DNA of 60,000 nt from Callorhinchus milii (lineage: Eukaryota): positions 106,084,001-106,144,000 of the forward strand of contig NW_024704742.1 in NCBI RefSeq assembly GCF_018977255.1, given 5' to 3'. A program made the position numbers and the translations under genes. The notes below the pieces were generated by a model. That model was not told where the DNA came from, did no database searches, and was given only the letters and a program-made list of their open reading frames with translations. Shown in pieces: positions 1-60,000 of this stretch. How positions within the stretch are numbered: the stretch's first letter is position 1; each line of letters starts with the position of its first letter.

Positions 1-92
1 ATCCACAAATTACATTTTACAGTATATGCTGTAAGCACTTTGAGATGTCTCAAAATGGGATAAAGTGCTATATCAAATGCAAGGATTATTTT
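1..92 (+). mobile_element. SINE 3' tail fragment (L2-type tail)
   Basis: gtgctatatcaaatgcaaggattatt terminus matches the full-length SINEs at 28178 and 39261. Confidence 0.8.
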
Positions 93-227
93 TAATTATA
101 GTCCTGAGATCTGTTAGTCCAGGTAGACAATTGAGAGTTTTTGAATGTAACTATTTCTGGCAGTTTGCCTTGGGGGCTATTTCCTATGTAATGTGGGTAA
201 AACTGTTTAAATGTTCAAAAACACTGG

Positions 228-773
228 TGGCATCCGGCTGGACTATTCCAATGCTCTCCTCGTTGGTCTCCCCAGCTCCACCATGCACAAAATCCAATTA
301 ATTCCAAACTCGCCATACAGATACTCACCCGCACAAAACTCTAAACCCGCATCACATCAGTCCTTGCCAGACTACACTGGCTCCCAATCAACAAATGGAT
401 TGACTTCAAGATCCTCACATTAGTTTTCAAATCACTTAATTCCCTCGCATCTCCCTACCTATCTGACATGCTTATCCACTCCACCACCCGCTGCCTCCGC
501 TTGGCTGGCTCCAGCCTCCTATTTGTCACTCGTGCCCTCTGTTCCACCATCGGTGGCCGTGCCTTCAGCCACTACGCCCCGAAACTCTGGAACTCTGAAT
601 CCCTCAATCCCTTCCCATCTTCAAATCCCGCCTAAAGACCTTCCTTTTTGATTGTGCTTACAGTCACCTCCGCCTTCCCTCTCCCCCTGGGTCATTGTCA
701 GACCCCGTGTAAAGTGCGCTGGGATGCTACCCCACGTGAAGGGTGCTATATAAATGCAAGATATTGTTGTTAT
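228..773 (+). mobile_element. L2 LINE 3' fragment
   Basis: RLDYSNALLVGLP and HWLPI-like/FKIL motifs; ends gggtgctatataaatgcaagatattgttgtt. Confidence 0.88.
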
Positions 774-1339
774 TGGGCTGAATGGCCTCCTCCGTTCCTA
801 TTTTCCTATCTATGCCAGCTGTGTGTTGGATCTTGCATGTGGGTATCTGGATACTTTGTTTGGTGAGTGCCAGACTCAGTTGGTCATGGGTTTGAATCCC
901 AAATGGATTCATTCAGCTTTTCATCCTTCCTCTGAAAAAACACATGAAAAAAATCAATAAAAGAAGTGTCATGTCTTTGCATGTGGAGAAGGCAGAGTGC
1001 TCTTGCTGTGTTTGCTGTTCAGCTATCTATAAGAGGAACAGTACTGTATCCACAGGCTTCTGTGCCAAGTGGAGACTCACTTTTCTGAGTAATCTCTTAT
1101 GACTCCATGCAAGAGTTTCTTCCCAGACTATGTTCAGCCTAATAAAGTAGCATAAATAAGACGCCTTTGGATCTGAATGAGCAGTGTTGAAATAAATTCA
1201 CTTGCAGTGAGCAGTGCTGAAATAAGTGGCACTTTTGGAGGATGGAGGTAAAATGTAGTTAGACTCCAATCAATGTAAGCATTGGCATCAGAATAGGTTA
1301 GATCGAGGTCAGCCTAAATCGTTCCCATAACAAGGTCTG

Positions 1340-1620
1340 CAAGCCCATCATCCTTGCCAGGCTACACTGGCTCCCTATTCCCCAGTGGTTGGCTTTAAGA
1401 ACCTCATTCTTGCTATCAAATGTCCGAGCATGGCAAAAGCATTGATCTTTGCCCCACGATACTTCTGCAAACTTCTGTGGTCCTACTGCCCCATCTGCTC
1501 TCTTTGTTTGCCAATTCTGGTTTGCTCCATGTTCCCCATCCTTCCATCCAACCATTGGTGGGTGAGCCTTCAGCTACCTTGGTGCACTCTCTGGAATTCT
1601 TTCCTCAAATACTCTGCAGG
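1340..1620 (+). mobile_element. Degraded L2 3' fragment
   Basis: ctacactggctccctattccccag and accattggtgggtgagccttcagc...ctctggaattc match L2 ORF2 C-terminal motifs. Confidence 0.7.
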
Positions 1621-1694
1621 AAGGGCACTATATCTCTCTCATTTTACATTTTAATGTCCTGCAGCTTTGTGGTTAGTGCACTATTCGCTCACTG

Positions 1695-1850
1695 AAATAG
1701 TGTTTGCGTAGATTTGTTCTGAATTTACCTCCTTTAATCGCAGGCTGTGTCCTCTGGTTTTTTAATATTCTAGACAAGTTGAAACAGCCTGTCATGATCT
1801 GTATTGTCTTGCCCCTTTAGAATCTTAAAGACAGCAATCATGTCCTATAC
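1695..1850 (-). mobile_element. Degraded CR1 LINE fragment
   Basis: Reverse complement resembles the CR1 ORF2 C-terminus (KILKG.D...TRGH.L). Confidence 0.55.
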
Positions 1851-2804
1851 ACTATGTCTCCTACCCCAGCTCACCAAACCATGGAAAGGTGTTATAGAAG
1901 TTCATTGTTGTTGAGGTTCAAAGAATAGCAACCAATACAGTTTATTCATTCATACACAATGCCCCAATGCATTTGTGACCCTCACAGTCTTGGCATGTAT
2001 TTCACTGAACACTCCTAATCTTAAACTGAAGCAACAACACTAAACATGTATCAGACAATAAGCAGTGAGTCACAGAATAGAGGGTCTCATTCTGCTGAAT
2101 ACTCCTCTTTTGCTCCCCTTGGGGTCTGCCTTGACTATGCTGAGGATGCAGTTTTGATCCAATCACCTTGGGCTTTGGGGTGGCAGGTGTGGAGAGCGAA
2201 AGTGAAGTAAGGAAAAGTTACTGCAAATACACAAGCTACTTTTATCATTCCAGTGCACAGATGAGGGTGACGTTCATTACTCTGAAGGCCTATGGAGGAA
2301 ATGAGGCTACAAACTTGTCCAATTTTTCTGGATTTGGAGGTCCACTGACTGATTCTACATCGGAGTGTGGGAAATTTGACTTTATCCCTTGGGCTGCCCA
2401 GTTCTGAAATAACTGGATGTGGTATTATTACATTCTTTCTTATTTCCCCTACTCTGCCCTGATATTAGTTCTCAAACATAAGTGCTTTATGATGAGCTCA
2501 GGGATTCTCCTGCTATGTTGCTTATGACTCATCAGCACTGCCGCAACATTCTTACATGTTTATTTCCAGAGTCTTTTTTAAATTACAGTTAGGCTGAAAT
2601 TTTGCTTGGCATTATATATTGCGCCTTTGGCTCTAACAGCCGCTAATAGGGTTTCCTCATTATAATTGATGATCGCCAAAGGTGCTAAGCTTAAGACGAA
2701 TATTAGTCTATATATCTGTTTGGCTGCAATAGGTTTGAGCAACATTTGAAATTACGACTGAGATTCATTGCCTGCAAAGATAAAACAATAGCACAATCCT
2801 CCAC

Positions 2805-3240
2805 AAGTTCACAAGATTGGTTCAGATGAAGAAAGCCCTTCACCCATCTATCATAAAATCTTAGAATTTTACAGCACAGAAGGAAGCCATTTGGCCTGTC
2901 ATGCCTGTGCCAGCTCTTTGAAAGAGTTGCAAACTAGTCCAACATCCCCGCTCTTACCCCATAGAATCATAGAATCTGATCTCATCCTCCACAATACTCA
3001 TCCAATTGTCTTCCCAACAGAGCATCAAACTGTTCTTTAAATGAGTCCAGTGTATTTATCTCAATCACACTTCCTGGTAACCTGTTCCAGTTTACCCTTT
3101 GGATAAATTTGCCCTCTGGATAAAGAAATTCTTCCTGACGTCTGTCCTGAAATTGCCCTTTCGAACCTGTGTCCTCTTGTTTTACTGTCTCAGTGCATCT
3201 GAAAGTATTGTACTAAGTTTACTTTCTCAATTCCATTTAG
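2805..3240 (-). mobile_element. CR1 3' fragments (composite of at least two 3' ends)
   Basis: acagcacagaaggaagccatttggcc 3'UTR; reverse complement gives TRGH..KGNFRTDVRKNFF and LPGSVIE-like motifs. Confidence 0.75.
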
Positions 3241-3439
3241 GGTGGGTATAGTCAGATTGTGATCAAATATTTTTTCTTTAGAAATAGTGCCAAATCCAAC
3301 AGAATTGTTTGAAATGTCTTTTAATTTTTCAATCTGAGAGGGAAATCAGACTTTTTTGCGGAACTCCATTCTGAAAATAGACTTAGTTGAAACAGCATTC
3401 CAATAAGTCAGATTCACAGACTTCCAGACTATTCCAAAT

Positions 3440-4905
3440 CTTTCTTCCGATGGCTGATGTCTGTCATCGGTCATGGCCAGAAGGATCTCTCTGGGCTCAT
3501 GTCAATGTTGGACAAGTGTACTCATTCAGTGTTCCAGATTGCAACTGTGGTATTTGTCCACAAGTAGGGTGATCCTAATGAGTCCAAGGGATTTCATTAA
3601 TTTCAGTAGTTCTTAAAGTGGTGCTTCAGATAGATACTGGATGTGTATCTTGGAGTTTTGTGGTTTGATCAGGAAAGCTGGCTCACGAGGAATGTATGGG
3701 ACAGGTTGTGACTTTGTATGAGATCACAGAACATTGTAAGGCTAAGGAAACCCCCACCTATGTTGCATTCGTCGACTTCCACGAGGCTATCTGTTTCAGG
3801 TTTTTCTGACATGATTGCGGGGCTTCTGTTTGCAGACGATATTGTACTGCTTGGGGGACGCACACGAGGCCACCCGGTGGAACATGGTGGAAGGCGCCCC
3901 CAAGTGCAGAATCATGGATTTGCATGGCTCAAAAGAAGACATTGAGGGTATTGATTGGAAGATACAAGGGGTATCGGTCCCACATTGATTCTTATCAGTA
4001 CCTGTGGGCAGTGGTGGACACCAACATTTGCCTGGATACTGTCCTGAAGGACCACGCTGAGAAAGGAGAAGGGCCCTCTGGTCATACTTGATCCGTTTCA
4101 AGGAAAGCAAGGTACCAATGCAGGTCAAGCTTGTCGCTTATAAGACCTGTGTACAAACAGTTCTTCTTTTTGGTTCTGAGTTCCTGGCGCAGGAATGCAG
4201 GAATGTTCTGATGCGGTGGAGAGGCTTCCTCCAGCCCATTTATAAAGTCCAGGGTGAAGCGGTGAGGTGGATCTGTGGAAAACATGGGAAGAGGCTGCAG
4301 CGAGGGAGGGTTCTGGCCTATACTGACCTGTCACTGAGCACCCTGGAGACAGAGTTGGCTTCACAGGGGAAAGTCTGCCAAGGCCCCTCACATGAGGATT
4401 TGGATTAAGCAGCTGATGCTGAGTAAACTTCGTACTTGGTATAGGACTTGGACCTCAAGAATATCAAGGTGACTGGCAAGTCACAAGCTGTCCTGTAAAG
4501 GTCCCCCACCATGGTGAAGACAAATGTCTGTCAGATAATTGATTAGAAACTCTAATGTTTTGAGGTGATGGCTGCTGGAAGGCATAACCTGGAGTTCGAG
4601 TTTATGAACATGAATTTATACATTCAGGACCTGGAATCCACCCTCATTGGTTTACAGAAAGATAAGCAGCTGCTTCTAAAGCTCCACACCTTCAACTTTG
4701 GAACCATTGCTTTATGAGAATGGATGTGTGTCCGAGCTGTGGCCAGGGAGGTAGTGGCAATGCTCTCACACATTTCATGCTGAACTGTGTTGTCCACCAG
4801 GAAGCTCGCAGAAAGTTCCTGGTATCTGCCATCCACCTAGTGAGAGCTCAAACTGACTCATGTCAAGTGACCAACTAGTGACCATCCTCTGGGGGGAGGG
4901 AGGCA
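3440..4905 (+). mobile_element. Decayed non-LTR retrotransposon ORF2 (RT plus C-terminal CCHC knuckle), clade distinct from local L2/CR1/L1
   Basis: Ordered motifs across frameshifts: TVVFVHK*GDP, GISLISVVLKV, EECMGQVVTLYEI, YVAFVDFHEA, GLLFADDIVLL, WNM..PKCRIM, YQYL, YKTCVQTVLLFGSE, CPSCG...THFMLNC. Confidence 0.9.
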
Positions 4906-4925
4906 TCCCATTCCAGTAAATATCT

Positions 4926-5016
4926 TAGGAATTTCCATGTACAGGTGGGATGAATGGAACTCTGTTTGGGGTGTATATTCTTAAGTATGGTGACTGGTTT
5001 CTGCATGCGTCAAACC
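4926..5016 (-). repeat. Unclassified ~100-130 bp interspersed repeat, copy 1
   Basis: Reverse complement catgcagaaaccagtcaccatacttaagaatata...catggaaattcct aligns with the copies at 6885, 48915, 54965 and 59467. Confidence 0.7.
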
Positions 5017-6607
5017 AAAGAAAAGACTTCTAGATTAAAAAATTACATTGAGCAATGCCATCAAGTTGTACTCTTTTGTCTTTGTCATAAGCTTGGTACA
5101 TTAATTTATTTCTCGTGTTGAACGTAAAACTGTGACATAACGTAACATGAAGTTGACTTCAGTGGCATCCTCTGGAGAGCATGACTGAAATATTTGCGCA
5201 TCGATGAAGATCAACATCTTATCTTATGGTTGTATGGAGTTTAAGTTATTAAAAGTATTTTTCCATGGCTGCCACCTGCCTCAGCGTCTTTTCCTTCGAT
5301 TAAGAGGTGGAATGAGATGGCCTATTGACTTCTCCACAGTGGTTGTCAAGGCTCATGTACAATTGACTAACCAGAGATACTCTCCTCTGGATAGGGCTAT
5401 TTCCTGGGCAGGTTTTGCTCTTGGTGACCTGGATCTTTGTTGCTGTGAAGCACTTCCTCTGGTGCAGCAGCTGAGAAACAGTGCAGTTCGCTCAATGATG
5501 ACTGACAAATTTGAAGACTGAGAAGTGAACTTAAGCCCTTTAGCTGACAGCCAAGCGTCAGAGACGTTGAGCTGCCAGGATTACTCCATTCTACAATATT
5601 TCCTATATTAGGTATATGGATACATTTCATAAAGATCTCATCAAATGTGCCACCAAATCTTGGCAGGTTTTCAAAACAATGTAACTTTTTTATTATTTGA
5701 CCGGGGCATAATGTTTTTTTCACAAAAGTTGAGCCAAAAATTCTAACGTCTTCAAATTGCTGGTGAACCCAAACAAACCACTATTACATTATTGAAAAGT
5801 GTGAGGAAAGAATGCTTCAGTTTTTAGCCTAATTGTAGATTTCATTTATTGAAAAAAAGAGGTTTCTACTTGCTTTTTAATGAATATAAAGAGAACTGCA
5901 ACACATCACAGTATATGTTTCTCCACTAATATTACAAGGGTGGCAAAAATCCAGTACCATTCTAGTCTCTGCTTCCTTGAGTGCTTACCAACTTCCTGGG
6001 TTATGCTCCAGTATTAATCTCACAAAATACTTTTAATTATGTGACTCCCTAAGGATTCCTTCTCATATGCTAACTTTCATCCCATTATTGTTAGCTGGAT
6101 AATATTCTATTTTTTAAATATATTTTTTTTAATTGGACCTTACTTTTATAAGACAATCTTTCCAATATAACAGCACTAAATAATGAATTGCAGACCACTA
6201 GGCTGACAGGATTTCTAACACTGCAGAGCTATGCTTTTAACCAGGATTAATGTCACACTGGTCACACCATCTGATTCTTACCAATGTTAGCATCCTTTGG
6301 AATCATTCCCAGAATAACCTTTTTGTAGTGAATTAACTAGCTGATTATACACTATTGATTCCAAGCCCTCCACAAAGCTGCTTTCGGAAGGTTTCTGAAA
6401 TTGGGCATCTGCAAAACGCATGCATAAGATCTGCTCCAATTATCATTCTTCATGATTCCTACTTCAAACTGCATCAATTTGGACTAGATGAGAATGGTTC
6501 ATGTGGAGAAAAACACCAGCACAAACTTATTGAGCTGACTGACCTTTTTCCATCCAGTATCAATCAATCATTTTAGGTTAGGCTGGGTACAGATATACGC
6601 TTTATAT

Positions 6608-6800
6608 AAAAACAGAGAGAGCTGGGAAAACTCAGCAGGTCAGGCAGCATCTATGGAGAAAGGAAAGTGCTTTGACTGTTTATGCATGTGTTTTGACTCA
6701 CTTTTCTTTCTCCGTAGATGCTGCCTGACCTGCTGAGTTTTCCCAGCTCTCTCTGTTTTTGTTTCAGATTTCTAGCATCTGCAGTATTTTGTGTTTTGTT
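6608..6800. repeat. Palindromic shark repeat (probably Penelope-like-element derived), 62-bp inverted arms
   Basis: 6608-6669 is the reverse complement of 6699-6760 with 2 mismatches; core ctcagcaggtcaggcagcatct and trailing tttcagatttctagcatctgcagta. Confidence 0.85.
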
Positions 6801-6884
6801 GCATATGGTTTATATGTCTGTTGCTAACGCTGTCACTATAACTCATGTCTACATAGTAATATAAAAGGGCATTACATTTTTGGT

Positions 6885-7015
6885 TAGCTGGGTGTCTGAC
6901 ATGCATGGAGACCTATCACAATGCTTAAGAGTATGCAAACTTAAGAGAGTTGCACATATGTATTCCACTTATGCATGGAAATTTCCCTTTGTCTGGCATG
7001 GAATGCATTCTCTCT
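6885..7015 (+). repeat. Unclassified interspersed repeat, copy 2
   Basis: ggtgtctgacatgcatggagacctatcacaatgcttaagagtatgcaaac...catggaaatttcc...ggaatgcattctctc. Confidence 0.7.
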
Positions 7016-7194
7016 CTCCGGAGGACCATATCCTGTTTATCTAATTCCAGAAAGTATTAGGTCATCATGTTGTCTTCATCCACAGGCTATGTACAAGCTA
7101 TCTTATTTGTGGATTTCACTCCATCTATTCTATTTCCCTGGGAAAACTCTGCATAAATACTTACAATAAAATACAATTTACATTTATATAGCAT

Positions 7195-7343
7195 TGGGAC
7201 ATTGCTGTGCGCAATTGGCTGCCGCGTTCGCCCACAAATATACAGTCAATTCACTTTGCAGTATGTTCTGTGAAGCGCTTTGGGACGTCCTCCCGACGTG
7301 AAAAGCGCTATATCAAATGCAAGGATTATTATTATTATTATTA
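7195..7343 (+). mobile_element. SINE 3' half
   Basis: Near-identical to the 3' part of the SINE at 39261; (TTA)n tail. Confidence 0.9.
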
Positions 7344-8019
7344 TCTTTCATTTTGGGAGGATGTCTCAAAGCACCTCTCTGTTTCTCAAAGGGAATCAAG
7401 CTAAAATCAAGAATTTTAAACAAAAATAAATCTTACATTTCATATAGAAAATTTCACGTCAGGACGCTTCACAGGATATACTGTAAAGTGTAGTGACTAT
7501 GTATTCATCTCCTCTGCTGAGAATGATCTCCATTCCTCAGACTGCAAATATCTCACTCTTCATATTGAAAACACTCAATCTTAATCACAATGAAGCTTTA
7601 TCACTGTAAGCTTCCCCACGTAATGTTGAGCTCTAAATCACCCTTTCAAAGACTATGGTGAAAGCACTGAGATATCTATGCTTTTCTTTAAACCAAGCAG
7701 TTCAAACAGTCTGTTCACCTTTTGTAATCTCTTCCTACAAATCTCAGGAACTTTGTGGCATTCTTCCAATTGGAGCCAAATATTGATCCAAGAACAAGCA
7801 GATCTAGGAAAAAAACTATAAATTGCATAATTTGTATTTGCAGGAAAATCTTCTAAGCTGGCACGTGTTTAAATTGTTTATTCCCCTGTTGGATTCCAAA
7901 TTTGGAACATCTGTATTCCAGTACTGACCAGGTTTTATTAACACCCCCTTTGCTCCCTGCACACATAATTAGTTTTGTACCTTTCTATGGCAAAGTTAAT
8001 GATAATTTATGGTTCATCT

Positions 8020-8768
8020 GCTCCCTTCACTGTACCATTGATGGGCAAGCTTTCAGACCTTTGCCCCTTTCAGACAGAAATCCCTATGTTTTACACTTTC
8101 TCCCTGTCTTCAAAGCCACCTTAAAACGTATATCTTCAACCGTGCTTTCTTTCCCCTCCTCAGCTCCCTTCCACTCATTTCCCAGCTTGGACTCTGAGTC
8201 AGCTGTGTGATGGTGAAAAGCACTATATAAATGTAAATTGTTGCAGTTGATTGTATGAAGAAAGGTAAATATTTATTAATGGTAAATATTTGTACCATGA
8301 CAGGTTAGAATGTCTTACGCTGTGTTTTCAGTGCTGCAAGCGAAGCCATGTTGCAGAGTTGTATAGGATAATACAGGATGTGGAGCTTGATAGAGGTAGA
8401 GTTCAAAATCTTCGTCCTTACTTTCAAAGTCCTCCAAGGCTTTGCTCCTCCCTATCTCTGTGACTTGCAAACTCTGTATCAACCTGTCCATCCATCATCA
8501 GCAGTCAGACCTTTAGCGTTTGTGCCCCAACTCTTTGGAACTCCATCCCACTATCCCTTCACCTTGCCCCCTCTCTTGCCTCCTTGAAGGCCCATCTTGA
8601 GCCCTCCACTTTGATGTGCCTTCAGTTACCCTCCTAGCCTCCCTGTCCTCCACCCTTCCTGATCCCAACCCCCAGCTTGGGTGCAAATCCTTGACTGTCT
8701 AGTGCTTTGGGAAGTCCTCCTAATGTGAAAGGCACTGTACAAATGTAATTTATTGTTGTTGTTGTTGA
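8020..8768 (+). mobile_element. Two degraded L2 3' fragments (~8020-8245 and ~8390-8768)
   Basis: FKIFVLTFKVLQGFAPPYL; tails gtgaaaagcactatataaatgtaaattgttg and gtgaaaggcactgtacaaatgtaatttattgttgttg. Confidence 0.8.
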
Positions 8769-9695
8769 ACCCTGATTTACACTTCCCATTTAACTTCACA
8801 TTGGACTTGGGCCATTATAAAACAGGCATTTGTTTTCACAGTTTCTGTATGCCCATTGCGATACCTGTCTGCTATATTCCTCCTGCAGCAGGTGTGAATT
8901 ATTGTACAATGTTCCTGACACCATCTCCTCCAGGTTGTGTCAGAATCAATGCTCCAGTGCAATGTAGGCTAGTTCAGCATTGCTTTCCATTTGGCAGATG
9001 ATCACACAAAAAATGGCAGCGATACACCAGCCAACAAAGGTACTGTATAAATGTATCATAATTCATTTTAAGAATTTCAAAAAAAAACTCTTCCAACTGA
9101 TAGGGTAAATGTTCACTGGTCTGGAGATTTATTAACCTTTGGAGAATCACCCCTCTGCTATCTATTCAATTATGGAATACTACAATTAGAAAGCAGTATC
9201 TCACCATTGAGAGCTAAGCTCAATCCTTAATTTACTCATATGACTTACTTTATCACCGCCCTTAGCTGAACAGAAAGGTAATAAACTCCCATGTCAGTAA
9301 CACCAGAGGCCTGACATTTCTCATTGCTTTACTCTTAAGGCCATTGTCTGAAAATTTAAGATTGTGCAGATTTTTGGAAAATCATTAAATTCTGCTTTAA
9401 TTGAGAAGTTGCTTTGCTTTTTTTTACATATGACTTTTAAATGAAGATTAAAATTAAGACTTTTCCAAGATCCAAAAAGAATTTGGGGTCTCGGATTCCC
9501 TGCCACAGCTCCAGGTATAAGAAAAACGATTGTTTGTTAACTAATGATTATTTGTCTGAACCACTAGAGGAAATTGTATCAGCAAATGACCCTTCATCAT
9601 TCTCAAAATATTGACAATTCCTTTCTTCCACATGTCGATTACCCAAATAACACAAAACCAGGAAAACAGTTTCAATACTTCGCTACCCCTTTTGT

Positions 9696-9843
9696 GAATA
9701 ATAATCCTTGCATTTGATATAGCTTCTTATCATGTTTTTGAGACATCTCAACGTACTTCACAGAATACACTGTAAAGTGAATTGACTGTATATTTTGTAG
9801 GCAAAACGCAGCAGCTATTTGCACACAGCAGTGTCCCACAAAA
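9696..9843 (-). mobile_element. SINE 3' half
   Basis: aataataatccttgcatttgatatagc is the reverse complement of the SINE tail. Confidence 0.85.
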
Positions 9844-9989
9844 AGGGGTGGATTGAATCCTCCAAGGCAGCATTAGCACATTGTCTGCACATTTGCCCCT
9901 ACTCCTCCTTCCTCCTCAATTTCTGACCCTTCCAGATTGCTTGTGCTTGTAGCTTTAGTATCAAAATAGCAAACAAGAATGAAATCAGG

Positions 9990-10430
9990 CATCTTCATTT
10001 CATTCCTTGTACGAGCATGAAAGCGACATGAAAGAAACCCATTAAGCGAAGATCAAAGCCAATAATTAATTATATATTGCTTAACCCACCTCACAAAGTC
10101 CTCTAACTTTTCTATGGCATAAAACAAATAACGGCAGTCACCTGGTCAAAGGCCATTTCTGTATCCAGATACAAATCCATCACCGGGGAATCTCCCAAAT
10201 TGATGTATAATGAGTACGACTTTGCTCCTGAAAATACTCGTCCTTAACAAATTCTTTTTGAACATTATGGATAACCTCTCCTAAGGCCCCTTCCAGTCTC
10301 CATCTGAGCACTATTGCAGAGATTTTAAAATCCCTGTTGAGGAGGGAAATGGATCTATAGCTTACATAATTGAATGGGTCCTTCTCTGGTTTCAGGAAAA
10401 CCAATATCGCCTCTTGATTCATCGCCTGTG
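9990..10430 (-). mobile_element. L1/Tx1-clade RT fragment
   Basis: AILVFLKPEKDPFNYVSYRSISLLNRDFKI...RL...VIHNVQKEF, then LYLDTEMAFDQV (LDAEKAFDRV-like). Confidence 0.82.
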
Positions 10431-12044
10431 CAAGTCCTCATTTTGGTACCATTAATATTCTGTACCTTTTTAACAACTAAAAAGCTGCCTCACAATGAAA
10501 ATAGCTTTCTTTTAGGTCAAGTGGAACAGGACTCATGTAGTACTTAACTCTAAGTGTAGAAAGCTTGCTTTCAATATGACATGCTTCATTGTTATGTGTA
10601 CCATTTTTTACACACAATTATTATTAGGGTGTAGTTGACAAGCTATTCCCACATGGATTGCAGAGTTTGCATACGTCTGGATGTTTTATAATGCAGAGTA
10701 AGGAAAGAGGCATGAATCACATTCAGTTTTATAAGCTTGCACAACGCAATAAAAAATTCTGAATTCTTTGGAGAATGTATTATTTACTATGGTCTTATCT
10801 TCTCTGATCCCAATTAATTCAGCTCTAGTTATACTGATAAGACATGGGGGTAACAGCACATGACACTCTGGTATACCACATTGTAATAGCATGGTTTCAT
10901 GAAGATAGGCAGGAAATTGTTTTGCCTCGTGTTTTCATAAGGGCTTTTTTATGTTGGTGTGAAAAGCCTGGACTCAAGGGTAGGATCTGCTAACAGGAAA
11001 AAACCTAAGATGTCTTGTCAAATAGTTTTGAACTGGGAATGGGTGGTCCAATTAAAGGCAAAAGATAATGGTTGGAAAATCTGCAGCAATGCTGAGATTA
11101 TTCAATTGTCTGTTTGACATTCTCCTAAAAATATCTTTCTGTTTCACAGTGTTGCTGCTTTGAGGAAAGAATAATGTGAAAGGGGATTAGGGAATTGAGA
11201 TAAGAAGACCAATGGCCCCATTAGAGGCTGTGCTGAAGAGCATGCACTGATAAGTGTTCATCATGCACTAAAACAATTAACACAGCGAGCTGGTAATGCA
11301 TTCTGAGATCATTAACCATCCCCTTACTGCATGAACTCACAAAGCATGTAAAGAATTCTGTTAATAACATCATACATCCAGATGATTGTATGAACTTGGA
11401 ATACAAATTTACCAAATGCTGGAACTCAGATATCTCTAATCCTTAGACTTGTGTATGGTGGACTGTAAAATTGCTTCAGTCATAATCCATCAGTTTCAGT
11501 GCTCCAGTCCAGTGAGGGTAAATTCAAGCAGGGTTCCTACTCCTCTTTGCTATACAGTAACATGGGTGAAAAACACACATTTAACTTTTCACTGGATTCT
11601 GAAGTGCGAGATTTACATAAGATGTTATAAATAGAAAATCTCAAATGCTGGAGGAACAAACCCATGTATTGTAGGCTGTCTTTCTGGAACTTTGCTTGGT
11701 CTCAGTTACACCTTCTGTGAAGTCAAGAGTGAGGTGACGTTCCAGAGGGTGGCCTATAACACATCCGTAATTCACTATTTTCAAATCCTTTGCGAACCTT
11801 GAAGTTTACATCGCGATGAATAAAAGATTGGGTTTGGGTCTGACGCTCCCAAACATAAGCTACATTAACTGTCCATGCTCACCTATCAATAATTATCACT
11901 TGAGTGAGACACAAAGGGTGTTAGTTTAGCCTGGCGCAAAACTTGATATACAAATATTCTGGTGAAGAGATGAGAGCACTACTAACTGAACCAATTGAAT
12001 CTTTTACAGGCAACATTTTCTGTGAGGAATTATGACACATTTTA

Positions 12045-12746
12045 GACTCCCTCCATGTCATGATCCTCTCTGCCTTCCCCCACCTCTGCAACATTGCCCA
12101 GCTCTGCCACTGTCTCACACCACAGGTCGCCGAAACCTTCACACAAGCATTCATAACAGCTAGGCTTGACTATGCAAACTCCTTGCTTGTCGGCCTCCCC
12201 AACTCCTCCCTTCATGGCCTGCAATCATCCAGAACTGTGCAGCCTGTGTTAACTCCCGCACCAGACCCCGTAACCCTATCACCCCCGTTCTTGCCCGACT
12301 CTACTGGCTTCCCATTACACAGAGGATACAGTTCAAGATCCTGGTCCTTACCTTCAAAGCCCTCCAGGATCTTGCTCCCCCTACCTCTATGACCTCCTAA
12401 CCCCCTACCATCCTAGCCGCTCCTTCTGCTCACTGGACTCCGGCCTGTTTCACATTCCCCGCCTTGTCCGCCACACCATTGGTGGGCGGGCCTTCTGCCA
12501 CTCTGCCCCCACCCTTTGGAACTCCATCCAGCAGTCCCTCTGCCTCATCCCCTCCCTTCCCTCCTTCAATACCCATCACAAGACCTTCTGCTTCAACCGT
12601 GCTTTCGATCACCCTGTGGGACATTGCTGTGCGCAATTGGCTGCCGCATTTGCCCACAAATATATAGTCAATTCACTTTACAGTGTGTTCTGTGAAGTGC
12701 TTTGGGACGTCCTCTCGACGTGAAAAGCGCTATATCAAATGCAAGG

Positions 12747-12777
<31 letters not shown>

Positions 12778-12905
12778 CCCCCCTGCCCTCCACTCTCCCC
12801 AATCCCAACCCCCTGCTCAGGTCTCAAACACTGACTGACCAGCACCTTGGGACATCCTCCCGATGTGAAAGTTGCTGTACAAATGTAATTTTGTTGTTGT
12901 TGTTG
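12045..12905 (+). mobile_element. L2 3' fragment interrupted by a SINE
   Basis: HLCNIAQL..LTPQVAETFTQAFITARLDYANSLLVGLP; (TTG)n tail at ~12890-12905. Confidence 0.9.
12616..12775 (+). mobile_element. SINE 3' half nested in L2
   Basis: tgtgggacattgctgtgcgcaattgg...gcgctatatcaaatgcaagga(tta)n; L2 sequence resumes afterwards. Confidence 0.9.
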
Positions 12906-13009
12906 TCCCTTCACTCTTATTTCAGGTGGGGACTGTGTTCAAGGTTTGTTCTTCCATCTTGTTTAGCTAGGTATCCTGGGCAGAATAGGAATAAAATATT
13001 AATATTTTA

Positions 13010-13217
13010 AAATACCCATCCTGGAGGCCCTCTGCCTTTTTCCCTCCCTTGCCTCCTTTAAGGCTTGTTTTAAGGCATTCATCTTTGACTATGCCTTTGT
13101 ACATTCTCCCACCTTCACCCCTCTTGATGCCCACCTTCAGCTCGGGTGCAAACCCTTCATCATCCAGTGCCTTGGGATATCCTATCGCTATATAAATGCA
13201 ATTTGTTGTTGTTGTTA
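13010..13217 (+). mobile_element. L2 3' tail fragment
   Basis: tccagtgccttgggatatcc...gctatataaatgcaatttgttgttgttg. Confidence 0.75.
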
Positions 13218-13957
13218 ATTTCACATATTACAAATTAGACCCCAAAATGAGTATTATGTCTAAAAACATCTTTCTTGATAGTTCTGGCAAAAGTCAGGTA
13301 GGTCCACAGTAATGCAAGTTAGCCTTCGCATTGTAGGCATGTCCTGAGCCATAGCTTAGGGTGGCCCTATCTAGAAAAGTAAAGAAGAATCAAAAAAAGG
13401 ACAAAAGTAAGATCTCAACTGGAAACTCGGAAGCAAAAGTTACCTTAGAAACACTGCAGTTTTCACTCCCACAATATTGTAGGATTGTGGATGTACAGTG
13501 AATGTCATTTTGACTGTCAGTATGGTGGGCTTGACTCAGTTTAAATTACCTAAAGTATTCAAATGTTCAGTTTGCTCATTAGCTTTCATGTGTTGTTGAC
13601 AATGATTCCTGTAAATAGAATCCTCCAAGCGACAATAGACGAACGAGCAGATGATCCCAGTCAGATCAGTCTGACACATTCTATGAACTGGTAAATATGT
13701 TGGGTGGGCCAGGTTTTTGAGATTTGCTGATAAGATTCAGCACACCTGAACACATATTCTATTAAGATAGCATTAGCTAGTGCTCCATCTTCATATCAAG
13801 AAGGCAGAACCAGAGAATTACAGCCATAGAGATACTGTTTAATGTAATTGTTCATGTTGCACATAACATCTCGTGCTATCTGGTGCACATATCTATCTGG
13901 GGCTAGCCAGAAAATAACAGAAAGTTATCCACTATTTGTTGGTAATAGTTGGTAATA

Positions 13958-14200
13958 GCCCCCACCCTTTGGAACTCCATCCCACATTCCCTTCACCTCG
14001 TTCCCTCCCTTGCCTCCTGCAAGGCTCATCTCAAGACCCTCCTCTTCGACCGCACCTATGGCCACCAAACTACCCTCCCTGTCTTCCATCCTCCCTGATC
14101 CCAACCCCCACTGCTCGGGTCAAAATCCCTGACTATCCAATGCCTTGGGATATCCTCCCGATGTGAAAGGGGCTATATAAATGTTATTTTGTGTTGTATT
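13958..14200 (+). mobile_element. L2 3' tail fragment
   Basis: ctttggaactccatccc...tgccttgggatatcctcccgatgtgaaaggggctatataaatg. Confidence 0.82.
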
Positions 14201-14429
14201 GTAAGTTTAGTTGGAGAAATGTAATTTAATGTATTCATTATTTTGTTGAGGAAGAGCTGTTAATGTCAGCTTTGGATGCTGTCATTCCACCACTATCCTG
14301 TACTATGAGAGAGTAGATACAGCTACTTCTGTCCTAATAGAGAAAATAAGTGTATACTCACTCTACAATTACTCCATTGTTACACTGCCAGGAAATAGCA
14401 CCTAATTCCTCCACCAGACTGTCAAAGAG

Positions 14430-14559
14430 AATAATAATAATAATCCTTGCATTTGATATAGCTCCTTATCGGGTCATTGATACTTCTCAAAGCGCTTCAC
14501 AGTATGAAGTGAATAGACTGTATATTTTGTGGGCGAAGTAAGTAAGTAAGTAAGTAAGT
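14430..14559 (-). mobile_element. SINE tail fragment followed by a (GTAA)n microsatellite
   Basis: aataataatccttgcatttgatatagc; gtaagtaagtaagtaagtaagta at ~14538-14560. Confidence 0.8.
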
Positions 14560-14795
14560 ATGTGAGACATTTTGATGTTACAAGGTGCTATTAAAAATGC
14601 ATGTAAAAAAAGGATGCTTCCATATCAGACCTTGATAGCTGTTCATTACTATGATCATATCAATCATCCATTATTTAAATTAAGCTGCAAGCATACTATT
14701 GGGCAAATGTACAATTTTATTATTTTTAATGAAGAAATGTCATGTAGAAAGCTGTTTCATCATGCTTCCTCTTGTAATTTCTTCAAGGAAAAATA

Positions 14796-15094
14796 TTGGG
14801 CAAATTTCCCTACTCAACGCACACTCCTCTGTTTATCTAGCAGTAAGTAGTAACCTGATTGTTAGTCGATTGGCAGATCACTTTTCCGGGGATAATAATT
14901 CCTAAAAAAACTAATAAATTGGTCACTTAATCCATGATTGTTTGTGGGATAGTGCTGTGCACAATTGGCTGCTGTGTTTCGCTCACAAAATATACAGTCA
15001 GTTCACTTCACAGTATATTTTGTGAAGCACTTTGAGATGTCTCGAAGAAGTTATAAAGTCCTAAATCAAATGCAAGAGTTATTATTATTATTAT
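14796..15094 (+). mobile_element. CORE-like SINE, long subfamily, head missing
   Basis: ttgggcaaatttccctactc...cctctgtttatctagcagtaagtag, as in the copy at 39731; (TTA)n tail. Confidence 0.85.
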
Positions 15095-15597
15095 AGTTAA
15101 AAAGATCTGTACCTGAAAGGAAATGATTACCCCATGTGAAGGTTGCTATATAAATGCAAATTGTTGTTGATGACTTCCAAATTTAGAATAAATTTAAGAA
15201 TCATCCGCAATCCTAAGTGATGTTCAATGTCAGGTAAAATGGTCTGAGGCTAAGACTAGTAAGGAATCTCAGACCTGAACCTTCTGTTGCTGGGATGGAT
15301 TGGAAGAAAAAACAAATGATCCACAAATCCTGCTTGATCAGTGAAATAAATGTGACATTAAAGCTATTACAATGACACATATCAATCATTCGTTACTGAA
15401 GTGCCTGTTAAAATGCTGAGGGAAGTACAAAACGTCTTATTTAGTATTAAAAATGATACGTACTTTTGATGTGATGTCTTGCAGCAAAACATTTTGGTTT
15501 ATACAATTAGCTGATTATATGTTTATGACTACTCTTATATCAATCGGGAGGTAATCAGCATCAAGATAGCTCCTCAAACTGTAACAATAATAGCGAC

Positions 15598-15930
15598 AAT
15601 AATAATAATCTTGTATTTGATGTTGTGCCTTATCAAGTCAAAGCATTTCAAACTGCTTTTTTTCTGTAAAGTATGTATCCGAATGTGAGTTGAATGTCCA
15701 ATTAAACTGTTTTCATTGAATTCAAATGAGGGAGGAATGCAGGTAGATATTCTGCTGTTCATAACAGTGCCATGAGATCTTTAATGCCCACCACTACAGT
15801 AACACAGGGTCTCAGTTTAATGTCCCATCTAAAGGACATCACCTTCAACAAAGAAACACTCCCTCAGTACTTAAACCAAATGCATGTTTGAACCCTTTGG
15901 GAATGCTGCCAACTTAGCCAAGTTGCCGCA
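15598..15930 (-). mobile_element. Deu-domain SINE (SacSINE1/AmnSINE1-like), degraded
   Basis: cagtgccatgagatctttaatgcccacc...gggtctcagtttaatgtcccatctaaaggacatcacc is the reverse complement of the Deu domain. Confidence 0.75.
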
Positions 15931-16849
15931 AAACATCGTACTTTTTGATTAACGGTATCACAGCACTATGTGGTGTCTGTGTAATCTGATTTAATATAGT
16001 AGCACACTCTGTTTGCTGTACGATAATTGTAAACCAATTTATTATGATAGATGTACAGAAAAGAAAAGGTCTATAAAAAACATTTCCTCAGAAATGTTAA
16101 TAAGGTCCATATTGTGACATATTTCACTGTCTCGGTTTTAAAACAGAATTCTCATTAATCGTATTTGAAAAGGTTCAGTAGGTTCTTGCACCATATGTAC
16201 CGATCCATCAGTATCATGTTCTGTGCATTGTACATTGTGGATTGAATATACCACTGAACTGACCATAGGCAGAACATACAAATTCAGTCAGATAGACCTG
16301 AAGTACATGTCTACACAGGGGGAAAGGAGGAAAAGCCTGTGAGCTGCACAAGGCTTCTGCTTATGGTACATTGCTGACAACAATAGGAACACATGGAGAA
16401 CATATTGGAGCAGATGTTGGAACTCTGTAATGCCACATGAAAGACTGACATGGTATAAAATAAAATAGGGATTTAATGCACCCAGCTGTACAGGCTGAGT
16501 GTCCATAATGCTTAGTGGGCTGCAACAGCAGGTCTCGTACACTGATTTGAAACAAGTTGTAATTGCCTGCTGCTTTTTCATCAAGATATGGTCAATTTGC
16601 CAGAATTTAAGAGATACATGAGATATTAGAGGCAGCAATTTTGTGGTCCACTATTTTTACTCTATCATTGCATATATAGAAGGAATAACTGTATACCTTC
16701 CGCCTGATATTCCAACATATCTGTGTATCTCACTCTAAATAAAAGCAGCCAGTGACTCACTCAGATGCAGTTAAGTATACGGTGACTCCTGCAGTCTACA
16801 AACATTGTGACTCTTGCAGTCTACAGACATGGTGCTTGCCAATTTGTTT

Positions 16850-17013
16850 AACAACTAGAACAGATTACCAGGAGGGTGGTTGAGGCCAGGACATAGGACT
16901 TGTTTAAAGAGCTGCTTGATGCTGAGATTGGAGGACAGTAGAGTGGGTATTCTGGAGGGATGAGATTAGATGGGCCAAAGGACTTTCTTCATCTAAACCG
17001 ATCTTGTTATCTT
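16850..17013 (+). mobile_element. CR1 3' end
   Basis: NRLPGGWLR/FKELLDA-like motifs and gatgggccaaaggactttcttcatc...atcttgttatcttg tail. Confidence 0.75.
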
Positions 17014-17020
17014 GAAGAAG

Positions 17021-19870
17021 AATAACAACAACAACAAGATTACATTTGTATAGCGCCTTTCACGTCTGGAGGATGTCCCAAGGCCCTGGGCAGAGTACAG
17101 CATTTCAGACTCGAGCTGGGGTCAGGGGGGAGAAGGGAGGGGAGGTGAAGGCAGCTGACCAATGGCATGATCGAAAAGGAGCGTCTTGAAATGAGACTTG
17201 AAGAAGGCTAAGGAGGGGGCGAGGCGGAGTGCCTGGGGGATGGAATTCCAGAGGTTGATGGGGCCTGCTCCGTGCCCCCGACCCACCCGCCCTGCTCGCT
17301 CCACCAGCCAACGGTGGGCGGGTTGGTCGGGGGCATGGAGCAGGCCGGAGCTGGCTGAGCGGAGGGAATGGGCGAGTTGGAAGGGGGTTAGGAGGTCACA
17401 GAGATAGGGTGGGGCGAGGCCATGGAGGGCTTTGTATGTGAGGACCAGGGTCTTGAACTGGATCCTCTGAAGGATAGGGAGCCAGTGGAGTGGGGCGAGA
17501 GTGGGGGAGATGGGGTCAGGGAGTTTGGTGCGGGAGAGGACATGGCTGCAGAGTTCTGGATTATCTGCAGCCTGTGGAGGGAAAAGTTGGGAAAGCTGAC
17601 AAACAGGGCATTTGCATAGTGGAGCCTGGAGGTGATGAAGGCATGAACAAGAGTTTCAGCGGCCTGAGAGGTAAGGTAGTGGCGGAGACGGGCGAAGTTA
17701 CGGAGGTGAGGGAAGGCAGAGCGAGTCATGGCTTGAATGTGGGGGAGAAAAGACAGTTGAGGGTTGAACAAGATACTTAGGTTCCTGACTGGCTGGTGAG
17801 TTGTAGTGTGCAACCATGGAGGTTGATGCTACCAGAGCCTGAGGTGCTGAGGCACTGGTGCGAGCCAATCAGGAGAGTCTCAGTCTTGTTCACATTCAAC
17901 TGTAGGAAATTTACCCTCGTCCAGGACTTGATGTCTGACAGGCAGTCTGTGAGGACAGCAGTGGTCCTGGAGTTGAGGGTGGAGGTAGAAAGATAGAGTT
18001 GGTTGTCATCCACATACATGTGGAAGATGACCCCATCTCTGCGGATGATGTCACCAAGGGGGAGCATGTAGATATTAGAGAGGAGAGGGCCAAGGACAGA
18101 GCCCTGGGGGATGCCAGATGTGACAGTGCGGGGGCTGGAGGAGAAACCGTTAGTGGCGACAAAGTGGAGATGGTGAGAGAGATAGAAATTGAACCAGGCA
18201 AGGGCACATCTGTGAAGATTGAGTAAAGTGGAGAGGAGGTGTATGAGGATGGAGTGGTCGACAGTGCCGAAGACAGCAGAGAGGTTGAGGACAACAAGGA
18301 GGCAGAGGGAGCCCTGATCACAGATGTTCAGAATATCATTAGTGACTTTGACCAGTGCTGTTTGTATGCTGTGGGCAGCCGGAAGCCGGATTGGAGGGGT
18401 TCCAAGAGGGAATGGCAAGAGGGAAAGTAGCGGAGCGGGGACGCGAAGACGCGTTCCAGGACCTTGGAGAGGAATGGAAAGTTCAAGATGGGGTCGTAGC
18501 TGGAGAGGAGGGATGAATCCAGGGAAAGGTTTCTCAGGAGGTGGTGATGACGGCTGTTTTTAGGGGGATGGGAACTGAACCAGTGGACAAGGAGAGGTTG
18601 ATGACATCGGACAGGAGAGGGGACAGAAGGTGAAGCTGGGAGACGAGGAGAGAAGTGGGGATTTGATCGAGGGAGCGGGTGGTGGGTTTGAGTTTGCGGA
18701 CAGTCGTGGTGAGAGAGGAGGGAGAGATAAGGTTGAAGGAGTATAGGGGGGGATGGGTGGGAGGTGAGTCATGAGGGAGAAGTGATGTGGGGGTGGCTGT
18801 GGACGGGGCTGAGGGAGCTGAACATATCTTCTCGATTTTAGATTCGAGGAAGTCCAGCATCTCCTCACAGTTGGAGTTTGAGGAGAGGATGGGAGAGGTA
18901 TGGGAAGGTGGACGGAGGAGACAGTTCGTGGTGGAAAAGAGAAGCCTGGGGTTGTCCTTTGCCTCCAAGATAACTTGGAGTAGAAGGAGGATTTGGCAGA
19001 GGCAAGAGTACAGTAGTAGATCTTGGTGTGGTGAAGCTATATCTGCCGATGAACCGTTAGTTTGGATTTGGTCCAGGCACGTTCGGCAGTTTGCACTTGT
19101 GCTTTGAGGGAACGGAGATGGCTGGTGTACCAGGGGGATTTACGGGAGTATGAGGTAGTTCGGGAAGTGAGAGGAGCAAGGGAGTCCAGGTCAAGAGGGT
19201 GGCCACGGTTGTGGTTGGGGGAGTGGATGAGGAGGGAGAGGTTGAGGGAAAAGAGGAGGGAGGAGAAGTCGGCAGAGGTAGAGCAGGAGAGGATGAAGTG
19301 GAGGTTGAAGTCGTCTAAGATTAGGAGATGTTCAGAGCAGAGGGAGAGGGAAGATAGGAGAGTGGAGATGTCCGAGAGGAAGGTGGGGGAAGGCTTGGGG
19401 GGATGGTAATCAAGGAGGATTTTGAGGGAAAGCCTGGAGGGGTGGTAGAGGGTAAGGTGTTCAAAAGAGGGGAAGGTTCCGGAAGAATAAGGGGAAAGGC
19501 TGAGGTGGGACCGGGAGATGAGAGCCATACCACCGCTATGGCTATGCTGTGGGGTTTCATGAAAGGTGTAACCTGGAGGTGTGGCCTCAACTTGTGGGAA
19601 AGTGTCGCCTGGGGTGACCCAGATTTCGGTGAGGGCGAGGATGTCGTTATTTTCCTTGGCGGTGAGGTCATGAATTCTGAGGGACTTGTTGGTTAATGAG
19701 CAAACGTTCTGCAGACCGATGCGGAGGGGACAGTTAGTGGTGGGAGTGTGGGGGGGAATGAGGGGTGGGAGGGGGTGGGCAGACGGGTTGGATGGGGATG
19801 TGAATGAGGGAGGAAAGATTGGCTCTCGTGGGTGAGGGCCGATGGGTCTTCCAGAGAGAGTGGGGGAAGG
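17021..19870 (-). mobile_element. L2 LINE, near-full ORF2 pseudogene (APE endonuclease plus RT) with internal deletion
   Basis: LQNVCSL..DILALTEIW..LLILDDFNLH..RGHPLDL (APE); [30 protein letters not shown] (RT); frameshifted; (CAA)n tail at 17021. Confidence 0.96.
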
Positions 19871-21197
19871 CACAATGCAAATGTAATTTGTTGTTGCTGT
19901 GACTATTTGAACTCACAATACTGCCTTTCAATATCATTTTACAACAACAACAACTTGCATTTATGTGGGATAGCATCTGAGAATGCTGAAAAGGCCACTT
20001 CAGTTTGTTAAACAGTGACCTTGTTAAGCCATAAAATAAAGTTGTCATTACCCAAGTGCTTTTCAGCTGGGTTTAGGTACTATCACAATTCAGAATTGGA
20101 AGGAGAAGTTAGAGGGGGGATTATTTCAGACACACTTTAATCTTGTTCCCTAATTAAGGAATGAAATGTATTTATGAAGACTGTGATTTTGACCTCTATG
20201 AGTTCCTATCGCTATTCGTTGTAATCAAAACATATTTCATATTTAATTTCTCTGCCTGTCAAAGATTATGTTATGTCATACAATCACATTCTGTTTTTTA
20301 CCATGGCGTTTTAAATAATTGGACATTATAATTAAATCTGCCGCTGTCACTTTTCTTGTTAAAAAGATTAGAGAAGCCGGCAGACCTGCCAGTACCCACG
20401 CCTGAGGTGTTCTTATTGTCAATTGCTACCAATCTGTTTGTGAAAGTGCCCTTAAAAACATTGGTGAAAGTTAGCAATTTATAGCGTCATTCAATTATAA
20501 TGACACATTATATTTACAATGTAATAAATCAGCTTTTATTCATAATGTTCTTACGTTAATGGCACCAGAGTAGAAAATGTACGTTTTGAAATTTACAGAA
20601 GTTAAACAATATTCTTTCCCAGCATTGACTTTTACATATAGTCATAAACCCATTAAGATGAAAGAATCCCTAACTTTTTGTTATAAATTCAAAATAAAAA
20701 TCTTGGAAGTCAACAGAGATGTGTGGGCTCTAAACCACTGACTTATAAAATAACTGTTTGTTAAGTGTGCAGCTGGTTCAGACTATTGATTTTTGTGAAC
20801 AATCTTGGATTTTGTGACTGAAATACTTGCCAAGAGAAAAAGGATAAATCATTCTTTCTGAGATTTGATATTGAGTTTAGCTAGGCCTGATGTTCTGATA
20901 CTTAAATGGTTTTGTCAACAAATACGCTTTTGTGTTTGTTGAGTTTCTGCCAAACAGATAAGAATAGCTGACAATAGGCCAAGGAAGATGCACCTGGTCT
21001 TGAAGATGCACCTGGTGTTGTTGGTCTCAGTAAAGTCTGATCCCAACCACTCTAGACTAGCAACAAGTCTAATAGGAATTGTATCAAAGCCCACGCAAAT
21101 CATAGCAAGGGGGATGTCTTTGTAACATCTCAAACACAACTAACAATGTTGCCTTTGCTTATATAATGCTATCTGAGAAGAAATGGCTTAAGTAGAG

Positions 21198-21510
21198 ATC
21201 ACAAGAACACAAGATTGGTCTGGATGAAGAAGGTCCTTCAGCCGCCAGATCTCGCCCCTCCAGAATACCCACCCTATGCCCCCCATCAAGTTGCTTTTTA
21301 AATGCGTCTAACGTCTTGGCCTCCACAACCTTTCCTGGCAACCTGTTCTACTCGTTGATTATCCTCTACAAAAAGAAAAATGTGCTACTATCTGTTCTGA
21401 AATTGCCCTTTACAACTCTAAATCCTGTGTCCTCTTGTTCTACTGTCATGATAAATCCTAAACTATCGATCTGTGTTTAGTTTTTCATTTCAAATTTTAC
21501 ACACCTATGT
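21198..21510 (-). mobile_element. CR1 3' fragment
   Basis: LPGKVVEAKTLDAFKKQLD; acaagaacacaagattggtctggatgaagaaggtcc tail. Confidence 0.82.
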
Positions 21511-21844
21511 TTGTTGCAAATGGTAAATTGGTCTACAAAAATACACAGTCAATACACTTTGGAATGAATCCTGGAAGTACTTTGAGATGTCCTCCAGATG
21601 TGAAAGGTGCTGTATCAAATGCAAGGTTTATTATTATAGTATTATTATTTTAAAAATCTTTATCACTTCTCCTTTTAACATTCTCTGTTCTAGAGAAAAC
21701 AACATCAGTTTCTCCTATGTTTCCTGATAAATAACACCTCTTATCCATATTCTCATTCTTGCAATGGCCTTATTTATGTTGTGCAGTCCAGTATGCTGTA
21801 TGATTTTGAAGTCAGTGTTGCAGATGTGCTTGTTATGTTGGTGC

Positions 21845-22100
21845 AGACAGACTCCAAATGAAGGATAACGGAGGAAATGCATCATCATGGAAGAATCACT
21901 AAGGACTAGGAAGGTACCAAAGGAAACAAATTTAGCATCTGAATATGGAAAGAGCCAGAAAAACCTCACTCAAGCCATTACAGGCTTATTTGCTTAAAAT
22001 CAATACCTATATTAATGGAACTAGTCTAAGTGGTTTATCATATACCAGCCAATAAAATAATGGTCTTTTTGCAAAGACTTTGTCATACAATATGCCAATA
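21845..22100 (+). mobile_element. Highly degraded CR1 RT fragment
   Basis: IMEESLRTRKVPKE and PSHYRLICLKSIP..ME resemble CR1 IFEKSWRTGEVP...NYRPVSLTSIP. Confidence 0.55.
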
Positions 22101-22849
22101 TAAAGAGGCATGGTAAAGACCGCAAGTTTAGTGATCTAAAATAGTAAAAATATTAAAATATTTAAAATAGTTAAACATTTTGCAAGTGCCTGTGGTCCTC
22201 CGTTTCACCATCAGTGGCAGCGCTTTCAGTCACTATCACCTGAAACTGGAACACTCTTCCTCTATCCGTCCCCTTGCCCCTTCCTTCCCCATCTTCAGGA
22301 TCCTGGCTTAACTCAAATGGCTTTCTGTAAAAGTAGTTTTAGATGTTGCCCGTAAGTTAATAAAAATATACATATTGTTTGCTTGTCCCAAAACAAAACA
22401 TTTTCAAAAGCTTCATAGAAATTTACAAAACAGAAGGAGGGTATTCGACTCATCGAGTCTCCACCTGGTACTCAAAGTAAGCTGTTATGTGCAGATAAAC
22501 CAATGTCCCAAGGCCGTGGGAGGTGTTCAGAGTTGAAAGCCGTGAATAAATATTGACTGAACTACCATTTCATTACGCACTTTACTTCGTTTTACGACAT
22601 TTTGTAGCAGATGTGATGTGAACACATTGAATCTATTATGTAATGTTGCAAAGTTATCCTCATTACACCACACCAACTTTGAGTTTTGCAACAAAAACAA
22701 AAAATATAGCGCCCTTCACTAGGAGTAGCGTCTCGGAGCCTTAAATATAACGCCTTTCATGTTGGATAATGTTTCAAAATGCTTTGCAAATACAGGGGTC
22801 AGACTCCAAGCAAGGGATACAAATATACAATACAAATAAGGTTAAATCT

Positions 22850-23075
22850 AGACTGTTACTTTGAATTAAACCATAAAAATAAGAAAAGCGGATATAAATG
22901 GAAGCAGTCTGTTAGGTAAAGAATAATAAATGCTTGGAGTAATCTACCAAGCAAGGAAAAAGTAGTGAGGTTATTCAAAATACAATTAGATGTCATGATG
23001 GGAGAGTTAATGTATGAGAGGGATGAGCTTTGGAGGCTAAATGGCTTTTTCCCATCTGCAGGATTTCTTATGTTT
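22850..23075 (+). mobile_element. Degraded CR1 3' fragment
   Basis: RIINAWSNLP...FKIQLD; aaatggctttttcccatc...tcttatgtt tail. Confidence 0.65.
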
Positions 23076-24057
23076 GTATCAGAGTTGTCTCTGGTGTCTC
23101 TTGTTATGTTATGCAAAGAAATCCCACCATACTAGTAAATCTTAGATATCTAATCCCGCCAGTGAACCTTGCCATGACCAGTTTCATCAGGAGCAGGGGG
23201 CAAAATTATTAACTCAAACTATCGGGTGGTCACGTTTACGTGCCACTATGTAATGGTCTTTAATTGATCTTTCCCATTGTTTTCAGAGCTGAAAGAAGCC
23301 ATTGTTACATTCAATTCGTTTTTTAATATAGTTTCTCAACCAACCTCAGAAGAATATGACCCAATTCCCTCGTGGTGAATTATTGTAAAAGATCTTGTAA
23401 GTCGACAGGTTGCCCAGCCTTAAGGTAGTTTATGAAGAACAGTTTCCCTGTCATAAGCTCAGAGCAAACCCTTTGCTTGGTAATTGTATGGCGCTGAATC
23501 AATAAACATGAAACCTGAATGAAATTTAATAACACTTGACTGGCCTGATATGTTTCCAGAATTCATTTCCCTTGGAAGATTCATATTTCAGCTGCTGTAA
23601 CTCTTGCTAGGCATTGTACTATTTGAATATAACTGGTCTATAAGTGAATGAGATTATTCTTTCAATACAGGAAATCAAGGTGCCACTGCCGTCTTGTTTC
23701 AGCAGAAATGCACTTGTGTGCAGTCTAGCCTCTTGGTCGTATCATATTCATTCTATCATGAAACAAAGTACAGTTGAGGATTGTGCTGTTCTTTACCAGA
23801 GTCAGACATTCTACTCCCATTCTACTACCAGTTTTAGATTTTTGTACGTGTGCAACAATCTTCAGGTTTTTCTATAAAAATTATTATACCAGTAATACTG
23901 TGTTTGTGTAAGTGTCTCATAACTGGCATTTTGTTAAAAGAGAAACATGAAAATAACCAATGCATGGGGCAAAAGGGTGGATGCTCGTTGGATTGTTCCA
24001 TTGGTAGCAGGCTTTCAGTAATAGTTAATAATAGTTCTTTCTTCCTGTTTGTTTTAT

Positions 24058-24893
24058 AGGGCGCTGGCCTTGGCCCTCTCCTCTTTAATATCTATGTGCT
24101 CCCCCTTGGTGACATCATCCGCAGACATGGGGTCAACTTCCACATGTACGCGGATGACACCCAACTCTATCTTTCTGCCTCCACCCTCAACTCCAGGACC
24201 ACATCAAGTTCTGGATGAGGGCAGATTTCCTACAGTTGAATGTGAACAAGACCGAGGCCTTCCCGATTGGCTCCCACCATCGCCTCAGCACCTCAGGCTC
24301 TGGCAGCATCAACCTCCATGGTTGCACACTACAACTCACCAGCCAGTCAGGAACCTAGATGTCTTGTTCGACCCTCAACTGTCTTTTCTCCCCCACATTC
24401 AAGCCATGACCCGCTCTGCCTTCCCTCACCCCTGTAACATTGCCCGACTCCGCCACTACCTCACCCCTTAGGCCGCTGAAACTCTTGTTCATGCCTTCAT
24501 CACCTCCAGGCTCGACTATGCAAACACCCTGCTTGTCGGCCTTCCCAACTCCTCCCTCCACAGGCTGCAGATAATCCAGAACTCTGCAGCCCTTGTCCTC
24601 TCCCACATCAAACTGCATGACCCCATCTCCCCCACTCTCGCCTGACTCCACTGGCTCTCTATCCTTCAGAGGATCCAGTTCAAGATCCTGGTCCTCACAA
24701 AAGAAAGCCCTCCATGGCTTCACCCCACCCTCCTCTTCAACCATCCCATCGGACACCCCCCTTCCCCTCTCCTCCCTCCCCCCCCCACCCAACCCCAGCT
24801 CGGGTCTAAAATGCCTTGGGACATCCTCTGTCCAGCCTTGGGACATCCTCCCGTCGTGAAAGGTGCTATACAAATGTAATCTTGTTGTTGTTA
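24058..24893 (+). mobile_element. L2 3' fragment with internal deletions
   Basis: [33 protein letters not shown]; closely similar to the reverse complement of ~17420-18100; (TTG)n tail. Confidence 0.93.
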
Positions 24894-25245
24894 TAAAAAT
24901 GCATATATGTATTAACACACTAATGTCAGTTAGCACATTAAATACCTATTCAATTCAATATCTGGAATGTTAATACAGTTACAATGGGATGAACGGCAGC
25001 ATATATGGGATCTCCTGATATTACCAGTGTAGCCATTTATTGTTCCATTGGACATATGGTCATGGTAATGTTCGACCAGAAAATGCACACAGTCACACCA
25101 GTTTATAAGTATATCCTGTGAAGCACTTTCAGATGTCTCAATGAGCTGATAAGGCTCCATGTCAAATGCAAGGATTATTATATTAATGATATCTCTCCTC
25201 ACTCCTCTCGGTATATCTAAATATGTTATTTGTAATCATATTCTT

Positions 25246-25560
25246 TTAATAATAATATTAATCCTTACCTTTGGCATAGCACCTTTCACAATGAGAGGAT
25301 GCCTCAAAGGGATTCACAGGGTATACTATAAAGTGGAGAGACTGTGTGTTTTGTGGATGAACATGCCAGCCAAGTTGTGCGCAGCAATGTCCCACAAACA
25401 GCATGGAGTGAATTACCAATTTTAATTTGAGGAGATTGTTGGCAAGGACACCTGAAGAAACTCTTTTCTCTTTTCAAATAGTGCCCTGGGATCTTTAAAC
25501 CACCTCAACAGTCAGACTGGACCTCAGTTTAAGGTCTCTAACAATGCAGCCTGGACTATA
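25246..25560 (-). mobile_element. Deu-domain SINE, degraded
   Basis: ttcaaatagtgccctgggatctttaa...gacctcagtttaaggtctc is the reverse complement of the Deu domain, plus SINE tail. Confidence 0.75.
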
Positions 25561-25629
25561 ACAAAATTATTGCAAAAGATTTATGACTATAACAAAGTGA
25601 TTGCAAGATCAATTTTCTCTGCTTTTTTA

Positions 25630-25945
25630 CACCTCTCCTCTGAGAGCTGAGTCATGCCAGATTCACAACTATTACTTGCCCTCTGCTGCCTTGTCCTTTC
25701 TTTATGTGTAAGCCTAGAGAGTCAGTAGATGATTCATCTGAAGTGGCAACACAGCAGAACCCAATCCTGTCCTCATTCGATGTTCACATATAGACACACA
25801 ATGTTCCAGCAGGATCCACCTTACAGTAATCAAGACTAGGAACCCTGGCTGGCACTCCATCGATTGGACTGCTTAAGTTCAGCTAACTCAGTGAAGAGCA
25901 AGATAGAGTGTGTGACCTTTTGGCCTGAATGGCTTTGTGCTATAT
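25630..25945 (-). mobile_element. AmnSINE2-like ancient SINE
   Basis: cccaatcctgtcctca, ttccagcagg, ggaaccctggctg and cagctaactcag are reverse complements of motifs seen in the copies at 28850 and 37125. Confidence 0.65.
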
Positions 25946-26044
25946 CTCAGCATTATTGTAAGAGATTGAAAATTAAGTTACTAGAGGGTATCAAGTTAAT
26001 ATATTTAAGATAGTTACCTTCAGCACATTTGTTTTCAACCATCA

Positions 26045-26830
26045 AGACAAATTTCCATTTATGTAGCACCTTTCACGTTGGGAGGATGTCCCAAGGCATT
26101 GGACATTTATGGGTTTGCACACAAGCTGGTAGAGTGGTAGCTAAGGGGGTGCCTAGGAAAGATGGCCAAGGCATGGTGAAAGAGGAATGGCTTGAAGCAG
26201 GACAAGTCGTAGGGACTCCAGGATGGAGTATGGGAACTCCAGAGAGTGGGCACAGACAGGCTGAATTCAAGATCCTCATCGAATTCAAGATCCTCATCCT
26301 CACTTACAAAGCCATTCACGGCCTTGCTCCCTCCTACCTCTCTGACCTACTATCCCCCTACCTACCTGCCCGTACCCTCCATTCCTCTGGCTCCGGTCTG
26401 CTCCACATCCCCCTTCCCAACCGCCCTACTATCGGTGGCCGGGCCTTCAGCCCCTAGGCTCTGAAACTCCATCCCCCAGTGCCTTCGCCGCCTCCTCCCT
26501 TTCCTCCTTCAAGGCCGGTCTCAAGACCTTTCTCTTTGACCGTGCCTTCAGCTCCCCTCTCGACTCTCTACCCCTCCTCGCTCCCTCCCTTCCCTCCCCT
26601 CACCCTGACCATTTCCCCCCTGCTCAGGTCCTGACCCAACTGTACAGTGCCTTGGGACATCCTCCCGACATGAAAGGCGCTCTATAAATGGAATCTTGTT
26701 GTTGTTGTTGTTGTTTTTGAAAGCTTGATCGCTCGTGGAGGGGTAATGTGAAGCAAACTGATTCTAAGGTTTGAGGTCACCAAGGTCGTGTGGGGCAAGA
26801 CCATGTAGAGATTTAAAGATGAGATGAACA
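26045..26830 (-). mobile_element. Older L2 3' fragment split by a younger L2 insertion
   Basis: acctttcacgttgggaggatgtcccaaggca upstream; ggggcaagaccatgtagagatttaaagatgag resumes after 26720. Confidence 0.65.
26263..26714 (+). mobile_element. Young short L2 3' element
   Basis: EFKILILTYKAIHGLAPSYLSDLLSPYLPARTL..GGRAFS; (TTG)n tail; near-identical to 53575-54009. Confidence 0.95.
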
Positions 26831-28177
26831 CTACTATCTTCCTATTAAAGTATCAAACAAGAGTTGCTCAAACCACCACTTTGATTACATGAGCTAACGG
26901 CATGCCCTGGAATCTTGGGCAGCGAGAAGTAAATAAAGATACTTTGGCAGTATTGTGGTGTTAACACCATTCAGTTTTTGATGAACAAATGTCTCCCCAT
27001 TTTGGGTTTCCCTGGATTTTATTACATTGCCAATGAACATTTACACCATTCTCACTTGGCATCATACAAATTGAATGCAGTACCATTCAGGCCAACCACT
27101 GAACTAAGCCAAATGAGGGACATCCTCAGTATATTAATGATAGCAATCGTACAGAACGTCAAGTGAGACACAAGACAGATGGCCTTACTTTATTTATTCG
27201 CTTGTTCTTATATACAGAAGAACAAACACTTTATCCACACTGCATGACTGTGCTGAAGCAAGGGCCAGCATGATAGATTGGTGAATCACTTGCTCTAAAG
27301 TCTGCTGAATGTCTGCAACTGTTGAAAGAGAATTGATGACTTTAATGTTCTACAAGGTGAAAGTTGGGATACAAATGAAAGACAACAAAACACCAGCTGG
27401 CTACAAAACGGCACCCTGAAAATGACTGACAAAGCTGCAAAATAACCATTATGCATAAGAGTAACACTAGCAATTTATCTCTTCCTCAAAGGCTGATGCT
27501 GAATATGGTTAATTTGTTTTTATCCTTGCAATGTTGGATAGTGCCTTTCCCATTGGGAGGATGTCCTGAAGTGTTTCATATAGTTTATTGTAAAATGGAA
27601 TGAGTGATTGTATTTGCAATATATTAATAATCCTTCCATTTGATATAGTGCCTTATCACATCATTGAGATGTCTCAAAGCGCTTCACAGAATATATTGAA
27701 AAGTGGATTGACTACTTTGAGTGCGAATTTTGTACATTGACTATATTTATAGACGAATGTGGTAGCCAGTTTGCAACCAGCCATGAAGTGAATGATGAAT
27801 TTTATTTGGAGGATTGTTGGCCAGATGTGGCCATTGTAAAAGGATGTTGGGGTTGTGTGGGGGTGGGGGCAAGCTCCAGCATAAGGAAGGAATTTCTGTA
27901 TTAAATATCATATAAGGTCACATATTTGGCCATGTGAATCATACAATAATTTTCATGACTTGCAAAGAAGGGGATACATTTTGCAATGTTGGTAAATTGC
28001 TAATTTACACATTGTCGGGTACAAGATTGTGTAATAATATTTAATAGAGGCGACTCTCCTTGTGCTGGAGTCTTCTCCTTGCACCCCACCCCTACCCACC
28101 ACCATATACACACACCTTTTTTTAATGCCTACATCCAAGAAGCTGGCTGCACTCTGCCTTAGTCCTGTAGCTGTACA

Positions 28178-28494
28178 GGAGTCCTGTAGCTCAGTGGTTA
28201 GAGCACTCGCTTTGCAAGTGAGAGACCTGAGTTCAATTCCAGGCAGGGCGAAACCTTGGGCAAGTTTCCTTACTCCACACATCTAATAATAATCCCTCCA
28301 AAAAACTAAACAATAATAAATTGTTCATTTTCTATCCATGACTGTTTGTGGGACACTGCTGTGCATAATTGGCTGCCGCATTTGCCCACAAATATACAGT
28401 CAATTCATTTTACAGTATATTCTGTGAAGTTCTTTGGAATGTCCAGAAGACGTGAAAAGCGCTATATCAAATGCAAGGATTATTATTATTATTA
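28178..28494 (+). mobile_element. Full-length tRNA(Ala-TGC)-derived SINE, short subfamily, L2-type tail
   Basis: A box tagctcagtggttagagc, anticodon arm ctcgc-tttgcaa-gtgag, B box gagttcaattcc, ccttgggcaagt CORE-like start, (TTA)n tail. Confidence 0.95.
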
Positions 28495-28849
28495 GATGTT
28501 CAGGTTGGAGGTAGGGACTGCTGGTGAGAGGGTTACCTAACTAAACCAACCTTAACTAAAAAATAAGAATAAACACATTAACAATCCCCCAGACATAGAG
28601 AAGGGTGTGGTGGGGAGATCTTTTCCAGCACATTAGGGATCAGTTGATGTGTTAAATGCCTTAAAGCCACAATATTGATTGCTATGTGTTAATCAGCACA
28701 AGGGTGGTTAACGAATATGTGCAATGTCTATAAACTCAATTGTTAGACAGATGCAATTTGAAGATTTGGAGTAAGATATCTCTTTCACCTCCAAGATGAA
28801 ATCTGTTAACCTTTACTGTAGCCTCAAATCCCTGGTCACTTAGGTACCT

Positions 28850-28950
28850 TGTCTCAGCCAAGAACAGCAGCTGGGGTGCTACAGTTGGCCTCAATACCTT
28901 GTATTGGGGAGGGGAAAATCAACCAGGGTTCCTACTACTCATTGCTATTC
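28850..28950 (+). mobile_element. AmnSINE2-like fragment
   Basis: ggggtgctacagttggcctcaatacc...ggggaggggaaaatcaaccagggttcc. Confidence 0.65.
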
Positions 28951-29704
28951 AGCACATTTAGTCGGTAAGATTTTGCAAAATATTTGCCCTTGTTTAGACA
29001 CTGTTGTTTCAGAATAAAACTGCTAGGGCTGAGACGGAGAGTTTCATTGATATCATAGTGAAACAGATAATAGTGGCCTAATGCTTTTTTGAGGTGTCCA
29101 GATTTGTTTTCACAGCAAAGTGTCTTGAACAAAAGCTAAAAGGATGACAGGAAGAGGAGGCGCTGTGGAGAATATAAAATAAATTGTTGTAAAGGCACAG
29201 AGGCTGTGAAAGATGGATGTTCTGACAAAACATTAATTAAAGTATGACTGTTGCCAAGCCAGACTGATATAATTCTATTTGATATAATTCAAAAGCAAAA
29301 TTAATTTACTTCCATTTATGTCACACTTCTGTAGCGGCACTGCCTGGATTAGCTTGTTTATCACTACAGTGTGACCGAGCATCACTTTCCTGGTTGAAGC
29401 TAATGTTATTAGAATACAACACAGTTAAGTTCAGATTAAGAAAGACCCCACTGGGACTCATGTGAAGTGAGATGTTAAAATGAACTGTGCTAAATTTGAA
29501 TGCAGTAAAGCAGTATATTATCAATTCGCGGGAGCTTAAGAAATTGATTATTAATTGGACTACCTAGGAGCAATTTTGCATGCATAGACTCTAAAAAACA
29601 GTTTGTTTATTTAATAGTCTTCAGTTTCTTTTAAATTAAGACAAAAACAGTATTTTTTGCCAATTTGCCCTCATAGAGCTCAGCAAAGTATTTGTTTTAT
29701 CACC

Positions 29705-29892
29705 TTGCTGCCTGAAACAGAGGTTGAATCAGATAGTACGAATGCATTTAAGAGGAAGCTGGATAAACACATGAGGGAGAAGGGAATAGAAGGATATAGG
29801 AGGGGGTAAGGAGTAGGTGGAGACTCCTGTGGAGTATAAAACCAGCATGGGCTGGTTGGGCCTGTTTCCGTGCTGAACATTCTTTGTATATC
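29705..29892 (+). mobile_element. CR1-group LINE 3' end (second family)
   Basis: LPETEVESDSTNAFKRKLDKHMREKGIEGY plus accagcatgggctggttgggcctgtttccgtgctg 3'UTR. Confidence 0.8.
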
Positions 29893-31446
29893 TTTGTAAA
29901 CACTTTTATTCATTAACTACAGAAAGGGTTGTGAAGCTTATTGAAAAGAATAATTAACAACCTTGAAAACCCTAATAGAGTAAAGTTTGTACCATTCATA
30001 ATGCGTTCTTTGTGTTAAGAAACACAAGCACTGCATTATGAAATGCCATAAACTAACACTAATGATAAATGGACCTGTGTAATATGTTATTTTGCTGATG
30101 ATGGAATTGGTTGGGAAATGGAATGCAACTTTAGCATGAGAAGCATGCCCTTTCAAAGTTCACAAAGTTGGTTCGGAAGGCTTTTCAGCCTATTTGATCT
30201 CATGCTGCAAATGGGTTCAGCATTCTGGCCTTAACCATAATGTTTGAGTGATTACATTAAGCAACTTACAAGAATCACTGTGTTTGGTGGCATCTTTGTT
30301 CTCCGTCCTCACTATCATTAGCTTTTCAGACCTCTGAATACTAAAATATTTTAGGCATTAATACTATAAATATATAAATAAATATATATATATTAGCAAG
30401 TGTTAAGCTCCAAACAACACTGGTATTGTAGATTGCCATGCTTTACAAACTAGGGTCAAGCTGTTTGCATTTGTGATGTATGGAAAAAGTTCTGCTTGCC
30501 TTAGTTTGGCGTGGAGTAGCACTCGTGTCTCCTGAGGTGAAGGTTGGTTAGAGCCTCTTCTGTCTTCTCCAGCTGCAGCACTTATGTCTTTTCCATAACT
30601 AGCCCACCGATCGAGATGTAATCCTTTGAGCATGGAATGAACTTTTGAACTTTTAAATATAAGCCTCTATGCAGTTTCATGTAAACTGCTGAACAGCTAT
30701 TATGTATGTTTCAGATAGACTTCTAAAGGTGACGTTGAGAAATTAACTAGACCAGAGAGCATTATGTAATTATTCTTATTCTGGTAATAAGGTTTTAAGA
30801 AAAAAAATGTTGTAGTATTTGTGTTACTGGTTGCCCAGAATTAACCTCTGCCTCAAAAGGCCGACAGTGGTCCTGTCAATCACCTTTTTGTGCTGTGGTG
30901 AATGGTTATGTGGGCTGAATGACAAATAAGCAGAAAGTATAATTGTGAATGGGATTGTCAAGTTGGTACATTGAGAATCCAACAATAAACTTCAATTTGA
31001 GTCATGTGCGGGTGTATGCAAAAATAGTTCCAGTTCAAGTCCACCTTTACAATGACCAGAAATTGTTATAAACTGCAGGAGCAATACGTCATCACTATTT
31101 ATATATGAAAAGATTAATAGAGAGGGACAAGAATGTAATAATATGGTAGGGTTAGGGTTCTCACAGAGTGTGTAATGTGGCTTTCTCACCCTGTCTCGAC
31201 TTTACCTCCTGTTGGTGGAGCACAGTGTCTTTCTGATGAAGGAATGATTAAATAATTATTCTTTGTTTTATTGTTCTTAATAATAATATGAATGTTAATA
31301 TGGTATTGCAGTTTAGATTACTCCTTAAAGGTAGTATCTAAGTGGCTTGGGGTAATAGATCGAACTGACCAATAACACTTTAATAAATGTTACATGTTTC
31401 AACTTCCCAAAATAACTGCTTTCTGTAGGAGGTGGAATTTTGGATA

Positions 31447-31478
<32 letters not shown>

Positions 31479-33159
31479 GTTATTATCCTCATCTATTTCC
31501 TTGGTCAGCCTCTACCCCAGTGCTCCAAGACACTGCCCTAATTGAAGGCTACTATAGAAGTGCAAGTTGCTGCTGTTCAACTTCATTCACTGCATTCAGA
31601 TAGCATTGACAGATAATGATGTAACTGCTGATACAGGGCTATGCCCATTATTAAGTGTCTTGCTAGAATATGAGTTTGCTTTCAACCCGGGCCTTCCCTT
31701 GCCAAGTACTTCATGTGCAGAGCGCACACATGTGCAACTTGCAGAAAGTTACTTCAGTGGAGACCTGATGACCCTAAAGTTTGCCATTTGTTTGTACTTA
31801 TTTTAACAACAACTTGCATTTATATAGGGCCCATCACGTAGGGTAGCATCCCAGAGCACTTAAACGGGGATGGAGGGTGGTGTCTGAGTTTTGGACCTAA
31901 TCCACATGTTCATCGCAAACTCCGCTAGTACTTTTGCAAGCACATCAAACTGAGGATCTTAATTAGGTTAATATCCTTGGAGTCTCGTATATCAGCTGCT
32001 GTTGTTAGATTCAACCAGCTCAAGCAAAGAATTCCACAGGCAAAATCAGATTGAGCTTGTGCCTCAGCAAAGCTTCAACATTGAAATTTTAGAAAAGTCA
32101 TATCACACCCGAGGAAGTTATGCAGAGAAAAAAAATGAAAATCATGCAAAGAAAAATTTAAGATTGTGCAAAATTAGACTTTTATTTTGCAATTTCAATA
32201 GAAATAACACTATTGTAGCCACTTTAGAAAGATATAGATGACAGCTTTCATTAATTTTGTTTTGATGTAGTGCATTTATTCATAATTATATAACTCATTT
32301 TTTGCATTCATTGATGAGTTATACCAACCCCCGGTCTCTCTTTCCACCATTCTGGAAGCAGCACGGAGAGTGACGGGGAGAGAGAGTAATTGCCTAATTC
32401 CCTGGGATGTATCATATATACGTTCAGAGGAGTTCATTACAAGTGGTGACCACATGTGCCTGGCCTATTTTGTGTGTACGTATTTGTATGTTGGGTGGGG
32501 GATGGGTTGTGTTTGAATAATGTTTGAACAGATTGAAGGAACCACCTCCCAGTACAGCTTGGTGGTGCACACATATAATGGGAGAAATTCCATTGGAAGT
32601 GCATGCTGCCAATATTGGCAAACTATACCAACCAGCAGAATTTCACCCTCCTGGAGGGGTGAACCTGATAGCATTACTAGATTTAGACACCTGCATAATC
32701 TGGATGCTAGCCACCTATACTATTAAAACTCTGTAGTAATAGGACAAGGCAGGCATGTATGCAGCGAGGCTCAGTGCCAGAATTGGGGAGCAATTGATTC
32801 CACGAACAAACTCAGATGTCCAAAGCCATGAATGGTAAAAACAGCCAAAAATTATTAGGTGATATTGAAAAAATAACAGGCATTAGAAGTTTAAGTATGT
32901 GTTACTGGGGGTTCTGATGGAAATAAGCTGTCTTAACTATTTTTACAGTTTTTATCTGAACCATTTATTTGTGCACCAGCTTTATAATTCACTTTGAATC
33001 TTCTCTCAATATAAAATATAAGAACCTGAGCTTGAGAATGCACAGATGTTTTCAGTGTAGAAGGAAGCCATTCAGCCCATTAATGCTGTGTACCAACTCT
33101 CAGAGCAAGCATAACCTCAGAAAATTGTATGCTGGAATGTGTTAAGAGTGGATGGACCT

Positions 33160-33509
33160 TTTACTCCAATTAGTACAGTGCTGAGGATGTGCTGCATTGT
33201 TGTAGATGTCCTTCACCTGAGATTTTAAATCGAGGTCCCATCTGTCTGTTGATGACGTTAAAAACCTAGGGCACTATTCAAATAGAGAAAGCAATTTCTC
33301 CCAGTGTCCTGGCCAAAAATCCCTCAGCTCAATACTTGGGCGTTCGCATCATGGCTGTATGTGGGAATTTGCCCAGCATAATATTAGCTGACGCATTTAC
33401 CTACAAATACACAGTCATTACATTTTACAGCTAAATCCTTTGAGCTTCTTTGTGGTTTTGCCACGAAGTGATCAGGTGCTATATCAAATGCAAAGATTAT
33501 TATTATTAT
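33160..33509 (+). mobile_element. Deu-domain SINE
   Basis: gctgcattgttgtagatgtccttcacctgagattttaaatcgaggtcccatctg...ggcactattc...gtgtcctggcca; SINE tail. Confidence 0.8.
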
Positions 33510-34633
33510 GTCAACTCATTCTGGATAGAAAATGACTGTAATTACTCTTTGCAATTATTTAGAATTGGATAATTAATTAATTAGACACACCTAAACATGA
33601 TAAACTTACACTGTAAAGAACATGGTGATTTGCCATTACTTATGTCACATACATTGTAAAAATGACAAAAGAGAGGTGCCTTATAAATGTCATTTGAATG
33701 TAAAATTGATAAACACAATGTGCAAAAACTGTATCCCACACATACTTAAATGCCAAGATAAATGAATATATGTGCAAGCCATTGTGTGCTTTTCTGTGCA
33801 AGAGTGACTTGTTTATTTTGTCAAAGGACGTAATGACAGATGTAGCTGGGCTGTTGAGTCATGACTGCAACTGAATCCCATTTTAAGTTTAACAAAGCCT
33901 TAATTCTGTCATCACTGGGATAAAACAAAGGCTACAATGGTATCTCCGGGATTGTGCCCTCCATTTGTCTAATCATCTGCTGTACATGTGGATCTGCTCA
34001 CACCAACTCTATTCCGCCAACTTTGTTTTTCTTCTTTCAATGCATAAACACCAATCTGTCAACGTTTGTGGCTGTTGACACTATCCTTCCTGTTCTTTTT
34101 ACTTTACTTTGACAAAGGCTTTGTTTTCAGACCTCAGAAGCCTCTCTTTCCCTTTGCTATTTTCACTTTGCTTTGTTACATTCAATGAAAATGATTGGTC
34201 AATTACTGGTGTCTTTATAAGGTCAGTGCCGAGAAAATATACTTTACCCAAAGCAGCCTTCCCTTACTGATATGAATTTGGAAAGTAATTTTGGACTGAA
34301 TTAAATGAAAAAGACTTATTGTTGGCAAATTGAACTTCTTTGCTTCAGTGATTTTTGAGCAGTGTTGAACTCCAGAATTTCACAGCATCAAACAAACTCA
34401 GTTGACTTTTGTTCTCTGAAGATGTGGAGAATGAAACTAACTCATTGTCAAACGATTGGTACTATCGATACTCAACTTAAAGTGCAGCAGCAATGATTTT
34501 AAAAAATAAACTTGTATCGTATTATTGTATTGAGTGAGTTGCTGATATGAAGAATTGCTCAGTGACTTGAAACTAAAAACAGATCAAGACAATGTTTAAA
34601 CTAGAATTTTCAGCTCCGTGATGGCTTTAAAAT

Positions 34634-35068
34634 GTCAGCCTGTCTCAATTGATAGCACTCTTGCCTCTGAGTCAGAAGGCTATGGGTTTAAGTTCCGTAT
34701 TGGGATTTTGAACTCGCAAGTCTAAGATGATACTCCAGTCCAGTGCTATGGGTACCCTGCATTGTCGGAGGTGCTGTCCTTCAGATGAAATGTTAAACGT
34801 AAGTCTCATCTGTCTGTTCAGGTGGGGGTTAAACATCTAACGGAACTATTCAAAAAGAAAACGGAGTTTCTCCTGGTGTCCTGGCCAGCAATTACCCAAA
34901 TTTATTGATTGCTCACGTCATGGCTCTTTGTGGGAGATTGTTGTGCACAAATTGACTGCCGTATTTGCCTACAAAATACAGTCATTACACTTTACAGTTT
35001 ATCCTGTGAAGCACTTTGAGACTTCCAATGATGTGAAAGGCGCAAAATCAAATGCATGGATGATTAAT
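34634..35068 (+). mobile_element. Near full-length SacSINE1-like DeuSINE
   Basis: Head agcactcttgcctctgagtcagaagg; Deu domain ctgcattgtcggaggtgctgtccttcagatgaaatgttaaac; L2-type tail. Confidence 0.85.
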
Positions 35069-35156
35069 AACCTCAATCTTGCACAAGACCAAACAGGTTG
35101 CAGGGTTGCAGGGTTGATCTCAGACAACATCTTTCTCTGATAGAAAGTCTTCATTT

Positions 35157-36449
35157 AACAACAACAACAACAACAAGATTCCATTTATAAAGTGCCTTTC
35201 ACGTCAGGAGGACGTCCCAAGGCGCTGCACAGTTGGGTCAGGACCCGAGCAGGGGGGAAATGGTCAGGGTGAGGGAGGGAAGGGAGGGAGCGAGGAGGGG
35301 GAAATGGTCAGGGTGAGGGGAGGGAAGGGAGGGAGCGAGGAGGGGGAAGAGAGTCGAGAGGGGAGCTGAAGGCTCGGTCAAAGAGAAAGGTTTTGAGACC
35401 GGCCTTGAAGGAGGAAGGGAGGAAGCGGCGAAGGCACTGGGGGATAGAGTTCCAGAGCCTGGGGGCTGAGAGGCTGAAGGCCCGACCACCGATGGTAGGG
35501 CGATTGGGGCGGGGGACGTGGAGCAGACCGGAGCCGGAGGAACGGAGGGTACGGGCAGGTAGGTAGGGGGATAGTAGGTTGGAGAGGTAGGAGGGAGCAA
35601 GGCCGTGAATGGCCTTGTAGGTGAGGATGAGGATCTTGAAATCAATCCTCTGGGGGATGGGGAGCCAGTGGAGGCGAGCGAGGGTGGGAGTGATGTGGTC
35701 CCGAAGCCTGGTGCGGGACAGTACACGAGCTGCAGAGTTCTGAATGACCTGCAGCTTGTGGAGGGAGGTGGCGGGAAGGCCGGCGAGGAGAGAGTTCCCA
35801 TAGTCCAGCCTTGAGGTGACAAAGGCGTGGACCAGGGTTTCAGCAGCGTGAGAGGTGAGGTAGTGCCGTAGTCTGGCGATGTTCCGGAGGTGATGGAAGG
35901 CGGTGCCAGTTGTGGTGCGGATGTGAGGGAGAAAGGACAGCTCAGGGTCGAACAAAACGCCGAGGTTCCTGACTGGCTTTGAGAGGTGGAGAGTGCAGCC
36001 TTGGATGCTGATGGTGTCAGTGCCTGAGGTGCGGAGGCGCTGACGTGAGCCAATCAGGAGGGCCTCGGTTTTTCGCACGTTGAGCTGAAGAAAGTTGTCT
36101 CTCGTCCAGGACTCGATGTCGGACAGGCAGCTGTCAGGACATCGGTGGTCGTGGAGTTGAGAGTAGAGGAGGAAAGGTAGAGTTGGGTGTCATCCGCATA
36201 CATGTGGAAGTTAACTCCATGTCTGCGGATGATGTCACCGAGGGGGAGCATATAGAGGGTGAAGAGGAGGGGACCGAGGACAGAGCCCTGAGGGACACCA
36301 CATGAGACAATGCGGGGGGTGGAGGAGAAGCCATTTGTCGAGACAAAGTGAAGACGGTGAGAAAGGTACGACCTAAACCACTCAAGGACAGTGCCTTGAA
36401 GGTTGAGGTGGGAGGACAAGCGGTGGAGTAGGATAGCGTGGTCGACCGT
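35157..36449 (-). mobile_element. Young 5'-truncated L2 LINE (RT C-terminal part)
   Basis: [29 protein letters not shown] and a 256-aa open C-terminal frame (RLDYGN..LHWLP..FKIL); CpG-rich; (CAA)n tail. Confidence 0.97.
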
Positions 36450-36464
36450 ATTTAACTATATGAT

Positions 36465-36860
36465 AGAATCATAGAATATTAATAATAAAATAATATTCCT
36501 TACATTTACAGCACAGAAACAGGCCAATGTTTTTCTTCACATCAATCAATCTAATCCCACTGTCCTACTCACTCTGCCTCCCTTTAATGTTTCTCTTCTA
36601 AAAGCAACTACCTAATTCCCTTTTGAAACAATTTATCGAGTTCAATCTATTTAGAGACTTATTTAGAGATAAAGAATTTCATCTGCACTCTGTATAAAGA
36701 TATTTTTTCTAACCGCCAATTTAATTCTCTGTGATTATTTTGAACAGACTCACCAAGCCTTAAAAATAACTTATTACTATTTACTCAATCATAACCCTTC
36801 CTAATCGTGAAGACCTCTATCAAATCACGTCTTAAACATTCTCAACTCTGGTGAAAAAGA
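36465..36860 (-). mobile_element. Degraded CR1-group fragment
   Basis: tagaatcatagaa / acagcacagaaacaggcc 3'UTR; reverse complement RRDLIEVFTIRKG. Confidence 0.65.
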
Positions 36861-37124
36861 GGATGGAACTGAAGAATGATAAAGAACTATGTGGGATAAG
36901 AGTTATACTGAAAAGTCAGAGGATGGCTCTTTGATTTCAAAACACTTTTTCTGCTGGAGTTTGAAAATTCAGTTTCCAATTCTGCGAGTATATAAGAATT
37001 TGATTTGTTTAAAGCACCATGATCGGGTATATTGCACCCACATAATCTTTAACAAAATTACTCAAACTGATTGCCCTTCATTTACCAAGTACAGAAGAAT
37101 AGGCTTCCTTGAGGTTCACAGAGC

Positions 37125-37495
37125 CTATCCAGTGAAGTGACTGAGCCATACAGAGCAGAAGGATTTCAGGTGTGAGCGAAGATAGCGAATCTCATTCGAA
37201 GTATCAGCAGGAACACCAAAATGAGAGAGAGAAAAAAAATCCGTTCCCACTCCTCTGATTGCTCTATGGTGAGAGCTGTTGGATATGCAGGTGTGTGAAG
37301 GCCTGGTGAGGATCAGACTCAGGTACCATGCTCCTTGCAGTTAACTAGACTGCAAACACTGCCTGTTGAGTCTCACATCGAAATATGTGGCCACCAGAGC
37401 AAGGTAACCTGAGAGCAATTGGTACTTTGTGTATCCATGGCTCAGTGAAAGAACAAAGGAATCAACACCTTCAGGAGAGCAGGGGAAAAGGAAAG
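37125..37495 (+). mobile_element. AmnSINE2-like ancient SINE, near full length
   Basis: actgagccatacagagcagaagg...ggtgaggatcagactc...tggccacc...caccttcaggagagcagggg. Confidence 0.7.
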
Positions 37496-38439
37496 CATTG
37501 AAGCAGGAGAAAGCAAATATAAATTATTAGAATTTGAATGTAGTGAAATAATTACATAAAGAATTAATAGTTCTTACATAAGTAATTATATTTGTTGGTA
37601 GATAGTAAAATCAATTATTTAACATGATATTTATGTACATGGATGCATAACACTGGTATGAGAGCAATAGCATTACTTTAATAGTGGAAGATAAATCAGA
37701 GCATACCATAAATCCTGTGTGATTTAAATATTATTTCTTTAGGTACTGTAAAAGTGAAAGTGATTCAGATAGTCATGTCATCTTTAGTCAGCATTATTCA
37801 TGTGAAAAGATTTGCTGCTGTTAATGAATTGCTTGAGTTGCTTTCCGGTACTATCTGCAGTATATTGATATTAAGAGGTTTAAAATGCTGAGACATTTAG
37901 ACAAATGCCTGAAACCTATTATGGAATCTTGCGCAGTCCAGAATCTCTCAAACATCAAGAGAGCAAACACTTCCTTCGGGTGTTGTCAACAATGTTCGCA
38001 TTTGCCTCTTGATATGTACAAAGTAAAGGCAAAGCACATGAACGCTGAGATACAGCAAGCGTGAATTTATCAAGTAATAATCCACCCTGGACTGTCAGAA
38101 TATGACATGGTTATTAATGCCTGTCAAAATAGTCAGAGACAATACCGATAATAAAAAAAATCTGCCTTTACATCGTAATTACATGTAACAAAGTGCTAGC
38201 AGTGATACACGCTTGGAGCACATTTTCTATTTCAATGTTTCAGCTTGGTGTTTTATGTGCTAATCATTGTTTACTGATCTTTTAATTTTTTTTCTATTAC
38301 ATAACTCTGATTTTTTAAGTGAATGTTCATGGGACATGAATCAACCTATCAACATTTTCCCCTGAGGAATCTGACAGAAAGTCTCTACCACACTCGGTTG
38401 AGTTCAGATCCTAGAAGTCATATTTGAGCTATATGGTGC

Positions 38440-38945
38440 TGCGGTCAGGTTGCACCGAGAATACTATGGACAATTCTGGTCTGCGTTACAATTAGGGGTG
38501 TGCTCAGGCCCTAGAGCCATTGCAACAGAAAGTAATTACAATGATCCTCAGTGTTAAAGGAATGAACCATGAGCAACAGTTAGGCAAGCTAGGGTTCTTT
38601 AGTCTTGAAAGGAGGCATCTCAAAAGGGACTTTATACAGGTGTACAAGATTTTAAATGGTTTGAGAAAGCAAAACCAGAACAATGCTTTGGGATGCAGTA
38701 AGACAAGAGGACAGAGGTTTAGAGTTGCAAAGGGCAATTTCAGGAAAGACATTAGGATTTTTTTCTTACCTCAGAGGGTAATTAACAACTGGAACAGGTT
38801 ACCAGGAAAGGTGGTTGAGGTTAAGGCCAGGACACTGGACTAATTTAAAAAAACAGCTTGATGCTGTTATGGGAAGATTATAAGGTCTGGAGGGATGAGA
38901 TCAAATGGCTGAAGGGCTTTCTTCATGTGTCCAAATCTTTCATTT
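38440..38945 (+). mobile_element. CR1 3' fragment
   Basis: LGFFSLERRHLKRDFIQVYKILNG...TRGQ..KGNFRKDIR..RVINNWNRLPGKVVE. Confidence 0.9.
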
Positions 38946-39260
38946 TGTGGATTGTTCAACTACAGCTGCAGACATGGCTTTGAACTTCTGCCTGAGATGT
39001 CATTAATCATGGGTTAATTTGAGATCCATCCAAACACAGGGATAATCACTCAAAATCTCAATTTGATACATTTTGGAGATGTTTATGTATTACATTTTGT
39101 TTGTTTTGAAATCTCCAATAAAACGAATTGAGAAAATATCTCTTTATCTTAATAATACTCTTGAGAGCATCTCTAAAATTCCATCCAGCCATTACATTTA
39201 TTTTATATTAACATTTAAGATTGGACATTATAGTGGAAAATTCTTAAATTCAGTGTTAGT

Positions 39261-39581
39261 GGAGTCCTGTAGCTCAGTGGTTAGAACACTCGCTTTGCAA
39301 GCGAGAAATCTGAGTTCAATTCCAGGCAGGGCGAAACCTTGGGCAAGTTTCCTTACTCCACATGCCTAATAATAATCCCTCCAAAACCAAAAATAATAAT
39401 AAAATTGGTCATTTTCAATCTACGACTGTTTGTGGGAAGTTGCTGTGCGCAATTGGCTGCCGCGTTCGCCCACAAATATACAGTCAATTCACTTTACAGT
39501 GTGTTCTGTGAAGCGCTTTGGGACGTCCTCCTGACGTGAAAAGCGCTATATCAAATGTAAGGATTATTATTATTATTATTA
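39261..39581 (+). mobile_element. Full-length tRNA-derived SINE, short subfamily
   Basis: Closely similar to 28178-28494 from the tRNA head to the (TTA)n tail. Confidence 0.95.
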
Positions 39582-39730
39582 ATTTGGAAGCCAGGTAAGA
39601 AGAGCCAGTTTCAAATTAGACTGAATTGAAGAATTTTCCACAATTCTTCATGATCTTATATTTTAAGACAAGACAGTCTTATTCACTAAGACTAGATAAA
39701 ATTTCAGATGCATTTTACATTCTTAAATAA

Positions 39731-40092
39731 AGAATCCTGTAGCTTAGTGGTTAGATCAATAACCAAGCGATACAACCTGGTTTACATTCCTGGACAGGGT
39801 GAAATGCTGGGCAAGTTTCCTTACCCCACATGCCTCTGTTTACCTAGCAGTAAGTAGGAACCCGGTTGTTAGGCAATTGGCAAATTGCTTTTCCGGGGGT
39901 AATAATCCCTTTTTTAAAAAAAAAATTGGTTACTCGATTCACGACTGTTTGTGGGATACTGCTTTGCGCAATTGGCTGCTGTGTTTTGCCAACAAAATAT
40001 ACAATCAATTCACTTTACGGTATATTCTGTGAAGCGCTTTGAGCTGTCTCGAAGACGTGATAAAGTGCTATATCAAATGCAAGGATTATTAT
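39731..40092 (+). mobile_element. tRNA-derived CORE-like SINE, long subfamily
   Basis: Degraded head plus extra central gcctctgtttacctagcagtaagtaggaacccggttgttagg... segment. Confidence 0.9.
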
Positions 40093-41524
40093 CAGTAAAT
40101 AAAACTTACTTCAAAACTAAAATGAAATGATAAAGTTATTATGAATATCAAACTCAATATTCAGAAATGCTCAACAGCAGGTCAGATCATTCTGAAGCCG
40201 TATGCTCATACTGTATTTGGAAGACATAAAGTCATGTACTTCCTCTCAACATGAAAGGCACTATACAAATGTAATTTTGTATTTTTTTGTATTGTATGTA
40301 GATAGTTCACTTCCACTCACCACAATTCAACAGCACTGTAAATAATTAAATTGGTTCAATATTTGCATTACATTTGCTGGTGGTAAAAATAATCCTTTTT
40401 TCAAAAACAAAAATCAGTTAAACACATGTGAAAATGATTATCACAGGGTAGCCCCAGAGGTCAAAGGATGGGGTTATATGAAATATATATTTTTTTAAAA
40501 AACTAAAAGAAGCAAAGGGAACATTATCATCAGTCATAATAGACTCAAATGTATATTGTTTCAAAAGGTGGCAAGGTTTTGCTAATGGTTCAAGCTATCG
40601 ATCACCAGCAAATTTACTCTCTTACCAGCTGTACCATTTTACACAGTGTTTATTATTGCAGTACTGTTTCTCCAAGTGATACTGGGACCTCATTCCAAAC
40701 TGCTTTCCGCATAGAGGAAATTCAGGGCAAGAGAGGGAGAGAAGGGGAGAACACAAGCCCACGTGTGCAGGGAGCTGCATGTGTACAGACTGCATTTTTG
40801 ACATTTTTGACATTCACATCCTGGGAAAGCAGAATGGAGTCAGTGACTAGTTACTGATGGATAGGTTTGCACTTTGGATACCACACATGCAGATGCCTAC
40901 CTGTGACTTGAAAGCTACCCAGGAAGACTGACAAATCTACTAGCCCTTCAAACAACCACAGCAAAACCCATTAATGCTGCATAATGACTTGGGGACATCA
41001 GATCAGTGGCTTTCATCTTAAATCATTCTGCTAAACCAATGGAAAAATCGATGTAGTTTGTTGCATCCATAGGCCCTGACAGCAACTAGAGTGATTTTTT
41101 GGATTCCTTGGCTAACATTAACTTTATTCGATATATTCTCTGAGGACCTTTGCAACCAAAACCCCCAGCATTACAAAATCTTGGAGATTTCAATGCAGTA
41201 ATGGAAAAGTTGAATTACACTGTCATTTTGTCATATCTTCTATTTTGAGGGGGCGGAAACTTGTAAAGTTGCTGTTTTGCAATTCCAATGAAAGGCTTTC
41301 AGTAATATTCTTCATTCCAGATACTGAATTGCTCGACTCCAGATGTGATTAAAACTGGTAGATTGCTGAGTAATGAAATGAACTGGATGGTTAACCAAGT
41401 TATCTCTTGATTCCTGTGTGTACTGGAATTCATGAACAGTAGATATTTTAGTTTATACTTGGGAGGTTTTCTGTGCATCCATCTATAACTAAAGTGGTGG
41501 CAGCCTGAGGGAATACAAGAAAAA

Positions 41525-41860
41525 TAAACAACATGCATTCTATAGGGCTTATCACGTCGAAACATCTTAAAGCGCTTCACCGTAATGCGAAGTGTAGTGA
41601 CTGTTTTTGTACGCAAATGGTGGCAGCCATTTTCTGTGCAGTGAGGTCGAACAAAAAGCCATGGGGAGAATGACCAATTTGATCTGGTTGATTGTTGGTC
41701 AAGACACCAGAGAAATGCCTATCTGTTTTGAAATACTGTTATGTCATGAGAACTTTAAAGTCCACAGAAGAACAAGATGATATTTAATGTTTAATCTGAA
41801 AAAATGTCTACAAAGCAGCACTTCCCTAGTACCTCACTGGAATGTCATCTTAAATGATGA
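41525..41860 (-). mobile_element. Deu-domain SINE, degraded
   Basis: Reverse-complement tail and ttggtcaagacaccagagaa...gcagcacttccctagtacctcactggaatgtca. Confidence 0.65.
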
Positions 41861-41877
41861 GCTCAAACATCTGAGTG

Positions 41878-43955
41878 AGGATCAGCGTGGATGCTGATGC
41901 TGCCATTGCCTGAGGTGCGGAGGCGCTGGTGCAAGCCAATCAGGAGGGCCTCGATTTTGCTGACATTCAGCTATAGAAGGTTAGCTCTCATCCAGGACTT
42001 GATGTCTGACAGACAGTCTGTCAGGACAGCAGTTGTCCTGGAATCGAGGGTGGAGACAGAAAGATAGAGTTGGTTGTCATTCGCGTACATGTGGAAGTTG
42101 ACCCCATGTCTGCGGATGATGTTACCAAGGGGGAGAATGTAGAGGTTGAAGAGGAGGGGACCAAGGACAGAGTGCTGAGGAACACTGCACGAGACTGTGC
42201 AGGGACTGGAAGAGAAACCATTGCTTGAGACAAATTGGAGATGGTGTAAGAGATAAGACCTGAACCATTCAAGGACACAACCTTGAAGTTTGAGGTGAGA
42301 GGAGAGGTGGTGGAGGAGGATGGAGTACTCCACGGTATCGAAGCCAGCAGAGAGGTCGAGGAAAATGAGGAGGCAGAGGGAGCCCTGGTCACAGATAGAC
42401 AGGATGTCGTTTGTGAACTTGACCAGAACAGTTTCCGTGCTGTGAGTAGCACAGAAACCCAATTGGAGGGGCTCATGAAGGCAGTGGAAGGAGAGGAAGG
42501 AGTGAAGCTGGGAAGCAATGACTCTTTCAAGGACCTTGGAAAGAAAAGGGAGGTTGGAGAAGGGCCAATAGTTAGAAAGCAGGGATGGGTCCAGGGAAGG
42601 TTTTTTCAGGATGGGGGATGATTATAGCAGTTTTTGGGAGATGGGAACAGTGCCAGATGATAGGGAGAGATTGCTGATGTTGGGGAGTAGAGGGGAGAGG
42701 AAGTGGAGCTGGCTGGTAAGGAGAGGGGTGGGGATGGGGTCAAGTGTGCACGTGATGTGTTTCAAGCTGGACATAGTGGTGATGAGAGAGGAGGGGTAGA
42801 CAGGTTCAAAGATGTGAAGGGAGGGAGGGATGGGTAGAGGTCCGAGGATGGGGGGAGATGAGGAGGGACTGGGCGGAGGCAGCTGAATGGATCTTCTCGA
42901 TATTGGACTCGAGGAAATTCAGCATCTCTTCACCGTCAGCATTTGAGGAGAGAATGGGCGAGGCGGGGGAGGGTGGATGGAGGAGCCAAATAATGGTGGA
43001 AAATAGGAGCCTGGGGTTGTCCTTCGTCTCCAAGATTATCTTGGAGTAGAAGGACAATTTGGTAGAGGCGAGGGCAGAGCAGTAGGTTTTGATGTGATCC
43101 AGCCAAATCTGCCAGTGCACAGTTAGATCAGATTTGAGCCAGGTGGTTTCAGCAGCCCACACCTGACCCTTGAGGGAACGGAGGTGGTTGGTGTACCAGG
43201 GTGAGGTTCTTGAGTAGGAGGCGTTTTTTGGAGGTGAGGGGGCAAGGGCATCAAGATTGGTGGAGGGGGAGCTGTGGAGGAGAATGAACGAGGAGGATAA
43301 ATCAGTGCCGGAGGTAGGCCAGAGTGGGAATAGTTCAGATGACTCCAGGTCAGCGGAGAGGGATTGCGGGGAGATCTTTTTGGTGATGGTGGGGAGAGGG
43401 ATTGAAGAGTTAAAGGGGATGAAATGATGATCAGAGATGGCTTTGTCTGTGATTGAAATAAGTGGCCATGAACGTGGGTGGCTGAGTGGATGTGGAGGGA
43501 AAGGTTGTGAGAGCAGAAGAGAAAGGAGAAGTCCGAGGAGATAGAGCAGGAGGGGGTGAAGTGAAGGTTGAAGTCACCGAGGATGAGAAGGCATTCAGAA
43601 CAGAGGCAGAGGTAAGCTAGGAGGGTGGCGACATCAGGAATGAAGGTGGGGGAGGTTTGGGGTGGGCGGGGCGGTAAATGAGGAGAATTTTGAGGGAAAG
43701 ATTGGAGGGATGGTAGAGTATAAGGTGCGCAAAGGAGGGGGAATGAGCCAGAGGAGTAAGAGGATCGAGTAAGTGAGGTCCTGGAGATGAGGGCCACACC
43801 ATTGCCATGGTGGTTGGGACGGGGGTATGGTGGTAGGTGTAGCCGGGTGATGTGGCATCAGTGAGGGGGAAAGTGTCGCCTGGGGTGATCCAGGTTTCAC
43901 TGAGAGCCATGATATCGATATTTTCACCAATGATGAGGTCACTATGATGAAGTCA
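41878..43955 (-). mobile_element. L2 LINE ORF2 pseudogene (APE plus RT), 3' end missing
   Basis: MALSETWI..LLILGDFNLHF (APE); [39 protein letters not shown] (RT). Confidence 0.95.
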
Positions 43956-44349
43956 TGACCTTCTGACCCAGAGGTGAGATTACTACCAATTGAGCAAAGC
44001 TGACTGGAAGGACATGCCCATATCCCCATTTTCTGAATGAGTGATTTACCACAAGCCTTACAATGATTCAATTTCTACACAATGACCTTTGGTATAGTGC
44101 CTGGATTTTCTTTTTGATCTGCTCAAATTGAACCCAGTACAAAATCCACCAAGAGTTGTCATTTCATTCTCACAATAACTTCTTCCACCTCCTCTTCACT
44201 AGTAAATATCTCTTAAAGCTGTCTTAAACCTCATATTCTTTGTTACACTGATATAGTTTTCAGGTGTACAATCCCTTGAAGAATCCCTTTTATATTCTGT
44301 CATCTTGGGTTACTTATATCTTTCATACACGAAGGTATGGAAAACCGAG

Positions 44350-44560
44350 GAGCTGCTAGTTAATGTGGTCACTTTTCCTCCCCTCTGTATCCTGGATTCA
44401 ATCTGGCCGAGCTTGACAACATGAATGTTCCCTCTATTTGCTGGATGGAAGGGTACTATGTAAATGGGTTTGGGCAGCATCAAACCTAGTGCCCAGTCGG
44501 CACATACCCACAGGACAGAAACTGCAACTAAATTAACATCCATGGCTATAATGGAAGTGG
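44350..44560 (+). mobile_element. Possible LF-SINE-like ancient SINE
   Basis: cctggattcaatctggcc and ctatgtaaatgggtttgggcagcatcaaacctagtgcccagt...ccacaggacagaaact loosely match the recalled LF-SINE consensus. Confidence 0.4.
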
Positions 44561-45274
44561 AAAATCTAGCGGATTCTCTGTTCAGTTTCCAAGATACTCC
44601 ACATCAATCTGATTGCTATACTGTATTGCGAACATTCAAGTGTGCTCATAAGTTCAGTTTAATTACATTTATGGAAAGATTTCAACAGCTTTTCCATACA
44701 AATCTTCTTCATTAAATATTCTTTTCGTATACACCTGACTTAGCCTGAGGCAGAGTTTAAAATGAACCCTACCTGTGGATAGCTAGATATTTTGTCTAAA
44801 AACTTTAAGCTCAAATTCAACGAAGATCTGATATTTGTTTAATGTGTGTTTCTGAAGATATCTATTAAAAACTAAAGTGTAATGTGTCTTGTTGAGCACA
44901 GTAAAATAGAGTTTTACTCTGCTACTGTATAATAGAATTAGAAACTGAATATTAAAAACTGTACAATATCCTCTTTTTGACAGATTTTTTTTATGTGTCG
45001 GCCCGAAACCACGAGTTGGCCATTAATAAAGAGTAAAATTGTGTCACAAATATTTTCAACAATTCATCTCTAAAGGCTAGTGTTCCAGTTGTATCTACAG
45101 AAGCACAAGAAGACTATATTATAAATTATCACTGAGGTTGTAAAAATATGAAAACCACCACTGGATGACTAATGTTGGCACCGAAAAAAAGCACCATCGT
45201 ATAAAAGTGCAGGGTATACAATGTATGTCACATTGACACTTAACTCTGCTTTCAGACCCTTTTTCTAGTATTCA

Positions 45275-45505
45275 TGGACATTTGGTTGCCGCTTTGCTCA
45301 CAAAATGCACAGTCACAGTATTTTACAGTATATCCTGTGAAGTGGTTTGAGACATTTCAAAAACACGGTAAGGCTCTATATCAAATAATAATAATAATAA
45401 TCCTTGCGTTTGATATAATGCCTCATCACGTCTTCGAGACGTCTCAAAGTGCTTCACAGAATATACTGTAAACTGAATTGCTTGTATATTTTGTAGGCAA
45501 AAATG
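45275..45505. mobile_element. Two SINE 3' halves joined tail-to-tail
   Basis: Plus-strand copy ends gctctatatcaaat and runs directly into (aat)n-ccttgcgtttgatata of a minus-strand copy. Confidence 0.8.
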
Positions 45506-46671
45506 CTGTGGTTTGTCCGATCAAATGCTTTTTCAACTGAAAATTATATGTTTTGGTGCTCTTTGTAATTCTGTGTAATGGCTATATATTATACATATTC
45601 ATTAATTCTATGTTAAACAATCACCTGACTTAACCTGAGTCAGTTTTAACTGAGTTTGTCCAGAAGATAAATTTATTATGTATTTAAAATTGCAAGAACA
45701 TCAATGGGGAGGGAATCCAGAGAAGAATGTTATTAAAGGATTTGAAGTTTGGGAGATCTGGTATTTCTGTGCTGGTAAAATTATCCAATAGAGGACAAGC
45801 CAGGTTTCATACTGAAGGGAACTTGTTTGGCCCAGTGTTGGTCGAGTTATGAATACCTAAGCGCGGACAAATATGAATATTGTTGACGTCTCCCTATGTA
45901 CGGGCTTCCAAGCTGCCATTATATTACATTCCACTCTCGTGACTCAATTTCTTTGTCTGGAGCCTCAACAGCAAATGCTGTTTTTCAAAAAGAAATCAAA
46001 CAATATTCTTTTAGGGAAAGACTCAAAAGTTTTCAAATACCTTAGCTGTAAATTGGTGCCCTTATAGTAATAAATAACAACTGTTGGCTTTTGACATGGT
46101 ACCTATAAAATCCAAATGCCTCAAAGTGCTTCCCAGAAAATTGCTGTCAGAGGTAGTAATTATGTACTTGTAGGCAAACCTGACAGCCAACCTACCTGCA
46201 GCAAGTTCCCACAAACATTGTCGGCTGTTACCGCAAAGTACTGTGTATCCTAAATCCTGTGAGACACTTTGGGAGGTCCTTCCTGCATTAAAAGGTACTA
46301 TATCAAATTCAAGGATTATCAGAAGAGAATGTTTTTATTTTACTACTTTTGAACTGCACTTGGCCATCCAGGCACAGCAAGTATATTAGCAGACAATGTA
46401 TGATCAAAGATCAAAGAGAAATTCTGCTGCAAAATAAGAGTGTCTGCAGAGTAAACAGAAGAGAATGCTTGCCCAAAATAAAATGTATAAAACGTCAACT
46501 TACCTTCAACTGAAAGAGTTAAAGGAGCTTTGGCTTTCATGAAAGAGCATTTGACAAACCTTTTCACTTGAATCTTAGGAAGAAGGACACTCATGCCTCA
46601 TTTCTGACATGATGTCTGCATTGCAAGTGACATTTGTCGCCACTTTGCCTCAAGATTGCCACTGCTATTTA

Positions 46672-46860
46672 GAAAAATTGATTATTTATATTTCAATCCA
46701 CGACTGTTTGTGGAACACTGCTATGTGCAATTGTCTGCCGCATTTCACCCACATGTATACAGTCAATTCACTTTTTAGTATGTTCTGTGAAGCACTTTGG
46801 GATGTCTAGAAGACGTGAAAAGTGTCATATTAAATGCAAGGATTATTATTATTATTAATA
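46672..46860 (+). mobile_element. SINE 3' half
   Basis: tcaatccacgactgtttgtgg...aaatgcaaggattattatt. Confidence 0.85.
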
Positions 46861-48914
46861 ATAATAATTAATTAATTAAATGTTCAAGAGTTAATTGACC
46901 AATTTAATGGATGGAGAATATTTCTATATTTCATGAAACTGTTTTTTGTCCAAACATTATTGAACTCTAGTAATAGTTTAGAGACATTAATATCAATGTT
47001 ATTGAATAGTTGTTCCTTTTTAAAAAAATGTTTCAGCTGGTTATCAAAATATTTTAAGCTGCTGTTCACCAAATATCTTGCTTTCATTATTCATTGATTA
47101 TTTCCAAGTTATCTGAATTGAACTGTGCCTGAAAGGCCGATGTCCGCAATACAAATGATACTCAATTGCATCGTCCTTCAGTATGTGTAATGAAAAATAA
47201 TGTAACCTTCGTTTTGTGCATTATTTTGCTGAGGTTCTAAAAGGGCCGTGAAGATTTGTAAAAACAGAAATATTAAAGAACAAATTGAACTGCAGATAGG
47301 AGTCGAATCATCACAGTTAGATAAAAGCACTGAATGTTATAAATTGAAGGGATTAAATTTTTTCTACTTTCAATTGACTTGCCGAGTCTAAATTGAAAAG
47401 GTGGATCAATAATCACCTGAACTAGGATTCCTTAGTAAGACCACTTCTGTAATAGATGTGCTGAACTCAGTCCTTTGTCTAGTCCAATTAGAGCTTTACT
47501 TGAGCTCTCTTCCCTCACCAAGAGACTTTTCTGCTACAAGTTAATGGAAGATTTTGTTTTTCCTTCGCTGGGAGCAAAGGGATGAGTGCCAAAGTCTTTA
47601 TTTAGTCCACTTATCACACAGACTGCCTCAACATACTGTGTGTGTAGCTTTTTGCTTGACAGCTACTTTTGTGTCAAGAGATATTGGCGCGTGTCCAATG
47701 CTGAACTGATCAAATCCATTCCCTGAATACATATGAAAAATGTGCCACCACCTACTTCAGCTAAATGAATTCCAAGAACGGTATATTTCCATGAAGGATA
47801 AGGCCTTAGAATAAATGGTATTATTTTAGGAGATATATTCCTACTTGAAATGATATTTCGGTAAATTCCACCTTTGAGCCAAATATGTTTTTTCTAAGTT
47901 GATGGGGTCACAATTAAAAGGTGATATGTAACACTGGAGTCATGTTTGTTTGTAGAATATAATTTCCTGGTGATCTACTGGGGGTGCTTGTTTTGCTTAA
48001 CTGGCAGTATAATGTGGAGATACATTCAGTTCTCTAGTAGTGTCATGGAGCTACACATCCAAACTCCCCGGTAATCTGTTGAGGGCTATTTCCGTGGAGG
48101 ATTGGGAAGGCTCTCCCTGCTTTGTGTAGATATTTGCTTTGGCCTAAAGATTTGGTCTTAGATACATGTGTGGCACTTAAATTGTATTCAAGTAAAATGA
48201 TGCATGACAGCTGCTTGGCTGAAGAGGATTGCTTTCAGTGTGCTTTTATTGCAAAAGAATAGCCATATCGCTTAGATTCTGAATCCCGAGAAACAGGCAG
48301 AGGTTTTTGCATGCAGTTGCTTAATTCAGAGATGCCCTCTGATAAAGTATTGTTACAAAAAGTCAAATTGTCAGAGATAATTGATGTATTAAGGTGTTAA
48401 AATGTTACTGTCTCTGATCTTATCTTCTGTGGATGTTGTTAGGCATCTTCCCTATAGAAGCCCAGAAAAGCTCTTTGCTGAGAAGGGAAATTGATTGCAT
48501 TTTTTCCAGAGCTCACAGACTTGCACTGGAGCCAAGTTAACATTTATTTCGATGAAAAATTACTCAGCGAGATAGCATAAAAAGAGATTTCTTTTTTTCC
48601 TTTTAACAGGAAGAATCAACAGGCATGGACTTTGTCATTATGTGCTTATTTTAAAAGAAGCTGTCTTTTGGGCTGGAGCACACCCAGAGGGTTTGGCTGC
48701 TACCTTTTATCTCTGAAGTTCCTTGAATGAATACTGAAAGTTTAGAACATCTGTGCAGAGGTGATAAAGATAACCTGTACAATGTGCATAGAAATAATGT
48801 GCATAGAAATGTACAATATAACCATTGCACTTTTCAATATAATGCACTACATTGTAACGTTATTGTGGACTAAGTTTAAATTGACTTTATTTGGGGGGGG
48901 GGGGGGGGGGTGTC

Positions 48915-49035
48915 AGTCAGGTGTCACATGGGAAACCCATCATCATGCTTAAGAGTATCCAAACCAGATTGGGTTCCATACCTGCCATCTACACATGGAA
49001 ATTCCTGAGTCTGGAATGCAATGCACATTCTCTCC
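48915..49035 (+). repeat. Unclassified interspersed repeat, copy 3
   Basis: catgggaaacccatcatcatgcttaagagtatccaaaccagattgggttcca...catggaaattcctg..ggaatgcaatgc. Confidence 0.75.
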
Positions 49036-49649
49036 CTGCTGACATAATTCTGGAGAATATTAGGCATTGGTTGATAAGAGCCAAGGCTTAGGAACCCCAG
49101 AGTGTGCATTGGAGGTACTGCTACCAAAAACCACATAGCTTGCCATTCAGAGTGCACTCTGGCAAGCCTTCAGTTGTTTATCCAGCTAGGACCACTCTAC
49201 CTATTAGGGCTTTGGCTTGAAGGGTCAATAGAAGCTGAGTGGGAAGTATCCCTGCCCCCAATATTTTTTTTATTTTCATAGGATGAAATTACTATGCATC
49301 CACATTTTATTTTTACTCACTAACCTGTTAAAGGTTTGAGAAGAGTGGATTTATAGGACATTATTATTAGAACTTGAATAATTTAAGTGGGTTTGTTTTA
49401 TACCTTAAGATTCTTCTTTTATAATATTTCTCCTGTGATGCCTTCACAGCCAATACAACCTTGTTTATGTGCACATCTGAGTCTGTGAGGGAAGTTCACA
49501 AAATCATTTCAATTATAAGATCACACAATTTTCTGTCTCAATGCTCTGAAATATGAGCTCCTGGAGGTGCCACAGTAGCTGTCCTTGCCAAGTTTCAACC
49601 AAATAGAAACAAGCAGATGTTTTCTCTACTTCCAATGTCAGGGCTTTGA

Positions 49650-49967
49650 ACTAAGGTGCTGGGGAGTATTGCATTGTCGGAGGTGCCATCTTACAGATGA
49701 GATGTTAAAATCAAGGTCCCGTCTGCCTGTTCAGATGGATGTTAAAAATCCCATGGCAGTATTCAAAAAGAGAAGGGAGTTTCTTACGGGGCCCTGGCCA
49801 ACAATCTCCCCAATAAAATTGGTCACTCACTCCGTCATTGTTCGTGGCACATTGCCATTTGGAAATTGGCTTCACAGTATATTCTGCGGAGAGCTTTGGG
49901 GCATCCTCTCAATGTGAAAGGTGGTTTGCCAAGTGCAAGGATAATTATTATTACTATTATTATTATA
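49650..49967 (+). mobile_element. Deu-domain SINE
   Basis: gcattgtcggaggtgccatcttacagatgagatgttaaaatcaaggtcccgtctgcctgttcagatggatgttaaaaatcccatggcagtattc. Confidence 0.85.
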
Positions 49968-50214
49968 AGTGCTCCAAGATGCTACCCATATGAAAACCAC
50001 TATAAAATACAAGTTATTGTTGTTCAATGATGTGATAAAGATCTATATTAAATACAAGGATTATTAAACAAATCACACAAGTTTGGCCGTTGATTTCTGT
50101 GACATGAAGTATCTTTATATAAATGATCCTGGAGCCAAGCAATTGAGTGTTATAATGAGACATTTGCTGTTGTGAGCTTACAGCAACATAGCATTGTATA
50201 CAGTTCAACATCAT

Positions 50215-50750
50215 TCCTTATTTAAGGAAGGATGTACTTGCCTTGGAGGGGGTGCAGTGTAGATTTACTAGATTAGTACCAGGGATGAAAGGGATGAGTT
50301 ACGAGGATAGGCTGACCAATTTGGGCCTATATTCTCCAGAATATAGAAGAATTAGAAGGGATCTTATAGAAACCTGTAAGATCATCAAAGGGCATGATAG
50401 AGTAGATAGTGGGAGATTGTTTCCCCTGGTTGGAGAAACTAAGACCAGGGGTCACAACCTTAAAATCAGAGGCCAGCCCTTTCGCACTGAGTTGAGGAAG
50501 AACTTCTTCATTCAAAAGGTGGTGAATGTATGGAACTCACTACCCCAAAGGGCTGTTGACGCTCAGTCCTTGAACATATTCAAGACTGAGATAGATAGAT
50601 TTCTTATTGCAAAAGGGATTAAGGGATATGGGGATAAGGCAGGGTTATGTTATTAGCTGAAGTTAGATTAGAAGATCAGTCATGATTGAATGGCGGGGCA
50701 GGCTCGAAGGGACGTATGGCCTACTCCTGCTCCTACATGTTATGTTATGT
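50215..50750 (+). mobile_element. Shark-type CR1 (HER1-like) LINE 3' end
   Basis: 137-aa frame EGVQCRFTRLVPGM..RDLIE..TRGHNLKI..VVNVWNSLP; 3'UTR ggcctactcctgctcct with (tgtta)n. Confidence 0.95.
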
Positions 50751-51214
50751 TTTACACAGAACCAGGATTGAAATTGAAAGATTTCTAACAAAATTTTCAC
50801 TGTACTCCAGTACATTCTAAACATGGAAGATATATAATAAAAACATTGGAATTGTGGATGCTTTTATTGAATAATTCCCATGAAACTTTAATAAGATTTA
50901 AAAGCAACACCTTGGAAGGAGGCCTGGCAACACCATTTGACGTGGCGTAAGTTTACCAATCCACAAACATAGTGGAGCAAGAAAATCATGGTGACATTTC
51001 TGTTAAACTAATAAATGTCACAAGGTTCTTATTGGGAATACAATATCAATAACATTATCAGGTAACCTAAGAAATGACTAACTTGACAGAAAGTCTCCAG
51101 TGAGAGGCTTGGTAGCTCAATAAGCAGATAACAGGAGATAACAAGAAAGATTCAGATGAAGAAGACCCTTAATTTTTCATCCTCTCAGAATACTAACTGT
51201 ACTGCCTTCCCATT

Positions 51215-51603
51215 ACAACAAAACAACTTGCGATTATATAGCACCCTCCATGCAGGGTAGCATCTCAGAGGCTTAACAGTGGTGGAGCCTGACTCCGAGC
51301 CTGCGGGTGGTGGGGGTGGGGGAGGTGGCCATAAGCACGGTCAAAGAGGAAGGTTTTCAAGCAGGACTTAAAAAAGGGGGAGAGAGGGGCTGAGGCTGAC
51401 GGATTGAGGGAGAATATTCCAGAGTTTCGGGGCATAGTGGCTGAAAGCGCGACTTCCGATAGTGGGTGCGAGGGACGAGCAGGAGACAGGTGCCAATCAA
51501 GCAGAGGCGCCAAATGGTGGATTGGGGAGTGAGAAGTTTGGAGAGGTAGGGAGGTGCCAGAGAGTGAAGGGATTTCAACACGAGTGTGAGAATCTTGAAG
51601 CCC
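51215..51603 (-). mobile_element. L2 3' fragment
   Basis: FKILTLVLKSLHSLAPPYLS..FKSCLKTFLFDRAY; same tail type as 228-773. Confidence 0.88.
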
Positions 51604-52444
51604 ATTACTGATTGATGCTCTTTCTTAAATGAGTCCAGGGTACTGGCCTCAACTTCGCTTTTTCTTGGTAACCTGAGTTCCAGCTGTTGCCCACCAGATG
51701 CAGTTAGATAATAGAAAAAAACAAGTGTCTATATCTTTAGTTCATGACTTCTGTGTGCTTTCATGAAAAAGCACGTTTTTTTAAAAAAGATGTTCACTCC
51801 TCAAAAAACTCAATAATGACTCCCTCTCATACCACGGCCTCTTATAAAATGTATTTATGGTTACTACCTTAATGGAGATTCCATATGAAAGAAACTCTTT
51901 AATGCTGTTTTATAAGGCTCCCAAAGAAAGTTTATGAAGTGCATCTAATATATATCAATTCCCAACCTAAAAGCTTTTAGATTTTTACAGAGCCTAACTT
52001 ATGTTATTTAAGGGTGCATTAGGAAGGAAAACACAAATCATGCACATTATAATGGTAAATCAGAGTCAATTTAAAATAAAAGATAAAACTCTTCAAGCAT
52101 ATTAATTTCTATTCCTAAACTTTTTATTTTGTTTGTTTAAGCATAAAGGGAGTGATTGTTCTGGTACAGATGGTGGTTGTATGCAATAAACTTCTGGCTT
52201 TCTTGCCACATTTAAATATCCACACACTGCCTGGATAGTCACCTTGTAATCCCGAGGAACCATTGGAAGATACTGTGAGAACATCATAGAATTCGTACTA
52301 CTTTACTTTTCAACCGTGATTACGGTCACCTCCCGTTTCTTCCCAACTTGGCATCAAGCTCTGTCAATGTTAAATACTCCGAGACTCTAATCCATATGAA
52401 AAGTGCTATGTAAATGCAAAGTGTTGCTGTTATAACAATAATCA

Positions 52445-52752
52445 TAATAATAATAATCCTTGCATTTGACATACCACTTTTCACGACTTCTAGACGTCCC
52501 AAAGCGCTTCACAGAATATACTGTAAAGTGAATTGACTTTATATTTGTGGGCGAAATGCGACAACCAAATTGCGCACAGCAGTCATAAACAATCATGGAT
52601 TGAAGTGACCAATTTATTATTTTTTTTTCTTGAAGGATTATTATTAGGTGTGTGGAGTAAGGAAACTTGCCCAAGGTTTCGCCCTGCCAGGTATCGAACC
52701 CAGGTCTCTTCCTTGAGAGATGAGTTCTCTAACCACTGAGCTACAGGACCCC
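52445..52752 (-). mobile_element. Full-length tRNA-derived SINE, short subfamily
   Basis: Reverse complement ggggtcctgtagctcagtggttagagaactc...gggttcgatacc...(TTA)n. Confidence 0.93.
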
Positions 52753-52832
52753 ACGTAGCATATATCATATGGATTATGATAGAAAAATCCAAAACATTGG
52801 CACTAACCAGATATTAGTAGTTAGTAATCGAT

Positions 52833-53260
52833 AGAGGATCAAGTTCAAGATCCTCGTCCTCACTTTCAAGGCCATCCATGGCCTTGCCCCCTCCTACCTC
52901 TCTGACCTGCTGACTTCCTACCAACCTGCCCGCGCCCTCCGTTTAGCGGGCTCCAGCCTGCTCCTTACCTCCCGCCCGACCCACCCTACCATCGGTGGCT
53001 GGGCTTTCCGCCTCTCTGCCCCCACACTCTGGAATTCCATCCCACGGTCCCTTCCCCTCACTTCCTCCCTTGCCTCCTACAAGGCCGGTCTCAAGACCCT
53101 TCTCTTCGATCGTGCCTTTGGTCACCCTCCCACCTCTCTGCCTTCCCTCACCCCTACACCACCCCTCCCCCATGCTCGGGCCCCAACACCTGACTGTTCA
53201 GCGCTTTGGGACGTCCTCTAGACGTGAAAGTCGCTCTTTAAATGTAATTTTGTTGTTGTT
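52833..53260 (+). mobile_element. Short L2 3' element
   Basis: agaggatcaagttcaagatcctcgtcctcac...cagcgctttgggacgtcctctagacgtgaaag; ttgttgtt tail. Confidence 0.92.
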
Positions 53261-53574
53261 AGTAAAGATTGTGTTAAACTGATCTGTATCCATAAATAAC
53301 TAACAGCATTGCATATGCAAGTGTGAGAATAAAGACCTGGAATATTATATTTGTGTTATACATGTTTCAACTGAACAAAACAGACTTAGACACATTTTAG
53401 TTTTATTACTGTGTGTTAGTGAATGGGAATGAAAACAGAAAAATGTTACCTTTGCTTCTAAAAATTGTTTTGTCTCAAAATAGTAACAATCTTTGCATTT
53501 GATATAATACCCATATCGATAACATCTCAAAATCTTACAGTTTTTCTGGAAAATGTACTGACTGTGGTGAACTC

Positions 53575-54009
53575 GAATTCAAGATCCTCATCTTCACCTA
53601 CAAGGCCATCCACGGCCTTGCTCCCTCCTACCTCTCCGACCTACTATCCCCCTAGTTACCTGCCCGTACCCTCCGTTCCTCTGGCTCCGGTCTGCTCCAC
53701 ATCCCCCGCCCCAACCGCCCTACCATCGGTGGCCGGGCCTTCAGCCTCTCAGCCCCTAGGCTATGGAACTCCATCCCCCAGTGCCTTCGCCTTGTTTCCA
53801 CCCTTTCCTCCCTCAAGGCCGGTCTCAAGACCTTTCTCTTCGACCATGCCTTCAGCTCCCCTCTCGACTCTCTACCTGCTTCTCGCTCCCTCCCTTCCTT
53901 CCCCTCACCCTGACCATTCCCCCCTTGCTCGGATCCCAACCCAACTGTCCAGTGCCTTGGGACATCCTCCCGACATGAAAGGCGCTCTATAAATGAAATC
54001 TTGTTGTTG
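53575..54009 (+). mobile_element. Young short L2 3' element nested in a DeuSINE
   Basis: Starts gaattcaagatcctcatc, as at 26281; near-identical along its length. Confidence 0.95.
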
Positions 54010-54197
54010 GATCCAACACCCAATTTGGTCACAACAATATCCCACAAATAACCATGAAGTAAATGACTACTTTTTTATTTAAGGGCTTGTTGGTCAAGGA
54101 GAAATTCCCATCTCTTTTTGAATAGTGTCACAGGTTTTATAATGTCTATAGGCAGGTGGGACCTTGGTCTAAATTTTATCTGAAATACTACACTTTC

Positions 54198-54363
54198 AAC
54201 AACAACAGCAACAAACTTACATTTGTATAGCACCTTTCACATCGGGAGGACGTCCCAAACCAGATAGAGTTACAGACCCGAGCTGAGGATTGGGGTGGGG
54301 GAGGGGGCAAGCAGTGGGGGGAAGCAGGGAGATCGAAACCACGATCAAAGAGGAGGGTCTTGA
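54198..54363 (-). mobile_element. L2 tail fragment
   Basis: (caa)n-acttacatttgtatagcacctttcacatcgggaggacgtcccaa. Confidence 0.82.
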
Positions 54364-54964
54364 TTCAACAAAGCAGCACTCTCCTAGCATTGAACAGGAA
54401 TGTCAGCCTAGACTATATGAGTTCAAGTGTGTTTTGAAATATCTTTCAATCCAGACTTTTGATTAGTTTTAGTGCCTAAACCTAACTAAAAAGTCCTGGC
54501 CACCTCTGTGAGTGAGAGCATTTTTTTCTCTGTTGGTTGAATAACTTTACAGATATGAAAGGTTTGAGTTTACTTGGGAAGCACCATAAGATCACACAGC
54601 AAAGTTGTCAGATCACTGGAGAATCACTAGATAATTGAATCTGCAGGAAATCAGAGATCGATTGGAAAAAGATGGACAAATATGACACAGCAACTCACAG
54701 ACTAGTAAATAATTCATATCTTTCCAATTAACCATGAGAATCTGCGGCTGTGGTAGATATTAACTTTTATTTGAGCACTGTCCTTCAGGACTGCATTGAG
54801 AAGAGGTGAAATTCATTCTCATCTTTTCAGTGACAGCAAAGCCCCTGTGCCATGTTGGTGGTATACAAGACACATGTCACAACAATTGTCGAAACTTGTT
54901 GCTCAAGCTCCATACTTCCAACTAGTGGAACCATCGCTCAATTGATTGCCTTCAGTGAAAGAAC

Positions 54965-55072
54965 ACGCATTACATTCCACACGCAGGGAAATTTCCATAG
55001 ATGTTGGCATATAAATGTGGACCTCTGTTTGGTTTGGGTAGTCCTATGCGTGACAATGGGTTTCCACATACA
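54965..55072 (-). repeat. Unclassified interspersed repeat, copy 4
   Basis: Reverse complement gtggaaacccattgtcacgcataggactacccaaaccaaacagaggtccac...tatggaaatttccctg..ggaatgtaatgc. Confidence 0.65.
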
Positions 55073-55789
55073 AATAATGATGAAAATGGCAAAAGTGTGG
55101 GAAACATGTAACTATTTATCAATGAAACATTACTTTAACCTTGGTCATCGTAATCCAACAAAAAAGTAGATAATGGGAATAAATTCATCTTGCTGCTAAG
55201 TGTGGAGCCCCACATCATCAAAGTCACTACATTTAACAGGAAGAGTAATTTCTAGGTCCTAATGTCTTATTGGAGAGAATATTAGGATAAGAAACAAATG
55301 ATGACAAATGGCTGACAGCACCATGAGCAGATGATGAAATGAATCATTTGTGAAAAATGTATGTATAGTAAAGAAGATGAAAGTAAATGAAACGCAGTGA
55401 CACCTAATAAAAGAATTGGCTATATTTCAACTTCAGCAGTGTTCAAGTCTAGAATTAGCTTTGATTCACAGCAGTGTGAATCACATTAAAATGTGCAATC
55501 GAATATATTAAACAGATTTATTTTGCACAAGGGATCTAGAATTATATCTAATTTCTACTTTGCCTCCATGAATTCCTCCATTTTTCTGTGATATACCCAG
55601 TGCTGTCTCATTGCAATTTTCTGTTATGCTACTTATATAAATAAACTAGAGTACTATCGGCACACAGCTGCTAAAAAGCACAACTCAAAAGGTGGCTGGA
55701 GTTTGAGTTTAAGTTTAAAGTTTCTGGCAACACATTCTGGGCTGTGGGTGACATATTTCTATTTTGACTGGTCAAGGTTCATAAATTAT

Positions 55790-56010
55790 TAGATGTTTTC
55801 AGCACAAAAGAAGGCCATATGGCCCATCAGGCCTTTGTCTGCTCTCTTTAAGAACCCATTTAGACCCATACCACTGCCTTTTTACAAGATCACAAGAATG
55901 GTTTGGATAAAGAAGGCCTTTTGACCATCTGAGCTGAAAGGCCTTCCTTTCGGAACACCACCCTACCATTCCTCATCACAGCATTCATCTGCTTTTTAAG
56001 CAACCTGTTC
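55790..56010 (-). mobile_element. CR1 3' UTR fragments (two)
   Basis: cagcacaaaagaaggccatatggccc and acaagatcacaagaatggtttggataaagaaggcc. Confidence 0.65.
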
Positions 56011-57656
56011 CATTTCCCTATTTTTCTGTAATATATCCAGGGCCCAGGTTCAGATTATTTATTTATAGTGAGAGAAATAATCAGGGAACCGAAGGGAACA
56101 TCCCTCAAGTCCGAAAAGCATCTATTCACCTTCCAACTCTCTTATTTAAGTTATATCAAACTGGGCGATCAGAATAATAATCTGGGTAGCTACATGCTTG
56201 GTTTGCAAAACTTGTGGACATGTAGACATTATTCAACTTTACAACCCTCTCCACTGCATTACCAGATCTGTATATTTTTGATTCATCCAAGGTAAAATTT
56301 ACCTTTGCTGCAGTGAATCCATTCACAGAAAGTAATTGTTGATCCTCCGTGCATGGGCACTTAATGGAGCTAAATTATTGCATTTCATAATTGTGTTAAT
56401 TAACAAACACTGTAAATTTCAGGCACCCCTGTTGGCCTTGGATTGACTTAGGCATTCCCTGATCTATAATGTAGAAATGCCTTACAGTTAAACTGTGGGC
56501 TCTCTTGGACTATATTACGTGCTGGGTAAATTAAGGAATTCACGAAATATTAAAATTTTTCCCCTACTGATATATTTAAAGAACCAACATACTCACACCT
56601 AAAATGTCTGGATAAGTAAATTCGCAAATTTCAGTGAACAAAAGCCAAAATGGCCCAATGTGGTTTGCTAGGATTCAACATTCAGCACTCATCCTTAATG
56701 CTCATCCATATAGATGATCGTACCTCTTGTTGTCCACCTTCTGTCATTATGTTAGGATTCTACAAAAATGCAATCAGCCGCAGAGAAAATTATACCTTAT
56801 TGAAAGGGAAATTAAGAAAATTAAAAATGGACTAGAAGTGAACAAATATAAAAATATATTGCCATGGAATCCCTTTACTGTATTACCAGGATATATTTGA
56901 CAGCCCACAAAATGACAATTGCGGATCCATGCACTAAAATAATGGTGTTTTCCTCAGAGAATTATTGAAGACGCATCATTTTGCAATAAAAATTACCATA
57001 AGTCAGTCATGCTTTGCTGTGACAGCTGCTGCATATTTGTGGAAATTTTCATTTGATTGTAAGTTAGAATGTGCTGCATGAACAACACTCCTCTCACTGG
57101 TGTGGACAGTAAATGATGACCAAGTACCCATGAGTGCAATAATAATCCTTTCTTTAGTACAGAGCTTTCATGTTAGGACGATGCCCCAAAGTGCTTCACA
57201 GGCTACACTGTAAAGTGCAGTGACTGTGTGTTTTGCAGGTGAATGCATGAGTGCAATAAGCAGGCAATGACAAGAAACATTAACACTTTTAACAGATAGA
57301 AGAGGTATAGGGATTTATTTTAAACAAAAGGATTCTGTAAAAATGTGACAATAAGCAAAAAGCAACAACAAAAGAAATGACAATTGAAATGCACTGAATG
57401 TACCATCACATAATATTAGCCAGAATCCAGGATTAGTGGATTGTAGAAATATGGGATTAATAAACACTATCTTTCAAACCGCTGTTATTTATTTCTGCGT
57501 ATTTAAAATTGGATTGTTTCTCTTTTCTTTTCTTTTCTTTGCTTTTCATTCACAAAAAGTAAAATGCCAGATTGCAAACCCTCAATCCCTCTTGCCCTCT
57601 TGCATTGTGCGTCTGTACAGAATGTTTCTAGGTTTGTGGATGCAGTGAAATCCTCC

Positions 57657-57670
57657 CCAGTAGGGGGCAG
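57657..57670 (+). promoter_or_regulatory. Candidate CTCF binding core
   Basis: CCAGTAGGGGGCAG fits the CCASYAGRKGGCRS consensus exactly and lies in unique sequence. Confidence 0.55.
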
Positions 57671-58974
57671 AGCTCTGCGTGTTCATGATGAAAGAGATCT
57701 CTGCTCACTGCCCTAATAATCTTAAAACCTGCTGTGAGACATATGTGAAAAGGATTTAACCACCTCTGAATATTTAAAACATTTGAAAGTCTGTGGGGCT
57801 TGTCTTGTTGTACAAGCTGGCAATGTAATTCAATCTTAAAGACAGGGTTCTCAAGCAGGCTCTGACCTTTTACTGCTGTGTCACTGAGTGGCCACTTTCC
57901 TTCAGATTACCTGAAGGGAAAGGAATAATCCCTTCCCTGCATTCTTCTTCTGAAATGTTTGACACCTGCTATGTGCTTAGAGCTAAAGCTATTTACCATA
58001 AACAATTTAAAAGTGATTTGAATTGACGTTTCACAAATTAAAACTTTTGCCTGCAATGCTTTTTGTGCAAAGTGTTTTTTAACTGCTGATTGCTAAATAT
58101 CCCATTCTTTTGCCCAAGAGGCTTTGTGGCCTTAAAGACACAGCCAGTCCCTAAACAGAAAACAACACGCTAGTAAGAGTTTAATCACTGCATTTTCTTC
58201 TAAGCGTCATCTGGTTCTGAAGGGATTGTTCTGGGTAATTTTTTGGAATGCACTGCTATTCTTTATTAAATAATTTATCTATGCTCCTCACTCTCAAGTA
58301 CTGTCTCTGTGATTGTCAAGTACCCAAGAGGCACAGTGCTGACAATTCTAATAGTCTAATTCAAAGATTTTTGCAAATAGACTCACTCCCCTGCCCCCCT
58401 ACACACTGCAAAAGTGTGAATAACGTGATAACAAAGCATGTTAGCTGTATGTTAGATACAAGGCAATTAAAAACATTCCTCTACTATGTTTACCAGGCAG
58501 TCTGTTTTAAAACAGAAGTTTATATATTGTATATATATATATGTGTGTACTCCTGTGCATGTTCATTGAGTTGAGCTTTGGTGGGTGATGGAAAATTAAT
58601 GAGTCAGACTTACACTATTCCTAAACATATTACATTCTTTATTTATGAACGATGGGATAGATATTATGATCTTTTAAGCATTCCTTGCTTTAGATAAGAA
58701 ACATTTGATGCCTCTTCAGGCAATCTTCCCACTTGCACAGCCACCGTTTTTGTCAGTCGACCGGCATTTTTGTAATCGATAATATTTTTTACTCGTCGAT
58801 GGGCAACTTTTCGGTTTTATTTGGTTAGTAATTGTCATTTTGGAGTTTAATCAGCTGAAGAAGGGTGATATACACTCTCGGCAGCCCAGAAATAACTTTT
58901 AAGCAATTCAAATTGAAGTTTTTATCTAGGAAAATTATTCTGATTGTCAACTTATTGGGACGGACCCACTTAGT

Positions 58975-59180
58975 CAACAACAACTTGCATTTATAATAGC
59001 GTCCTTCACATAGGATAACACCTTGTAGCTTCAAAAAGACGGGGTCAGACTCTGAGTATGGGAGAAGGGGAAAGGGGAGGGGAGGTAAGGTCAAAGAGGT
59101 TAGTTTTTTTAGGAGGGATTTGAAGAAAGATAAGACAGGGAGGTAAAATGTACAGTTAGAGGGAGGGAATCCAGAGGTTA
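58975..59180 (-). mobile_element. L2 tail fragment
   Basis: caacaacaacttgcatttataatagcgtccttcaca; reverse complement FFKSLLK. Confidence 0.7.
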
Positions 59181-59466
59181 GGGGTGTAGTTGATGATCTG
59201 ATAACAAGTAACAAGAGCTGACGAAACGAAAAGTAGGACAGTCACCACTACTTGTTCACTTTCAAACAGAGAAATAGTTAACATGCCAGCCCATAATACA
59301 GTACAGTAATCAACTGTGCCTGTGAAATAGGTCACTGGTTCATCTGTCAGGAACAAGCACTTATTAGAAGAGAAGAAATGTAATCAGCATACACAGCTCC
59401 CTCCCAGGGAGGGAGATACAAATGTCATTGAGGTATAAATAAACAATGGAAACGCTATTTATTTTA

Positions 59467-59586
59467 GTTAGGCGGGTATCTGACACATGCAGAAAATCAT
59501 CACCATGCTTAAGGTATCCAAACCAGACTGAGCATTCCACATATGTATGTCACTTCCATATGGAGATTTCCTGGGAATGAAAATGC
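59467..59586 (+). repeat. Unclassified interspersed repeat, copy 5
   Basis: gttaggcgggtatctgacacatgcagaaaatcatcaccatgcttaaggtatccaaaccagactgagcattccac...atggagatttcctgggaatg. Confidence 0.75.
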
Positions 59587-59621
59587 TAGGAAAGGAGAGT
59601 GAAATAAAAAAATAACTGAAC

Positions 59622-59941
59622 ATAATAATAATAATAATAATCCTTGCATTCGATACAGTGATTTTCACGTCTTCTTGACATCTCAAAGCGCTTCACAGAA
59701 TAGACTGTGAAGTGAATTGACCGTATATTTGTGGGTGAAACGCAGCAGCCAATTGTGCACAGCAGTGTCCCACAAACAGTTGTGGATTGAAAATGACCAA
59801 TTTATTATTGTTTTGTTTTGGAAGGATTATTATTAGGCGTGTGGAGTAAAGAAACTTGCCCAAGTTTTTGTCCTGACTAGAATTGAACCCAGGTATCTCG
59901 CTTGCAAGGCAAGAGCTCTAACCACTGAGCTACAGGCCTCC
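59622..59941 (-). mobile_element. Full-length tRNA-derived SINE, short subfamily
   Basis: Reverse complement gaggcctgtagctcagtggttagagctcttgccttgcaagcgagatacctgggttcaattc; (TTA)n tail. Confidence 0.93.
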
Positions 59942-60000
59942 GTAATAATAATAATAATAAAATAACCCTTGCATTTAACATAACATAACACTTAAGAGCA

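What the first reader, a model, noticed from the sequence alone, without database searches (positions are those of the whole stretch)
3440..4905. Fossil non-LTR retrotransposon of an atypical clade; possible horizontal transfer from a fungal/microsporidian-type lineage
Seen: a collinear RT-to-zinc-knuckle protein readable across frameshifts: SVMARRI...TVVFVHK*GDP..GISLISVVLKV..EECMGQVVTLYEI..PTYVAFVDFHEA..[deletion removing the QG..SP motif]..IAGLLFADDIVLL..WNM..KCRIM..IQGVSVP..YQYL..KVPMQVKLVAYKTCVQTVLLFGSE..MRIWIKQL..RTWTSRISR*L..LLKLHTFNF..CPSCG...THFMLNC. This differs from the L2, CR1 and L1 fragments in the window. L2 and CR1 lack such a C-terminal CCHC knuckle. Inference from memory: the EEC..Q..TLYE, GLLFADD and TWI..L...TW.S...RW signature resembles LINE ORF2 proteins annotated in early-diverging fungi and microsporidia rather than common vertebrate LINEs. 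It may be an undescribed chondrichthyan family or a relic of parasite-to-host transfer. The many clean internal deletions may mean it was amplified as a non-autonomous derivative.
Basis: partly seen in the sequence, partly recalled or inferred. Interest (0 to 1): 0.75.

Follow-up and report, generated by a model that had tools for sequence, protein, structure and literature searches.

The report
Dead algal/fungal-type LINE in a vertebrate
This is a broken copy of an old, multi-copy jumping gene whose named relatives so far come from algae, fungi and gymnosperms rather than animals, but nothing ties it to a fungal or microsporidian donor, so transfer between kingdoms is possible and unproven.

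Summary
The fossil is real. It spans 3432-5023, lies between a decayed 14-bp target-site duplication, and aligns collinearly to a family profile at 175 bits against 15-25 for controls. It is 5'-truncated, with five deletions (one removes the RT core), nine frameshifts and four stops. It belongs to an old family with many copies in this organism and four more in the window. Its relatives are single-ORF LINEs built RRM-like domain, AP endonuclease, RT, CCHC, with a Q.GF...EEC motif. Of 158 listed hits, 26 carry an organism name: red and brown algae, Smittium, a basidiomycete, Taxus, Ginkgo and one MAG label. None is an animal or a microsporidian. Identity is only about 30%. Trees put it inside this clade but not nested among the Smittium sequences (p=0.035), and a basal position is not rejected (p=0.42). 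So 'atypical clade' is supported, 'fungal/microsporidian donor' is not, and the visible deletions look copy-specific. Repbase and Dfam were not available, so a catalogued name (Inkcap, Deceiver, RTEX) is untested. The scan's index held no look-alike on other DNA.

The parts
3418..3431 (+). left target-site duplication (14 bp, 12 of 14 match the right copy)
   Evidence: a match this good arose in 3.5% of 2000 random wide windows and 0.2% of 2000 narrow ones; the profile alignment independently starts at 3433
3432..5023 (+). 5'-truncated, internally deleted LINE copy, 1592 nt
3433..3540 (+). linker between endonuclease and RT (profile 496-531), followed by a deletion of about 116 codons
   Evidence: best score for this block in the whole window, 16.2 bits against 8.9 for the next
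3541..3788 (+). RT N-terminal part (K.GD, GISLIS, EEC, F.DF), with one stop, one frameshift and an 8-codon gap; followed by the 79-codon deletion of the RT core
3790..3868 (+). catalytic-motif block GLLFADD, followed by an 11-codon deletion
3869..4500 (+). RT C-terminal part and post-RT region; longest open stretch 4061-4405
4720..4875 (+). CCHC zinc knuckle (CPSC...H....C)
   Evidence: 113 of 120 listed relatives carry it
4876..5023 (+). probable last codons of the ORF (to about 4985) and a short 3' UTR ending A-rich
   Evidence: the match to the family C-terminus is by eye and weak
5024..5037 (+). right target-site duplication
54640..55080 (+). second, more decayed copy that lacks about 4175-4670 and 4712-4900 of the main copy
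   Evidence: the left edge is approximate
48902..49043 (-). 3' tail copy of the same family
   Evidence: nhmmer E 1e-10; 74% identical over 78 nt
6895..7034 (-). 3' tail copy of the same family
   Evidence: nhmmer E 3e-8; 69%
59479..59576 (-). 3' tail copy of the same family
   Evidence: nhmmer E 2.5e-4; 69%

Best explanation
The locus is a dead copy of an extinct, once abundant APE-type LINE family. It does nothing now. Inferred from established LINE biology: an element-encoded endonuclease nicked the target, the RT copied the RNA from its 3' end and stopped early, leaving a 5'-truncated insert between 14-bp target duplications. The copy then lost about 700 nt in five deletions and gathered frameshifts, stops and CpG decay. 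The parent was most likely a single-ORF element (RRM-like domain, endonuclease, RT, CCHC) of a broad eukaryotic clade marked by Q.GF...EEC. The fossil's lineage is a deep, separate branch of that clade. Its route into this vertebrate is unresolved. My odds: ancient transfer from some non-vertebrate donor about 0.5 (of which a fungal or microsporidian donor about 0.15), vertical retention with loss elsewhere or unseen animal members about 0.4, other 0.1.
For: Shown: collinear match and controls; target duplication; many diverged copies with 3' bias, summed contig depth 25-85 at 3404-3655 and 8500-9400 at 4748-4831 against 7-13 for contigs of this locus; other copies carry extra letters at 3981-3984 and 4366, where this copy shifts frame; window copies 65-75% alike pairwise and CpG o/e 0.29, like the window's 0.32; element inside the EEC clade at SH-aLRT 96 and 99 in a 78-row RT tree; single long ORF in 4 of 4 full-length loci examined; N-terminal domain modelled at pLDDT 91, closest to GUCT and RRM domains at Z 9.9 and 9.1.
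Against: The fossil lacks its 5' half, so the parent's architecture is inferred from relatives at about 30% identity. The backbone is a polytomy and the element's neighbours change between trees; the careful bootstrap tree did not finish. The Atlas's nearest cluster to P0002 was mostly arthropod among 20 members with a known phylum (feature score only). ACT domains score nearly as well as RRMs. Contig depth is not a copy number.
Confidence: 0.8

Rival explanations
1. The element was transferred from a fungal or microsporidian parasite into the host lineage.
For: 19 Smittium proteins and one Sanghuangporus protein are in the family. No named animal member among 26 named hits. Grouping with the wider Smittium-containing set (p 0.26), the Sanghuangporus set (0.27) or the AT-rich set L005/L007/L009 (0.10) is not rejected. 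Microsporidia-animal exchange of transposons is published (PMC4202319, title and passages seen; the trees described in those passages cover LTR and DNA elements).
Against: No microsporidian among the named hits. Nesting with the Smittium core is rejected (p 0.035). Full-length identity to Smittium mucronatum is 24%, at the family median of 25% and below the best unnamed relatives at 30% (62). Red algal, brown algal and gymnosperm members are as close.
Confidence: 0.15
2. The lineage is an ancient clade inherited vertically from early eukaryotes and animals, lost or unannotated in most animals, and possibly already catalogued for this genome under RTE-X, Deceiver or 'Unknown'.
For: A basal position in the family is not rejected (p 0.42). 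The clade spans red algae, brown algae, plants and fungi on a star-like backbone. Copies are old. Five copies in 60 kb means a repeat library would probably hold it (inference). An RTE-X fossil of gnathostome age is published, and such fossils make patchy LINE clades explicable by descent (PMC9004415, section 9).
Against: Animal LINE proteins are plentiful in NCBI (my knowledge), yet 0 of 26 named hits are animal. Grouping with two rows that I call animal RTEX-like from recalled motifs is rejected (p 0.035).
Confidence: 0.4
3. This deleted form was itself amplified in trans as a non-autonomous derivative.
For: The copy lacks the RT core yet has a target duplication. Depth of about 100-110 at 3740-3823 shows other copies overlap the junction bin. 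An earlier, unchecked note reports a deleted L2 lineage amplified in this genome (e1-7812854).
Against: The second window copy has different deletions, in regions the main copy keeps. The 7 joints listed inside the element each stand in only 1-2 contigs (15 of 236 joints shown). Depth at the 5' block is only a few times single-copy.
Confidence: 0.2
4. The sequence is contamination or an assembly artefact.
For: Family members do occur as misbinned contigs in prokaryote MAGs.
Against: It is flanked by host-type repeats, has a target duplication, and is held at 0.94-0.97 of words by four samples. Contigs from three studies cover the left junction with host DNA. CpG decay matches the host.
Confidence: 0.01

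Closest known systems
Unnamed single-ORF LINEs of Galdieria yellowstonensis (KAK4527526.1), Ectocarpus, Pylaiella, Smittium, Sanghuangporus, Taxus chinensis (KAH9290949.1) and Ginkgo
   Same: EEC motif, GLLFADD, post-RT motifs, CCHC knuckle; one clade with the element
   Different: Only 22-36% identical; many are intact, the element is dead; hosts are not animals
L001 (JGI metagenome contig, host unknown)
   Same: Sister to the element in all four trees that held it (support 95-97; 68 and 69 are the same tree); shares the AVRW..GK.GKRL..GR motif; 40-45% identical over the best stretch
   Different: 31% over 234 columns; itself frameshifted and lacks the knuckle; two fossils may attract each other in a tree
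RTEX (RTE-X) clade
   Same: APE-type RT in the same part of the tree as rows I label RTEX-like from recall; C-terminal CCHC (recalled); known from vertebrates (PMC5753468, PMC9004415) and from a brown alga (PMC4421812)
   Different: RTEX has a separate ORF1 (PMC3905857 passages); this family has one ORF (89). The RTEX-like rows form their own clade (97) apart from the EEC clade (99). No labelled RTEX sequence was available.
Inkcap and Deceiver clades (Novikova et al. 2009)
   Same: Fungal non-LTR clades reported from mushrooms (PMC4427930, PMC3411680, PMC9674265 passages); this family has a basidiomycete member
   Different: Not comparable: the paper is not held and no sequence was available
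L2 and CR1 of the same window
   Same: APE-type LINEs, 5'-truncated copies
   Different: 8-13% identity to L2 (65); the L2 C-terminus shows no CCHC; L2 groups apart in the tree. CR1 was not compared by alignment.

Membership tests
APE-type non-LTR retrotransposon (LINE) | non-LTR RT homology | tested here: met
   relatives carry PF00078
APE-type non-LTR retrotransposon (LINE) | AP endonuclease upstream of RT | tested here: inconclusive
   lost from this copy by 5' truncation; present in relatives (PF03372)
APE-type non-LTR retrotransposon (LINE) | 5' truncation, A-rich 3' end, target-site duplication, no LTRs | tested here: met
EEC single-ORF clade (working name, mine) | Q.GF...EEC motif (94 of 120 listed relatives) | tested here: met
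   EEC present; the Q.GF part falls in an 8-codon gap
EEC single-ORF clade (working name, mine) | RT groups with the clade | tested here: met
   SH-aLRT 96 and 99, quick LG+G4 tree of 78 rows; a basal position is not rejected
EEC single-ORF clade (working name, mine) | one ORF with a fused N-terminal RRM-like domain | not testable with these tools
   absent from the truncated copy; no genome held; shown only for relatives
RTEX / RTE-X | RT clusters with labelled RTEX references | tested here: inconclusive
   no labelled references; grouping with two recall-labelled rows rejected at p 0.035 (78)
RTEX / RTE-X | separate ORF1 | tested here: inconclusive
   not met in 4 of 4 full-length relatives; cannot be seen in the fossil
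Inkcap / Deceiver | RT clusters with the reference elements | not testable with these tools
   paper not held; no sequences
L2 | RT groups with L2 | tested here: not met
Vingi / Ingi / Nimb / Proto2 / L1-Tx1 | RT clusters with labelled references | not testable with these tools
   no labelled references; rows that look like L1/Tx1 by recalled motifs fall far from the element (75)
Horizontal transfer from fungi or microsporidia | nesting among donor sequences with support | tested here: inconclusive
   Smittium core rejected; wider fungal sets not rejected; never recovered in a free tree
Horizontal transfer from fungi or microsporidia | patchy vertebrate distribution | not testable with these tools
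   the run search finds only near-identical DNA; all 8 holders were organism A

The most novel reading that the evidence does not exclude
An unnamed, eukaryote-wide clade of single-ORF LINEs with a fused RRM-like domain, otherwise confined to algae, fungi, gymnosperms and protists, crossed into an early cartilaginous-fish lineage and amplified to thousands of copies: a cross-kingdom LINE invasion of a vertebrate that is missing from repeat catalogues.
Probability: 0.2. Interest if true: 0.75.

Novelty: new variant of a known kind. Interest (0 to 1): 0.42.

Why it matters
The copy itself is inert. The family matters because it would add a LINE lineage to the vertebrate list whose named relatives are all non-animal, and because it is abundant enough to date and trace across sharks, rays and chimaeras. 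That would give a direct test of ancient transfer against long vertical persistence. The single-ORF layout with an RRM-like domain fused ahead of the endonuclease is a further point for LINE classification if the clade is unnamed.

Tried and rejected
No whole genome was held, so copies could not be counted or aligned. Pfam on the three frames: 0 hits. Word-based search with the 70-residue EEC piece: 0 of 3 candidates passed. Atlas search with 4067-4405: unnamed clusters only, recognition below threshold. No RNA holder listed. Viral contigs: 0 of 154 pattern matches confirmed. Metagenome scan with P0001: 1 of 86, its own contig. The careful IQ-TREE run did not finish in two calls. The 3' end folds no better than shuffles, z 0.09. 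No target duplication was found for the 54.6 kb copy. No host exon: 122 open stretches outside repeats gave 2 weak Pfam hits below cut-off. Foldseek gave no match at E<=0.001 for the N-terminal domain. Ten literature searches listed no description of this family in a vertebrate; I judged most listed papers by title and abstract start, the library lacks most subscription papers and Repbase Reports, and no supplements were read, so this is weak. The SVMARRI reading frame was rejected for the 5' block.

Full report
Observation. Pfam saw nothing in the raw frames and a word-based search with the EEC piece found nothing. An exhaustive phmmer search with frame 3872-4717 returned two proteins at E<=0.001: P0001 (209 aa, 45%) and P0002 (1342 aa). 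P0002 carries endonuclease and RT domains and matches the element collinearly from 3585 to 4812. With P0002 as query, 349 relatives were found and 120 listed. A profile of 121 of these proteins aligned to the element across frameshifts at 175 bits; the reverse complement, the reversed sequence and 8 shuffles gave 15-25.

Anatomy. The alignment runs from 3433 (profile position 496) to 4866 (position 1198). It shows deletions of 116, 8, 79, 11 and 9 codons plus small gaps, nine frameshifts and four stops. Every spanning relative keeps each of the five segments (114 of 114, 120 of 120 three times, 119 of 119). The 79-codon gap removes the RT core with the G.RQG.P.SP motif, so the copy cannot encode a working RT. 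A 14-base repeat with 12 matches lies at 3418-3431 and 5024-5037. Alone it is modest (3.5% of 2000 random wide windows), but the protein match starts two bases after it and read depth falls to background after about 5080. The insert is therefore 3432-5023. The last codons probably run to about 4985, leaving a short A-rich 3' end (judged by eye).

It is host DNA and multi-copy. Eight of 24 listed runs hold the stretch, four at 0.94-0.97 of words, all organism A. Contigs from three studies cross the left junction; X9's differences are mostly C>T and G>A, which I read as bisulfite data. At 80% likeness, 5650 and 5678 contigs were laid in X1 and X3 on 2900-5400, a count that includes an unrelated repeat at 2900-3240. 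Summed depth inside the element rises from 25-85 at the 5' end to 8500-9400 over the knuckle, against 7-13 for contigs of the locus itself. Depth is not a copy number, but over 100 separate contigs show other letters at 4748-4845. Other copies carry extra letters at 3981-3984 and 4366, where this copy shifts frame. The window holds four more copies. They are 65-75% alike pairwise over about 78 nt, and the element's CpG ratio is 0.29, like the window's 0.32 and below 0.47-0.94 in five relatives. The family is old and long resident.

Deletions. The copy at 54.6-55.1 kb lacks two regions that the main copy keeps. Seven joints inside the element are listed, each in one or two contigs; only 15 of 236 joints were shown. 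Deletion is thus common in this family and, where visible, private. Whether the main copy's large junctions are shared could not be read from the truncated tables. A single amplified non-autonomous derivative is not shown.

The family. Four full-length loci each hold one ORF of 1299-1553 codons; three end in poly(A). Of 120 listed proteins, 94 have Q.GF...EEC and 113 a C-terminal CCHC. No RNase H domain appeared in 15 scanned. A conserved domain of about 85 residues precedes the endonuclease. Its model (pLDDT 91) has the ferredoxin-like order of strands and helices and is closest to GUCT (Z 9.9, rmsd 3.6, 77 aligned) and RRM domains (Z 9.1, rmsd 2.4, 75 aligned), with ACT domains just behind. 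RRM domains are typical of LINE ORF1 proteins (PMC3905857, passages), so a fused ORF1-like RNA-binding domain is my inference. Of 158 listed hits, 26 carry an organism name: Galdieria, Ectocarpus, Pylaiella, Smittium, Sanghuangporus, Taxus, Ginkgo and one MAG label that is most likely a misbinned eukaryotic contig. None is animal or microsporidian. 132 are unnamed. The Atlas's nearest cluster to P0002 was mostly arthropod among 20 members with a known phylum, a feature score without alignment that may reflect generic LINE likeness but counts against assuming absence from animals.

Phylogeny. Over about 420 columns the element is 30% identical to its best full-length relatives, 24% to Smittium mucronatum and 22% to Sanghuangporus; the median is 25%. 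It is 8-13% identical to window L2 copies. In a 78-row RT tree with outgroups it falls inside a 37-row EEC clade (SH-aLRT 99), apart from L2 and from rows that I label RTEX-like or L1/Tx1-like from recalled motifs. Its only stable neighbour is L001, another decayed copy from a metagenome contig of unknown host (95-97). AU tests on 35 rows: nested with the Smittium core p 0.035; with two RTEX-like rows p 0.035; with the wider Smittium set 0.26; with the Sanghuangporus set 0.27; with the AT-rich set 0.10; basal to the family 0.42. These were quick LG+G4 trees, the groups were named after trees had been seen, and seven rows's pool were merged or dropped by length filters only as the scripts state (rows under 150 filled columns were left out). 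The two rejections are therefore marginal. The careful tree did not finish.

How it worked. Shown: truncation, target duplication, 3'-biased copies, decay. Inferred from established LINE biology: target-primed reverse transcription by a single RRM-endonuclease-RT-CCHC protein. The deletions arose either by template jumps during insertion or by later loss; I favour independent events per copy. On origin, the absence of named animal members leans toward transfer from some non-vertebrate source (about 0.5). The deep branch, the star-like backbone and the many unnamed hits keep vertical persistence close behind (about 0.4). A specifically fungal or microsporidian donor gets about 0.15.

Comparison with what is known. 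Repbase's clade list and the human relics of RTEX and Vingi are in PMC5753468 (passages). An RTE-X fossil of gnathostome age is in PMC9004415 (passages and section 9, part 1). RTEX is said to have a proper ORF1, unlike RTE (PMC3905857, passages), which the relatives here lack. A brown alga has an element called RTEX-1 (PMC4421812, passages), so automatic tools may file this clade as RTE-X. Inkcap and Deceiver are mushroom clades known to me only through citing passages (PMC4427930, PMC3411680, PMC9674265); the source paper was not held. PMC4007536 (passages) describes a similar unresolved case, vertebrate chromoviruses nested weakly among fungal ones. PMC4202319, PMC4350176 and PMC10294476 (passages) and PMC8232201 (reference and legend hits only) gave no account of this family. 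No supplements were read; they could hold labelled sequences that settle the clade name.

Verdict. A real, dead LINE copy from an old multi-copy family that belongs to a clade so far named only from non-animals. The atypical-clade reading holds. The fungal or microsporidian transfer reading is unproven and too narrow. Interest 0.42.

Noticed in passing
L003:602-895 and the N-termini of P0002, P0004, P0008 and others: The family carries a conserved RRM/ferredoxin-like domain fused in frame ahead of the AP endonuclease in a single ORF.
   Followed up: partly
L002-L081: 80 loci in GTDB prokaryote genome records encode eukaryotic-type LINE RTs of several kinds, apparently misbinned contigs; one is annotated as a Gammaproteobacteria protein (RMH19190.1).
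   Followed up: partly
P0128, P0140: Taxus and Ginkgo members form a supported pair (99), and no angiosperm was among the named hits: a patchy plant distribution.
   Followed up: no
P0122: One family member has a Ulp1-type protease domain inserted after a partial RT.
   Followed up: no
L005, L006, L007, L009: AT-rich (30-33% GC) subfamily with QFGF and CPCC variants of the motifs; host unknown.
   Followed up: partly
window 28180-28251, 39263-39334, 52679-52750, 59868-59939: tRNA-like matches, probably heads of an abundant SINE whose 3' part recurs many times in the window.
   Followed up: no
window 17100-20070, 35240-36455, 41900-44070 (minus strand): Long L2 copies with endonuclease and RT remnants, used here as outgroups.
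   Followed up: partly
window 2900-3240: An unrelated high-copy repeat lies just left of the element, with relatives at 21284-21491 and 38653-38877; probably a CR1 tail.
   Followed up: no
L001: The closest relative found is itself a frameshifted fossil without the knuckle, on a 1059-nt metagenome contig.
   Followed up: partly
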